Assembly (NCBI RefSeq): GCF_009914755.1
Contig: NC_060935.1
Strand: one strand, 5' to 3'
DNA: 64,000 bases
Source: the human T2T-CHM13v2.0 reference genome, Homo sapiens
The notes beneath the pieces are model-generated. The model made no database searches, was not told where the DNA came from, and saw only the letters and a program-made list of their open reading frames with translations. Position numbers and translations under genes: made by a program. How positions within the stretch are numbered: position 1 is the stretch's first letter; the number at the start of each line of letters is the position of its first letter. Positions 1-64,000 of this stretch are shown here, piece after piece.

Positions 1-35
1 TTATAGACTATGTTCCTTTTAGAAAAGTAAAAACA

Positions 36-500
<465 letters not shown>

Positions 501-594
501 AAAAGAAAGGTGTCATTAACCTCAAAGGATTTAGCCAGGGATGAAGCCAGAGTGCATGATTACCTACACTGAGATGGAAAGTAGTTTTCAAGAA

Positions 595-825
595 AGACTA
601 TGTGCATCAAGGCAAACTACCTGAATTGGAATCCTAGTTCAACAATATATTAGTTGGATAACCTTGAGAAAAAAAGTCTAATCTTTTTAAGACTCCATAT
701 TCTTATTCGTAATCATTGAGATAAGAATACTTTCTTTGCATAATTGTTGGGAAGGGCAATGAAATACCATAAGTAAAGCACTTAGAACAATTTGTGATAG
801 ATGGAAGGTTCTCCACAAATGATCG
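595..825 (+). mobile_element. MIR SINE fragment
   Basis: Degenerate ...gaatcctagttc...accttgag...gtaaagcacttagaaca MIR motifs. Confidence 0.65.
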
Positions 826-838
826 TTAAAGCATTTAA

Positions 839-1235
<397 letters not shown>

Positions 1236-3009
1236 TAAAGCTTTCATTATAGACTCTGTAAAATAATTATACTTGATCATTTGTTTTTAAGCAATTTGTA
1301 AAAATACTAGGCCCTGATGATATGCTGGATAGCCTCCATGGTATTATTCTATTGTCTTTAAAATGGGAATAAAAAGTACTTGGTTGTGAGACTGGGGTTG
1401 TGGAGACTGGATGAGTAACATGGAGCAGAACTAGCACAGTGCCAGGTACATGTTCTCTGCTGAATTTATGTCAGTTCTCATTTTACAATAATTGTGATTA
1501 CTGAAGAATTGATGCCTAGCATGCATAGCTTAATCTCCATGAGATTTCTTTCTTTATTGTTGGTTTTTTTTTTTCTTTTCCCAAAGAAGTATATAAGTGC
1601 ACTAGCCATCAGTGAAACTACTGCCTTGTTAAAGATCTTCTTGCAACTGGACGTCAGTAAGGCAATATTTGGCAAAGCTTTAGCTATCTGGTCAATTTTC
1701 TCAGAGGGAAAAAGGAATGAGGCAGTCCATGGAGGACATTATTATGCAAGATTGTTAAACCTGCTCATCTTCTGACTTCTAGGAAGGAGCATGACAAGTC
1801 ACAGCTGAAGAAAAAGATGCGTAGGGAGCAGGTGCTTATTTTTGTAAATAATTCATGGACCATCCCACTGCACAGCAGCTAATTTGAGGTAGTTGGGAGA
1901 AGATTACTTTGGATTGTTTAAAAAATACAAAAACACTCTCTTTCAGTTGACTGAGTCTGACAAAATCTAGGTCATCCTGATATTCAGTTGAAAAAAGACA
2001 TCCACCGTTAGTATACTTGCTACTTGCTGGGTTGATAATCCCCAGATGCAGTTTTAGAAAAATCAATAATCACATATAATAGTCTTTGGTAGCCCAACCT
2101 GCTCTTCAAAACCAGCTAATGAGCTGAGTGCCTGTGATGTGGATAAAGTTAGAAACAACTCATTACTGGGAGAGATCATGTTGAGAAGTCTTGGCCACTG
2201 GCTTTTTATGACAGCAGCTCCAGGGAATCTCTGAGCTTGCTGAAATGCTACATAATATATGAATCCATCAGTCCCCATCAAGGACTAATTAAACCAAGGA
2301 AGAACAAAATACCTGTGAACAAAAAGATGTCTTTTCATAAAACCAGGACCTCAGTTCTTCTACCTGAAGTGGCAACTCTGACTTTCCAAATACCATATTT
2401 GAGTAGGACTTGTGATGCAGCATAGCACAATTAAAGGAGATGTTATCTGTTGGCTGGTTGAAATGTAATAGTAAATGCAATAAAACTCCAATAGCATCCT
2501 TCTGTTTCAGTTCCCATATCCACATATCCATTTTAAAGAGGAATAAACCAGAGAGATACAGGAGTTACTGGCCCAAATTCACACAGTTTGTGAATAACAG
2601 AGTGAAGACATGAATGAATAGGATCCCCATAATCAAAGCCCTGATGTTCTTTCCACTAGAGCAAATTTGCTAAATCCTTAGCGATCACTTCAGTCATATA
2701 GCTTATTTTACACATGTTCAGACACTGGCTCAAAGGATTTAAATGACTTCCCTAAGTTCCACAGGTTGTTAGAAAAGGGTTTCTTATAGACCTCAGACAA
2801 TTGGTATTTTACAGGGTGGCCTCCACCAGTCTTCTTTGGAGACAGTTCTCCTTTCATTATTTGTACCAAACCACCTCCAACATACCAAGATTCCTTCTAA
2901 GACCATGAGTCATGTCAGATTCAGACATTTCACTATTCATGGGAACTAACAAAACTAATTCTAAGCTGGTGAGAGTACAACATAAATATTATGAACATTT
3001 CTAGCTACT

Positions 3010-3295
3010 ACTTGATAAAATAAATTGGAGTGTGCCCAGGAGACTGCCAAGAATGGTGAGGGTGACTCAGAGAGTGACAACATGAGGACCAAGTTGAATG
3101 AATTAGGAAAAACCTCATTCTGGAGCAGACTTTTCAGAAACTGAGAAAGGAATTAATAGTGGTCTTTTCAAAGAAGGATTAAATATCATCCTTCATGTCT
3201 CTAATTTTTAGGAATCCATGAAGCAAGAACGTTTCAGAAAGATAAATTTGAACTCATTATAAGGAAAAATGTTCTAATGTCAGGATCATCTATAC
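3010..3295 (+). mobile_element. L3/CR1 LINE fragment
   Basis: aaattggagtgtgcccaggagactgccaagaatggtgaggg...aatttgaactcattataaggaaaaatgttctaa resembles the CR1/L3 3' region. Confidence 0.55.
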
Positions 3296-6200
3296 ATACC
3301 TCAAGAGTAAGCAGAGAGGTACAGGAAATAAACCACTGAACCCAGAGAGAGGGATCAGCCACTAATGATTATGCAGCCATAAGCTGGTCATTTATCCTCT
3401 CTTGGCCTTGGTTTTCTTCTTTTGCAAAAGTGTGGTGTTGGAAAAGCTCTTTAGGGTCACTTCCTGGTCTAAAATTTTAATCATAAATATAATAATTAAG
3501 GTGTTTGCACAAAGGGCAGATTATGACATGTCAGAAGTATTATAGGGGATTTAACCATCAAATGCACCATGGAATTAAAATTAATTTAAGTTTTTTTATA
3601 ACTCTGGAATTAAGTTGATATAACCCAAACCGAAACTAGATCCGTAACCCCTACTTTAATGAGATATTAACTAAAGCATAACTGACCATTTCATATTTAT
3701 CATCTAAATCTTAACAGTTAAAATGTTTAATGAGAGAGGGGAAGGAAGAGGAAGAGAGCAGAAAGAACGGGAAATTTTGCTTTCTTTGAGCAGAATATTA
3801 GATGCAATTATATTCATGTGTTAATACGCTCTATTATTCTTGAGGCAGAGTCAATTAAGATAATGTGTGACACACAACATGTGACTTGGTAAGTAAAGAC
3901 ATAAAGAACAATTACAATTATATCAAACTGTTCTAGTGATGACATAATGAAAATCCTGCCGGGCATAGTCACCACAGTTTGTATCAATAAAATCCCAGCA
4001 TGGGACACTGGATTCTACCACCAAAAATTCTGCAATTTCTGCATCTGGAACTTTCATATAGAGACCAGTTCTGCTGCTCTTTGTCTCTTACAGTGATTCT
4101 GTGTATTCTGATCTCTTTTGCCTTGCCAATTCTGATGTAAAGTCCAGGGAAGATATGTCTGACTGTGGGAATTAGATATACTCTTGTTTCTATTTGCCAG
4201 GGAGGCTGATAAAATAAGTCTCTGGCATTTTCAGTTTCTAAAATGAAGGAAAAGTTGTACTTCACAACAGTGGGCCTTAACTAAAAAGAGGAAGAGGGAA
4301 GTTTTGTAATATGGCTGAGTAGAAGAAGCTATTATGCATTGTTTTCATGGAGAGAAGAAAGATTGGCGAATAAACACTGGTCTTCAACTGAAACATCCAG
4401 ATGGACACATTGAGGTTCATCAAGGAAACAACTGGACCCACGGAGAATGGACAGGGGTAAGACGGGATGGCTGCCCACCTGGGAGTGGCACAGAGCCAGG
4501 GGAGGCACCCTCACGCTGGGAAATGGTGAGAGTCCCTGGGGATCCATACTTCTGCCATGGACCTTTGCAACCCTGGCTCAGCAGACCCCCTGTGAACCTC
4601 CCCACCGGGGCCTCTAGACTGACACAGAGAGCTACGTGGAGTCTGGGTACAGCTGCCGCTCAGGCATACATGGAGTCCTGGGAGCCTTGGATCCTTGGGC
4701 ATCCCTGCATTAGCAACTGCAGCTCTGGCAATGGGGGAGGTCAAGCTCCTTCACAAGATCCCAGGAAAGGGTCTGAATCCAGGAGACAGAGCTGCAATAA
4801 AATGCAGGCCTCACCTGCACTGCATCTCACAGGACAAGGCCCATTGGCTTGGGGTGCTAGCGTGGCCACACTAGCCCTGTCTGGGCTCTGGGGCTGGTAG
4901 CCGGTCTGCACTTCCCTAGCAGGTAGTAGGTTTGCAGCTCCCAGAAGGAGCGGCAGGCCACAATTTTGCTATTTTGCAGCTCTAGCTCCTGTTGCCCTCA
5001 GGCTCTGGAGAGAGTGTGGTGATTAGGGAGTTGGGAGGATCTCCAGTACAAAGCTGTGGCCTCAAGGAAAAACAGCCAGACTATTTTCCACATGAGTCCC
5101 TGTTCCTGATTCTCCTCACTGGGTGGGGCCTGCCAACCTGGGACTTCACCACAGCTTCTGTGCCCCCATCTGAACACTTAGAGGCAGATCTGCATTTCTC
5201 CAAGGAGGAAAAACCAGAGGCAGCCCACAGCCCCTCCACCATTGCAGCTGCAGCAGTACCACCCTAAGCACCCTCAGACTGTGGAAGGAACAAAGAGCCT
5301 GGTCACTACACCTCCAGCACACCACAGTCATCATATGGTAAGGAGCCCAGTCTCTCTTTCCTTTGAGCTCTCCACTCCCCACTCTTTACCAGGCAGGGCC
5401 CCCTGGCTCAGGACCACAGAACAGCTGCCTGGTCCTCAGCTGAGCATACCTACTGGTAGTGGCTCTGTGTTTCTCTGGGGAGGGGCGCTCTCAGAGCAAC
5501 TGAGAGCCCCTATGTCACTGCTGTCCTTGTTCTGGGGAAAAAACAAAGAGGCTGAGGGTTTCACCCTTGCTTTCAGCACACCACAGTCACCATACAGAGA
5601 AGAGCCCAGTCTTTCCTCCCTGTGAGCCCTAATGAAGCGGAGCCCCCAGCTCAGGCCAGCAGTACAACCATCCTCCCCACTGGCTGAACATTCCTAGTAG
5701 CAGCAGCCCCACATTTCTCTGAGCTACTGTTCCCAGAGACAATCAAGAGCTCCTCTGCCACTGCCACTGCAGTGGTACTGCTCTTGCCACCCTCTGAATG
5801 AATAAGGAACACAGACCCTGAGTGCTTTAGCCTGACCTCCAGCAAGCTGCAGTTGCCCTGAGGAGAGGAGGCTAGTCTATCTCCTCCATGACCCCCTAAC
5901 CCTTCCTGCTCTCTACAAGGCAGGGCTCCCCCAGCTTGAGCCCACAGCACAGCTGCCCCACCCCAGGCAGATTGCACTGATTGATAGCAGCTCTGCATCT
6001 CTCTAGGGTGGAGTCCCAAGTGACAAGTGAAAGGCCCTCTGCCACAACCATTCCCAAGGTACCTTACTGTGCTGCTTCCAAGCTGCGGAAGGAATATAAA
6101 GCCTGAGCTCACCCCAGAGCTGTGGTGTGCAGCCTGAGAGTGCCAAGCTGATATCTGCAGCCAACACTCAAGTGGGAGAAGAGCCCACACTTTGAGACAA

Positions 6201-8148
6201 CTGAGAAAAAGCACAGATGCAATTGTGAGGACATATAGAGGAGGCACGCGCCTGAGCAAGAGCCTACATAGGGGATATTATTCTATTATTCTTAAGTGCC
6301 ATCTACTGGATTACAGCCTAAACTTCAACATCAAAAATACTTTGCTAATATAGCCCCCTGTGAAACCAAAGACAATAATTCAGCTGCAAATAAAGACCTT
6401 GAAGAAAGTCTTGGCCCTCTGAAAACATCCAGAAGTCTACTGACTTTCTTCAAATTACACTGCAGTTAAAGGAACATCAGCCAATACAGATGAGAAAGAA
6501 TCAGTACAAGAACTTTGGCAACTCAAAAGGCCAGAGTGTCTTCTTTATTCCAAATGAATACACTAGTCTCCCAGCTTGGGTTCTTAACAAAGCTGAAATG
6601 AACGAAATGACAGAAATAGAATTCAGGATATGGATAGGTAAAAAAAGTCATCAAGATTCAGAACAAAGCTGAAACCTGATTCAAGGAATCTAAGAGTTAC
6701 AATAAGACAATACTAGAGCTGATAGACAAAATGGCCATTATAAGAAAGAACCAAACTGATCTGAGAGAGTTGAAAAATAATCTACAAGAATTGCATAATG
6801 CAATTGCAATATTAACAGCAGACTAGAACAAACTGAGGAAAAACATATCAGAGCCTGGGACTGGTCCTCCAAACTAATTCAATCAGACAAAACTAAAGAA
6901 AGATGAATAAATAAGAATGAACAAAACCTCCAAGAAATATGGGATTATGTAAAGGCACCAAATTTATGACTCACTGACATCCCTGAAAGAGATGGGGAGA
7001 AAGCAAGCAACTTGGGAAACATATTTCAGGATATTGTTCATGAAAACTTCCCTAAGCTTGCTAGAGAGGCCAACATTCAAATTCTGGAAATGTAGAGAAT
7101 CCCTATGAGATACTAAACAAGAAGAGAATCCCCAACACACATAATCATCAGCTTCTCCAAGGTTGAACTGACAGAAAAAGTTGTTAAAGGCAGTTAGAGA
7201 AAAGAGGCAGGATACCTACAAAGGGAACCCCATTAGGAGAACAGCCAGAAGAAATCATGGGATACAGTCAGCGTTCTTAAGGAAAAGAACTTCCAACAAA
7301 GAATTTCATATCCAGCCAAACTAAGATTCATAAGTGAAGGAAAAATAAGATCCTTTTTAGAAAAGCAAATGCTCTGAGAACTCATTACAACCAGACCTAT
7401 CTTACACAAGGTTCTGAAAAGAGTACTAAATATGGAAAGAAAAGACCTTTACCAGCCACTACAAAAACATAATTAAGTACACAGACCATTGACTCTTGAA
7501 AGAAACAACACAAACAAGTCTGCATAATAACCAGCTAAGACCATGATGACAGGATCAAATCCACACATACTGATATGAACCTTAGGTGGTGTTATGAGGC
7601 AAGCTTATAGCACTAAACTCCCACATAAAAAGGTTACAAAGATTTAAAATTAACATCCTAACTTCAGAAGTAGAGGAACTGGAGAAACAAAAGCAAACCA
7701 ACTCTATAGCTAGCAGAAGACAAGAAATAACCAAAATCAGAACTGAACTGAAGGAAATTGAGATGCCAAAAAACATACAAACATCAATGATTCCAGGACT
7801 TGGTTCTTTGAAAAAAGTAATAAAATATATAGAGCACTAGCTAGACTAATAAAGAAAACAAGAGGGAAGATCCAAAACCAGCATCAGAAATGACAAAGGG
7901 GAAGTTACCAATGACCCCACAGAAAAAAAACAAAAACAAACAAAAAACCCTTAAAAAACACTATGAACACCTCTATACACAAGAACTAGAAAATCTAGAA
8001 GAAATGGTTAAACTCCTCGATACAAACAACCTCCCAAGACTGATCCAGGCATAAACTGAATTGCCAAAAAGAACAATAATGAATTCCAAAATTGAATCAC
8101 TATCAGAAAGCCTACAACCAAAAACAAAACAAAAAAATCCCCGGACCA

Positions 8149-8170
8149 GATATATATACATATCTATATA

Positions 8171-8201
<31 letters not shown>

Positions 8202-8270
8202 ATATATATATATACACACACACACACATATATATATACATATATATATATGTATGTATATATATATACA
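8149..8270. repeat. Compound (TA)n/(TCTA)n/(CA)n microsatellite inside L1 ORF2
   Basis: Directly visible; interrupts the L1 sequence ggaccagat...cattctgccac. Confidence 0.95.
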
Positions 8271-8850
8271 ACCGCATTCTGCCACATGTATCAAGAAGAG
8301 TTGGTACCATCCCTACTGAAATGATTCCAAAAAATCATGGCAGGGGAACACCTCCTTGAATTATTCTGTGAGGCTAGCCTCATCCTGATACCAAAACCTG
8401 GCATCAATACAACAAAAAAAGGGTAATACAACTTCAGGTCAATATCCTTGATGAGAATAGATGCAAAACTCCGCAACAAAATGCTAGCAAAATAAATCCA
8501 GCAGCACATGAAAAAGCTAATCCACCAAAATCAAGTAGGGTTTATCCTTAGGATGCAAGGTTGGTTCAATATACATAAATCAAAAAATGTGATCCACCAT
8601 GTAAACAAAATAAAAAGCAAAAACAACATGATCATTTCAAGAGATGTAGAAAAGGCTTTCAATAAACTTCAACATCCTTTTGTGTTAAAGACTCTCAACA
8701 AACTACGCATTGAAGGAAAATTCTTCAAAATAATAAGAGCCATCTATGACAAACCCACAGCCAACATCATACTGAATGGGCAAAAGCTGTAAGCATTCCC
8801 CTTGAAAACCAAAACAAGATAAGGATGCCCTCTCTCACCACTCCTATTCA

Positions 8851-9193
<343 letters not shown>

Positions 9194-9689
9194 AAAGAAA
9201 TACAAGGCATCCTAACAGGAAGAAAGTCAAACTATCCCTGTTTGCAGATGATACGAATACATACCTAGAAAACCCCATAGTCTCTGCCCAAAAGTTCCTT
9301 GATTTGATAAACAACTTCAGCAAAGTTTCAAGAACTTTGCTTGGTTTAATAAACAACTTCAGCAAAGTTTCAAGAACTTCAGGAACAGATAACCAAATAC
9401 CACATGTTCTCACTTATAGGTCAAAACTGAATAATGAAAACACATGGACACAAAGAGGGGAACAACAGACACCCTGGGCATACTTCAGGGTGGAGGGTGG
9501 GAAGAGGCAGAGAAACAAAAAACTACACATCAGATACTATGTCTATTACCTGGGCAATGAAACAACCTGTACCCCAAACCCCCATTGATCCGCAGTTTAC
9601 CTACATAACAAACCTGCATAGGTACTCCTGAACTTAAAATAAAAGTTGGAAATTGAAAGAGGAATCGGATGTTAAACAACCAAAAAATG

Positions 9690-10220
<531 letters not shown>

Positions 10221-10642
10221 AACCAGAGGAAGTATCATAAGTAGTAAATACATATTCTCCCTATTAATGAAATTCTAGAATGGTCAGATAAAAAATTTCA
10301 TTTTCATCAACTCCTAGGCCATTGGTGCTATTTCTCAGAGGTGATTACTATGCTCAGACTCTCTTGTGGGAAGAATCATTAATGGTGATGGACCTCAAAT
10401 GCCTTAAATATTAGTAATTCATGCCACTGTATTGTACACTGATCAACTATACTTTGTGAGTTCTTATTTGATTCTAGTTGTATCTTCAAATTTGTAGCTT
10501 TCAGACCTCTCAATAATAGCTCATTCTCTCTGTAATAATATAAAACAAGAAAGAGGATTGCATGTCACGTAATTATAATTGGGAACTGCACGGAACATGG
10601 AACTGGCTACCCTTTTCTAAACCAGTATCATATGCTTCAAAA

Positions 10643-10908
10643 TTTTTATTTCCTTTATTTTATGAGATAAGGTCTTACTCTGTCACCCAGGTTGGAGTGC
10701 AGTGGTGTAATCATAGCTTACTGTAATCTTTAATTCCTGGGCTCAAACAATCCTCCCATCTCAGTCTCCCAAGTAGCTAGGACTACAGGCTGCACCACCA
10801 AGTCTGGCTGTTTTTAAAATTTTTGTAGAGATGGGATCTCTGTGTTGTCCAAGATGGTCTTCAGCTCTTGGCCTCAAGTGATCCACCCAGTTCAGCCTCC
10901 CAAAGCTC
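10643..10908 (-). mobile_element. Alu SINE (AluJ-type)
   Basis: gagataaggtcttactctgtcacccagg...atcatagcttactgtaa...gggctcaaacaatcctccc are AluJ-like diagnostics. Confidence 0.92.
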
Positions 10909-10919
10909 TGTCATTTCAT

Positions 10920-11390
10920 CTTTCAACTGACAAGTAAAAATTGTATATGTTTATGGTGTTGATCAAAACATGATGTTTATGTACATTTTGTGTAATGGCT
11001 AAATCAAGCTAATAAACATATGTATTACTTCATATACTTATTTTTGTGTGTGTGCATGGAAAGGACACTTAAAATCCACTCTCTTGGCAATTGTCAAGTA
11101 TACAATATATTGTTATTAACTATAGTCACCATGGTGTACAATGGATCTCTTGACATTTTTTCTCCTAACTGAAATTTTGTATCCTTTGATCAACATTTCC
11201 CCAATTCCCCTATTCCTCAGTCTGTGGTATCCACCATTCTACTCTCTGATTCTGAATAATTTTGACTTTTGTAGATTCCACATTTAAGTGAGATTATTAT
11301 TCATTTGTCTTTCTGTACCTGGTTTATTTCACATACCATAATGTCTTTTAGGTTCAACCACATTGTTGCAAATGACAGACGCTCTTTTTC
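10920..11390 (-). mobile_element. L1MA-type (L1MA8/9-like) 3' end
   Basis: aattgtatatgtttatggtg...ttattaactatagtcaccatg...tagattccacatttaagtgaga. Confidence 0.85.
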
Positions 11391-12869
11391 CACCTCTTCT
11401 ACCACTAATACCATCTCTGCATACCTTAGCATCATGAAGTAGTTTCAGAATGTTTGTTTACGTGTTCTCTTTCTATTTCTTTCATTCTTTAAGTAAACTG
11501 TTTTCTTATTTTCTTTCCACTTCTTCAGTTAAGACATTGAAGTTTACTCTCAATAGTTGTTCCGATATTATTCCCTTTGCTTCTTACTCTAGAACCAGAG
11601 GTGAGACGTGCCCATTTCCCTGCCTGTGCCAGTAATCTCCCTGAGATGATGGAATTCTGGGTTTCTCCCATGAGAAGGTTAGGCAAACTCTTGGGAAGGT
11701 ATGCAATATCCAGTGTCTATGTTATTGTGTTCATTCATTCATTTTTTCATTTATTCGACAAATGTTTTCAGAGCAACTAGTTTTTTATCAAGCACCATTT
11801 TATTCTTCATTACTATTCCATTCTTGTACTTTTCATGATATATGTAACAGGTGCTCAATAAATGTTTGCTGAAGAAATAAGTACGTAAATAAATAAATGT
11901 AGGTCGAGGAGACATGTACAACACAAAGACTGTATATAAACAGACACTTTGGAAAAATAATCTAGGACTTTGGATTTGGTGGCACAATTACATAAAATTA
12001 TTTGGTTTCATCAAATATCACCACCAAAAACATTATTTAACAGGTAGGTTAATGCATTAATGATACAGACTCATTTTTGCATGCTTCACATTGATGCCAT
12101 CAGTAGGGATGAAATGCAGTCTTGAGGCAGCTGCCGAAATTCTAACAAAATTGTAGATGTCAGAAAGTGAAATGTCTGATGTCAAACAAAAAAAGGAAGT
12201 GTCTGTCAGAGCATTCTGATGAGGGTTGAATGTCTGCTACTGGCAATAATAATTATTTCAGCAGAGTCTCAAAGGTCAGAGTTCCAGGAGGAGAAACGTC
12301 ACTAGGGAAGTAAAACTTATTTAATGACAAAGAATTAATATTGGCAAGTTATCAGAATGCCAGGGATTTATTACAAGAGAAAGAGCCAAAGATGCAGAGT
12401 TATAAAATAAAACCAGTGAAACAGGAAATACAAAGCAGTAGAGCCTTGCTGTGCATAATAACATTTTCTTTTGTAGCTACAGCATAGAGTGACTTCTTAG
12501 TTAACTGCTACATTTAAATTTGCATCTCAAATTATGATAGAGAATTCTGCAGCAAAGCAAGAAATTGGAATTAAAAAGTTCAGATAAGTTTAATACTAAA
12601 ATACCCACATGGTGATAACTGTCAGTGTTACAGATGGAATATGAAAAGCTGATGAATGAATGGAAATAATACAAATTTGGGGTTTTTAGATTGTTTTCAA
12701 CCTATCTCTTCCCTTTGTGATGAGATTTGAAGCAAGGGTTGTCTATGTTGAAACACCCAAATAAAAACCTTTACAATTTCCATTGCTTTGTCATTGAAAA
12801 GTAAAAATTAAAATTTCAAATCTATGTTCATTTTTAACATATTTCTAAAGCAATTGAGATGAATAATTT

Positions 12870-13070
12870 AGAGCCTGAGTTTTGGAGAGATCTGTGCTTT
12901 GAGACCTTGATTCATCCCTTACCAGTAATTTGCTCTTCATGTCTGTAAGACTTAGTTTCCTCATACGTAAAAAGAGATAATTGTAGGTACTCCTACTCAG
13001 GTTTGTTGGATGGCTAAATGAGACTGTGCATTTAAGGCACTTATGTCATGCTTTGACACACTGTTATTAG
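12870..13070 (+). mobile_element. MIR SINE fragment
   Basis: cttagtttcctcatacgtaaaaagagataattgtaggtac...aatgagactgtgcatttaaggcactt. Confidence 0.7.
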
Positions 13071-13529
13071 TTATACTGACAAACAGTGGTCATGTTGTAA
13101 TAATGTTTATGCTAATCATCATTACTGTTAGTCTTTAGGTGAAATTGAATGTAAAAGCTTGGCTCTTATGCTGTCTTGCGCTTTTGAAAGTTGTTTAGTC
13201 ATCCTTTGCCTAAATTTCTTTACCAGCATAATAATAAATAGGGTTTATATGAAGTTTAAATACTTATTAATAAAAGACAGTAGGCTAATAGGTTATCCAT
13301 ATGGAGAAAATGATACTTGACCTACACAGCAAAGCATATACAGATAGTAACCACTCTGTAAGTATTTGCTACTTTCATGATGAAGAACAATAGCATTTCC
13401 TTCCAAACACTTATTCCCTATAACTATCTCTTGATATCCCTTAAAGCCTTTTACTTCTAATCTTCTTCAATCCACCATCCTCTTTTCCTTAGAGAATTAC
13501 AGTAGCCTTTAACTAGTCTTCCTATATTT

Positions 13530-16255
<2,726 letters not shown>

Positions 16256-16257
16256 AT

Positions 16258-17044
<787 letters not shown>

Positions 17045-17256
17045 TATCAGATCATAATCATTCTCCTTTCTTTCTTTTTCATTGACATACTATTTTTTTG
17101 TTTTACGTTTCAATTATAGATATGTGTATATATATAACAAAGAATGTATATATAGGTACATACATAGTTTTTTCAATGTATATATACATATATAAACATA
17201 TATATATACATGTATGTGTACATATTACATTTCATAATTTAATTTTTTGGTGTGTG

Positions 17257-17435
17257 TGTATATATATTATATATAATATATGTATATATAATATATATTA
17301 TATATAATATATATGTATGTATAATATATATTATATATAATATATGTATATATAATATATATTATATATAATATATTATATATAATATATATTATATATA
17401 ATATATGTATATATAATATATATTATATATATATA
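17257..17435. repeat. AT-rich minisatellite, ~31-bp unit tatataatatatgtatatataatatatatta
   Basis: Directly visible tandem repeats. Confidence 0.9.
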
Positions 17436-17499
17436 ACAAAGAATTGTAACCAGAACGTATTAAAAGTTACTACAGCACAACAATAAGACAAACACATCA

Positions 17500-18190
17500 A
17501 TATAAATTTTTGTATGGATTCTTTTTTTTGTATAGTATCATACTTCTTCTACCTGAAAAAGTTTTTGAACATTTTTGTTGTTCAAATCTACTGAAAATAA
17601 ATTGGTTTATATTGGTCAAAACACACTTTCTATATTTTGAAAGATGTTTTACTGAGTACATAATTCTGGATTGATGGTTTTATTTTTCTCGAACTTTTAA
17701 GATGATACTACATTATGTTTTAATTTATGTATCTTCTGAGGAAAAGTTTTTTTGTAATACTTATCTTTATTCCTCAGTATGTAATGTGACTTTTTTCTTT
17801 GGATTTTTTTTCCTCAAGATTATCTTACTTATCTTGATTTCCAGTATTTTAAATGTAATGTGTTTAGATGTATTTACTTTTAGTTCTTGCTATTTTTCTC
17901 TGCTTCTGTTTTTCTGAGCTTTTTGGATGATGGTATAATGTCTTTTACAATTTTTGGAAATGTATCTGTTATTATCTCTTTAATTCTTTTTTCTTCCATA
18001 TACCCTCTCTTCTTCTGAAATTCTAATGACAAATGTTATATTATTTGCTATTGTCTCACAATTTTGAATGAACTCTCCTTTTCTTCTCTACCCTTTTCTC
18101 TTTGTGTTTCAATTTTGGTAAGTGCTATTGACATTTCAAGTTAACCAGTTATTTTCTCAACCTCATCAAGTTTACTAATTCGCTCACTAT
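17500..18190 (-). mobile_element. Old L1M 5'/ORF1-region fragment
   Basis: tttgaagatgttttactgagtacataattctggattg...ttctgagctttttggatg...tttttggaaat. Confidence 0.6.
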
Positions 18191-18209
18191 AGTTATCAAG
18201 CACTATTTA

Positions 18210-21020
18210 TATTGAGAATTCAAGGTTGGCTCAGCATTTGGAACTGAATTAGTATGGTTTGTCATACCAATGGACTAAGGAGTAAATAAAACACCATGTT
18301 CTTAATAGATTCAAAAACTCCTTTTGCAAGAGAAAATATCAATCCATATTAGCACCCTAAGAATAAAAGAGAACTCCTTAACCTGAAGTGAGCATCTTCT
18401 TAAGAAACTTCAGTTAACTTCATACCTATTGGTGAAAGCTGAATGTTTTCCCCTTATTGTTGGGAACAAAACAAGATGTTTGTTCTCACCACCTTTATTC
18501 AATATTATGCAGGAGGTCCCAGCTAGTCAAAGAGGAAAGAAAAAATATAAAGCCTATAGATTGAAAAGAGGAAAATAAAATAGTCTGTATTTGCAGATCA
18601 CAAAATTATCTACATAGTAAATCCCAAGGACTTTACAAAAAAAGTTACTTGTCTAACAAAGTTGCAAGAGTACAAGGCTAATAAACACCTACAATTGTAT
18701 TCTTACAGAGTAAACTGAATTAAAAATACCAATTAAAATAACAGTAAAGAAAACCTAAAAATATTAGGGAAAAATGTACAAAATCTGTGCAAAATTTTAT
18801 TACTGAAAACTGCAAAACACCAATGAAATAAATAAAAATTAATCAATGGAAAGCTGTACTGACTTGAACGATTCAATCTAGTTTAGATGTTAGCACTTTC
18901 TGAACTGATCTGCATATTAATTACACTCCAAATAAAATATTACAACAGAATTTGTTTGTAGAAACTGACAATGTTATTCTAACTTTCATAGGAGAAGACA
19001 TAGAATCAAGAATTGCCTAAATAATTTTTAAAAAGAACAAAGTTGGAGGACTACCTGATTTAAGACTTACCACAAAAAGAAAACCCAATAGTAGTCAAGA
19101 TAATGTGTCATTGGTGAAAGTTTAGACTCATTGACCAATAAAACCGAATAAATAACCCAGAAAATACATGTATATACATCCATACATGTATTCATTACTA
19201 AATGGCTGGATATTCATTTGATTTTGATAAAGGCACAGAGGCCATTTAATGAAAGAAAGGTAACCTTTCCAACTGGTGGTGGTGTAACAATGAGCTCCAA
19301 ATATGTATATCCTATCTCATACCATTTAAAAAAGAACTCAAAATGGGTCATAGAAGCAAATACAAAAGTTAAAACTGTAAAATTTCTGGAACAATGCATA
19401 ACAAAGTTTGTACAATTGAATTGGGAAACTATCAGATAGGACATCAAAAGCATGATTAATGAAAAAAAACTAAAGTGAACTTTATTGAAATTGAAATCTG
19501 CTGGGAAAATACTTTAGCAAATGAAAAGGAATGCCACAGACTAGGAGGAAATATTTGCAAAGCACATATATGATAAAAACCTTATATCCTGGAAATATAA
19601 AAAAACTCTTTATGTAAACCCAAATATAACCTTAAAACTCAGCAAAAAGCAAATGACCTATTATAAAATGTGAAAAAATGTGAATACTTTATCAAAACAA
19701 GATGTTTAGAAGGCAAATATGAACATTGAAAAGATGCTTAACATCACTAGTCATTAGAAAAATGCAAATTAAAAACCACATCAGATACAAATACACATAT
19801 ACTATAATTGATGAATACTTGCAAAATGACATACCAGAAGGAGCAACTGTGACTCTTACACACTGCGATGAACATGTTAACTGGTATAGCTACTTTGAAA
19901 AATAATTTTGGAGTGTTTAATAAAGTTGAACATACCCAACAACAACAGAAATCTCACTTCTAAATATTTACCCCAAGACAAGTCAAAATGTATATTCACA
20001 GAATCACCTGTATATGAATGTTATAATGACATTATATATGATTTTTAAAATGAACTATCTCAAATATTCTTCTACGGGTAAGTGGATAAACGTGGTTTGT
20101 TGTAACAGCAAAGGTTGCAGTCTAGGCATTTGAAGTAGAACATCACACCCAGATGGTACAAGCCTGTGGCCAGAAAAGAACTTAGAGGCAACTCTTCTGT
20201 CTAGCAGATGTGGCTGCCCACTTTTCCACTACTTCCTTTAAATGGACAATTCAGACATTACCCACAAACTTATTCCCCAAAAAATACACACAGTGAGTTT
20301 CCTCTCTCTCTTCCTCTCTCTACTTGACTATTCATTCCTGTTTTTGTGACCTGAAGACAGAAGATTGTTCTCACAAATTAGCCTTATTTTCTATTGTGAC
20401 GATGTATTGATGTGATCTTTCCATCTGAAGAACCAAAGGATGGCTGAGGCTGGATTTTCTCCACGATGCCTGGAGGACACAAGTGCAGGCTCTCAGCACC
20501 AGAGCGGTGGCCAGACAGTCATGAATTGGACAGACAAAAAAAGGATGCCATGAAGAGCACACTTAAACACTCATGCCCAGCTGCCCTTCATTTCATGTTA
20601 GGGCAGGGTTTCTAGCTGCTCTGGGACTGGGTTCCCAATTTAGCTGGGGGATCTTGAGGCTTATTATACATACAATGGAATATTACGCAATAATAAAAAG
20701 GAATGAATTACCGATACATACTCAACACCATGGGTGGATCTAAAGTGTATTATGCCAAATGAAAGAAGCCAGAATCAAAAGGTTTCATATCATACCATTT
20801 CATTCATATGACATTCTGAAAAGGCAAATTATAGGTTCAGAAAACAGATGACTTGCTTCTAGGTTCTGTGCGTAGAAAAAGCACTTGATATAAAAGTCAT
20901 GAAGGAATTATTTGGGGAGAGGAAACTGTTACATATTTTCATATAGTGATGGTTATTTCATGAATATATTGTTTTTCAAAACTTATAGAATTATATATTT
21001 TAATAATAAATTATTTCTTA
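18210..21020 (+). mobile_element. Old L1M ORF2 and 3' end (L1MC/MD-like), interrupted by an LTR at ~20101-20660
   Basis: ggtgaaagctgaatgttttcccc, tgtatttgcagatcac, aagatgcttaacatcactagtcattag, atgaaagaagccagaatcaaaagg. Confidence 0.8.
20101..20660. mobile_element. Solo LTR of an ERV (family uncertain) inserted into L1
   Basis: Starts TGTAAC, is more GC-rich than its flanks, and interrupts the L1 motif ggataaac...tacatacaatggaatatt. Confidence 0.6.
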
Positions 21021-21049
21021 TTAAAACATACATAATTTATAACAACATC

Positions 21050-22585
21050 TAAATACATGGAATTCTGATAAGTTTAAAATAAAACGTAAAAACATACAGA
21101 CTTAAAGTTAGAACATATTGCTGAGAGGAATTAAAGATGACCTATAGTAAAAAGAGACATGCATTCATATTCATGGATTTTAAGATTCAATATTATTAAA
21201 ATATTGATGCTTCTCAAATTGCTCTGTATATTTAATTCAATAACGATCAATACTATTGTAATTAAAAAAACAAGTATATTCTAAGTTCATTCAAAAGTTT
21301 ATATAGAAATGCAAAAGGACCTGGAATAGATGAAAATTTCAAAATTGGCTAACTTATACTACTTGAATTTATAATAGTTACAATAGTACAGTTTAGCATA
21401 AAGGTAGCTGTAAAGATAAATGATGTTAAATAGAGTTCCAAAATATACATTCATTTGGTCAAATTTTTGACAAATATGCCCATGTAAACTCAATGGTAAA
21501 GTATTGTCTTGTTAACAAATGGTGTTTAAAACAATATTTATCTAGAAAAAAGTATTCACAACCTTTGCTTCATAATATTAACAAAAATTAAGCCAAGATG
21601 GAAACAAATCTTAGTGTAAATTAGATAACTACAAAATTGCTTAAAGAAAATGTAGGAAAAAAGTGTGAGTGTCCTTGAGGTAAGCAACAATGTCTTAGAT
21701 AAGGTAAAAGTAGTACAGCTAATGAGAAAATATTGGTAAATTGGGCTTTATGAAAATCTGTTGTTCTTCAAAATACAACTTTATGAAACTAAAAGGCATT
21801 TTATAGACTGGAGAGAAAATATTTTTAATCCATTTATCTAACAGTGAGTTTTATTCAAAATATTTAAAGAACTCCTACCACTATAGTAAGATGACAAAAC
21901 TGAATTAAAATGAAAAAAAGCACAAAATAAGAAATACAGAAGACCAGTTAACACATGTAAAAATGCTAACCCTCATTAGTCATTAGATAAATCCGTGTTA
22001 AACTCACAATTAGAAACAGCATATACTTCCACTGAAATGGCTAAAATTGAAAAAGAAGGACAATACCAATTGTTGGGAAGGATGTTGAACAACTGGAGGA
22101 ATTATCAGTAGTAGCTAGTAGGAAAGAAAATAATTCATATACTAACCCACAATCCAGTAATTCCACTCTCAGATATATGAGAAATAAAAACATATGCTCA
22201 CAAAACAAATTGTATCCAAATTCTTATAGAATTTTTATCCATAATAGATCTAAACTAGAAAGAAAGCCTAATGTCTACCAAGAGATGAATAAATACATTA
22301 TAATATACCATGTAATAATATTTATAAATTTTTTAAAAAACGGATACATGTGGCAACATGAGTGCTACTCAAAAAATTTATTCTGAGAAGGACAATACAA
22401 AAGATTACATACAGCATAATTCCACACATGAAATTCTAGAATAGTCAAAACTAGTCTATAGTGGTGGAAAGAAGACAATTGGTCATCTTAGGCCAGGATG
22501 TAGCGGATAGACTACAAAGATTATAAGAAAAGTGTGGGAGGGTGATAGAAATATTCTGTATATTGTTTTTGGTGGTGGCTACAGT
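21050..22585 (+). mobile_element. Old L1M (L1ME/MD-like) ORF2 C-terminus and 3' end
   Basis: ttcatggattttaagattcaatattattaaa, ggacaataccaattgttgggaaggatgttgaacaactgg, aaaactagtctatagtggtggaa. Confidence 0.75.
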
Positions 22586-22840
22586 GTCTCAGCACTTGAG
22601 CTTCACATTGGCATCTCTTTGTCTTAGTCATTTGGTACTTCCCATTGTTTAGATATGCTTTACTTACTCTCCTCAGGAGGGCCTTCTGTTTGTCTGCCTG
22701 GAATTCTCTTGATCACCTCCCTCACCCTGCCTTTGGTTGGTTACCTCTTACTCTTCAATTTACTATTTCAGATCAAGTACACTTCTAGAAAGTCTTTCAT
22801 GTCCCCTTGGATTGGGTCGACTACCTGTATTTTACACTTT

Positions 22841-23603
22841 TTTTTTTTTATTTTACAACCAACAATATTTAATATTTCCTCATTGAAGAATAGATGTGAT
22901 AATTAAATCTTTTATAAGGCTTTAAAAAGACATGAAACATAAACCTAATTATACATAAAAGAAAATAATTTTAAACAAGAGCTTATTGTGATGACATTAC
23001 TCATAACTTTTACCTTTAAAACCTTTTCTTGGGTAGCTATTCAAAAGTAAAGACCGCAAATTTTGTTGCTCAGATTTCTTATGTTTTGTTTATTTAAGCT
23101 CTTTAGTTATTGACCAGATGTGTCATTAATTCATTTGGAGCATTACTATTATCAGTAAAATTTGATTTTTTTTTCCCTCAGTCATAGGTAAATCAGCTCC
23201 GCCTGGAATTTCTTTTTTTTTTAATTTATTATTATTTTACTTTAAGTTTTAGGGTACATGTGCACAATGTACAGGTTAGTTACATATGTATACATGTGCC
23301 ATGCTGGTGCGCTGCACCCACTAACTCTTCATCTAGCATTAGGTATATCTCCCAATGCTATCCCTCTCCCCTCCCCCCACCCCACAACAGTCCCCAGAGT
23401 GTGATGTTCCCCTTCCTGTGTCCATGTGTTCTCATTGTTCAATTCCCACCTATGAGTGAGAATATGCGGTATTTGGTTTTTTGTTCTTGCGATAGTTTAC
23501 TGAGAATGATGATTTCCAATTTCATCCATGTCCCCACAAAGGACGTGAACTCAATCATTTTTTATGGCTGCATAGTATTCCATGGTGTATATGTGCCACA
23601 TTT
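22841..23603 (-). mobile_element. L1PA2-type 5'-truncated insertion (L1 23213-23603) plus a ~360-bp 3' transduction (22855-23212) and second poly(A) tail
   Basis: L1 3'UTR ggttagttacatatg...gctggtgcgctgcacccactaactc carries GAG rather than the L1HS ACA/ACG. T tracts at 23213-23222 and 22838-22854. Perfect 55-bp flanking duplication at 22786-22840 and 23604-23658. Confidence 0.93.
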
Positions 23604-24493
23604 TAGAAAGTCTTTCATGTCCCCTTGGATTGGGTCGACTACCTGTATTTTACACTTTCATAGGACCATACAATAAAAGTGCGAATCCTACGAAGTCAGT
23701 GGGTTGACATTAAAAAAGAAACATCACACTCTACTAGGCTTTGAATCACTGAACTGGACGGTGTCCCCAAAGTCCTTTTAGTTCTAAAATGCTACGACTG
23801 CATGCGTACATTGAATTACTCATACTTGATTTTGGTGAGAGATCTACAAGGCAAGAAACCAAATTTCAAAAGAATTACTACAACTCCTTAATATATCTAC
23901 ACTAATGCAAGTATCATATGCAATATTTATTTGTTTCTTCTTGTCATCATTCTTATGTTTCAGAGCAATAATGTCATCTGGAACCTGTGAAGTGTTTGTG
24001 CTAGTGATTTTGTATCAAAGGGAACCAACACAATTGAATTAAGGTTAAAAATTCCTTTTTCCTCAGGTTATTTTCTTAAAGTAATAAAATAGTCTTGGTT
24101 TGGAGCTTGCTATTATATGTACCCAACAAATATTTGCTGTCCCGAAATATTGAAGATGTTAATACACTAATTATATCTTTCATTTTCCCTATTTATAAAA
24201 TAGGAAAATATTACCTATACTATTAGCAGTATATTACCTATATTGTTACTTATGTTACTAAAATATTGTCTACTATTATTAGAAAAATGTTAATTACCTG
24301 ACACAAAAGCATTCAATAAACTGTGATTATGAAAGAATCCAGCAGTAGAGAAAAAAGGTATATATATATATTTTTTGTTTATGGAAGCCTGTTCCCATCT
24401 GCTATCCAATCATTAGGTGCCAGGCACTTTAATCAGTGTGCTTCAGGCTGCCCTGCCTGACCAGGTGCCTGATTATTTAAAATGGAGACACCT

Positions 24494-24920
<427 letters not shown>

Positions 24921-26229
24921 AATGGAGACACCTACCTTTGTAGGAGTCAGAGGTTGTCACAGCTGGGGGACTGCAGAATAGGCCTAGGCAAAACTAAATA
25001 GTTACTACGTTGGGGCTAGAACTCAGCCAGGTTAATACTGTATTAATTATGGTTTTTTAAATGATTAAAAGAATTTTATTTGTGTTTCTGTTTCTCATTT
25101 CACAAATAGACTTACAACCATTGTACATTTATGATCTAACCATATCTCAAGTCATTTTCATTTTAGGATGAAAAGTCCAGAATTATTTACATTTCCTCCT
25201 GGGTCAGTGAAATTTTGAAAGTCCATTACAAAATGTCAAACTTTGGAATGATTATTTCATTTAAAAATGATTTTTATTTATTACCATTAACAAATGTTCT
25301 TTTCGTTACACAACTTATACTGGTTCAGTTTTGAGTGATGCCTTTTTTACAATCAGCTCTCAATCTATAAACTATAAATAATAAATGGAGAAGATCAGGT
25401 TTTCTTCTCCAAACAAAAGAGAACAAAATTATGCATTCATTCTACTTTAACCTGAAAAAGAAATTAAGGTAAGGATTGAAGTAAAAATGCTAACTTGAGA
25501 CTGATTTATTCAGGGGAAGATTGGAGGATTTTAGAGTGGAGGGAGGGAGAAAGAGACAGAGAAAAACAAAGAGGCAGAAACAGAGAAGGTACTTTTATTT
25601 CATGAGTGGGAATGATAAACTCCATCTTTTAGTGGCATTCTATCTATTAAATTTTTTACAGTGCATGCACCCTGTATTGATTAGTGAATCATCAGCCCCT
25701 ACTTTTAGATCCACCTGAAATTCTTGCATTTTATTAATATATTATAGTCATTTGTCATCTGTGAATTCTTGTAAACCCATTCCTCAGGAGAAATTGGCAA
25801 GTAACCTCTATAGGTATATTATAAGATCATCCTACCCAGGCAGAACAAATACCCTAACAGGTGGTTTTAGCTTCCCTACTAACTTTGTTTTTTTGTATAC
25901 TGATGCCTAATGTAAAATAACAATGTTAGATTTGGCTGCAATTTTGGAACTTTAAAAGCAAACCTAAGCATTTCACTTTTCCAGATAAGATGGACAGTGA
26001 TAATTACTATAATCAATACATCAAAATGATTGCTAAGCATTAAAAAAAGTCACTGATCTGGAAGTGTTAGAGAAAATAACTTTCTAAAGTGTGTGAACTG
26101 ATCCAAAAGAATAAACTACTTACAAGCAGAAATAATTCAAACCTTCATCATTCTTAGCTAACCAAACTGAACTTCTGATAGCAGGCTTAAACATCAACAA
26201 TTCATGTATTTTCCCCCAAACCACTTTGT

Positions 26230-26870
26230 TTTATACATTTCTAACACAGAAATAAATTGAAAGTGTAGCAAACTACATACTCACACTCTCTATTTAACAA
26301 TTGCTAAGATCTTCTCTCTGTCTCTCTGTGTATGTATGTCTTTCTCTTTTTCTCTCTTTTTATACACACATATTTTTGAAAACATATAATTATCATGACA
26401 CTTCATGCTTAATAACTTCTAATTCCTAACAGTAAGGAAATTTTATTACATAATCACAAAAATGGTACCATCATTAAGAAGGCGCCCAAGCACTTGTTGA
26501 TCTCTAGTTGATATCATCAAATCTCTAGTTGATACCTAGATTTTTGCCAATTGTCCAGCAAGTGTTTTCCATGGTCTACTTTCTTATTTTCATTGTTTTA
26601 ACCCAGGAAAATAACAAAAAAGTTCACACTTTATGTTTTGACCATTTTGTCCCTTTCATTTCCTTAGACTAGCTTTCCATCACCCCTTCCTTTTTCAAGA
26701 GTCCACGCCAGCTGAAATAAAGAATGTCTAACATTCAGGGCTGCTCTGACTCTTTTCTTAGGATTGCATGTATTTTGCCTTTCTCTCTCTCTCTCTCTCT
26801 CTGTATATATATATTTAGGTCTAAGGACTAGATGAGTTTTGAGATAAATATGTTTGGGGAGAGTACTTGC
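26230..26870 (-). mobile_element. L1MC/ME-type 3' end fragment
   Basis: tatcatgacacttcatgcttaataacttc...aaggaaattttattacataatcacaa...ttgccaattgtcc. Confidence 0.55.
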
Positions 26871-26981
26871 CTCACAAGTGATATTAGAAAACTTACATGA
26901 AAGTACAACAGGAGACAAATATTGTTACAAGATGTTGATTTTTAATCCCAAGCTGTTAATATTTATCAGTTGGTCCAGGGG

Positions 26982-27557
26982 TACATTGATTAGTATTGTA
27001 TTGTTGCTTAACAATATTGCCACAAATTTAGTAGATTTAAACAGCACTCACTTATTATCTTCCATTTCCTCTGGATCAAGAGTCCAAGCATGGTTAGCTT
27101 GGTCCTCATCTTCAGAATTTCACATGGAGAAATCAAGACAGGCTATGGTCTCATCTGAAAGTCAGTTGGGAAAGGAGCCACTTTCAAGCCCATGTGGTTA
27201 TTTGCAGCATTGAGCTTCTTTTGGGCTTCCAGATTTACGGCCTCAGTGCCTTGGCCTAGTTACTGGACACAGCTCTCAATTACTTACCAAGCCACATGGC
27301 CTTTAATAGGTCTGTTCAAACCACGGCAACTGTGGCCTCAAAGCCAGCAAGGGAAAGAGTTGCTCGTACAACAGATATTACAATGTCATATAACCTAGTA
27401 AAATACAGGTAATAGTGTACATCCTGTTACTTTTGCCACATTCTGCTTGTTAAGAAGCAAGCTAATAGTTCTGTCCACACTCAAGGGGAGATTGTGCAAG
27501 GACATGAGCACCAAGAAGCAAGGATCATGGGAGTCACCTTAGAATCTGCCCACCACA
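26982..27557 (-). mobile_element. MLT1F-like MaLR LTR
   Basis: The reverse complement begins tgtggtgggcagattctaaggtgactcccatgatcc...ccccttgagtgtggac. Confidence 0.85.
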
Positions 27558-27803
27558 AGGTAACACTAATCCTTCTCCTATGTAAAGATAAATTTCCATG
27601 GTGCTTTGACACCATGTGAATAATTTAATAATTTAAAAAATCATTAATATTGAATTAAGGCTAAATTTGAATTGGAAATGTTTGTGAGTCCAGATTTTTG
27701 TAGATATATTATGTAAAGTAGAATTTCGTAGAAATATTATCTATATAGATGCTCCTCAACTTACAATGGGGTTATGGCCTCATAAACATGCATTTAATAC
27801 CCT

Positions 27804-28341
27804 TGTTAGATATGAGTGCTAAATTTCTCTTCAAAGAATCAATATGTCAGTATGTTAAATTCTTTGCCTTCTAGTTTTAAACTTCCTTGTAAATCAACCT
27901 TTTTCGATTACCTGCTCCACCCTAACTCATTCCAATCACCTGCTCCACCCTGACTCATTCTCCATCCTGACTCATTCTCCACCCTGACTCATTCCAATTA
28001 CCTGCTCATTCTGCACCCTGACTCATTCCAATTTCCTGCTCTGCCATAACCATTTTTCCCACCAAATCACTCACCCTGTCACTCTCTTTAAATTAGACAA
28101 TTGGAATTAGTTTAGCCTATGCTGGCTAACCCTAGACGATAGGGGAATGGCACAGCAGCAGGGGCCACATGTGTCAGGGATAAGAACCCGTTCCCCTCCC
28201 TTGTCCAAGTGTGCACTCACCATTGCTCCATCTGTAAGGGTGCACCCTTCTATAGAAGTACATTGCCTTGCTGAGAATTAAAAAGAAAATTTTATATTTG
28301 AGTGCTATTTCTTTTGCAGCACTGAAACTTTATTTATAACA
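27804..28341 (+). mobile_element. Solo LTR10F-type LTR (ERV1, HERV-I-related)
   Basis: Starts TGTTAGATATGAG...aaatttctcttcaaagaatcaatatgtcagtatg, contains internal cctgctccaccctgactcattc repeats and ends ...tttataaCA. Confidence 0.9.
27911..28035 (+). promoter_or_regulatory. Tandem AP-1 motif array (LTR10 VNTR)
   Basis: TGACTCA at 27951, 27968, 27985 and 28019, plus degenerate TAACTCA at 27923. Confidence 0.7.
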
Positions 28342-28679
28342 CACTTAACCTACTGAATATCATAATTTAGCCTAGCCTACCTTAAATGTGCCCAGAACAC
28401 TTACATGAGTGCATAATTAGGCAACATCATCTAACACAAAGCCTATTTTATGATAAAGTGTTGACTGTCTTATGTAATTTATTAAATACTGTAGTGAAAG
28501 TTAAAAACAGAATGGTTGTATAGGTACTCAAAATACAGTTTCTACTGAATATGTATTGCTTTAGCACCACCACAAATTCAGTGATCATTGGTTTGTGGTG
28601 TGTGTATCTGTGTATTTGCAATCTGATCTACCAGATATTCCCTATTCAAACTTTAAAGAGCTTTTTAAAATATCTTTTG

Positions 28680-29041
<362 letters not shown>

Positions 29042-29059
29042 TTAAATTATTTTCTCAAT

Positions 29060-29790
29060 TTTACGACATACATAAAAAACTCAAATTACAAAATAAAAGT
29101 TGCAACTGGCAATAATCCTAGTAAGTAAAATCTAAATTCTTTTCAGACTCTTTTTTTTTTTGCCCTTACGAAATATCTTATTAAGGATATATAGTCAGAG
29201 TCGTGTTTCACAGGTTCTGAAATGATTGCTGCCCTTATGTATTTATGTTGTCATTGTATGTTTATATGTTGCTATTTGGATTCAATATTAAGGCTTACTA
29301 TATTTTCTTTAAAATTTTATTTTTATGTTTTGATTATGTGAAATATTTACTTGTTTCAAAGGTCAACAGTACTTTAAATTCCAAATAATTCTAGTCTCAG
29401 CTCCTTCCTATCCATTTTACTCACACCCATCCCTATATAAGCTGTTTTCATTTATTACTTTATTGTTTATTAGGCCAAAATAGATATATGCATATATTTT
29501 CTATTTTTATTTTCTGTCTTTTCATACATAAAAGTCACATATTATTATATTGCTCTGAAGCTTTTTTATTTCTTTTTTTACTTTATAATATATCATGAGA
29601 TTATCTCCATATACTTCATAGAGATTTTCCTTAGTGTTTGAAAGTTGTGCAGTATTGCATTGTGAGGATACCATAGTTTATTTAAAGGACAGTTTAGTCT
29701 TGCTCATGAAACCTTGTCCTTTGGAGTGGTGCTGAACTAGATAACTTCTGTGTATGTCATTTCCTACTTGGGTAGGTGTATATTCAGGTG
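29060..29790 (-). mobile_element. L1MC-type 3' fragment
   Basis: atatagtcagagtcgtgtttc...tgtgaaatatttacttgtttcaaaggtcaa...cagtattgcattgtgaggataccatagtttatttaa. Confidence 0.55.
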
Positions 29791-29794
29791 ACGA

Positions 29795-30250
29795 CATAGG
29801 TTGAAGTCCTCAGGAAATACGAGATAAAGCTTCACGTGCAAAAAGTTTACTAATGATTGTTCTCATTAGTAAACTTTAGTAAATATTAGTAAGTAAAAAT
29901 TAGTAAAATTTAGTAAAATTAGTAAATGATTTCCTCATTCATGAGGAAAAAGAAAGAAAGCAGGATTGAACAAAGGGACATGTCAGGTTCTGATGCAGTA
30001 TTACAGGAAGGCTGTAACCAATGCTCTGGAGCTAGGATGGCCCTTCAGAGTTGTCACAAGTTAAGGTGAGGACTCCAGGCCTTCACACCACTGTAGCAAT
30101 CAGTAATTACATACAAGATGTACTGCAAAGGAGGACTTTGGGGCTAGTCAACCTTCTTCATCTGAAAACCACAAGTTTTTAGCGGCAATCTAATCAGCAG
30201 TTGGGTGACTATATCAATCCTAAAAGAGAGATTGATATAGCACAGTACAG
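29795..30250 (-). mobile_element. LTR16-type ERVL LTR
   Basis: aagcaggattg...tgatgcagt...gctctggagctaggatggcccttcagagttgtc. Confidence 0.65.
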
Positions 30251-31325
30251 AATATATGATAGTTTACCCTTTATGTCAGTTTAATATATTTGCATCATAT
30301 CAAAAGTTCTGGTGGGCTTCTTTTGCTAGAAAAAATGCAAGATAGTGGTAGATTCGTAGGATGAACTGCAGTCCCACTGCTGTAACTGGTGTTGCAGCCA
30401 CAGCTAATTATGACCTTCGTCTATTACTATCCACTCTAAAAACCCCTTCCCTTTACTTAGCCCCTCTACTGATCCTGGTGGCTCACCTTGTGGTGTGGAC
30501 AAGATCCTCATTCCTGAGTAGTCTGTACCCCTGGTTCCCATGTTATTTTGCAGCATCAGCCATTAAACTTATCCTTGTATCATCAACATTAGGCAAGGGA
30601 GAACTAAGACATATCCAAGTTGATAACTTGAATTTCAAACATATTGGTCCCTCTCTCCATAACGGGACAACAGCTCTTCCCCCTTGTAAAGATCTGGGTG
30701 AATTACACCTACCAGGATTGTGAATTGTATTCCACCCAGGTGATCCCTTGGCAGAAGAAGCCCATGGCACTTGAGTAAGTCTTAGACTAAAGTTCAGTGG
30801 ATATCTTGATGGACACATTTCCCTTTTGAAAATCATATCTTCTAACCACAAAGAACACAAAGTTGAGGGGTGTGGACCGCTCATTTATCAAGTAGATCAC
30901 TGAAAATAATGGAAAGCACAGACCTTCTTGGCTCTACCTACTGCTTTCCAGACCTATATATTTTACCCATTGGAGACACAATGTCATCTAGTGGATGTTC
31001 ATATAAGGTGTGTGTGGTGTCCTAGAAGATGATGCCCCATCTTCACAGGGTATTGTCTGCAAGTTGGTGCCTCAGCTGTGTCTTCAACAGCTTGGTTCTA
31101 TTGCTCTATTAGGCCAGCAGTTTCTGGGTGGTGTGATATATATATATAAAAGAACAAGTGGATTCCATAAGCATATCTATAATTTAACGCTGCCCTTGCT
31201 ATAAAGTGGGTCCCTTGGTTCTATGTGACATTACACTGGAGCTTGTGTTGATACATAAAACATTCCATATGCCTTAGATAGTGGCTCTGGCTGAGATTTT
31301 GAAGGCAGGAAAGGAAAACATGTGG
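30250..31325 (-). mobile_element. Decayed ERVL internal sequence adjacent to the LTR16-type LTR
   Basis: Contiguous with the LTR. Motifs agaagcccatggcacttgagt, aaagttcagtgg and ataaagtgggtcccttgg resemble ERVL-int. Confidence 0.5.
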
Positions 31326-31589
31326 GCTGATTCCAGTCTTGCCAAAATGTGGTATGACTGACTCCCAAACCCGTGTTCTTAGCCTCTATACCATTCTGTC
31401 TTTATTTTTTCACAGTTCAAATATAAGCAGAAGATCTAAGAATATACTGAAACAAATGAGATAGAGTTGAGACCGTGAGTAATATACAGCAAAATAAGGA
31501 TCTCACTCCAGTTCTAAATAAAAAGGGGGAAGTAGGAAGACATCAGCGCTCAAGTCATTCCTACACACTCCTATGACTAAGCACACGTA

Positions 31590-31840
31590 AGGTTGCTTGA
31601 GTGCTCAGCATGTGCCAGTCACTATTCCAGGTACTGGACTTTGGTTAACTCTTTTAACTTGCTCATATCATGGGAGGTATCATGGCTATCCAACTTTGTT
31701 ACTGAAGACACTGAAGCACAGAGAAATTAAGTCACTTAACCAATTCATTTATTTATTGTAGCTACTTAGAGGTAAATTTTGAGTCCTAACCAGTGTGGCT
31801 TGGCTTAAGGGCGTCTACACTTAAACGATATGCTACATTG
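31590..31840 (-). mobile_element. MIR SINE
   Basis: atgtgccagtcactattccagg...gaagacactgaagcacagagaaattaagtcactt. Confidence 0.75.
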
Positions 31841-33559
31841 ATTTTGGAAATAGGAGAAGAGGAAAATGAAGATCCAGCATGGCTTTTATAAGAGCTGCCA
31901 TAACCATTCAACACAACACCCTGACTGTCCACCAATCAATAATACACACCTCTAGTGCCAGCCTATAGCAGAGAAGAAAAAGGGAGGATGCATTTCTAGC
32001 CATGTGGCATGGTCGTCAGACTTGCATTTGAGTCTTGTTTCAGTCAGTTTCTGACTGGGAAACCACAGGCACTCAGAAATTTTGGCTTCAGTTTCCAATA
32101 AAGTAAGACTAAATGGTTTCTCAGGCTGCTTGGCCATTTTCACAGTCAAGAAATAACTATCATTTTGAATTCTGTTGGACTACGTGGAATTTGGGAGAGG
32201 GGGCTCATATTTCCCCACATAAATGGAACCTCAGCTTTCCACCTGAGAATGTCTTTAGCATCACAATTTATCTGGAAAAAACATTGAGGTGAATCTTTTC
32301 ACCTTAAGCTCTAGTGGCATTTATTTGAGTGAAAGGTACAAACTTACTCTAGAAGCTAGTATCTAGTGACAGAGGGGCAGACAGCTTGGGTCACAAGAAG
32401 GGACATTCCTCACTTCAAAGTAGCAAACCAAGTGCTATGCTGTGTGACAGGAAGGTGAATTCTAAAAGAGGCCCTGAAAAATTGGCAAATCTATTAGCAT
32501 AGAGTTGGCTATTCTGACTACAAATCAATGACTCATTTTGCCACTGCCCTGACAGTTGCTGAGTTGTTTCCTTAAGACAACTCTTTAATGAGAAAAAGAT
32601 ACTGCAGATATCTGCATCATTTCACATAAAGACAACAAACACAGTATAACCTAGGTTACCTCTCTCCATCAATACATTGAAGCAAACAAGCCATCCTTGC
32701 ACAAATAGCCACCTCTCTTTTCTTCCAGAACACAGATAATTTCTTATTGCTTAAGATTACCCAAAGTTAGTTATTATGCTTCCAGCATTCTGAACCTCAA
32801 AGCTGACACAGCACATATGTCAATTAAATTCACAGACACATACATCAGCCAAAAAAGGGAAAAAAATAAAGCAATGCATATATTAATACATTTAATCATT
32901 CTATCACAAAAAGAAGGGATGATACTTCTCTAGACACCATATTATGCACTGGAAGCACAAAAGTGAATGAAAAATTTCCTTCCCCTGAGGATGCTCACAA
33001 TCTCACAGGAAACAGAAAGACACATCTGCAAACACAGTAGCATGTGGAAAGTATCCTGATAAATGCGAACACAGTGTGCTCTCAGAGCACAGGAAGGACA
33101 TCCTAATCCTTCAGAGCAAACAGAGAAAGGTCCTTGAATACAGGGCCACAAGCGGAACTTTGGAAGGTAAAGAGGTTTAAGTGAAGGGGCTGAAGGTCAT
33201 CTCAGGAAGAGAAAGAAGCTTATGGGAAGGCCTGAAGGTCTACAGAGAAGGGTTCTGTGTGAAGTAGGAGGTCAGGCTGTATAACAATTCAGAGCTCTCA
33301 ACTTTAAGATTTCATTATCCAGTGTTTTGGTTTTTCTTTTTCTTTTCTTTTGGAAATGTGCTTAATGTTAAAACAAACAGATATATAAAAAGTAGTTACA
33401 GAAAAACAAGCATGGAAACAAAAACAAATGAATTTGCTCTTAAATCAGGCATACAACTCTCACTGCTGACTGCTTTCCTTTTAGTGCCTTTACTAATCAT
33501 TCCTTCCCATCTCAGGACAAGTGTCCTTAGACGTAGGTCAAAGGGTACAGTATTGACAT

Positions 33560-33822
33560 TGTTTAGGATAAGTCTAAAGGTCTGATGTGCAGCACTGGGT
33601 CTATGATTAATGGTATTGTATTGAATACTGGAAATTTTCTAAGAGAGTAGATTTTAGCTGTCCTTCCCCCCCATCCCACCCTCCAAAAAAGAAAAAGAAA
33701 AAGTAGCTATGTGAGATGAAGAATATGTTAATTTATTCAACTGTGGTAATCATTTCACTATATATGTATGTCAAAACATCATGTTGTATACCTAAAATAT
33801 ATACAATTTAAAAAAGAAAGAA
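33560..33822 (+). mobile_element. L1MA10/L1MB-type 3' end
   Basis: gctatgtgagatgaagaatatgttaatt...atcatttcac...aaaacatcatgttgtatacc followed by an A-rich tail. Confidence 0.85.
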
Positions 33823-34569
33823 ATCTGTGTGAGACTTTTCATGAGAAAACAATAAATAAAGGGAAACAAAGAGAATATATTTAACAAATATTTATGCAAC
33901 AGTTGATTATTACATACAGTTATAGAAGTACAAACATGAAATAATGTATACTGGTTAAATGAATCACAACACATTCATACTATTTAATAGCATACAGCTT
34001 TTAAAAAGGAGTGTAATTTGTATATATTTTAATGGAAGAGGATATATGATAAATGAGTGAATAAAATTATTTATAGAAAAATGTATGTATAGTAGGATAT
34101 CATTTTTGTTAAAAATGAAAAACAATTGTATAGCTGTGTGTGTGTGTGTGGGTATAAGTTGATTTAGACATGAGTAAAAACATGACAACCAATTGTTAAT
34201 GATTGTTGCTACTGTTGGAGAGATAGGAAGGAAGAGGTTCTAGGGATCTTACTTTAGAAAAATTTATACACTTCACTTATTTTTACAAAACTCTTTTTAA
34301 AACATTTAAGTATAAAAAATATTGTCTTATGCATATTTATATAGTATAACATATACTTGTGTGTTTATTTGTAAAACATACCTGTATGTAGACAAGTGTT
34401 ATCTCTATCATCTTTCATCTATCTATTTATGTGTTCAATGTTTAAAAATCTTTTAATTTTCAATCCACTTTTTTTTTTTTTTTTTGCCTGGGCCTGAACT
34501 TGGCTTATTTTTTCCCTAGGCCATGTGCTGATTTTCATGACCATCATATCTCATTGATTTTCCAGCTGT

Positions 34570-34876
34570 ATGTTTGTTTCTTTATTTGTTTAGAGACAGT
34601 GTCTCACTCTGTCACCCAGGCTGGAATGCAGTGGTATGATCTCTGCTCACTGCAATCTCCACTTCCAAAGTTCAAGTGATGCTCCTGCCTCAGCATCCTG
34701 AGTAGCTGGGACTGCAGGTGTGAGCCACTACATCCAGCTAATTTTTTTGTGTTTTTAGTAGAGATGGGGTTTCGCCATGTTGGCCGTGCTGGTCTTGAAC
34801 TCCTGGACTCAGGTGATCTGCCCGCCTTGGCCTCCCAAAGTGTGGAGATTACAGGCGTGAACCACCGCGCTCAGCC
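34570..34876 (-). mobile_element. Alu SINE (AluS/J)
   Basis: gagacagtgtctcactctgtcacccagg...accgcgctcagcc, with a short ccagctg TSD. Confidence 0.95.
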
Positions 34877-36725
34877 ACCAGCTGGTTTTTATGTGACATG
34901 TAAGCACAAGGGTCAACAATTTTATAAACAACTGACCATACAGTCAGCCATGCTCCTGAATCCACCAGTACTGGCACACTTCCACAGATTGACCCAGCTA
35001 ATTCAATGCAACAGTTAGTAAATTCATCAAAACAGTTCTTCAGTTTACTTCTCTTTTACAAGAATTTGAAACATGGTACAGAAAAAAAAATATTGTCTCT
35101 CAGTTAGCATTGGGTCTTTGCTTGACCACAGCCAGGCCATGGGCAAGGTGCTTTCCTTTCCTAAACCTGAGTTACACAATGCAGGTAATAAACAAAAGAG
35201 ACAATGTATGTCAAGTTGCTTTATGAAAATGCAAGTTATATGCTAAGATATTTTATTATTTTTTGTACTCTATTTTATTATTTATATGAATATACAAGGA
35301 ACTCTTGGAGGGTAAGGTTATGACTCATACCCCTGGGAAGCACCCCCTGCCATTTATTCAACAAATGTTTATTAAACATCAACTGTGTTCCAGGCACTGA
35401 TTTTGATGCTGAGAAAATAATGGTATTACACCATTAAAGAGACACTTACCCTAATAAAGATTACCACGTAGTGTAAGGACACACACCAAAACAAAATAAA
35501 TAATTAAAATATGTAGCATTGTCTTGCATTAATTCCAAAATTCTTATCGCACAATCAATCACATTTTGTGGTTTAATAGGTGCTTTCAGCGTTTTTTTTT
35601 CTTTTCTTCTAATGTTACACACACAATTGTTGCATCTCGTAATCACTGATGTCCTAGATTTGATGTTTTCTAGAGTACTTTGAGGGTTAAAACAGAAAAG
35701 AAATCAAAGGAGATGTTAGACTTACAGGGTTTCATAAGTCTGTGGGGTCGAACTTCAAACAGAAGTCTGCATGAGCCTGAGCCACAGTTTTCTTCAATGC
35801 TGTTCTCTGCCATTTTCAGGAAACCTTGAGTAAGATGGTCCCTGCCATAGCTTCCCTGGATGCCTCAGAGTCTTCTGAGTGGTCATTATTCATAAAAAAA
35901 GAACTAAAACCTAATTAATTTTTCAAAACACTTGGATTTTTATTGTTACACTTTTTTTTGAAAGCAGACCTACAAGAAGCTAAGATATCAGACATATATT
36001 TTAAATCACAATGATTTCTACCATTTATTAACTCGTGAGATAGTTTGTCTTAAATGCATTATCTCTAATTCTCACTACCATTCAAGGTGTATGTTATCAT
36101 ATCCATTTTACAGATGAAGAAATCCAAAATCTGCAGAAGACAGATGAGGACAACTACAACATGACATATTTGAGCCTCTGGAGCTATTTTCTCATTACCA
36201 TACTATGATCACTATGAACCTTGACAGTTTTCCTGATATTGAGTCGCTTCCTGCATCATCAAGGAAACTATAATCTTATCTAGGGCCTTTAGTATGCTGG
36301 TCATAGCAAATTCAGCCAACTATGCTTACCAAAGCAAGGAATAAGCTCTTGAATTGTCGAAAGACTGGGAACAGGCTTTTTTTTTTTTTTTCTCTTTATA
36401 AAAGGGAAAGGTGGAGTTGTTCAATTCTTCAGTACTTTATTAATTAAAAATCCTAATAAAAGAATAGGCAAATTAGTCAAAATTTCACAGTACAACAAAA
36501 GAACAAGGTTTTGGAGTGGATAAATGTAGATTCTAACTCCACCCCCTTACTTTTCATAAGGTACTCACCTCTCAGAACCTATCTCATCTGTTAATAAGAA
36601 AGAAGGCTGCCTGCCTTCTGTGAGAACCAAGTAAAAACATGTATAAAGACACCTAACCTGGTCTCTAAGAGACAGCTAATACTATTAAGGCAATCCTAGT
36701 GAGAAAAGGTTGTACAATGTAAAAG

Positions 36726-37234
36726 CTGTAGCAGGCAATGTAATGCTCCCCAAAGATATCCACATCCTAATCTCTGGAATCTGTGATGTGTGACATTACA
36801 AGGCAAAGGGGAATTAAAGTTGCAGATGGAGTTAAGGTTCTCATAAGCTGACTAAAACAGACAGATTATACTGGGTTATATATGTGGACCAGTGTAATCA
36901 CAAGGATCTTTAAAAGAGGAAGAGGGAATAAAATGTAAAAACCAGAGAGATGGAAACAGAAGAGGGACTCAGCCTGATGTTACTGGCTTTGAAGATAGAG
37001 GAAGAAGGCATGAGCCTAGAAAAGTGAGCGGCCTCTGGAAGCTGTAAAGAGAGAGCGGATTCTCTAGTAGAGCCTTGAGAAGGAACACAACCCTGAAAAT
37101 GCCTTGACCATAACCCCGGTGAGACCACTGCCAGATTCTCACCCCCAGAATTGTAAGACAATACATTTGTATTGTTTCAGCTACTAAGTTTGCAGTAACT
37201 AAATTTATAATAGCAGCAATAGGAAACTCATACA
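36726..37234 (+). mobile_element. MLT1D-type solo MaLR LTR
   Basis: TGTAGCAGGC...cccaaagatatccacatcctaatc...atagcagcaataggaaactcatACA. Perfect 5-bp TSD aaagc at 36721-36725 and 37235-37239. Confidence 0.92.
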
Positions 37235-37239
37235 AAAGC

Positions 37240-37460
37240 TAAGAGCCAGAAAATCTGGGTTCCACCTCTTGTTCTTCCCCTGTCTAGTTCTGTTATTTTG
37301 GAGAAATTTTTAAGCACTCCATGTCTCATTTGCCTCATCTGTGAAATGGAAATGATAATGCTAGCTACCTCATAGTATGAGGGACTAAAAGAGTTACCAT
37401 ATGTTTTAATAATTTAGAGTAGTGTTTGGCTATGGCAATTATTTAGTAAGTATTAGCTAT
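37240..37460 (+). mobile_element. MIR SINE
   Basis: tctcatttgcctcatctgtgaaatggaaatgataatgctagctacctcatag. Confidence 0.8.
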
Positions 37461-37679
37461 AAGGGCTTTCTTAGAGGACAACAATAATGGTCTCAGCGAC
37501 TTGGTTTCTCATCCTTTAAATGCTATAAAGTCTTACACATCTATATTTCTATGCCATTTATTGCGTAAACTTGGAGAATGGTTAATGGAGCACAGAATTT
37601 ACACCCAGGGAGGAAAATCAAGATCATGCTAGCAGGGAGAACAGAGGCAAAGAAAAAGAGGGCCCTCAGCTTTGATAAT

Positions 37680-37755
37680 GAAAAAAAAAAAGAAAAAGAA
37701 AAAAGAAAGAAAGGAAGGAAGGAAGGAAGGAAGGAAGGAAGGAAGAAAGAAAGGA

Positions 37756-37823
<68 letters not shown>

Positions 37824-37828
37824 AAAAG
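37680..37828. repeat. Polypurine (GAAG)n(GAAA)n tetranucleotide microsatellite
   Basis: Directly visible. Confidence 0.97.
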
Positions 37829-40124
37829 GCAGGCAAGTATGTAAAGAATTGATAACAATGGCAGACTCATTGCCGTTTTAAACCTAACATTTTATCACTC
37901 TTGCCTTTAAAGAACAACCCCGTTGCTTTCAATCATGGGTGTGGAGAATGCACATAACTATTTGGCATTTCAAAGAAATAAAATTTAAAAGAGCCGCTAA
38001 AGTTATCCATCCCTCTTTTCTAAACTTGAAACATCAAAAATAGATGTCCCTGGCATGATAACACACTGAAGTCATTTTGAAAGAGAATTAGAATTTCCAT
38101 TCCTCATTTTCCTTTCTCCCCAGTAAGGTTCCAAGCAGATGGGAATATCAATTTAGTTACTTGACATTTAGAAGCATAAATGACTTAAGAGCTTTATGAT
38201 CCCCTCTCATTGAAGCATATTTGATAACATCTGCCCAACATCTTACATTCATATCAGAGCCAACTATGATTTAACAAGAAGAGAATGGCTAGAATCCAGC
38301 ACCCCAGGGTTCCATCTCTGGTTCTGATACTCACATAAGCAGCAGTAGGTACCTAATGATAACTAAAGCTTATTTTAGGGGCAGTTTATTTGTTTTTATC
38401 CTTGCTGAAATGCTATTATTAATACTAACTGAAAAGTTAGATAAATGGGATAGGTAATATTCTTTCAAAGAGAAAATAATACTGGTCATGGGAAAGTTTT
38501 TATTCAAAGCTTTAGGGGAAAGAAAATCTGTTCTACTTTAGATTGTATTAGAGATACTGCAAAAATATTGAATACTATGGCTAAGGATCTCATTCTTAAA
38601 GAATAAAAATTTCTGTTTTGTTTTTTTTTTGAAAACATGTTACTGTCTTTACTAGAAATTCAAATTCTTTTTTATAATAAATCACAGTACTTCATTTATA
38701 TTGTTACCTCCTCACTAATTATCAGACTGAAGCCTGGAACATAAAAATATATATAGTCTAATCTTTCCATTTTATAGTGTCCTTTTAAAGGAAAGAAGAA
38801 GAATGTCATTCCTGAGACATTTATGAAGACTTATTGGGCAACCTCCAAAAGATAAGAGCCATAAAAAAATTAAGTAACATTAATCAAAATCACTTGAACA
38901 AATAGGGAGCAGGCATCTCCAGACCTAGTATTCACATCTCAGAGAAATATAAATCTCTCTTGAAACTTTGTATTTGGATATTGGCTAGGGAACAGCTTTA
39001 ATTCCTTCAGAATTGTCCTCTCTTGGTATTACCTGTGAGTCCATGTGTGCCATGTCCTGAGAAACTATGCAAAGAGTTAGGACTGAATAAACATTTGCTG
39101 AACAGATTAATTCATTTATTGTTTACAGTGCTTTCTATTATATTGTTCTGGCTTGTAAGATTAAAGAATTTTCTTGTATATATCATCACATTGGAATTTA
39201 GTTTATGGAGTCATTTTGTTACATAAATATAATGAGACATGAAATTCTGAAACTTCAAGGAAACTTAAAGGTCGACTGATCTAATACCCTAATTTTCCAA
39301 TGTGTAGAATGAAAATAACATTTCAGGGACCTCAACAAGTCCTCTAGTCATCTAGTCAAAAGTTTGACAAAACACTTCATGAGACATGGTAATTCATTTT
39401 ATGCCATGGACTCAAATTTAATATCAATGGTTTCATTCAGAAAATAGCTTTATGTTACATTTTAGTTGTTTAAAGATATGCATTTTTTTCTAAAATGTAA
39501 CTCTTGAGATACTGATAACTATCTAATTGTCTTTAATATAAAAATGCATTTACATGAATGAAAAATACAAATATATATGTGCATACACAGATGGTTTCTG
39601 ATTTTCTGACATATTGAATTTAATTTAAAATTTTAAAATTATATATTTACTTGGGGTTTTCTTATCCAATGTCTCTAGAATCCAAACTCCATAAACAGGG
39701 ATCAAATGTATTTATTACCAAGTTCATTGCTTAGCACCTAGTAGATAATCAATTACTAATTGATTCTAAAAATGAATTAAAGAAGACGCAATGACAATTT
39801 GGATATTTTATTAAGATGGTCATGCCTTCTGTGATATCCAAGTATAAATCAGAAGGCCAAACCTCTTTGTTTTGTGATCGGGAAGAAGGTCAGGACCGGG
39901 GCAGGAGGGATGGCCTTGTGATGTATTGGTAAGTTAAAATGACGTAAAGACTCAGGACCAAAACATACCACAACAACTTTTTTGTTCCAATTTCAATCTG
40001 TCTCCTATCCTGGTTTAATATAATTTTGTTGACTTTTCAAAGCAACCCTCTGACAAAGACTTTCCAATAATCACTTGATGTTTTACGATCTAGCATCTGT
40101 TCTCTCTCCTTGTTGTAATGATGC

Positions 40125-40487
40125 AATGTGTTAGGTGTCGCTTTCATCTCACCACTGGATATAGTTTGGAAGAACAGTCAAGCATAGGACACTGCTCATC
40201 CACAACTAAAATATGGGAAGATAGCCTAAGTTTGGACAGTTGTGTTCTCTTTCTCTGAAATTTAACAACAGCAACCAAAAGGCTGAAAATGTTTGGAGTG
40301 AATTCATAGCAATGGTAGCAGTCAAAGACGATGGCCAGTAATTTTTTTCAATTTGGATGACCAGAGATTCTCTGGTTCCCTAGCCTCCTTTATGTCTATT
40401 CCCATATCCTTCTGGTAACTCCATTCCTTCTTATGTCAGATTTAGTCAGTTTCTACTGCATGCAATTAAGCAATTTTAATTAACACA
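40125..40487 (+). mobile_element. LTR33-like ERVL LTR
   Basis: The 3' end ...gtcagtttctactgcatgcaattaagcaattttaattaacaca resembles the LTR33 terminus. Confidence 0.5.
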
Positions 40488-40687
40488 GACCTTAGTGTTT
40501 GTGTAATGTGAAGGTAAGGTCTTCTGAATCCCCACATCTGGATTTGTATATTTATTCTGTCACTGACCATATGATATTCAGGACATTCCTTGACCTACCT
40601 AAGCTCCAGTTTTCCCATGAACATAAGATAACTTTTAAAATTAACTTAAATTAAATGGTGCCTAGGCAGTATTAGGCATGCAGTAAG

Positions 40688-41285
40688 TATAGGAGATCTT
40701 TGAATAACATCCTTTCAGTCAATGTCATTTCGTTGTAACATAGATGACAGAAAAAAAAATGGCTACCAACAGGGGCCACTCTCTGTGTAAAGCCTGGTGG
40801 TTCCCTCCATGTCTCCATGGATTTTCTCTGGGTGCTCTGGTTTCCTCCCACATCCCCAAAACGTGCACGTTAATTGTGTCTAAATGGTTCCAGTCCAAGT
40901 GAGTGTGGGTGTGTGTGCTTGCACTCTGCAAAGAAATGGGGTCTTGTCCAAGGCTGGTTTCTACCTTGCATCCTGAGCTGCTGGGATAGGTTCTGGACAT
41001 CCATGATTTTTAACTGGAATAAGTAGGTAAATAATATCTCACTTGTTTTTATTAATTGTTTTAAATGTATATATAGTTCACATGTATTTCCATGTTTAAT
41101 ATTGTAAGTGTTTTCATCTGTATTTAGAAGTATGGTGATGTTTTTATGATGAGAAATATGCCACAGGAACTTAATTCTTCTTTATATCAATTAGCCTATG
41201 GTAAAATTATTTTCATTATATGTCATTTTGCTTAAAGTTACAGTTTACAAGAACCCATTGATGACTTTAAGTAAATACTCACTGT
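40688..41285 (-). mobile_element. MER6A (Tigger-family DNA transposon with an internal V-SINE-like domain)
   Basis: ggtttcctcccacatccccaaa...gctgggataggttctgg...atcaattagcctatggtaaaatt, ending ...tactcactgta. Confidence 0.85.
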
Positions 41286-42589
41286 ACTCGATTGATGGTA
41301 GAAGGCTAATATGAATATCAAGAGTAAAATTACTCTTTATGTAGGTATTATAATCCAGGAAGAATTACAGTTAACAATGACATTTCTCCAAGTGTTTCTT
41401 GTAAGAGCCTTTCCAAGAGGTGCTAATCAGGCATTGATACAGCATTCTTTAATTTTGAGATGTACAGATTTTAAAAAACGTTTTCTAAACTCGGACTCAC
41501 CTGAAAGTCAATGTTTTCATTTAGTGAGTTAGTGTTCCTTTGTCCCTTTTTATTTCTCCCCTTAAGGTCATTAAGTTGGTGATGCACCTTACAAGCAATA
41601 GGACCCTAAACTAAAAAGTATGGTAACTGACAGGAGTGTGAGGTAAATTACTCACACACAAAACATGGTGTGTAGGACCCCACCCACACTCTTTCAGCCT
41701 AGCTACTTTCATCCAACCATAATGGAGAAAGCAATTCTAGTAATCTTACCTCCACATTTGAGTTGACCTTTCACTTGTCTTAAATAGAAACACAATTCTT
41801 TTTGCGTTCATCAGGGATTCTCTGTGTTCAAGCTTCTGTTTTTGTAGACTATTGTAGTTCAAGTTTATTTTAAGTTGGGATAACAGATAGTTGCTAATTA
41901 AAGTACATTCTTACTGACCTATGGTTTTGCTTCACATTTACTGCCTCTACAATCATGATCTTAGAGGGAATAAGGAAAAAATGCACTCTCCTGCTGGGGC
42001 TGACTTCTGCTCAATGTTACATAAGCTATGTTAGCACTCACTGTTGGACATTGATTTTTTCTTTGGGAGAACAAAGGTGCATGTGTATATCTTGCCATAG
42101 GCCAACTTGCCTCAGTTTACCCACTTATTGAATGAACTACATAGTTGCTATTATGTATAAGGAATAAGTATGCTTGATTAATATTTAGGAGGCCAAAAGA
42201 TCCAGAGACAAGCAATAAAGAGTCAAAGTGCATTGTTTTGTTGCTGTTTTTTTATTAATATTGACTGAGAGGTATTGAGCCAACCAAGCACACAATGTTG
42301 TATTGATTTTCAAAGTGAGCACTTAACTGAGGCATCAACATTAAATCTAAACATAATCCTTTTGTGGGGGAATAAAGCATGATCTTTGTCTTCTAGCCAG
42401 GTTTCTTTGATGCAGGTTTATTTGAAGCATGAAGACCTTGGTCCAATGACTCTTTGAAGTTGCTCAATTCCAGTGTTCAAAGAGAGGATACTACAATGTC
42501 AACAACTGGCCTGTAAATCTTAAGAATTGATTTGAGGCACGTTATGATTCTGAAGTATGAGGAAGAAAGAAGAAGGATGGAATAATTTA

Positions 42590-42765
42590 AATGGTAGTGG
42601 TTTTAGAGTTATACAGATGTGGATTCCAAACCTTGACCTACCACTTACCTTAAGCAAGTTACTTGACAATTCTGAAACTGTTTCCTCAACTGTAAAATTG
42701 AGATCATGTGCATGTAAATTAAACACATGATTGTTTGTTGGAGTGCAATAAATGTTGGTTCTCTT
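42590..42765 (+). mobile_element. MIR SINE
   Basis: ttaagcaagttacttgac...gtttcctcaactgtaaaattgagat...caataaatgttgg. Confidence 0.75.
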
Positions 42766-43139
42766 TTTTCTCTGTTCTAAAAATGAGCTAGAAGCTATTA
42801 GCTATGGGAGGAAATACTTTCTATAGATCACAAGTGCAGAGGGAACATATAAGGACTGTTTAGGTTCAATGAAACATGAAATGGAAGAATATACTAGTAC
42901 TTATGCAATCTGGAAAACTATAAACTCCATTCAAATACACTCTTCTTTTTTCATCAACTAAAAAGTCATACCAGTGTAATGAGGTCACGTTGTTTTTTTA
43001 GAAATAGTTTTTCAGTACCAGTGACTGTGGGTCATTGCCATCTATGAGCATTTGTCCCCAAATGCAGCACATGTAGCAATAGCAAGTTAGAGGTAGAAGG
43101 CTCTGCATGGAGTAGGTAAGAGTAGACATTGAACATTCC

Positions 43140-43500
43140 AAAATATAAAATATCAGGAATTGATAAAGGAATTATCATGCTATTTCAGAAAGAAGACAGA
43201 GAAGACCTTTCTGGAATCAGCCCTTTGAAGAGACTAGAGGAAAGTGAAGAAGATAGCTGTGCGGGTATCTCAGAGATTACATTCCCTCCAAAGAGAAGAG
43301 TGAATGCAGCTAGAGCAGAACTGTGTAAAAACCAGGAAGGAACGGTGTGACTGGGGCATGGTAGACAGGGTAGAAGGGTTAGAGATGACAGCTGAGACAT
43401 GGTGGCAGTAAACAAGGTAAACATTATTCTAACTTCAGTGGCAGTCAATGGAGGTTTTGAGTGGTGGAGAGATGTAATCTGACAACACTAGGAGTTAGTT
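43140..43500 (-). mobile_element. L2 LINE fragment
   Basis: cagccctttgaagagact...aatggaggttttgagtggtggagagatgtaatctgac. Confidence 0.55.
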
Positions 43501-43540
43501 GTGGTTGGTGTTTTGGAACAGAAGAGTGAACAGTGTTTTC

Positions 43541-44274
<734 letters not shown>

Positions 44275-47200
44275 GTAGCAGAACTGGGACTGCCTTCATG
44301 CCCTCTGCCCACTCTACAGCAATAGTGGGAATTATGCCTTTACTGGAAACATCTGTACCTAGAAGGGAAAATAGGCAGAAGGGGAATGATACCATAGGAA
44401 GTAGTAGTCACTGTTTTATTCTATAAAAAATATAAATATGTTTAAGGAGTAATTAAAAATACTGTGACATCTAAGTGTTTATGACACCTTGGACTAAAGT
44501 TTCTAGGACTAGCTGTGAATATTTGAGTATTTTATTAATAATTATATGTTTGTGCTTAAGGATAGGCACTGAATCTTAAGTCATTTTTGTATTCCTAGCT
44601 CTTTTTACAGAACCTGACACTTGACACACATTCAATAAATGGTAACTAAATTAAAGCGCGATAAAGACTAATACTGGCACATGCACTAATTCCCAGTTGA
44701 CAATTCAATTGCTTTCATATTTATTATCGTCTTACTTGATGATGAAGATAGTCCTCATAGGAGGGCTATGCATCTTATTACCCCACTTTAAAGATAAGAT
44801 AGCTGAGGCTCAGAGAGGATAGGCAGCAATCCAAAGTATGTAATTAAAAGCAACAAAAGTGGGACATGAGCACTAAATCACATTATCTCTCGCCATGATT
44901 CGAAACTACATTTCCCACAAATGTCTTTCCTATGGTTAGTTCCTGAGCTAACCCTGAACTCTGTCAGTCTGTATCTCAGGATTAATTCCAGCTAGACTCT
45001 ATCTACCACCATCTCATGCACATGAAATGGCTGAAAGTCAATGCATATAAGAAACATCCTCTGGGTTTAGAAACAACTGCGTGGAATAAAAGTCTCTGTC
45101 AATTTTCAGATGTTAGCAACACATATTTTTCACCTTTAATATGTTAAAACAAGGATCGTTCAGCATTAACTGAGCACAGTAGACACTGAATGAAGACTCT
45201 GATAGAACAGACTGCCAACTACCCAGGGTATTTATATACATATGCAATAACCTAGAACTGTGAAAAGGCTTTCGAATTTAGTGGCAGGTAAGAGACTTAA
45301 TTACTTGTCAGTTTCTTGACTGTTCATTCTACTATGGCAAAACTGTAATTTTTTTTCCTCTATGGCTTTTGTCACTCTACCAGACACCAATTGTTGACCA
45401 ATTTTCATTCAAAGAGAACGTGTTAGTTTCTCTCAATGGAAACATACCCTGCCTCTTAATAGATTTTGCAAAGTGCCAAACTTGCTTTTGGCTCACAGTT
45501 GAGACCCTGGGAAGTCAGACTCATTATGGAATGAAGGTTTAAGCAGCTTTTTAACTACTGGAAGTCTCTAGAGGCAGAGCCATCACTCCATCTAATCTCC
45601 TCCCATCATCAGTGACTCATGGGGTCTCATTATCTTGTTTAGTACTTCAAATCTGAAGCAATTGTACTCATACCAAGGACATTGCTCTTTGCCACCAAGT
45701 AAAAAAGATAGCAAAAAAAATGTGCTAGTGTTAGCAGGCAATGCAGTTGTACAAAGAAAACTGACACACAAATCATTTATCATCATCAATAGGACCTGTC
45801 AAAATGGAGTGAAAGGGAAAATCTTTAGAAATTTCTTCCAATGTGCTAATGATACTTCTGTCCAAGATTGAAGGGGAGCCTAATGCTCCTAATATTAATT
45901 CGATTTTGAAATTTGATGCAATTTGGTTAACCACTCAACTCAAAGGTTCAGAGAAGGTGAGGTTTTACAAATTTGCTAAGCACACACAGATAATTTACTA
46001 TGTGCCCTACCCTACAGTATGGAATTTAGAAAAATTTAAAGTATTTAAATTCAGAAATTCTTCATCCCTTTCTTTTCTTACAGTTTCTTCACCTTCTCTT
46101 TCTCCTTTCTTGTCTTTATTTTTTTTTACATAATATTTATATAAATCTCCAATATTCAGTTTTTACTATAAACAGTACTTTACAACCCTACCCTTACTCT
46201 AGGGGATGTTTAGGGAAAAAATCCAAAACGTATTTATTTTTTATCAAAACTTTAACAAAATCGATTCTAAACGTGTTGCCATAAAATATTATTCATTGAA
46301 ATATATTAATTTCTGCAGAGAGGCAATTATTTCAACTTTCAATCAATTTTAGAGTTCTTCCTTTATATATGACACATCTTTATTGGTATGTTTTCTGTAC
46401 TATCAATGAGAGGGAAAAGAGTTGCTGAAACAACCATTATAAAAATAGTTTAAAACAGTTTATGTATTTGAAAGAGTCCTGCTTATTAGAAGAAGAAGAA
46501 GGCATTAAATACCCTTTTCCTCCAATAAGTGATTCTTCCAGGCACCTGTGAGGAGATAAAGAAAATGATTTGTGTTTTTCCTTTTCATCTATTGACATCA
46601 TCCTTTTTTCTGACTGGTAAATATAAACAAGTTGGAAAGCAAGGACGAATTATAAGAAGGCTGGTCTAAGCCTGCTCCCCAAACTGCAGAAAAAGAGCTT
46701 GATACTGAAATGAAACTATAAATCAAGGAGGGACAGTGTTCTCTTTTTTGGAAGACTTAGCTTCTCAGATAATATGTCCTGTTGTGATGAAATTTGAATA
46801 TGACAAAGTGACTATTATTCCTGCTATTTCTAAGGGAAGATGTCAGGGTGGAGGGGAAAGGGTGAGAGTTTGTAACGCTGTACCACTGTAGCGGATACTC
46901 CTGTCTTCTTGTACGTGAATGTATTGAATTGTAGTGACACAGCTGACAAAAAGAGTTATGTCTTTTCATGAGCTTGTATGTTTTATTGCTCACATTGCTC
47001 TTGAAGAAGAAGAAAATACAGGTGAATTCAATAAGCTATAAATTTTCCCTAGCATACAGTATGATACTGTCTTCTGCTGGAAGAGAAGGCAAAGGGGGCA
47101 CAAAGTGCCTCCGTACTATGAATGGAACATGTATCTGGGAGAGAAAGCGAGTGTTAAAATACCTAGACTTCTATCTGTCCTCCCCAAAATGAGACTCTCC

Positions 47201-47619
47201 CTTTACAGTTCCAAAACATGCCAGCAATCTACAGAAATAATGATGGCCACCAATATCACTGAACCAATAACTCTTTCTTCCTAAGATGTCAATTTTGTTT
47301 CCAAGTAAGCCAGCCACACTAGGAAAAGTGTGCAACGTCATGTTTACATTATTTTTAAAGAAGACAAAAACAGCATCCAAAAGTATTGGAAAATAAATCT
47401 AGTTTAATACAGAAGCACACATATTTCTCAATACACCCGCCTATAAATTGCCTTTAATATACTCACAAAGATATAAAAAAGGGCAAAAGCTAACAACTAG
47501 ACTATAAATGAAAAAATAAGACCATAATGCAAGGTGTAAGGGGAAATCTCGAATAACAACATAATCAATAAAGATGAATTTAGAAGAATATTTTAAAATT
47601 ATACATGCAAAAACTATGC

Positions 47620-47673
<54 letters not shown>

Positions 47674-47681
47674 ATATATAT
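47620..47681. repeat. (TG)n(TA)n(TG)n microsatellite
   Basis: Directly visible. Confidence 0.95.
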
Positions 47682-48029
47682 GAGTTTTGAGCCAGAATAG
47701 CCCAGATGGCCATAAGAAGCTCTAAAAGTAGTTTTATTCACTGTCCTCCCCCACAATTCTGCACTTCCCTAAAACAAATTTATATATCTATATCTATAAT
47801 ATATCTACCTACCTAACTATCTACACACACACCGCATACACACACATTACATACACACACAGGTCTATACACAGATACACATATATGCATATATACCCAT
47901 ATATATTTATTTTTCTGTTGTGTGGAAAGTAATTTCTGAATAGCCAGGTGTATTTCATTCTGTCACTTGCTCCAGACTACTTTTCCTATTTCCCATAGGT
48001 TCCTGTCTTACTATGTACATCTATTAAGA

Positions 48030-49180
48030 GACTATGTATTTATAAACTTTGCTTTAGTAACAAATGGCCACAAAATCCCACTGGCCTAGAACAACAAAGA
48101 TTTATTTCTCACACATGTTACATGTCAGCTGCAAGTTGATGATGGCTCAGCTGCAGCTCTTTTCAACTCAGCTGTATTCCAGAGATTTTCTTTATAATAG
48201 GATCTTGCTGAAGAAGCAGCTTCAGTATGGAGGATAATATTCTTGTGGCACAGGAAAAGGGTGAGAGTTGAGAAGATTTAGCACTGACCTTCAATTGACA
48301 TATTGCAATATGAAGATGGCATATTTTTTTCTCTACTAAGCCCCTGAGATTTTGAAATCACTTGTCAATATTTTAAAAATTGACTAAATAAAAGTTTGTT
48401 CTTAGATATGGGAACCTGTTAAAAAATAATTCCCAAAATATGTAACATTGGCTTCAGCGCTGGATGTTGAACAGGGAGGAAATTGTTAATGAAGATTAGC
48501 AAAATTATTTGTGTTGGACTCTATTCCTTTCTGTCCCCAACTTAGAGTGTTATGCAATGGAAAAATATTTTACATGATTTCCTAAGATAATTGGGAAGGC
48601 AAATAGCATTTCATAGCTTTAGGCAAAGGAATAGCAAAACTGAATTTTTCCAGTTTTCCTTAATTTTTATTAGGTGCACTTGTTATTCAGCACTAGAAGA
48701 CTAACAGTAACAGAAGGCATTATAATATTTATATGTAATTTGTAAAATGTACTGAGCTTGGGAAAAAAAATTTGTGTAAGCAAAGGACAGACTCAGAGTA
48801 CTCAAGGAATAATGTATGAAAACAGGTTCATGCCCTGAACATAATGTCAAAGAGACCAAGTATCATTTCTTTGAAACTCCTTTACACACAGAACGCTGTA
48901 TTTTCCAGCCTCCCTTGCATTTAGATGTGGCCATGTGACTAACTTTAAGCCAATGGGATTTTGAAGGAAATGATTTACAGCACTTTAATGCTTGGCCTCT
49001 AAAGCCTCCCCATGGATGACCTGTGTCATCCATGAATGACTGATCCTGAATGACTACAGAGAGCAGCATCCCTTGTCAATGCCTGCTGATCAAATTTCAT
49101 ATCAAGATAGATAGACTTCTATTAAATGAAATTATGGAGACTAAGAGTTGTAGCACATAGCAATACCTTATCTAATGTTC
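48030..49180. mobile_element. Old MLT1 (J/K/I-like) LTR pieces with MLT1-internal sequence
   Basis: gtaacaaatggccacaaaatcc...acaacaaagatttatttctc; cccaaaatatgtaacattggcttc; ttttccagcctcccttgcatttagatgtggccatgtgactaa. Confidence 0.6.
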
Positions 49181-49468
49181 ATATTGGAAACATTATAATT
49201 GCCTAAGTACTTCACAAGTGACTGGGCAGTTGACTATTTTTAACTAATAACAAAATCAAAGTGTGGGAGGTTCTTAAAGGAGCAAGAAGTATTAAACTTA
49301 GATTTTTCCTTCAATGTTAACTAGAGTAAAAGGGAAAAAAGTGTACATTAATTTTATGTGATTCTCTACAAAAAAGATCCTGAAGCCAAGAAATTTGTAA
49401 AAGATGGCCTCTCTGTGAGCTGTCTTAAAGATTAAACACTCTAAGAATCCAGGTGCTCAAAACAAAAC

Positions 49469-49692
49469 CAGGTATCTGCAAACTACAGCACAAGAACCAA
49501 GTCTGGCCCACTGCCTGTTTTTGTAAACAAAGCTTTATTAGAACACAATCATACTTATTTATTTATGTACTTGCCTATGATTGCTTTCACACTACAACAA
49601 CAGAGGTGAAGAAGTTACAACAGTCTGCATACGTCGGAAAGCCAAAAATATTTACTATCTGGACCTTTATGGAAAAGTTTGCTGATTCCCAA
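49469..49692 (+). mobile_element. MER58A hAT-Charlie MITE
   Basis: gcaaactacagc...ctggcccactgcctgtttttgtaaacaaag...aaaatatttactatctggacctttatggaaaagtttgctga. Confidence 0.9.
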
Positions 49693-50577
49693 ATACAACA
49701 AAACAAAACCAACAATCTGATTAATATCCTACCTTATTTGTCCGTGAAATATGTTATTTTATGTTAAATATGCTTGTTTTTACAAGAAGGGCATTATTTA
49801 AAAATCCCTATCTTTTGAGGGGGAAAACGCTTTGATTTAAGAAACGTAAACCCAAGTAAGTTTCTACTTCTTTGTGAAGGTAAGAAAAAGTTGTCATCTG
49901 ATATTTTATGTGTCTGATAATTGCAAAAACTCCTGAGGAAAAAAAAACTTGATGTATCACAGGAAAGAAATAATGTAGTATTTTGGTTATATACATAGGA
50001 TTTAGAGATAGCCTGACTTTGTAGTACAGATTACTCCATCAGCTCTATAGTTCCTCGATGTCTTCATGTCCAAAATAGGTTTAATAATAAAGAAACAATG
50101 TGTATTAAAGTAGGTAATTCATAAAAGATACTTAGAACAGTGCATATCAAAGAAGAAATGATCAATATATTTGTTATTTTTTTAAGAGAGCAAGAAAAAA
50201 TAATGCACATCAAAATTCGAAAGCCACAAATCATAACATGAAAATTTTTAAGAGCAGTGAAACATAGTACTCAATATGCAGTTTATCATTAATAACCTAG
50301 GTAACATTGGGTAGAAGACTGAATGCAAAAACAGTTCTAAATCAGAAGTATTTGATATATAATATAAATAATAAAATCATTCCGTAAGCTTTAAAACAAT
50401 TAAATTGTAATATAATGTGATAATAGAAAACAGAGAAAGGAAAAATGCCTGAAACTATTTTTAAAATTCTGTGTCTTTCTTTCTCTCCCTCTCTATCTAT
50501 CAATCTATCTTAAGCAAACATTTTTTTCTAAAACAATATTCAGTGCTGATGGCATGTTGATAAAGACATATTAATTA

Positions 50578-51077
<500 letters not shown>

Positions 51078-52584
51078 AACAACGATATAAATATTTATAT
51101 ATTTTTAATTCTTACATATATAAGATATGTATACATTCAATTGAATACATATATTCAATTCTTACATATATATGTGTATATAGATACACTATATATATGT
51201 GGGCATATATATATATATGTATAAAATACATAAATATTTGTGTTTTCTGGTGCTGCTCTGAAGAAATTATTTTCCAATTACCATGGCAATGACTGGCTAA
51301 CTTTATAGCTGGGTATGAGATTATTTAGAGAATGGTTGCACTGATATTTATCTTGAGCTGAATAGCTGAATAATTGGAATATGCCGTTTTGAGTAGTTCA
51401 AGCCAGCTGACTACAACTTCTCTTCTTATTTTTCACTAAAAGTCTTGGGTATTTCATACTATCATTGTTATTTTATTTTTAAACCAAATGATTTTGCAAA
51501 ATGTCTGGCACATCTCTTCTCCCATCTGGAATCAAGAGACACTCAAAGGTTAAAAATTAATCCTACTTGAGCAAAAGATGGGTTTGTTATTCTGGTTACT
51601 CAATCTTCCTGATGAAGATGTTTTTTTCTGGACAGCTAGATCATAAGATAAAAATAGCCATGAGATGGTATTGACCAGACTTTTTTCTCTCCTTTGAGAA
51701 AAAGTTGATTTTACTTTTAGAAGAAGCCTATTCAGGGACTCTACAACTGCGTTGTTTTTCTAATTCAGTATCCTTTTTTGTTACTTTGATGTAAAATTTT
51801 TCTGCAAGAGGACTATCCATAATTTAATTATTATTTTTTTCTTCTTATATCTAATTATATTCAGCAGGAAGGAATCTGCCGGCAGAAATAAGCATAGTAA
51901 CCTTCTCATCTGAGCTGAGAATTGGGAGTATTGGGAAACATACTCTAAACATACTTTCTTTCATAGATTCCTCAGCCTCCACGGTATGCGGCTACTACAT
52001 TTATATTTTATGTGTATAGATGTATGTTGTTTAATAATGTATAGAGGTGGATACACTTGCAACAAGGCAATGCGATGTTCTCATTTGATCTACTTTGGTA
52101 GACTCACTCTCTGTCAGGAAATTTACTGCGATAATGTGCACAATAAATATTTAATAGCATTGGAGACATCAGAGTCTATTTTTCTTTGAAGAGTGCTTAA
52201 TTATGTCAATTTCCCGTGATGAGATGCTAAAGTCAGTATTATTTGAATTTGGAGTAACTAGGTAGAGATGACGAAATCCTTGCTTGTGGCTCCCCTTCCA
52301 CAAAAAGTCAATGTGCGTATAAGTTTAAGCAGGCAATATAGCAGAACCACAATCTCGTTAATTTGGGTCACACTAATTAAATATTTGTGATACTTCAGCT
52401 GTGCTTGAGCTAAAGTTTACTAGTACTATCAACGAAGAGAGGGTTGGTTAAGCTAAACATGAGAATAAACAACACAGGATTTTAAAAGTTACATCTATTT
52501 TTACTGTGTCCTCTATATTCATGTAATTTGATAGCTTCTTATTTGCCTATATAAATTTAGATATATAGATTATTTGCCTCCATG

Positions 52585-52657
52585 TTAGGTTGAATCATAG
52601 GTTGACATTTGATAATTTTGGCCTAAATATGGGCAATTTTATATGGGTCAATTTATA
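52585..52657. mobile_element. MADE2-like mariner MITE
   Basis: Degenerate inverted termini ttaggttgaatcata...ggcaattttatatgggtcaatttata. Confidence 0.65.
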
Positions 52658-54596
52658 AGCTTTAATCCTCTCAGTACAGAAGATCTGATGACAGACAAAG
52701 CAATATTTCTGTCAATTCCTTGTAGATGATGACAGACCATGCTATATTCTTGCTACGTTTTTCTTACATTATCACTAGAACATTCTAAGCCAAGACCTTA
52801 GATGATGGAAAAGTTGATAGGATAAGCAACAGAGTTCCACTTGGCTTTCCAAATAGTTGCATGCATTTGGCCTTAATCTTGAGAGTTATAACTTGTAACT
52901 CTCAGTAAAGTCAGAACATATGGCATCACTATGAAGAAGAAACTACAACGTGGCTCTCTGTGCATGATGACAGTTTTGACTCAAATATCTCATTGCAATG
53001 TTATTTTTACATCCTCCAAAGAACAAACTTTTTAAAGTATGTATTTTCTACTGGACAAAATAAACAATATTAGACTTTCAGGAGAACTTTTCTTTGGAAA
53101 AGTCTTTTTACAGAAATGTAGTAATGATTAGAATAGAAAGCAAAATATATAAACTATGTATAAAAAGAACCGCTTATATTACTGAATACCAAACATGTCT
53201 TATTTTAATAATAATAATTCGACACAAGATTTTCACAGAGTTATGAAGTTTCGCTTGAAGATTTCATGAGGTATACCAAGTAAAAGATTTTTTAAATCCC
53301 TAGAGTAAAGAAGTGGATACTATCAAATTTAACCCATGCATATCTGAGTGTTACAGGTAATGATTTTTACCTGGTGGTAGATTCTTTGAAGACAGAGAAG
53401 ATATCATACACATCTGCAGATCCCCCAGAATATCTTATAGACCATCGGACACAAAATCTGTGCTTTAAAACACATTTATCAAATTGTATCCTTCTCTGTA
53501 TCATGTCTCAGAGACATACCTGGCCCATCTGTGTGTTTCATCCCCTATTCACAATGTTGGTGCAATGATAGACAAGTGAGTCATACCAGGTCAGTGGTAC
53601 CTAATAATGGGACTTTTGCTCAAATTATTGGCAAACATGGAAGAAGAAATATTCTTCCATATTTTTAATAATACAGCTCATCATCCCTCATCCTTTCAAA
53701 TAATATCTGCGGACACCCATCGTGTATCAGACTCTACAAACCACAAGTGAAAAATCTCCCCAGAAGAAAACTGAGAGAAAATGAGAGCATGACAACATCA
53801 TTTGAGTATCAGAATGTAGTTCTAACTGAAAGCTATTACTAAAGTTTATAGTTTATTTAATTTAAGGCAGTATTTTAGATTGCCAGCGGCAACAAAGAAG
53901 ACACCTGAATAGCATAAAACGTTTTCCAAATTGAGGTTTCTTGGGTTCAGACATCATTTAGACAATGTTAGTATACCTTACACCCAACTCATATAGTTCT
54001 GGGGAGATAAAAATTAGTAGTCACATTACACATGCATCCTTACATTTAAGTAATACAAATCAAATTATTGGCACATAGACATACCCCTACAGACATAAAA
54101 GCACATGTAAATTTTATACATATATACATACATGCATCAGTGTATATACATGCAGGTATGTATACAATTTAAATTGTTCGGATACTTCTCTCTGTACTTC
54201 TGCTATTTCCTCAGATGATTTTAGTATGTGTATTCTTTTCATACTGTAGTTTATGCTGACATTTATAAGTTTAAATGAGTATTTTTTATATAATAGACAT
54301 AGTTTCCTAGGGAATTGTAATTTTAAAAATACCCCGAGTCACTGAAATGTTGTTTATAACAGTTAAAGAATGCAGATCTATAAATTCCCACTGCATTAGT
54401 GTTAAATTACAGTAACTCTGTAATACAGAATATTATAAAGTAATTAAAAATGAGAAAGGGTTACAAAAATTAAAAATATTTCATGAATAAAACCTACATG
54501 TTAGTATGTTTTTAAAATCTCATATTTCTGAAAAATAGAAGATATATGTATATTTATAGTCATAATATTCACATATGAATTAACATCACATAAATT

Positions 54597-54628
54597 CACA
54601 CACACATACACACACACACACACACACA
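54597..54628. repeat. (CA)n microsatellite
   Basis: Directly visible. Confidence 0.9.
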
Positions 54629-55129
54629 GGTCCAAGAGTCACTATATACATCTTTTCATAGTGATTAGGCATGGGAGCCTAACTGTTCAATATTTTAAAA
54701 AGTAAGCAATTGGAATTTGCTGTAGTACTCACTTAATTTACCCTTTAATAACAAGAAGAAGAAAATCCAAGAGACCTGACCTTACCGGTCAAAATCCACT
54801 GACCATCAATTAATAATCATCAGTGCAAATTGGCTGCCTATTTTGTGTTGTGTCATTATCTTCTGCATGTGACACTTTCAACTTTTATTATATCGACAGT
54901 AATTAAAGTCCACCTATAGCAGGCCATCTGCAAAATGTGGGCAGTAGAGGCAGTGAAATAAGACATTTGGTTATGTTCAAAGTGTGTCCCTTTTCTCATT
55001 GTTTAGACAAAACTCTTACATGTCTTGGCCCTAAATTTTTATTATGACCCCAGTTTAATTCAGGCTTAATTCATCCTGCCCTTGGCTCTATTCTGTCTTT
55101 TTGTGATTGTATGTGGCCCTATTTTAAAA

Positions 55130-55572
55130 TATTATTTTAAATTGATAAATAATAATGTAATTTATGTAGTACAATGTGATATTTTGTTATACATATACAA
55201 TGTGGAGTGATTATATCAAGCTAATCAATCAAGCTAAACACATCAATCACTTCTCTTACATGGACATTTTTTGTAATGATATATTTGAAATGTACTCTCA
55301 GTTATTTTAAAATATACAATATGTTATTTTTGACTAAAGTCACCCTACTGTACAATGAGTCTCAAAACTTACTCTTCCAGTCTAGCTGAAATGCCGTACA
55401 CTTTGACCAGTCACTCCCCATTCCATCACCCTCCCACCTCCATCCTCAGTCTCTAGTAACCACTATTCTACTCCTACTTCTATGAATTCAACATTTTTAG
55501 ATTCCACATATAAGTGGGATCATGCAGTATTGGTCTTTCCATGCCTGGATTCTTTTATTTAGCTTAATGTCC
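55130..55572 (-). mobile_element. L1MA9-like 3' end
   Basis: tagtacaatgtgatattttg...gtaaccactattctact...ttagattccacatataagtgggatcatgcagtatt. Confidence 0.85.
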
Positions 55573-55839
55573 CTGTTTTGATCTCTGCAGCCATTGTAAT
55601 GTTAGAACAGTCTCGTTCATTCTATTCATTGTAAGTACTCCAAGATTCCCATCTTTGGGGGCTGCAAATAAAGCCCTATGTAACAAATAATCTGTTTCAG
55701 GAAGAATTTTCTAGCACTAAGAAATGAGACTATGGAAGCAACTATTTATTCCATCTATGCACAAGGTTTTAAGTGCTTCCAAGAAATCTAAATTTGGCCT
55801 CCTCATTTAAAAGATAAACAACTCCACTACCATCTATGT

Positions 55840-56653
<814 letters not shown>

Positions 56654-58699
56654 TAGTCTATGATTTTTTTGTTGTGTACACCATAAGTTAAAAATAAAGA
56701 GTAATTGCTCCTAGGAGTCTATTACTTAATTATAAATGATATATCTCTGTATTATGTATACTGTGTGTGCTATAAATCGTACACAAACAAAAATAAATAA
56801 TACAAGATAACAATAAATGTGTATAGCTGTTCTCTATTTTCCTCTAGTATCCCAGTGAATTGTTCTGAACATCCCTGATGCTGGCTCACTTTCGTTTGAA
56901 GTTTATTGTTTCAGTGAATAAAATCCACTCGTTTTCTTTGGTCATTTCTTCCTTTGGCCCACTTTGAATCCTGTTCTTCCTTCTACCATAGACCTTATAA
57001 TGAAGAGTTGTGATTTATAGTTTATGTGTGATAGGGATAAGATATAGGTAGGGTTAAGATTAGGTTTAAGGTTACAGGCTGAGCTTCTTGACAGCTGAAT
57101 ATAATACGGTCTTTGTTTTCACAAACTGAGTACTCAGCACATTACTTGGAGTATGTTTGCTAAATAAATTAATGAATTAATGTAAATAAGTGTTAACATA
57201 TGAATTAGTTTAGATTGAGCTTTCTAAATATAAAATGGATTTGATTGGATTGGCCCTGGTCTGAAGTTTACTTTTGCACTTTAATACAATATACACTATA
57301 ATAATTGATATTATCTTAAAAATTTCTGCTTGAAAGGATAAAAAATTATCTAGCATTTAGGAGACACCTGCTACCTAAAAATGCCCTAATTATAGGTGAC
57401 TGTTATCTATTTATTTGTCAGGTCCCTTGGAATCTCGAATCAGAAATATTTTCTATACAAGCAATACATACAACCGTGTGTATTTAGAAAAGTAATAAAA
57501 TGGAATTTTATTATAATTCTATGTTTTGGATTCTGGTTGTCTTCAAAGTAATATGTTTTCATTTGTTTATGCTCTTAAGTTTCTGGGAAATAGATGCTGG
57601 CAGGAATTATCATATTTTAAGAAAGATTACTGTTGTGTTTTCAACAGCTTAAATTGCTTGAGTTAGAAATATTGAAGGACTTGAAAGCACGTTTTCATGA
57701 TTTCCTTCAGACACATTTCTTTTATCTGGATGCCTACTGATTAACTGCCTTCGCAGAGATAAATAAGAGCCTTCAACCCCGGTTTCAGCACTGATTCCAC
57801 TGGAAGACACAAGAGGCTATGCATTTTGCAAATTTACATTAGCTGCACAGTTTCAAAAAATGTCCTCCTGAGGCAAGCTACAAAAAGTTCTCAAGATAGA
57901 GGTAAGATTTTTATCATCATACATTTATGATCGTGAATTTTTTAATTGGCTTTAGAAAGAAAAAAATGTTCATTAAGCATGAAAAGGAGGTAAGCATGGA
58001 AAAAGAAAAAACACTAACATAAATCTAAATTAATTGCTCTAATATTTTTGAAAGCAAGCCAAAATTAAACCGAGATACGAACTTTTTAATATAATTTGTT
58101 TCTCTTCCCCAAAGCAGATGTCACTGCCACTTTGGCCAGAGTTCTACAAGGAAAAATCATTATCCTTAGGGATAACCTCAGAACCAAAGGAGACTTTGCC
58201 ATTTAAAAATTTCAATACCAGTTTCTACTTTCCAAGTTTCCGAGTGTGCCACACAGGATCTCTGGTTGCCGTTAGTTCTCTAAGACATTTTCCATGAAAG
58301 TAAATCATTAATAATAGCAATTAATATGTTCAGGGAGATTTTTCCTTTCCAAAGTGCTTTACAAACATTCTTTAATCCCACAAGCTAAAAGCACACTTTA
58401 TTCACCTGAAGTTTACAGTAAGGTTTGGAATTTGTTCGAAGATGACATTGTTTACTGACCCCCAATGGGGGCTTGATTATCAGCATGTAAAACAGACAAA
58501 AGAGGCAAAAAAGGGGATGAGGATCACAAAAAGAGAGAAGTGAAAATAAATCATATTCAATAAAATGTGATGTGTATTACTGAGAAGCTTTTATGCATCA
58601 GACGTTGATTCAGACATAGATGACCAATACAAGATGACTATTATTAGGACCAAGCTGGAAGGCTTTGCCAAATTGAAATTTTCTATACCTATGGTTAGA

Positions 58700-59160
58700 T
58701 AATGGAAGTGCAGGGTCTTATGAGACTTTATAGACTGGAGATATTTTATCCATATTTGGTGTGAAAAAGCATAATTGAGAAGGTAGTATTTGAAGAGTTC
58801 TGAAGGATGGACAACATTTCAGTAAGCACAGTTGGAAGCACAGAAGGCATTCTCCATAGAAAGGCAGATGTGAGCCCAGGTATGGATCAATATTCAGGAA
58901 AGTCTGTCCTGGAAAAGAATACAAGGAACCGTTTGGCTGAAAGTATTAAAGTGCTTGGGGTATGAAGTGGAGGCGATACTGAAAAACATGTGTCTGGCTA
59001 GATTGTAGTAGACTGTACTGTAGCAAAAGAAGGCAAGGCACAATTCAGTAGGTGGTGAGAGTCCTTGAATGTGTTTTAGCCCAGGAGGAAAGTGATCAGA
59101 TTTTTGCATTGCTAACAGCATTCTGCTAAAAACAGAACTTTACAGCAGTGTTGAGAAATG
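58700..59160 (-). mobile_element. L2 LINE fragment
   Basis: gaaggcattctccatagaaaggcagatgtgagc...tgttttagcccaggaggaaagtgatcagatttttgcatt. Confidence 0.6.
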
Positions 59161-61534
59161 TTGAGGTTTCATGTAAATGTAACATGTATCCTTCCTAAGG
59201 CCTGTAAAAAAAAAAAGTCCAACGGAGGTGTAATACAAATGTATCCAATTCTGCCCCGGAGCCATGGAGAAAGCCCAGTAAGGGGTTTCATTCAAGACCC
59301 TCTGTCTATAGTGAGGGAGATGGTGGGGCTTGCTCTCTCTGGAAGCTTTTTGAATGACTGATGTTGCTGAGGCATCTAATTTAAACTTACTTGGATTTAT
59401 CTGGCCTAAGGGAGTTGCTGAAATCTTTTAACTGGCAAGGTGGGAATTAACTATTAAAGAATGATAGAAAAATCAGTCAGGTGTCTTGCCTGAGAGGCAC
59501 CAGGGCTTCAAGCTGGTGAAGGGAGAAGCATCAGTCATGGCTCTTAGAGTACATTCCTTAGGGCCCCTACTCCTTCCGACGGCCTAATCAGAAAGCAGTA
59601 GACTTCCTACCTTAGAGGGACTATTAGAGTGACTGCAGCCATCAATGGACTGGTGCTCTGTGCTTTGACAGATCTGATCTCAAGTCACCTTCCCACTGCC
59701 CTTTCCTTAAGATGCAGGTACTGTGTAATTGGAATAAAACAGCCCAGTCTACAAGACCTGCTCCACTTTGAGATCAGACCATATCTCTGAAAGGGCTTTT
59801 GGGAAATTTTGGAACTGCCCCATCCATTAGCTGTCTATGACTTTACATGCTTGGCTGATTCAAATCTCCTCTTCAAGTACCACCCCCATGTCTGCTGTCG
59901 ACTCTCATTGAATTGGCTTTTCTGTCCAAGCATTTCAGTAATGATTCTAACTCTGGTGCTTTCTAACTTAGCCTTTTTTCCTCAATAAAAGAACCCAACT
60001 TTCCCACTAAGTGCTGCTAGAGAGATTTCGATTCAGTAAGCAAATGTGGGTCCAGATTTCTACATTTTTGACAAATGCTTTACCTTATCATGATGCAGCT
60101 ATTCACAAAACAACTGCCCTAGACTGCAAATCACATATAGATAAGTATCAGGCCTGTTTTTTTTAATTTTAATTTTTATTTTTTTGCCACCATGATCCAA
60201 TGTCTAACACAGTGCTTCTTACAAAGAAGAGACTCAGTATATGTTTACTGAGACCCTGAATGAGTGGGGGAATGAACACACCGGCTGCAGAGCTCTCTGC
60301 CACTTCTCAGATCTTACATATTAGAGATCCTAGCCTGAAACTAATTGAAGTTTCAGACCTATCTGTGTATATCTAGTAAAATGAATGGATAGACATTTAG
60401 AATTTGGTTGGCTTAGGATGCTTTTGTCAATGTGAGAAGAGAGCGATGGTCAATTCTTGCCTAAAAGGAAGAAACAGTAAAGGGCAAGGGGCAGTGAACC
60501 AGGCCTGTGGTCAGCGGGGTCTGAAAGAGAAGGCGAAAGTGCTGTTTGTATAATGGGCATAAGCAAAAGGTGAGAAAGAGGAAAGAAACCCTTAGTTTTC
60601 TGCAGTAGTTAGCGTGACTCCATAAGAGGAAAACTGCAGCGAACGTAGGTTACTTCAGCATCACGCAATTAAAAGTTGGAAACATCAGAGATTAGCAACT
60701 TGGGAATGAACATAAATGAGATAATAGATAACAACAGTAGTAGTGGTAGCAATGAGATACAAAATGGCCAAGCAAAGTTAGGCAATGATATCAGGCAAGA
60801 GTAACATAATAGAGGATTCCCCCAGGAGACCCTTAAGGCAATTCATTGGGGATTTTTGGTGGACTTCAGTTAATCAAATAGGGGTCATGTCATTAACCTG
60901 AGTTAATCAAATAGGGGTCATGTCATGATTTATGTGTTTTATTGTACAGCATCATTAGCATTCGTAGCAGGTGTGGCCTGGTAATATGTGGGTTATGTAT
61001 GTAGTCATTGGAGAACAACTATCTCTCTCACTTTCCTTGACTTCTTCAACTATTGCCGTTTCAATCTCCACTCAGTAGCTCATGAGCTTAGTTTAAGTAG
61101 TAAATGTGCAAAAATCCCTACGTATCTTATATATACATACTCATTTTCCCACATATACCCCTAAGTCTTCAAGATTTAGGGAGAGGTCTACAGTTCTATG
61201 TCAGGCTCCCCCCAACAGTCTTCAGGACTGTAAAAATTCCTTCAGTCAATCTGCTCATTTGTTTCTATGCTATAAATAGTTTTCTGCAAACCACAGTGTT
61301 TTGTTAATCTCCTGGGTAGGAGGGAATAAAAATCATAGCATTGTGACGTTTTGAGGCATAAAAACAAAAGAAATTTTACTAATCAGTCTCAGTGCTACAG
61401 TCTCTATGGGTACTTATTTTTCTCAATTCAGGTTTTAGAGTAGGCACATAGCTAGGAATCGTATTATTACTTAACATTACTACCACTTGCAGTTGTCTTC
61501 AGAAACAGCTTGTTTGATTGCCTCCTTTTCGCCC

Positions 61535-62022
61535 TGTTAGAGAGAGGGCTGTCCACCTGACTCCCAACACTGATGAGATCGAGAATAGTTTATTAGTCTT
61601 TTAAACTCATAGCCCAGGAAAGCTGGACACCATATGCCATACAAGGCCACACACAGGGAGTTACACTCAGGAACACAGAGAACAATCAGGGGCTGTGGGA
61701 GGCAAACTTTATAGTAACAAGGGGATGAGATGACCCCTGCTTCCCATGAGAGGATGTGAGTGACTTATTTGAATCATTCTGCAGTGAAAAACCCACTACT
61801 CAGTGATAAGCAGCCACTGTACATGGTCTATACATGATCTATGTTGATAAAGAGACTACACATCGTCTCTGTGATAAAGAAAGTTGATTGGTTAGGGAAC
61901 CTTATCTGCAGGAATAGAGTTAAGGAGAAGAGCTTGCAGTTAGGCCATTTGAGAGACTCTTAGTTTCAGATGTCAAGGCAGCATGTAACATCGAAACTTT
62001 ATTTCAGGCCTTGCGCCATACA
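61535..62022 (-). mobile_element. MER54-like ERVL solo LTR
   Basis: The reverse complement begins tgtatggcgcaaggcctgaaataaag...gctgccttgacatctg...aatggcctaactgcaag...gataaggttccctaacc; termini TG...CA. Confidence 0.7.
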
Positions 62023-63194
62023 GTTGACATTTAACGAATGCTTACTCTGTTACATGCTGGTAAAGAGCTACAAAGAGATTTCTCATTTTGTCTCTACATT
62101 TTTCCCCACAGCAACACTATACCTATGAGAAAGTGCTATGAATTCTCTCCTTTTTCACACATGTGGCAATGGTATTTAAGCTCCCACAGTTAGGGATAGA
62201 GCCAAGATTGGAGGCCCTTCTGAATGCTATGTGCATTGCCTTCTATTAATATCAATAATTGTGCCAAGTTCATTAGGGCTTTTAAATACAAATTTAATTT
62301 TAGGATCCTTGAATTTTAGAAGTATAATGGGTCACAGAGATCTCAGTTTACCCTGGGAAAATTAAATACATACATCTTTTGAAATGGAAAATTAGGACAA
62401 GATGTAGAATAAAGCCATCATAGACCAAAATTGAGCTAATGTTAATTAAATGCATGTATTTTTTAAGGACCTAGGGAGTAGTGATATTGCCAACATGAAA
62501 ATCACATGAACTGTCAAGAAGATGTCCTACAAGGCAATTAAGATGCACCTAGATGGTACACTTTAAGATTTACGTAGCTCAAGCTTTGCTGACCTCAACC
62601 ATCTATGGTATCAATGCAGTCACATTAATATGAATAACCCATGTTTACGTATCTCTTGTTCCCATTTATTTAGTCATCTGTAAAAACAATTTCCCCAAAT
62701 ACTCATGATATTACTCAGGGGATGTCTCAAGTGTTTTCATGAACAAATCTTCTTTGTCAGAGTAGTTTATTGAGCACTACTTCCCCTGCCATTTAGTCCC
62801 GGGTTTCCTGCATTCACCTACAAGGGACTAACCTTCTGTCAGAACCTAAGTCACTCCTTGCTGAGCACTTCCTCATTTCTGCTGCTTCTCCAAGCAGAAC
62901 ACCAGTGATTCTCTAGTCCAAAGTGTTCCCTAGCTGCTATGCGAGGTGTGCGAATAGGGGAAGAAAACGACCCTATTTTTTTAGATTTTATTCATTTGGG
63001 ATGATTCTAGATTGGTACCATTTCTTTAAGTTTGTCATGAAGTGAATCTAATGGCTGGTTTCTGTTGTTTCTGTTTCTTGTCCTTTCTTAAGAGGGTAGG
63101 TGCTTCTTTTATGTTTTCTTTATAATCAAAAGTCAAAAGAAATGACTCCTTCTAAATTCAGGTTTCCACCAGGGTCTCCTAGCCTCACTACTTA

Positions 63195-63440
63195 AAAAAA
63201 ACGAGGTATAATTTTCATAAAGTAAAATCCACTTTTTGGTGCAAGGTTCTGGGAGCTCTGACAAGTACATACAGTCATGTAGCCGACATCATGATCAAGG
63301 TATAGAACAAGTTCATCATCTTCAAAAATTCCCTTGTTCTCCCCTCATTCATCTTCAGCCTCTGGCAGTTACTAATCTGTGTTCTGTCGGTATATTCTTT
63401 CTTTCTTTGAATGTCATATAAATATGCATTCTGGTCAAAA
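63195..63440 (-). mobile_element. L1MB/MC 3' end fragment
   Basis: gaggtataattttcata...gatcaaggtatagaac...ctctggcagttactaatctg...gaatgtcatataaat. Confidence 0.75.
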
Positions 63441-63466
63441 ATATATATATTTGTTTTTATTTGTGA

Positions 63467-63575
63467 CAAAGTTGAATATGGTCCCCATTTGTCTGGGACT
63501 ATTTCAGTTTATGCATAATTATCAATAAAAACCACTTTTATTCTCAGGTGTTTTTCAATCTGGATAATAAATTAG
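63467..63575 (+). mobile_element. MER94-like hAT MITE
   Basis: tttgtctgggactatttcagtttatg...ttctcaggtgtt...tggataataaatta. Confidence 0.5.
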
Positions 63576-63603
63576 AGGATTCTGCTATTTATTGTAGTAT
63601 GCA

Positions 63604-63604
<1 letters not shown>

Positions 63605-63639
<35 letters not shown>
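63605..63639. repeat. (CA)n microsatellite
   Basis: Directly visible. Confidence 0.95.
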
Positions 63640-63640
<1 letters not shown>

Positions 63641-64000
63641 CTCCATGGAGGATGGGTTTGAGGCCACATGTCAGAAAAAAAATAAATCGCCACCCTTTTC
63701 TCAACTATTTCCCTAATCCCTTCATCTTCACACAAAAAAGAAGAATAAACACAGACAACTCAGCAAATTGGAATCTTTAACTTTTGAATACAGTTATTTT
63801 TCCCAACTTGATTTTCAAGTGCACGACCCGGTAACACTGGCTATCCAGATATTTAGCAAATAATCCAGATAAGATACATATACATAAATGCATCACATTT
63901 CATAACTTAAAAATTGCTGCTATAATATGCTAATTTTCCTAATATATGAATATATAAAGAGCTTGTCACTGGAAGTGTCCGTACATAGGCAGGTCAACCA

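What the first reader, a model, noticed from the sequence alone, without database searches (positions are those of the whole stretch)
22786..23658. Perfect 55-bp target-site duplication, far longer than usual for L1
Seen: tagaaagtctttcatgtccccttggattgggtcgactacctgtattttacacttt occurs identically at 22786-22840 and 23604-23658, bracketing the L1 and transduction. It retains a CpG and has no mismatches, consistent with a recent event. Up to ~4 terminal T's overlap the tail or L1 end, so the TSD is ~51-55 bp. The inferred nick site CTTT/CA is a variant of the L1 endonuclease TTTT/AA consensus. Established: TPRT TSDs are typically ~7-20 bp. Inference: second-strand cleavage occurred unusually far away, or repair was atypical. 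The long direct repeat could also allow precise excision by recombination.
Basis: partly seen in the sequence, partly recalled or inferred. Interest (0 to 1): 0.7.

Follow-up and report, generated by a model that had tools for sequence, protein, structure and literature searches.

The report
L1 insertion carrying FGL2 gene tail
A short jumping-gene (L1) insertion on chromosome 11 is flanked by an unusually long exact 55-base repeat and carries the last 366 bases of a chromosome 7 gene that is likely FGL2, probably picked up from a parent L1 that is no longer there; it is rare but of a known kind.

Summary
The 55-bp exact repeat is real and unique to this locus. It brackets a 5'-truncated young primate L1 end, a 366-nt non-L1 segment and a poly(A) tail, all on the minus strand. 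The best length is 54 bp plus 1 nt of microhomology (51-55). (1) The 'transduction' is the 3' end of the 3'UTR of a two-exon, 439-codon fibrinogen-domain gene on contig 7 (FGL2), and no L1 sits there. The breakpoint is an endonuclease-like empty site (TTTCT/AA). The likeliest source is an L1 once inserted in that UTR and since lost (about 0.7); an RNA template switch (about 0.17) or nested insertions (about 0.05) are not excluded. (2) The TSD ends exactly at the only pyrimidine4/purine site on the opposite strand within 130 nt, suggesting a second consensus nick (chance 1-11% by motif definition; 0 of 12 control TSDs). The event is not very recent: about 1.5% divergence per copy. TSDs of 40-100 bp and longer are already published. 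Without ape orthologues the mechanism stays inferred.

The parts
22783..22790 (.). TTCTAGAA palindrome at the TSD boundary; on the minus strand of the pre-insertion target it reads TTTCT/AG, an L1-endonuclease-like site, the inferred second nick (22786|22787)
   Evidence: Only pyrimidine4/purine site on that strand within 130 nt of the first nick, at +54
22786..22840 (.). TSD, left copy (3' side of the element); first T and last three T's ambiguous
22841..22849 (-). Terminal poly(A) tail (T-run 22838-22849 is 12 long, including 3 TSD T's; the last 2 T's also match the origin locus)
22848..23213 (-). Last 366 nt of the 3'UTR of the contig-7 fibrinogen-domain gene (FGL2); 356 of 367 aligned columns identical to G000:C7:78444485-78444851
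22868..22873 (-). ATTAAA polyadenylation signal, 18-20 nt before the tail; at the origin it is followed by a U/GU-rich stretch
23214..23222 (-). Internal A9 tract (L1 tail), joined to the UTR segment at the origin's TTTCT/AA site
23223..23604 (-). 5'-truncated young primate L1 3' end, 382 nt, 96-97% identical to genomic relatives; GAG at the diagnostic triplet (L1PA2/3; label recalled, not from a call)
23604..23658 (.). TSD, right copy (5' side of the element); T23604 is microhomology with L1
23655..23661 (+). First-nick/priming site: CTTT/CA, or TTTC/AT with the terminal C not retained

Best explanation
This is an 818-bp insertion made of a truncated L1 end, a copy of the last 366 bases of the FGL2 3'UTR and a poly(A) tail between two identical 55-bp repeats, likely produced in one target-primed reverse-transcription event from a read-through transcript of a source L1 that probably sat in the FGL2 3'UTR and has since been lost. 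Steps: (1, inferred) an L1 inserted in sense orientation at the TTTCT/AA site 366 nt before the gene's distal poly(A) site. (2, inferred) Its transcript ran through its own weak signal and ended at that ATTAAA site. (3, structure shown, chemistry established) ORF2p nicked the chr11 plus strand at CTTT/CA or TTTC/AT, primed on poly(A), copied the UTR segment and 391 nt of L1, and stopped. (4, inferred) The second nick was not made within the usual 20 nt but 54 nt away, at the only endonuclease-consensus site on the opposite strand (TTTCT/AG); fill-in gave the long TSD with 1 nt of microhomology. (5, inferred) The source allele was never fixed in this lineage. Component odds: genuine TPRT TSD 0.93; lost-source transduction 0.7; second nick at the consensus site 0.55.
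For: One TSD pair encloses both parts. The layout L1-A9-unique-signal-A(n) is the textbook transduction layout (an internal poly(A) is described in PMC6425141). The origin breakpoint is TTTCT/AA; 34 of 2908 UTR positions are this consensus-like, about 43-fold better than random and about 2-fold better than a merely T-rich end under rough models. TTCT/a, TTTC/a and TTTT/c all occur as L1 cleavage sites in PMC5223499 tables. The two parts look the same age: 11.6 differences expected, 10 seen, p=0.8. A donor L1 absent from the reference genome is documented (PMC6425141). The second-strand site is the only YYYY/R in 130 nt and falls on the TSD end, while 0 of 12 control TSD ends have one (read). 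ORF2p EN is modelled to reach about 20 nt in cis (PMC7617806), so 54 bp needs another route.
Against: No L1 at the origin: the best hits in 9 kb were 10-18 nt chance matches. No sibling copy carries the UTR segment, 2 of 2 candidates (one search was crowded by Alu hits). The age test is weak: ratio 1.73, CI 0.57-5.79, and a UTR copy twice as old is not rejected (p=0.12). A 5-nt in-register match (TTCT|A) between the UTR breakpoint and the TSD boundary favours nesting; chance is 0.8% at random but 10% given an opposite-strand site. Second-strand cuts generally lack a strong consensus, and the site match is post hoc, with chance 1-4% for strict motifs and 7-11% for loose YYYY/R. The first-nick motif is weak.
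Confidence: 0.6

Rival explanations
1. Template switch in one event. ORF2p began on FGL2 mRNA in trans and copied 366 nt; the T-rich cDNA end (TTTCT) then re-annealed to the poly(A) tail of an L1 RNA and continued. No L1 ever sat on chr7.
For: No L1 at the origin. The segment ends at what looks like the gene's own poly(A) site. No siblings. The T-rich end suits priming on poly(A), where 4 terminal matches suffice and mismatches are tolerated (PMC3649969). ORF2p template jumping is seen in vitro. Same age of both parts.
Against: It does not predict the AA after the breakpoint; the rough likelihood ratio is 2.3 for the lost source. Known chimeras mostly have the cellular RNA 5' of L1 (recalled). 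It needs FGL2 mRNA in germ cells, and no other copy of this UTR was found.
Confidence: 0.17
2. Two nested events. A short FGL2 retrocopy inserted first (TSD up to 58 bp, TTCTA microhomology), creating a TTTCT/AGAAA palindrome. A later L1 cut both strands there and inserted bluntly. The long TSD then belongs to the retrocopy.
For: 4+1 nt in-register match between the UTR breakpoint and the target boundary; the repeat extends to 57 of 58. Short 3' retrocopies with microhomology are common (PMC2831318). 5'-truncated L1s are the class with short TSDs (PMC2912911).
Against: It needs a second insertion at one exact base with no TSD, a very small prior by my estimate. The match has 10% chance once the boundary is an opposite-strand site. 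No age gap was detected.
Confidence: 0.05
3. Same insertion, but the second nick was a pre-existing or host-made nick (for example when nucleotide-excision repair failed to cut nearby), or the TSD was lengthened by strand displacement; the TTTCT/AG match is coincidence. This rival concerns step 4 only.
For: [quoted passage not shown] There is no strong second-cut consensus.
Against: The boundary falls on the single YYYY/R site in 130 nt.
Confidence: 0.4
4. Not a TSD: a pre-existing or later tandem duplication of 55 bp, or an assembly artefact.
For: No outgroup or reads were available to exclude it.
Against: The copies abut the poly(A) tail and the L1 5' break exactly. There is no tandem array at the site. 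Both boundaries are EN-like.
Confidence: 0.04

Closest known systems
L1 insertion by TPRT with TSD (usual 7-20 bp, PMC7617806; median 13, quartiles 10-15, PMC12016303)
   Same: Poly(A) tail, 5' truncation, 1-nt microhomology, degenerate EN site, flanking direct repeat.
   Different: TSD about four times the median; its far end lies on an opposite-strand consensus site.
Long-TSD L1 insertions (PMC5223499: 40, 47, 54 bp and over 100 bp in cultured cells; PMC4398972: over 40 bp and 92 bp, somatic)
   Same: Same size class, with normal tail and cleavage site.
   Different: Those are engineered or somatic; this is an old germline copy. TSD scanners may discard TSDs over 30 bp as likely false (PMC2831318), so such copies may be under-counted.
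Partnered L1 3' transduction with non-reference donor (PMC6425141)
   Same: L1, internal poly(A), unique flank, terminal poly(A), one TSD pair.
   Different: There the donor was found as a polymorphism; here no donor is found, and the flank is a gene's terminal 3'UTR.
Short processed pseudogenes of mRNA 3' ends (PMC2831318)
   Same: About 360 nt (their median 356), ends at a poly(A) site.
   Different: An L1 with its own tail lies between the copy and the TSD.
U6/L1-type chimeric retrocopies (recalled; PMC4476161 seen in a search listing only)
   Same: Two RNA templates within one TSD pair.
   Different: The order is reversed: L1 is 5' and the cellular RNA 3'.

Membership tests
TPRT-made L1 insertion | L1 3' end with poly(A) tail | tested here: met
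   96-97% identical to 29 genomic L1 copies; A9 and terminal tail
TPRT-made L1 insertion | Direct repeat abutting both junctions | tested here: met
TPRT-made L1 insertion | EN-like T-rich priming site | tested here: inconclusive
   CTTT/CA or TTTC/AT, degenerate; similar sites are listed
TPRT-made L1 insertion | Empty allele with one copy of the repeat | not testable with these tools
   The genome has no relatives in the tool
Partnered L1 3' transduction | Unique segment between internal and terminal poly(A), inside one TSD pair, mapping elsewhere | tested here: met
Partnered L1 3' transduction | Source L1 directly upstream of the segment at its origin | tested here: not met
   No L1 in 9 kb of the origin in this one genome; so it is described as working like a transduction and is not filed as a proven one
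Partnered L1 3' transduction | Origin breakpoint looks like an L1 target site | tested here: met
   TTTCT/AA
Processed pseudogene (trans retrocopy) | Ends at an mRNA poly(A) site | tested here: met
   ATTAAA 18-20 nt upstream, 2908 nt after the stop codon; the annotated transcript end was not available
Processed pseudogene (trans retrocopy) | 5' end joined directly to the TSD | tested here: not met
   391 nt of L1 intervene
Processed pseudogene (trans retrocopy) | Intron loss | not testable with these tools
   The segment lies within the last exon
U6/L1-type chimera | Cellular RNA 5' of the L1 part | tested here: not met
   Order is L1 then UTR; no Rfam match in 21500-25500
L1PA2/L1PA3 subfamily | Diagnostic 3'UTR bases and low divergence | tested here: inconclusive
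   GAG triplet and 1.6% from majority; no subfamily library was available, label recalled

The most novel reading that the evidence does not exclude
A germline-fixed reverse-order chimera. ORF2p started on a cellular mRNA (FGL2), jumped from a T-rich cDNA end onto the poly(A) tail of L1 RNA, and closed the insertion between two independent consensus nicks 54 bp apart. Some 'source-less transductions' would then be template switches, and long TSDs a class set by opposite-strand endonuclease sites.
Probability: 0.12. Interest if true: 0.6.

Novelty: new member of a known kind. Interest (0 to 1): 0.32.

Why it matters
It is one natural germline example bearing on an open step of L1 retrotransposition: how the second strand is cut. 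If long TSDs generally end at opposite-strand consensus sites, that separates an in-cis, ruler-like cut (under about 20 nt) from a second, independent nick, and this is testable on existing long-read catalogues. It also preserves a roughly 10-million-year-old copy (age scale recalled) of the FGL2 terminal UTR and may record an extinct L1 allele in that gene. No function or phenotype is indicated: the supplied annotation shows no gene or enhancer over it.

Tried and rejected
Tandem-repeat origin: no array at the TSD. Secondary structure as the cause of the distant nick: four folds, z 0.15 to 1.10, nothing unusual. Structured RNA in the insert: no Rfam match. Sibling insertions or other copies of the UTR: none (2 of 2 candidates); one search scored only 40 of 4523 candidates, mostly Alu, so it is weak. 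An 84-bp 'TSD' at control L010 was dropped: it is 92% identical, lies 1280 nt away without a tail, and both copies continue as parallel copies of an older LTR-like repeat. Control bookkeeping: 59 loci, 54 distinct, 28 with the 5' end out of view, 26 in view including the finding. Of the 25 controls: 12 clean, 8 no call, L010 rejected, L057 a paralogue of L055, L031 and L063 doubtful, and L025 called 16 but 7. A larger control set was not obtained; some searches returned places only. Internal priming at the 9-nt target/RNA match was rejected because the product retains ACAC and a T12 run. No PDB structure of the gene itself was found, only fibrinogen-domain relatives. Papers not held: Szak 2002 and 2003, Gilbert 2005, Flasch 2019; nothing is taken from them.

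Full report
Observation. The 55-mer is identical at 22786-22840 and 23604-23658, 818 bp apart, with no exact extension. It is the longest non-simple exact repeat in the window and occurs only here in the genome (2 of 2 candidates). It is not part of a tandem array.

Anatomy, minus strand, 5' to 3': TSD; 382 nt of L1 3' end; A9; 366 nt of unique sequence with ATTAAA 18-20 nt before its end; poly(A); TSD. The L1 part is 96-97% identical to its best genomic relatives and differs from the majority of 29 of them at 6 of 380 sites; relatives differ from that majority by a median 1.3%. The GAG triplet points to L1PA2/3, roughly 8-12 million years; both label and age scale are recalled. All 29 relatives read CATTTT|C at the break, so T23604 is shared by L1 and target. 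Three T's are shared with the tail. The TSD is 51-55 bp, best 54 plus 1 nt of microhomology.

How unusual. In 25 control L1 copies with both ends in view, 12 clean TSDs measured 9-20 bp (dropped rows are listed under Tried and rejected). That sample only bounds the frequency below about 22%. Literature, passages seen: 7-20 nt usual (PMC7617806); median 13, quartiles 10-15 (PMC12016303); over 30 bp rarely seen and filtered out (PMC2831318). Long TSDs are nevertheless known: 40, 47, 54 bp and many over 100 bp in NER-deficient cells, and up to 10% over 100 bp in HeLa (PMC5223499); over 40 bp and 92 bp in neurons (PMC4398972). A broader TSD range at 5'-truncated insertions is noted in PMC11702581. 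A perfect 55-mer does not imply youth: at 1.3-1.6% per copy it survives with probability 0.17-0.24.

The 'transduction'. The unique segment has one other match, G000:C7:78444485-78444851, with 356 of 367 columns identical. No L1 lies beside it or within the 9 kb fetched. Upstream on the same strand are two ORFs, the second a Fibrinogen_C domain (E 3e-97). One GT-AG join among several possible (GTATGT donor, 2195-nt intron) gives 439 codons, matching the description of FGL2: 7q11.23, two exons, 439 aa (PMC5356913, one passage). The segment is the last 366 nt of a 2908-nt stretch after the stop, ending after ATTAAA and before a U/GU-rich tract. The gene name is thus inferred, with high confidence. 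At the origin the breakpoint reads GAATTTCT/AAGG, an endonuclease-like empty site; 34 of 2908 UTR positions are as consensus-like, and TTCT/a is a recorded cleavage site.

Three models explain this. A lost source L1 in the UTR predicts the layout, the site including its AA, and equal ages; 11.6 differences are expected and 10 are seen (p=0.8), though the interval is wide (ratio 1.73, CI 0.57-5.79). A donor absent from the reference is documented (PMC6425141, passages). A template switch from FGL2 mRNA to an L1 poly(A) tail predicts a T-rich end and equal ages and needs no missing element; a rough per-site likelihood favours the lost source only 2.3-fold, and my preference rests partly on priors that are my own estimate. 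Nested insertion is suggested by a TTCT|A match between the UTR breakpoint and the TSD boundary (0.8% at random, 1020 of 127800 positions), but this rises to 10% (168 of 1655) once the boundary is an opposite-strand site, and it needs a blunt second hit at one base. Because the source L1 is absent, I do not file this as a proven transduction.

Why the TSD is long. On the strand that receives the second nick, the only pyrimidine4/purine site within 130 nt of the first nick is TTTCT/AG at +54, exactly the TSD end, inside a TTCTAGAA palindrome. Chance, allowing 2-3 registers, is 1-2% for the strict motif set, 3-4% for YYYY/AR and 7-11% for any YYYY/R. None of the 12 control TSD ends has such a site (read). 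Structural modelling puts the in-cis EN about 20 nt from the first nick, and only one of three mapped top-strand cuts resembled the consensus; another study also finds no strong second-cut consensus (PMC12809410, passages). A 54-bp stagger therefore suggests an independent consensus nick, but an unrelated distal nick, as proposed, remains nearly as likely. The first site is weak (CTTT/CA, or TTTC/AT with C not retained); imperfect T-tracts can prime, although primer trimming was a minority outcome (PMC3649969, passages). DNA folding shows nothing unusual.

Unexplained. The nine bases TATTTTACA near the primer end (22828-22836 and 23646-23654) equal the first templated bases of the UTR end (22849-22857). 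4 of 3354 TTT-ending sites in the window reach this, the site itself included. It is post hoc, and the product shows priming on poly(A).

Prior description. In searches, none of the 20 and 15 listed papers mentions FGL2 (of 52 and 978 matching); one search returned none and search 45 two papers, seen as listing only for PMC13009371. PMC2912911 was read in parts 1-2 of 5. I read no supplementary tables; transduction and short-pseudogene catalogues could list this locus.

Verdict. A real, old L1 insertion with a rare but known long TSD, and a likely source-less capture of the FGL2 terminal UTR. New member of a known kind; interest 0.32.

Noticed in passing
window 24480-24933: An Alu (about 24496-24780, + strand) flanked by an AATGGAGACACCT duplication; its A-tail has become a roughly 140-bp AT-rich minisatellite (24781-24921).
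   Followed up: partly
window 22828-22836, 23646-23654 and 22849-22857: 9-nt identity between the target's primer end and the start of the copied UTR end; 4 of 3354 comparable sites reach it. Unexplained.
   Followed up: partly
window 23056 and 23201 versus L002 1705 and 1851: The chr11 copy keeps two CpGs that are CpA at the origin, so it likely preserves ancestral FGL2 UTR bases.
   Followed up: no
L063 (G000:C5:62335403-62338525): Control L1 whose best 11-bp TSD candidate lies 465 nt past the L1 end after an A-rich tract; possibly another 3' transduction.
   Followed up: no
L055 and L057 (contigs 22 and 14): The same 395-nt L1 with the same junctions on two contigs, likely a shared duplicated segment.
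   Followed up: no
L010 143-230 and 2325-2412: L1 inserted into one of two nearby copies of an older LTR-like repeat, mimicking an 84-bp TSD; a trap for long-TSD scans.
   Followed up: yes
window 17260-17430 and 37711-37821: AT-rich repeat with period about 61-64 and long AAGG/GAAA microsatellites.
   Followed up: no

What the first reader, a model, noticed from the sequence alone, without database searches (positions are those of the whole stretch)
22841..23603. Young L1PA2 insertion carrying a ~360-bp 3' transduction with two poly(A) tails
Seen, reading the minus strand: ~380 bp of L1 3' end (23603 to 23223), an A10 tail (23213-23222), ~360 bp I do not recognise as a repeat (22855-23212), and a second A-rich tail (22838-22854). 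All of this lies inside one flanking duplication. An ATTAAA hexamer (plus-strand tttaat, 22868-22873) sits ~13-18 nt before the second tail, and an internal AATAAA (23089-23094) was read through. Established: L1 transcripts can bypass their weak poly(A) signal and mobilise downstream flank (3' transduction). Inference: this segment is a barcode of the active source L1PA2 elsewhere in the genome.
Basis: partly seen in the sequence, partly recalled or inferred. Interest (0 to 1): 0.8.

Follow-up and report, generated by a model that had tools for sequence, protein, structure and literature searches.

The report
L1 insertion carrying FGL2 3'UTR end
One old LINE-1 jump on chromosome 11 carried along the last ~360 bases of the FGL2 gene's messenger RNA from chromosome 7, a clean but ordinary example of LINE-1 copying pieces of genes to new places.

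Summary
On the minus strand there is a 381-nt L1 3' end, an A10 run, about 365 nt of non-repeat DNA with ATTAAA near its end, and a short A tail. All of it lies inside a perfect 55-bp target-site duplication.

The non-L1 segment has exactly one other copy in this genome, at 97% identity: chr7:78,444,485-78,444,851. No L1 lies upstream of it there. It is the last ~365 nt of a ~2.9-kb 3'UTR of a two-exon, 439-aa fibrinogen-domain gene that I identify as FGL2.

Two known mechanisms fit:
- **3' transduction (about 0.6).** The source would be an L1 that once sat in the FGL2 3'UTR and has since been lost. The chr7 junction TT|AGAA looks like an L1 endonuclease site.
- **Template-switch chimera (about 0.3).** Reverse transcription would start on FGL2 mRNA and jump to L1 RNA.

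The "L1PA2" label could not be tested. Divergence suggests an insertion that predates humans. No ape genomes were available, so the empty-site test was not run. This is a known kind of event and of low interest.

The parts
23604..23658 (-). Upstream (5') copy of the target-site duplication, 55 nt. It is preceded on the minus strand by ...CCTATG, so the target is TG|AAAG.
   Evidence: The boundary with L1 was set.
23223..23603 (-). 5'-truncated L1 (L1PA-type) 3' end, 381 nt: the end of ORF2 plus the 3'UTR, ending ...AATAATAATAAATT.
   Evidence: 40 other scored genome places, 39 of them at 96-97% identity over nearly the whole 388-nt query and one partial at 95%, out of 3832 first-look candidates; 5 private differences in 378 nt against 29 nearest copies; older L1 fragments in the window match at 78-84%.
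23213..23222 (-). Internal A10 run, the L1's own poly(A). The last A (23213) could equally be the first base of the chr7-derived segment.
22848..23212 (-). Copy of the last ~365 nt of the FGL2 3'UTR (chr7:78,444,485-78,444,851, minus strand), with 10 substitutions and 1 single-base indel.
   Evidence: 97%, 1-358 of 358; 97.0% over 367; alignment; position within the 2908-nt UTR.
22868..22873 (-). ATTAAA poly(A) signal, 18-20 nt before the end of the chr7 homology. It is also present at chr7, where a GU-rich stretch (TGTACTTGTGTCTG) follows the cleavage point.
22841..22847 (-). Untemplated terminal A tail, about 7 nt. Its limits are ambiguous by a few A's on each side.
22786..22840 (-). Downstream (3') copy of the target-site duplication, 55 nt, identical to the upstream copy.

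Best explanation
The 763-bp insert was made in one L1 target-primed reverse transcription event at chr11:42,120,841-42,121,603.

The most likely template was a read-through L1 transcript, that is, a 3' transduction. On this reading, an L1 once sat in sense orientation inside the FGL2 3'UTR on chr7, inserted at ...GGGTCCTT|AGAAATT (between chr7:78,444,852 and 78,444,851). Transcription ran through the L1's own weak poly(A) signal and its A tail. It was then cleaved about 365 nt further on at FGL2's ATTAAA site. The RNA was reverse transcribed at a nick at TG|AAAG on chr11, and cDNA synthesis stopped 381 nt into the L1. A second nick 55 bp away gave an unusually long duplication. The L1-bearing FGL2 allele was later lost, so only the empty site remains.

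Shown here:
- the single-event structure;
- the chr7 origin of the segment;
- its position at the end of the FGL2 3'UTR;
- the absence of an L1 there in this assembly.

Inferred:
- that a source L1 ever existed at chr7;
- that it was lost by drift;
- the age of the insertion.
For: 1. One 55-nt perfect duplication brackets L1 + A10 + segment + A tail. There is no separate duplication around the L1 piece alone.
2. The segment has one other copy only, at chr7 with 97% identity, co-linear from its first to its last base.
3. Homology at chr7 starts exactly at TT|AGAA. From recall (Jurka 1997), this is one of the preferred one-mismatch variants of the L1 endonuclease target TT|AAAA. The TT/AAAA motif is also stated in PMC13174262 (passages). 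Only 34 of 2903 positions (1.17%) of this 69% A+T UTR carry TTAAAA or one of six such variants. Among 157 A-rich positions, 20 (12.7%) are preceded by TT.
4. Homology ends 18-20 nt after ATTAAA.
5. No other FGL2 retrocopy exists. The 1909-nt Alu-free UTR query gave 2 of 2 scored places: itself and a 67% match on chr12. FGL2 mRNA is therefore not a habitual template for trans retroposition.
6. In the known L1 chimeras read about here, L1 is the 3' part (PMC13174262 sections 10 and 12; PMC2104539 passages). The opposite order seen here is the order that transduction predicts.
Against: - The defining feature, an L1 directly upstream of the source segment, is absent in this assembly. The source element is hypothetical.
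- The segment is the exact 3' end of a gene's UTR, on that gene's strand. A template-switch chimera predicts this outright. Transduction needs a source L1 that happened to land in sense orientation in a terminal exon. By my own rough estimate, well under 1% of random genomic positions qualify.
- No sibling insertions share the tag.
- The TT before the junction could also reflect a preferred RNA breakage point after U. That is speculation on my part.
- That FGL2 mRNA really ends at this site rests on sequence features and on my recollection of the RefSeq transcript length. No annotation call supports it.
Confidence: 0.6

Rival explanations
1. Template-switch (or RNA-ligation) chimeric retrocopy. 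L1 reverse transcriptase primed on the poly(A) tail of an FGL2 mRNA, or of a 3' fragment of it. It copied about 365 nt, then jumped to the poly(A) tail of an L1 RNA in the same particle. It copied about 10 A's and 381 nt of L1 before the cDNA was joined to the target. On this reading no L1 ever sat in FGL2.
For: - Every component exists today and nothing needs to have been lost. chr7 has no L1 at the junction.
- The segment ends at the apparent FGL2 poly(A) site and lies wholly within its terminal exon.
- Both parts are in the same orientation inside one duplication, with an A run between them.
- Jumps onto other polyadenylated RNAs are documented: 452 Alu/LINE-1 chimeras, mostly in sense orientation (PMC13174262 section 12).
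- Catalogues that look only 5' of L1 would not have seen this class (PMC13174262 sections 10 and 12, and passages).
Against: - The order is the reverse of all catalogued types read here. In those, L1 is the first template and so the 3' part.
- It needs a trans event on an mRNA that has left no other retrocopy.
- The switch point falls on TT|AGAA, a 1.17% class of positions in the UTR.
- The 80 nt of FGL2 RNA upstream of the switch point show no unusual hairpin that might pause the enzyme. The z-score is -0.48, and 59 of 200 shuffles fold at least as well.
Confidence: 0.3
2. Two separate insertions. A short FGL2 3'UTR retrocopy landed first, and an L1 fragment later landed exactly at its 5' edge, or the reverse order.
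For: Adjacent independent insertions are common in A-rich targets. This is general knowledge, not a call.
Against: - Only one duplication exists, and it brackets the whole 763 bp.
- The L1 + A10 piece has no flanking repeat of its own...CTTTCTA before it, GAAATTCC after it.
- A second insertion would have had to hit the exact boundary base.
Confidence: 0.03
3. The segment is local pre-existing chr11 sequence, or a DNA-level duplication of chr7, with no retroposition involved.
For: None was found.
Against: - The segment lies inside the duplication, next to the A tail.
- Its homology with chr7 stops exactly at a poly(A) addition point after ATTAAA, and exactly at the A10 run on the other side.
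- The chr7 flanks do not continue at chr11.
Confidence: 0.01

Closest known systems
L1 3' transduction. Recalled, not read here: Moran et al. 1999 Science; Pickeral et al. 2000 Genome Res; Goodier et al. 2000 Hum Mol Genet; Szak et al. 2003 Genome Biol.
   Same: It has an L1 3' end with its own A tail, then unique DNA, then a second poly(A) preceded by a poly(A) signal, all within one target-site duplication. The unique DNA maps to one other locus.
   Different: The source locus carries no L1 in this assembly. The tag is the terminal part of a protein-coding gene's 3'UTR rather than anonymous flank, and there are no siblings. The 55-bp duplication is much longer than the 7-20 bp that I recall as usual.
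L1 chimeric retrocopies made by template switching or RNA ligation, such as U6/L1 and Alu/L1. Sources: Law and Burns 2026, PMC13174262 (sections 9, 10, 12, 43 and passages read); Gogvadze et al. 2007, PMC2104539 (passages read); Buzdin et al. 2002/2003 (recalled).
   Same: cDNAs of two different transcripts are fused head to tail in the same orientation, bounded by one duplication, with a poly(A) at the 3' end.
   Different: In the catalogued types the L1 is the 3' part and the partner RNA is 5'. Here L1 is the 5' part and an mRNA end is the 3' part.
5'-truncated processed pseudogene (mRNA retrocopy)
   Same: The FGL2-derived part ends at a poly(A) site and carries an A tail followed by a duplication.
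   Different: It holds 3'UTR only, with no coding sequence or exon junction, so intron loss cannot be shown. It is fused to an L1 end. The hub's gene table for this window lists no pseudogene there.

Membership tests
L1 3' transduction | L1 3' end with its own A tail, followed by non-L1 DNA and a second poly(A) tail | tested here: met
   sequence; L1 identity, 96-97% to many genomic L1 3' ends.
L1 3' transduction | One target-site duplication brackets the L1 plus the extra DNA | tested here: met
   (58 nt, 57 of 58), refined to a perfect 55 nt. One search gives E = 1.6e-24.
L1 3' transduction | The extra DNA maps to a locus elsewhere, directly downstream of a source L1 | tested here: not met
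   The locus was found (chr7, 97%), but no L1 lies upstream within the ~7 kb checked on that side of L003. Only the empty-site form is present in this assembly, so membership is inferred rather than demonstrated.
L1 3' transduction | The empty source site looks like an L1 endonuclease target (TT|AAAA-like) at the start of the transduced DNA | tested here: met
   The junction is TT|AGAA. This class covers 34 of 2903 UTR positions. The hexamer set is recalled from Jurka 1997.
L1 3' transduction | A poly(A) signal lies 10-30 nt before the second tail | tested here: met
   ATTAAA lies 18-20 nt before the end of homology.
L1 3' transduction | The orthologous site in outgroup primates lacks the insert and one duplication copy | not testable with these tools
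   states that the window's genome has no relatives held, and no primate collection is offered.
Template-switch L1 chimeric retrocopy | cDNAs of two distinct transcripts are fused in the same orientation inside one duplication, and no genomic locus holds them contiguously | tested here: met
   This holds for this assembly only.
Template-switch L1 chimeric retrocopy | L1 (the first template) forms the 3' part and the partner RNA the 5' part | tested here: not met
   Here L1 is the 5' part. The catalogued types are described in PMC13174262 and PMC2104539.
L1PA2 subfamily | Subfamily-diagnostic bases in the 3'UTR and the end of ORF2 | not testable with these tools
   No L1 subfamily reference is held. 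By recalled diagnostics the element has GAG and A where the human-specific Ta lineage has ACA and G, so it is not L1HS-Ta. L1PA2 cannot be told from L1PA3 or L1PA4. Divergence is compatible with L1PA2 or L1PA3.
FGL2 (fibroleukin) as parent gene of the segment | Two-exon gene on chromosome 7 encoding 439 aa with a C-terminal fibrinogen-related domain | tested here: met
   One search gives the two ORFs. One search gives the single strong GT-AG pairing that yields 439 aa. One search gives fibrinogen-domain matches down to E = 4.9e-53. One search gives the top Atlas cluster 'Fibroleukin' at 0.97. PMC5356913 passage: 7q11.23, two exons, 439 aa. The cytoband of chr7:78.4 Mb was not checked by a tool.
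FGL2 (fibroleukin) as parent gene of the segment | The segment ends at the annotated FGL2 mRNA 3' end | tested here: inconclusive
   It lies on the same strand, 2908 nt after the stop codon, with ATTAAA plus a GU-rich downstream element. No annotation of chr7 was available, and one paper search gave nothing. The transcript length of about 4.2 kb is recalled only.

The most novel reading that the evidence does not exclude
This may be an mRNA-first L1 chimera. On this reading, L1 reverse transcriptase began on FGL2 mRNA and then switched back to L1 RNA, giving L1-An-mRNA end-An. That would be a reversed-order class of L1 chimera. Current catalogues look only 5' of L1 and cannot see it, and it is routinely counted as 3' transduction. 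Some share of 'parentless' transductions would then really be RNA recombination products.
Probability: 0.3. Interest if true: 0.45.

Novelty: new member of a known kind. Interest (0 to 1): 0.25.

Why it matters
On either reading this is a textbook kind of event: L1 machinery moving a piece of a gene's transcript to another chromosome. Its use is as a marker.

- If a source L1 is found in the FGL2 3'UTR of some ape or human haplotype, the locus documents a once-active L1 that used a host gene's poly(A) site.
- If no such L1 ever existed, the locus is an example of a chimera class that current catalogues do not search for.

The copy holds 3'UTR only and lies in a gene-poor stretch, so no functional effect is expected.

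Tried and rejected
- **Source inside the window.** There is no second copy of the segment in the 64 kb.
- **Source L1 at chr7.** BLAST of the whole chr11 insert plus flanks against 10 kb of chr7 matched the segment only.
- **Siblings or other FGL2 retrocopies.**
  - The whole-UTR query was swamped by an Alu; only 40 of 3639 candidates were scored.
  - The Alu-free 1909-nt query found only chr7 itself and a 67% match on chr12.
- **Naming the gene from solved structures.** The PDB holds no FGL2 chain. Only the fibrinogen-domain family came back.
- **L1 subfamily.** I found no usable reference for it. I counted private differences against 29 neighbour copies instead and built no consensus.
- **Pause-site hairpin upstream of the chr7 junction.** None was found; z = -0.48.
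- **Literature.**
  - FGL2 + transduction + LINE-1 gave 1 paper, which was irrelevant.
  - Szak et al. 2003 is not held.
  - A search for the FGL2 UTR or poly(A) site gave nothing useful.
  - Law and Burns 2026 does not mention FGL2 in its main text. I did not open its supplementary tables.
- **Two-insertion and pre-existing-sequence readings.** Both were rejected on the single duplication and the exact homology ends.

Full report
**What is in the sequence**

Read on the minus strand, the region has these parts in order:
- a direct repeat copy (23658-23604);
- 381 nt that match L1 3' ends (23603-23223);
- an A10 run (23222-23213);
- about 365 nt of non-repeat DNA (23212-22848) with ATTAAA at 22873-22868;
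- about 7 untemplated A's;
- the second repeat copy (22840-22786).

The repeat finder reports the repeat as 58 nt with 57 of 58 matching, spaced 818 nt. Within-window BLAST gives E = 1.6e-24. In 27 of 27 close genomic L1 copies that contain the anchor, out of 29 fetched, L1 reads ...TAAGAAAA just before TGTGGCAC. The three A's after position 55 are therefore L1 sequence, and the single "mismatch" is simply the end of the duplication. The duplication is a perfect 55 nt, with one base of possible overlap. I found no separate duplication around the L1 + A10 piece alone, so this was one insertion event.

**Where the extra segment comes from**

The assembly that holds the window could be searched. 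The 358-nt segment has exactly two places: itself and chr7:78,444,492-78,444,850 on the minus strand, at 97% identity over the whole query (2 candidates, both scored). Aligning the whole insert plus flanks to 10 kb of chr7 matches only the segment, at 97.0% over 367 nt.

The pairwise alignment shows where homology starts and ends.
- It starts at chr7 ...GGGTCCTT|AGAAATTCC, just after the A10 run in chr11.
- It ends at ...GGTTGTAAAATAA|TATTTATG, where chr11 continues with A's and then the duplication.

No L1 lies upstream at chr7. There are no sibling copies.

**What the chr7 locus is**

Two long open frames lie upstream of the segment on the same strand of chr7. Joining them at the only strong splice pair (CAG|GTATGT ... 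CCCCTTCAG|) gives 439 codons from ATG to TAA. Three results identify the gene:
- The second exon encodes a fibrinogen C-terminal domain. PDB matches to angiopoietin-2, fibrinogen-like protein 1 and ficolins reach E = 4.9e-53.
- The closest ESM Atlas cluster is named "Fibroleukin" at 0.97.
- A review states that FGL2 lies at 7q11.23, has two exons and encodes 439 aa (PMC5356913, passage).

I therefore take the gene to be FGL2. I also recognise the sequence from memory.

The stop codon lies 2908 nt upstream of the end of homology. The UTR is 69% A+T. ATTAAA starts 26 nt before that end, and a GU-rich stretch follows the cleavage point. The "transduced barcode" is thus the last ~365 nt of the FGL2 3'UTR, ending at what looks like the gene's own poly(A) site. 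I could not confirm the annotated mRNA end with a tool. The recalled RefSeq length of about 4.2 kb fits 613 + 3615 nt plus a short leader.

**Two mechanisms fit**

(A) 3' transduction. An L1 once sat in sense orientation in the FGL2 3'UTR. Its transcript read through to the FGL2 poly(A) site and was retrotransposed to chr11, and the L1-bearing allele was later lost.

(B) Template switch. L1 reverse transcriptase started on FGL2 mRNA and jumped to the poly(A) tail of an L1 RNA.

For A:
- The chr7 junction is TT|AGAA, a one-mismatch variant of the L1 endonuclease target TT|AAAA. The motif is given in PMC13174262. The list of preferred variants is recalled from Jurka 1997.
- Only 34 of 2903 UTR positions (1.17%) carry TTAAAA or one of six such variants. 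Even among 157 A-rich positions, only 20 (12.7%) follow TT.
- FGL2 has no other retrocopy.
- The L1-first order is what transduction predicts. In the chimeras catalogued in the papers I read, L1 is the 3' part: 253 small-RNA/L1 and 452 Alu/L1 chimeras in PMC13174262 sections 10 and 12, and PMC2104539 passages.

For B:
- Nothing has to be lost.
- The segment is exactly an mRNA 3' end, which transduction from a random source would rarely give.
- Jumps onto polyadenylated RNAs are documented.

Against B:
- The FGL2 RNA just upstream of the junction shows no unusual structure that might pause the enzyme. The z-score is -0.48, and 59 of 200 shuffles fold at least as well.

My rough prior counts for the two classes, from recalled genome-wide figures, are of the same order. 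The junction motif tips the balance. I give A 0.6, B 0.3, and the remainder to other readings.

**Age and subfamily**

- The L1 part is 96-97% identical over nearly its whole length to 39 of the 40 other scored genomic copies; the 40th is a partial match at 95% (40 scored of 3832 candidates).
- It has 5 private differences (4 substitutions and 1 inserted base) in 378 nt, measured against bases shared by at least 80% of its 29 nearest copies.
- The FGL2-derived part differs from chr7 by 10 substitutions and 1 indel in about 365 nt.
- Two of those substitutions are CpG in chr11 against TpG in chr7.
- The duplication copies show 0 differences in 55 nt.

Pooled, this is about 1.2% change per lineage. 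With recalled ape divergences, that places the insertion before the human-chimpanzee split and probably after the split from Old World monkeys. This is compatible with L1PA2 or L1PA3.

By recalled diagnostic bases the element is not of the human-specific Ta lineage. The label L1PA2 could not be tested, because no subfamily reference is held. "Young" is relative; this is not a recent human insertion.

**What could not be done**

No primate genome is available, so the orthologous empty site at chr11 and a possible L1-bearing FGL2 allele in apes were not checked. The supplementary tables of Law and Burns 2026 were not opened. Szak et al. 2003, Pickeral et al. 2000, Goodier et al. 2000, Moran et al. 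1999, Jurka 1997 and Buzdin et al. are cited from memory only. My one search for this locus in print (FGL2 + transduction + LINE-1) found 1 paper, which was irrelevant. That is one search of an open-access library, not proof that the locus is undescribed.

**Verdict**

It is a single L1-mediated event carrying a tag from chr7, but the tag is the end of the FGL2 3'UTR and the source L1 is missing. Classical 3' transduction is therefore favoured but not demonstrated, and a reversed-order template-switch chimera remains a live alternative. Either way this is a new instance of a known kind of event, with no expected function. Interest is low (0.25).

Noticed in passing
window 13700-13869 (+) and 9380-9507 (-): Two older L1 3'-end fragments match the L1 part of the insert at 84% and 78%. 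They are much more diverged than the element studied.
   Followed up: no
L003:~4767-5092 (chr7, inside the FGL2 3'UTR): An Alu-like repeat sits in the FGL2 3'UTR. Query positions ~309-634 of the UTR hit many genomic places at 83-88% (40 of 3639 candidates scored).
   Followed up: partly
L015 (chr12:88,460,430-88,460,932): A 67% match to about 490 nt of the Alu-free FGL2 3'UTR query (positions 215-702). It is probably an old interspersed repeat embedded in the UTR.
   Followed up: no
window 23090 and 23103-23112 versus L003: The poly(A)-like hexamers differ between the two copies. chr11 has AATAAA where chr7 has AATATA. chr7 has AATAAATAAA where chr11 has AATAACTAAA. The ancestral states are unknown without an outgroup.
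   Followed up: partly
window 22693-22705 and 23198-23210: A 13-nt near-repeat (12 of 13; TCTGCCTGGAATT and TCCGCCTGGAATT on the plus strand) links the start of the FGL2-derived segment with chr11 flank about 80 nt beyond the duplication (family D6). It is probably chance.
   Followed up: no
The target nick site TG|AAAG is a poor match to TT|AAAA.
   Followed up: partly
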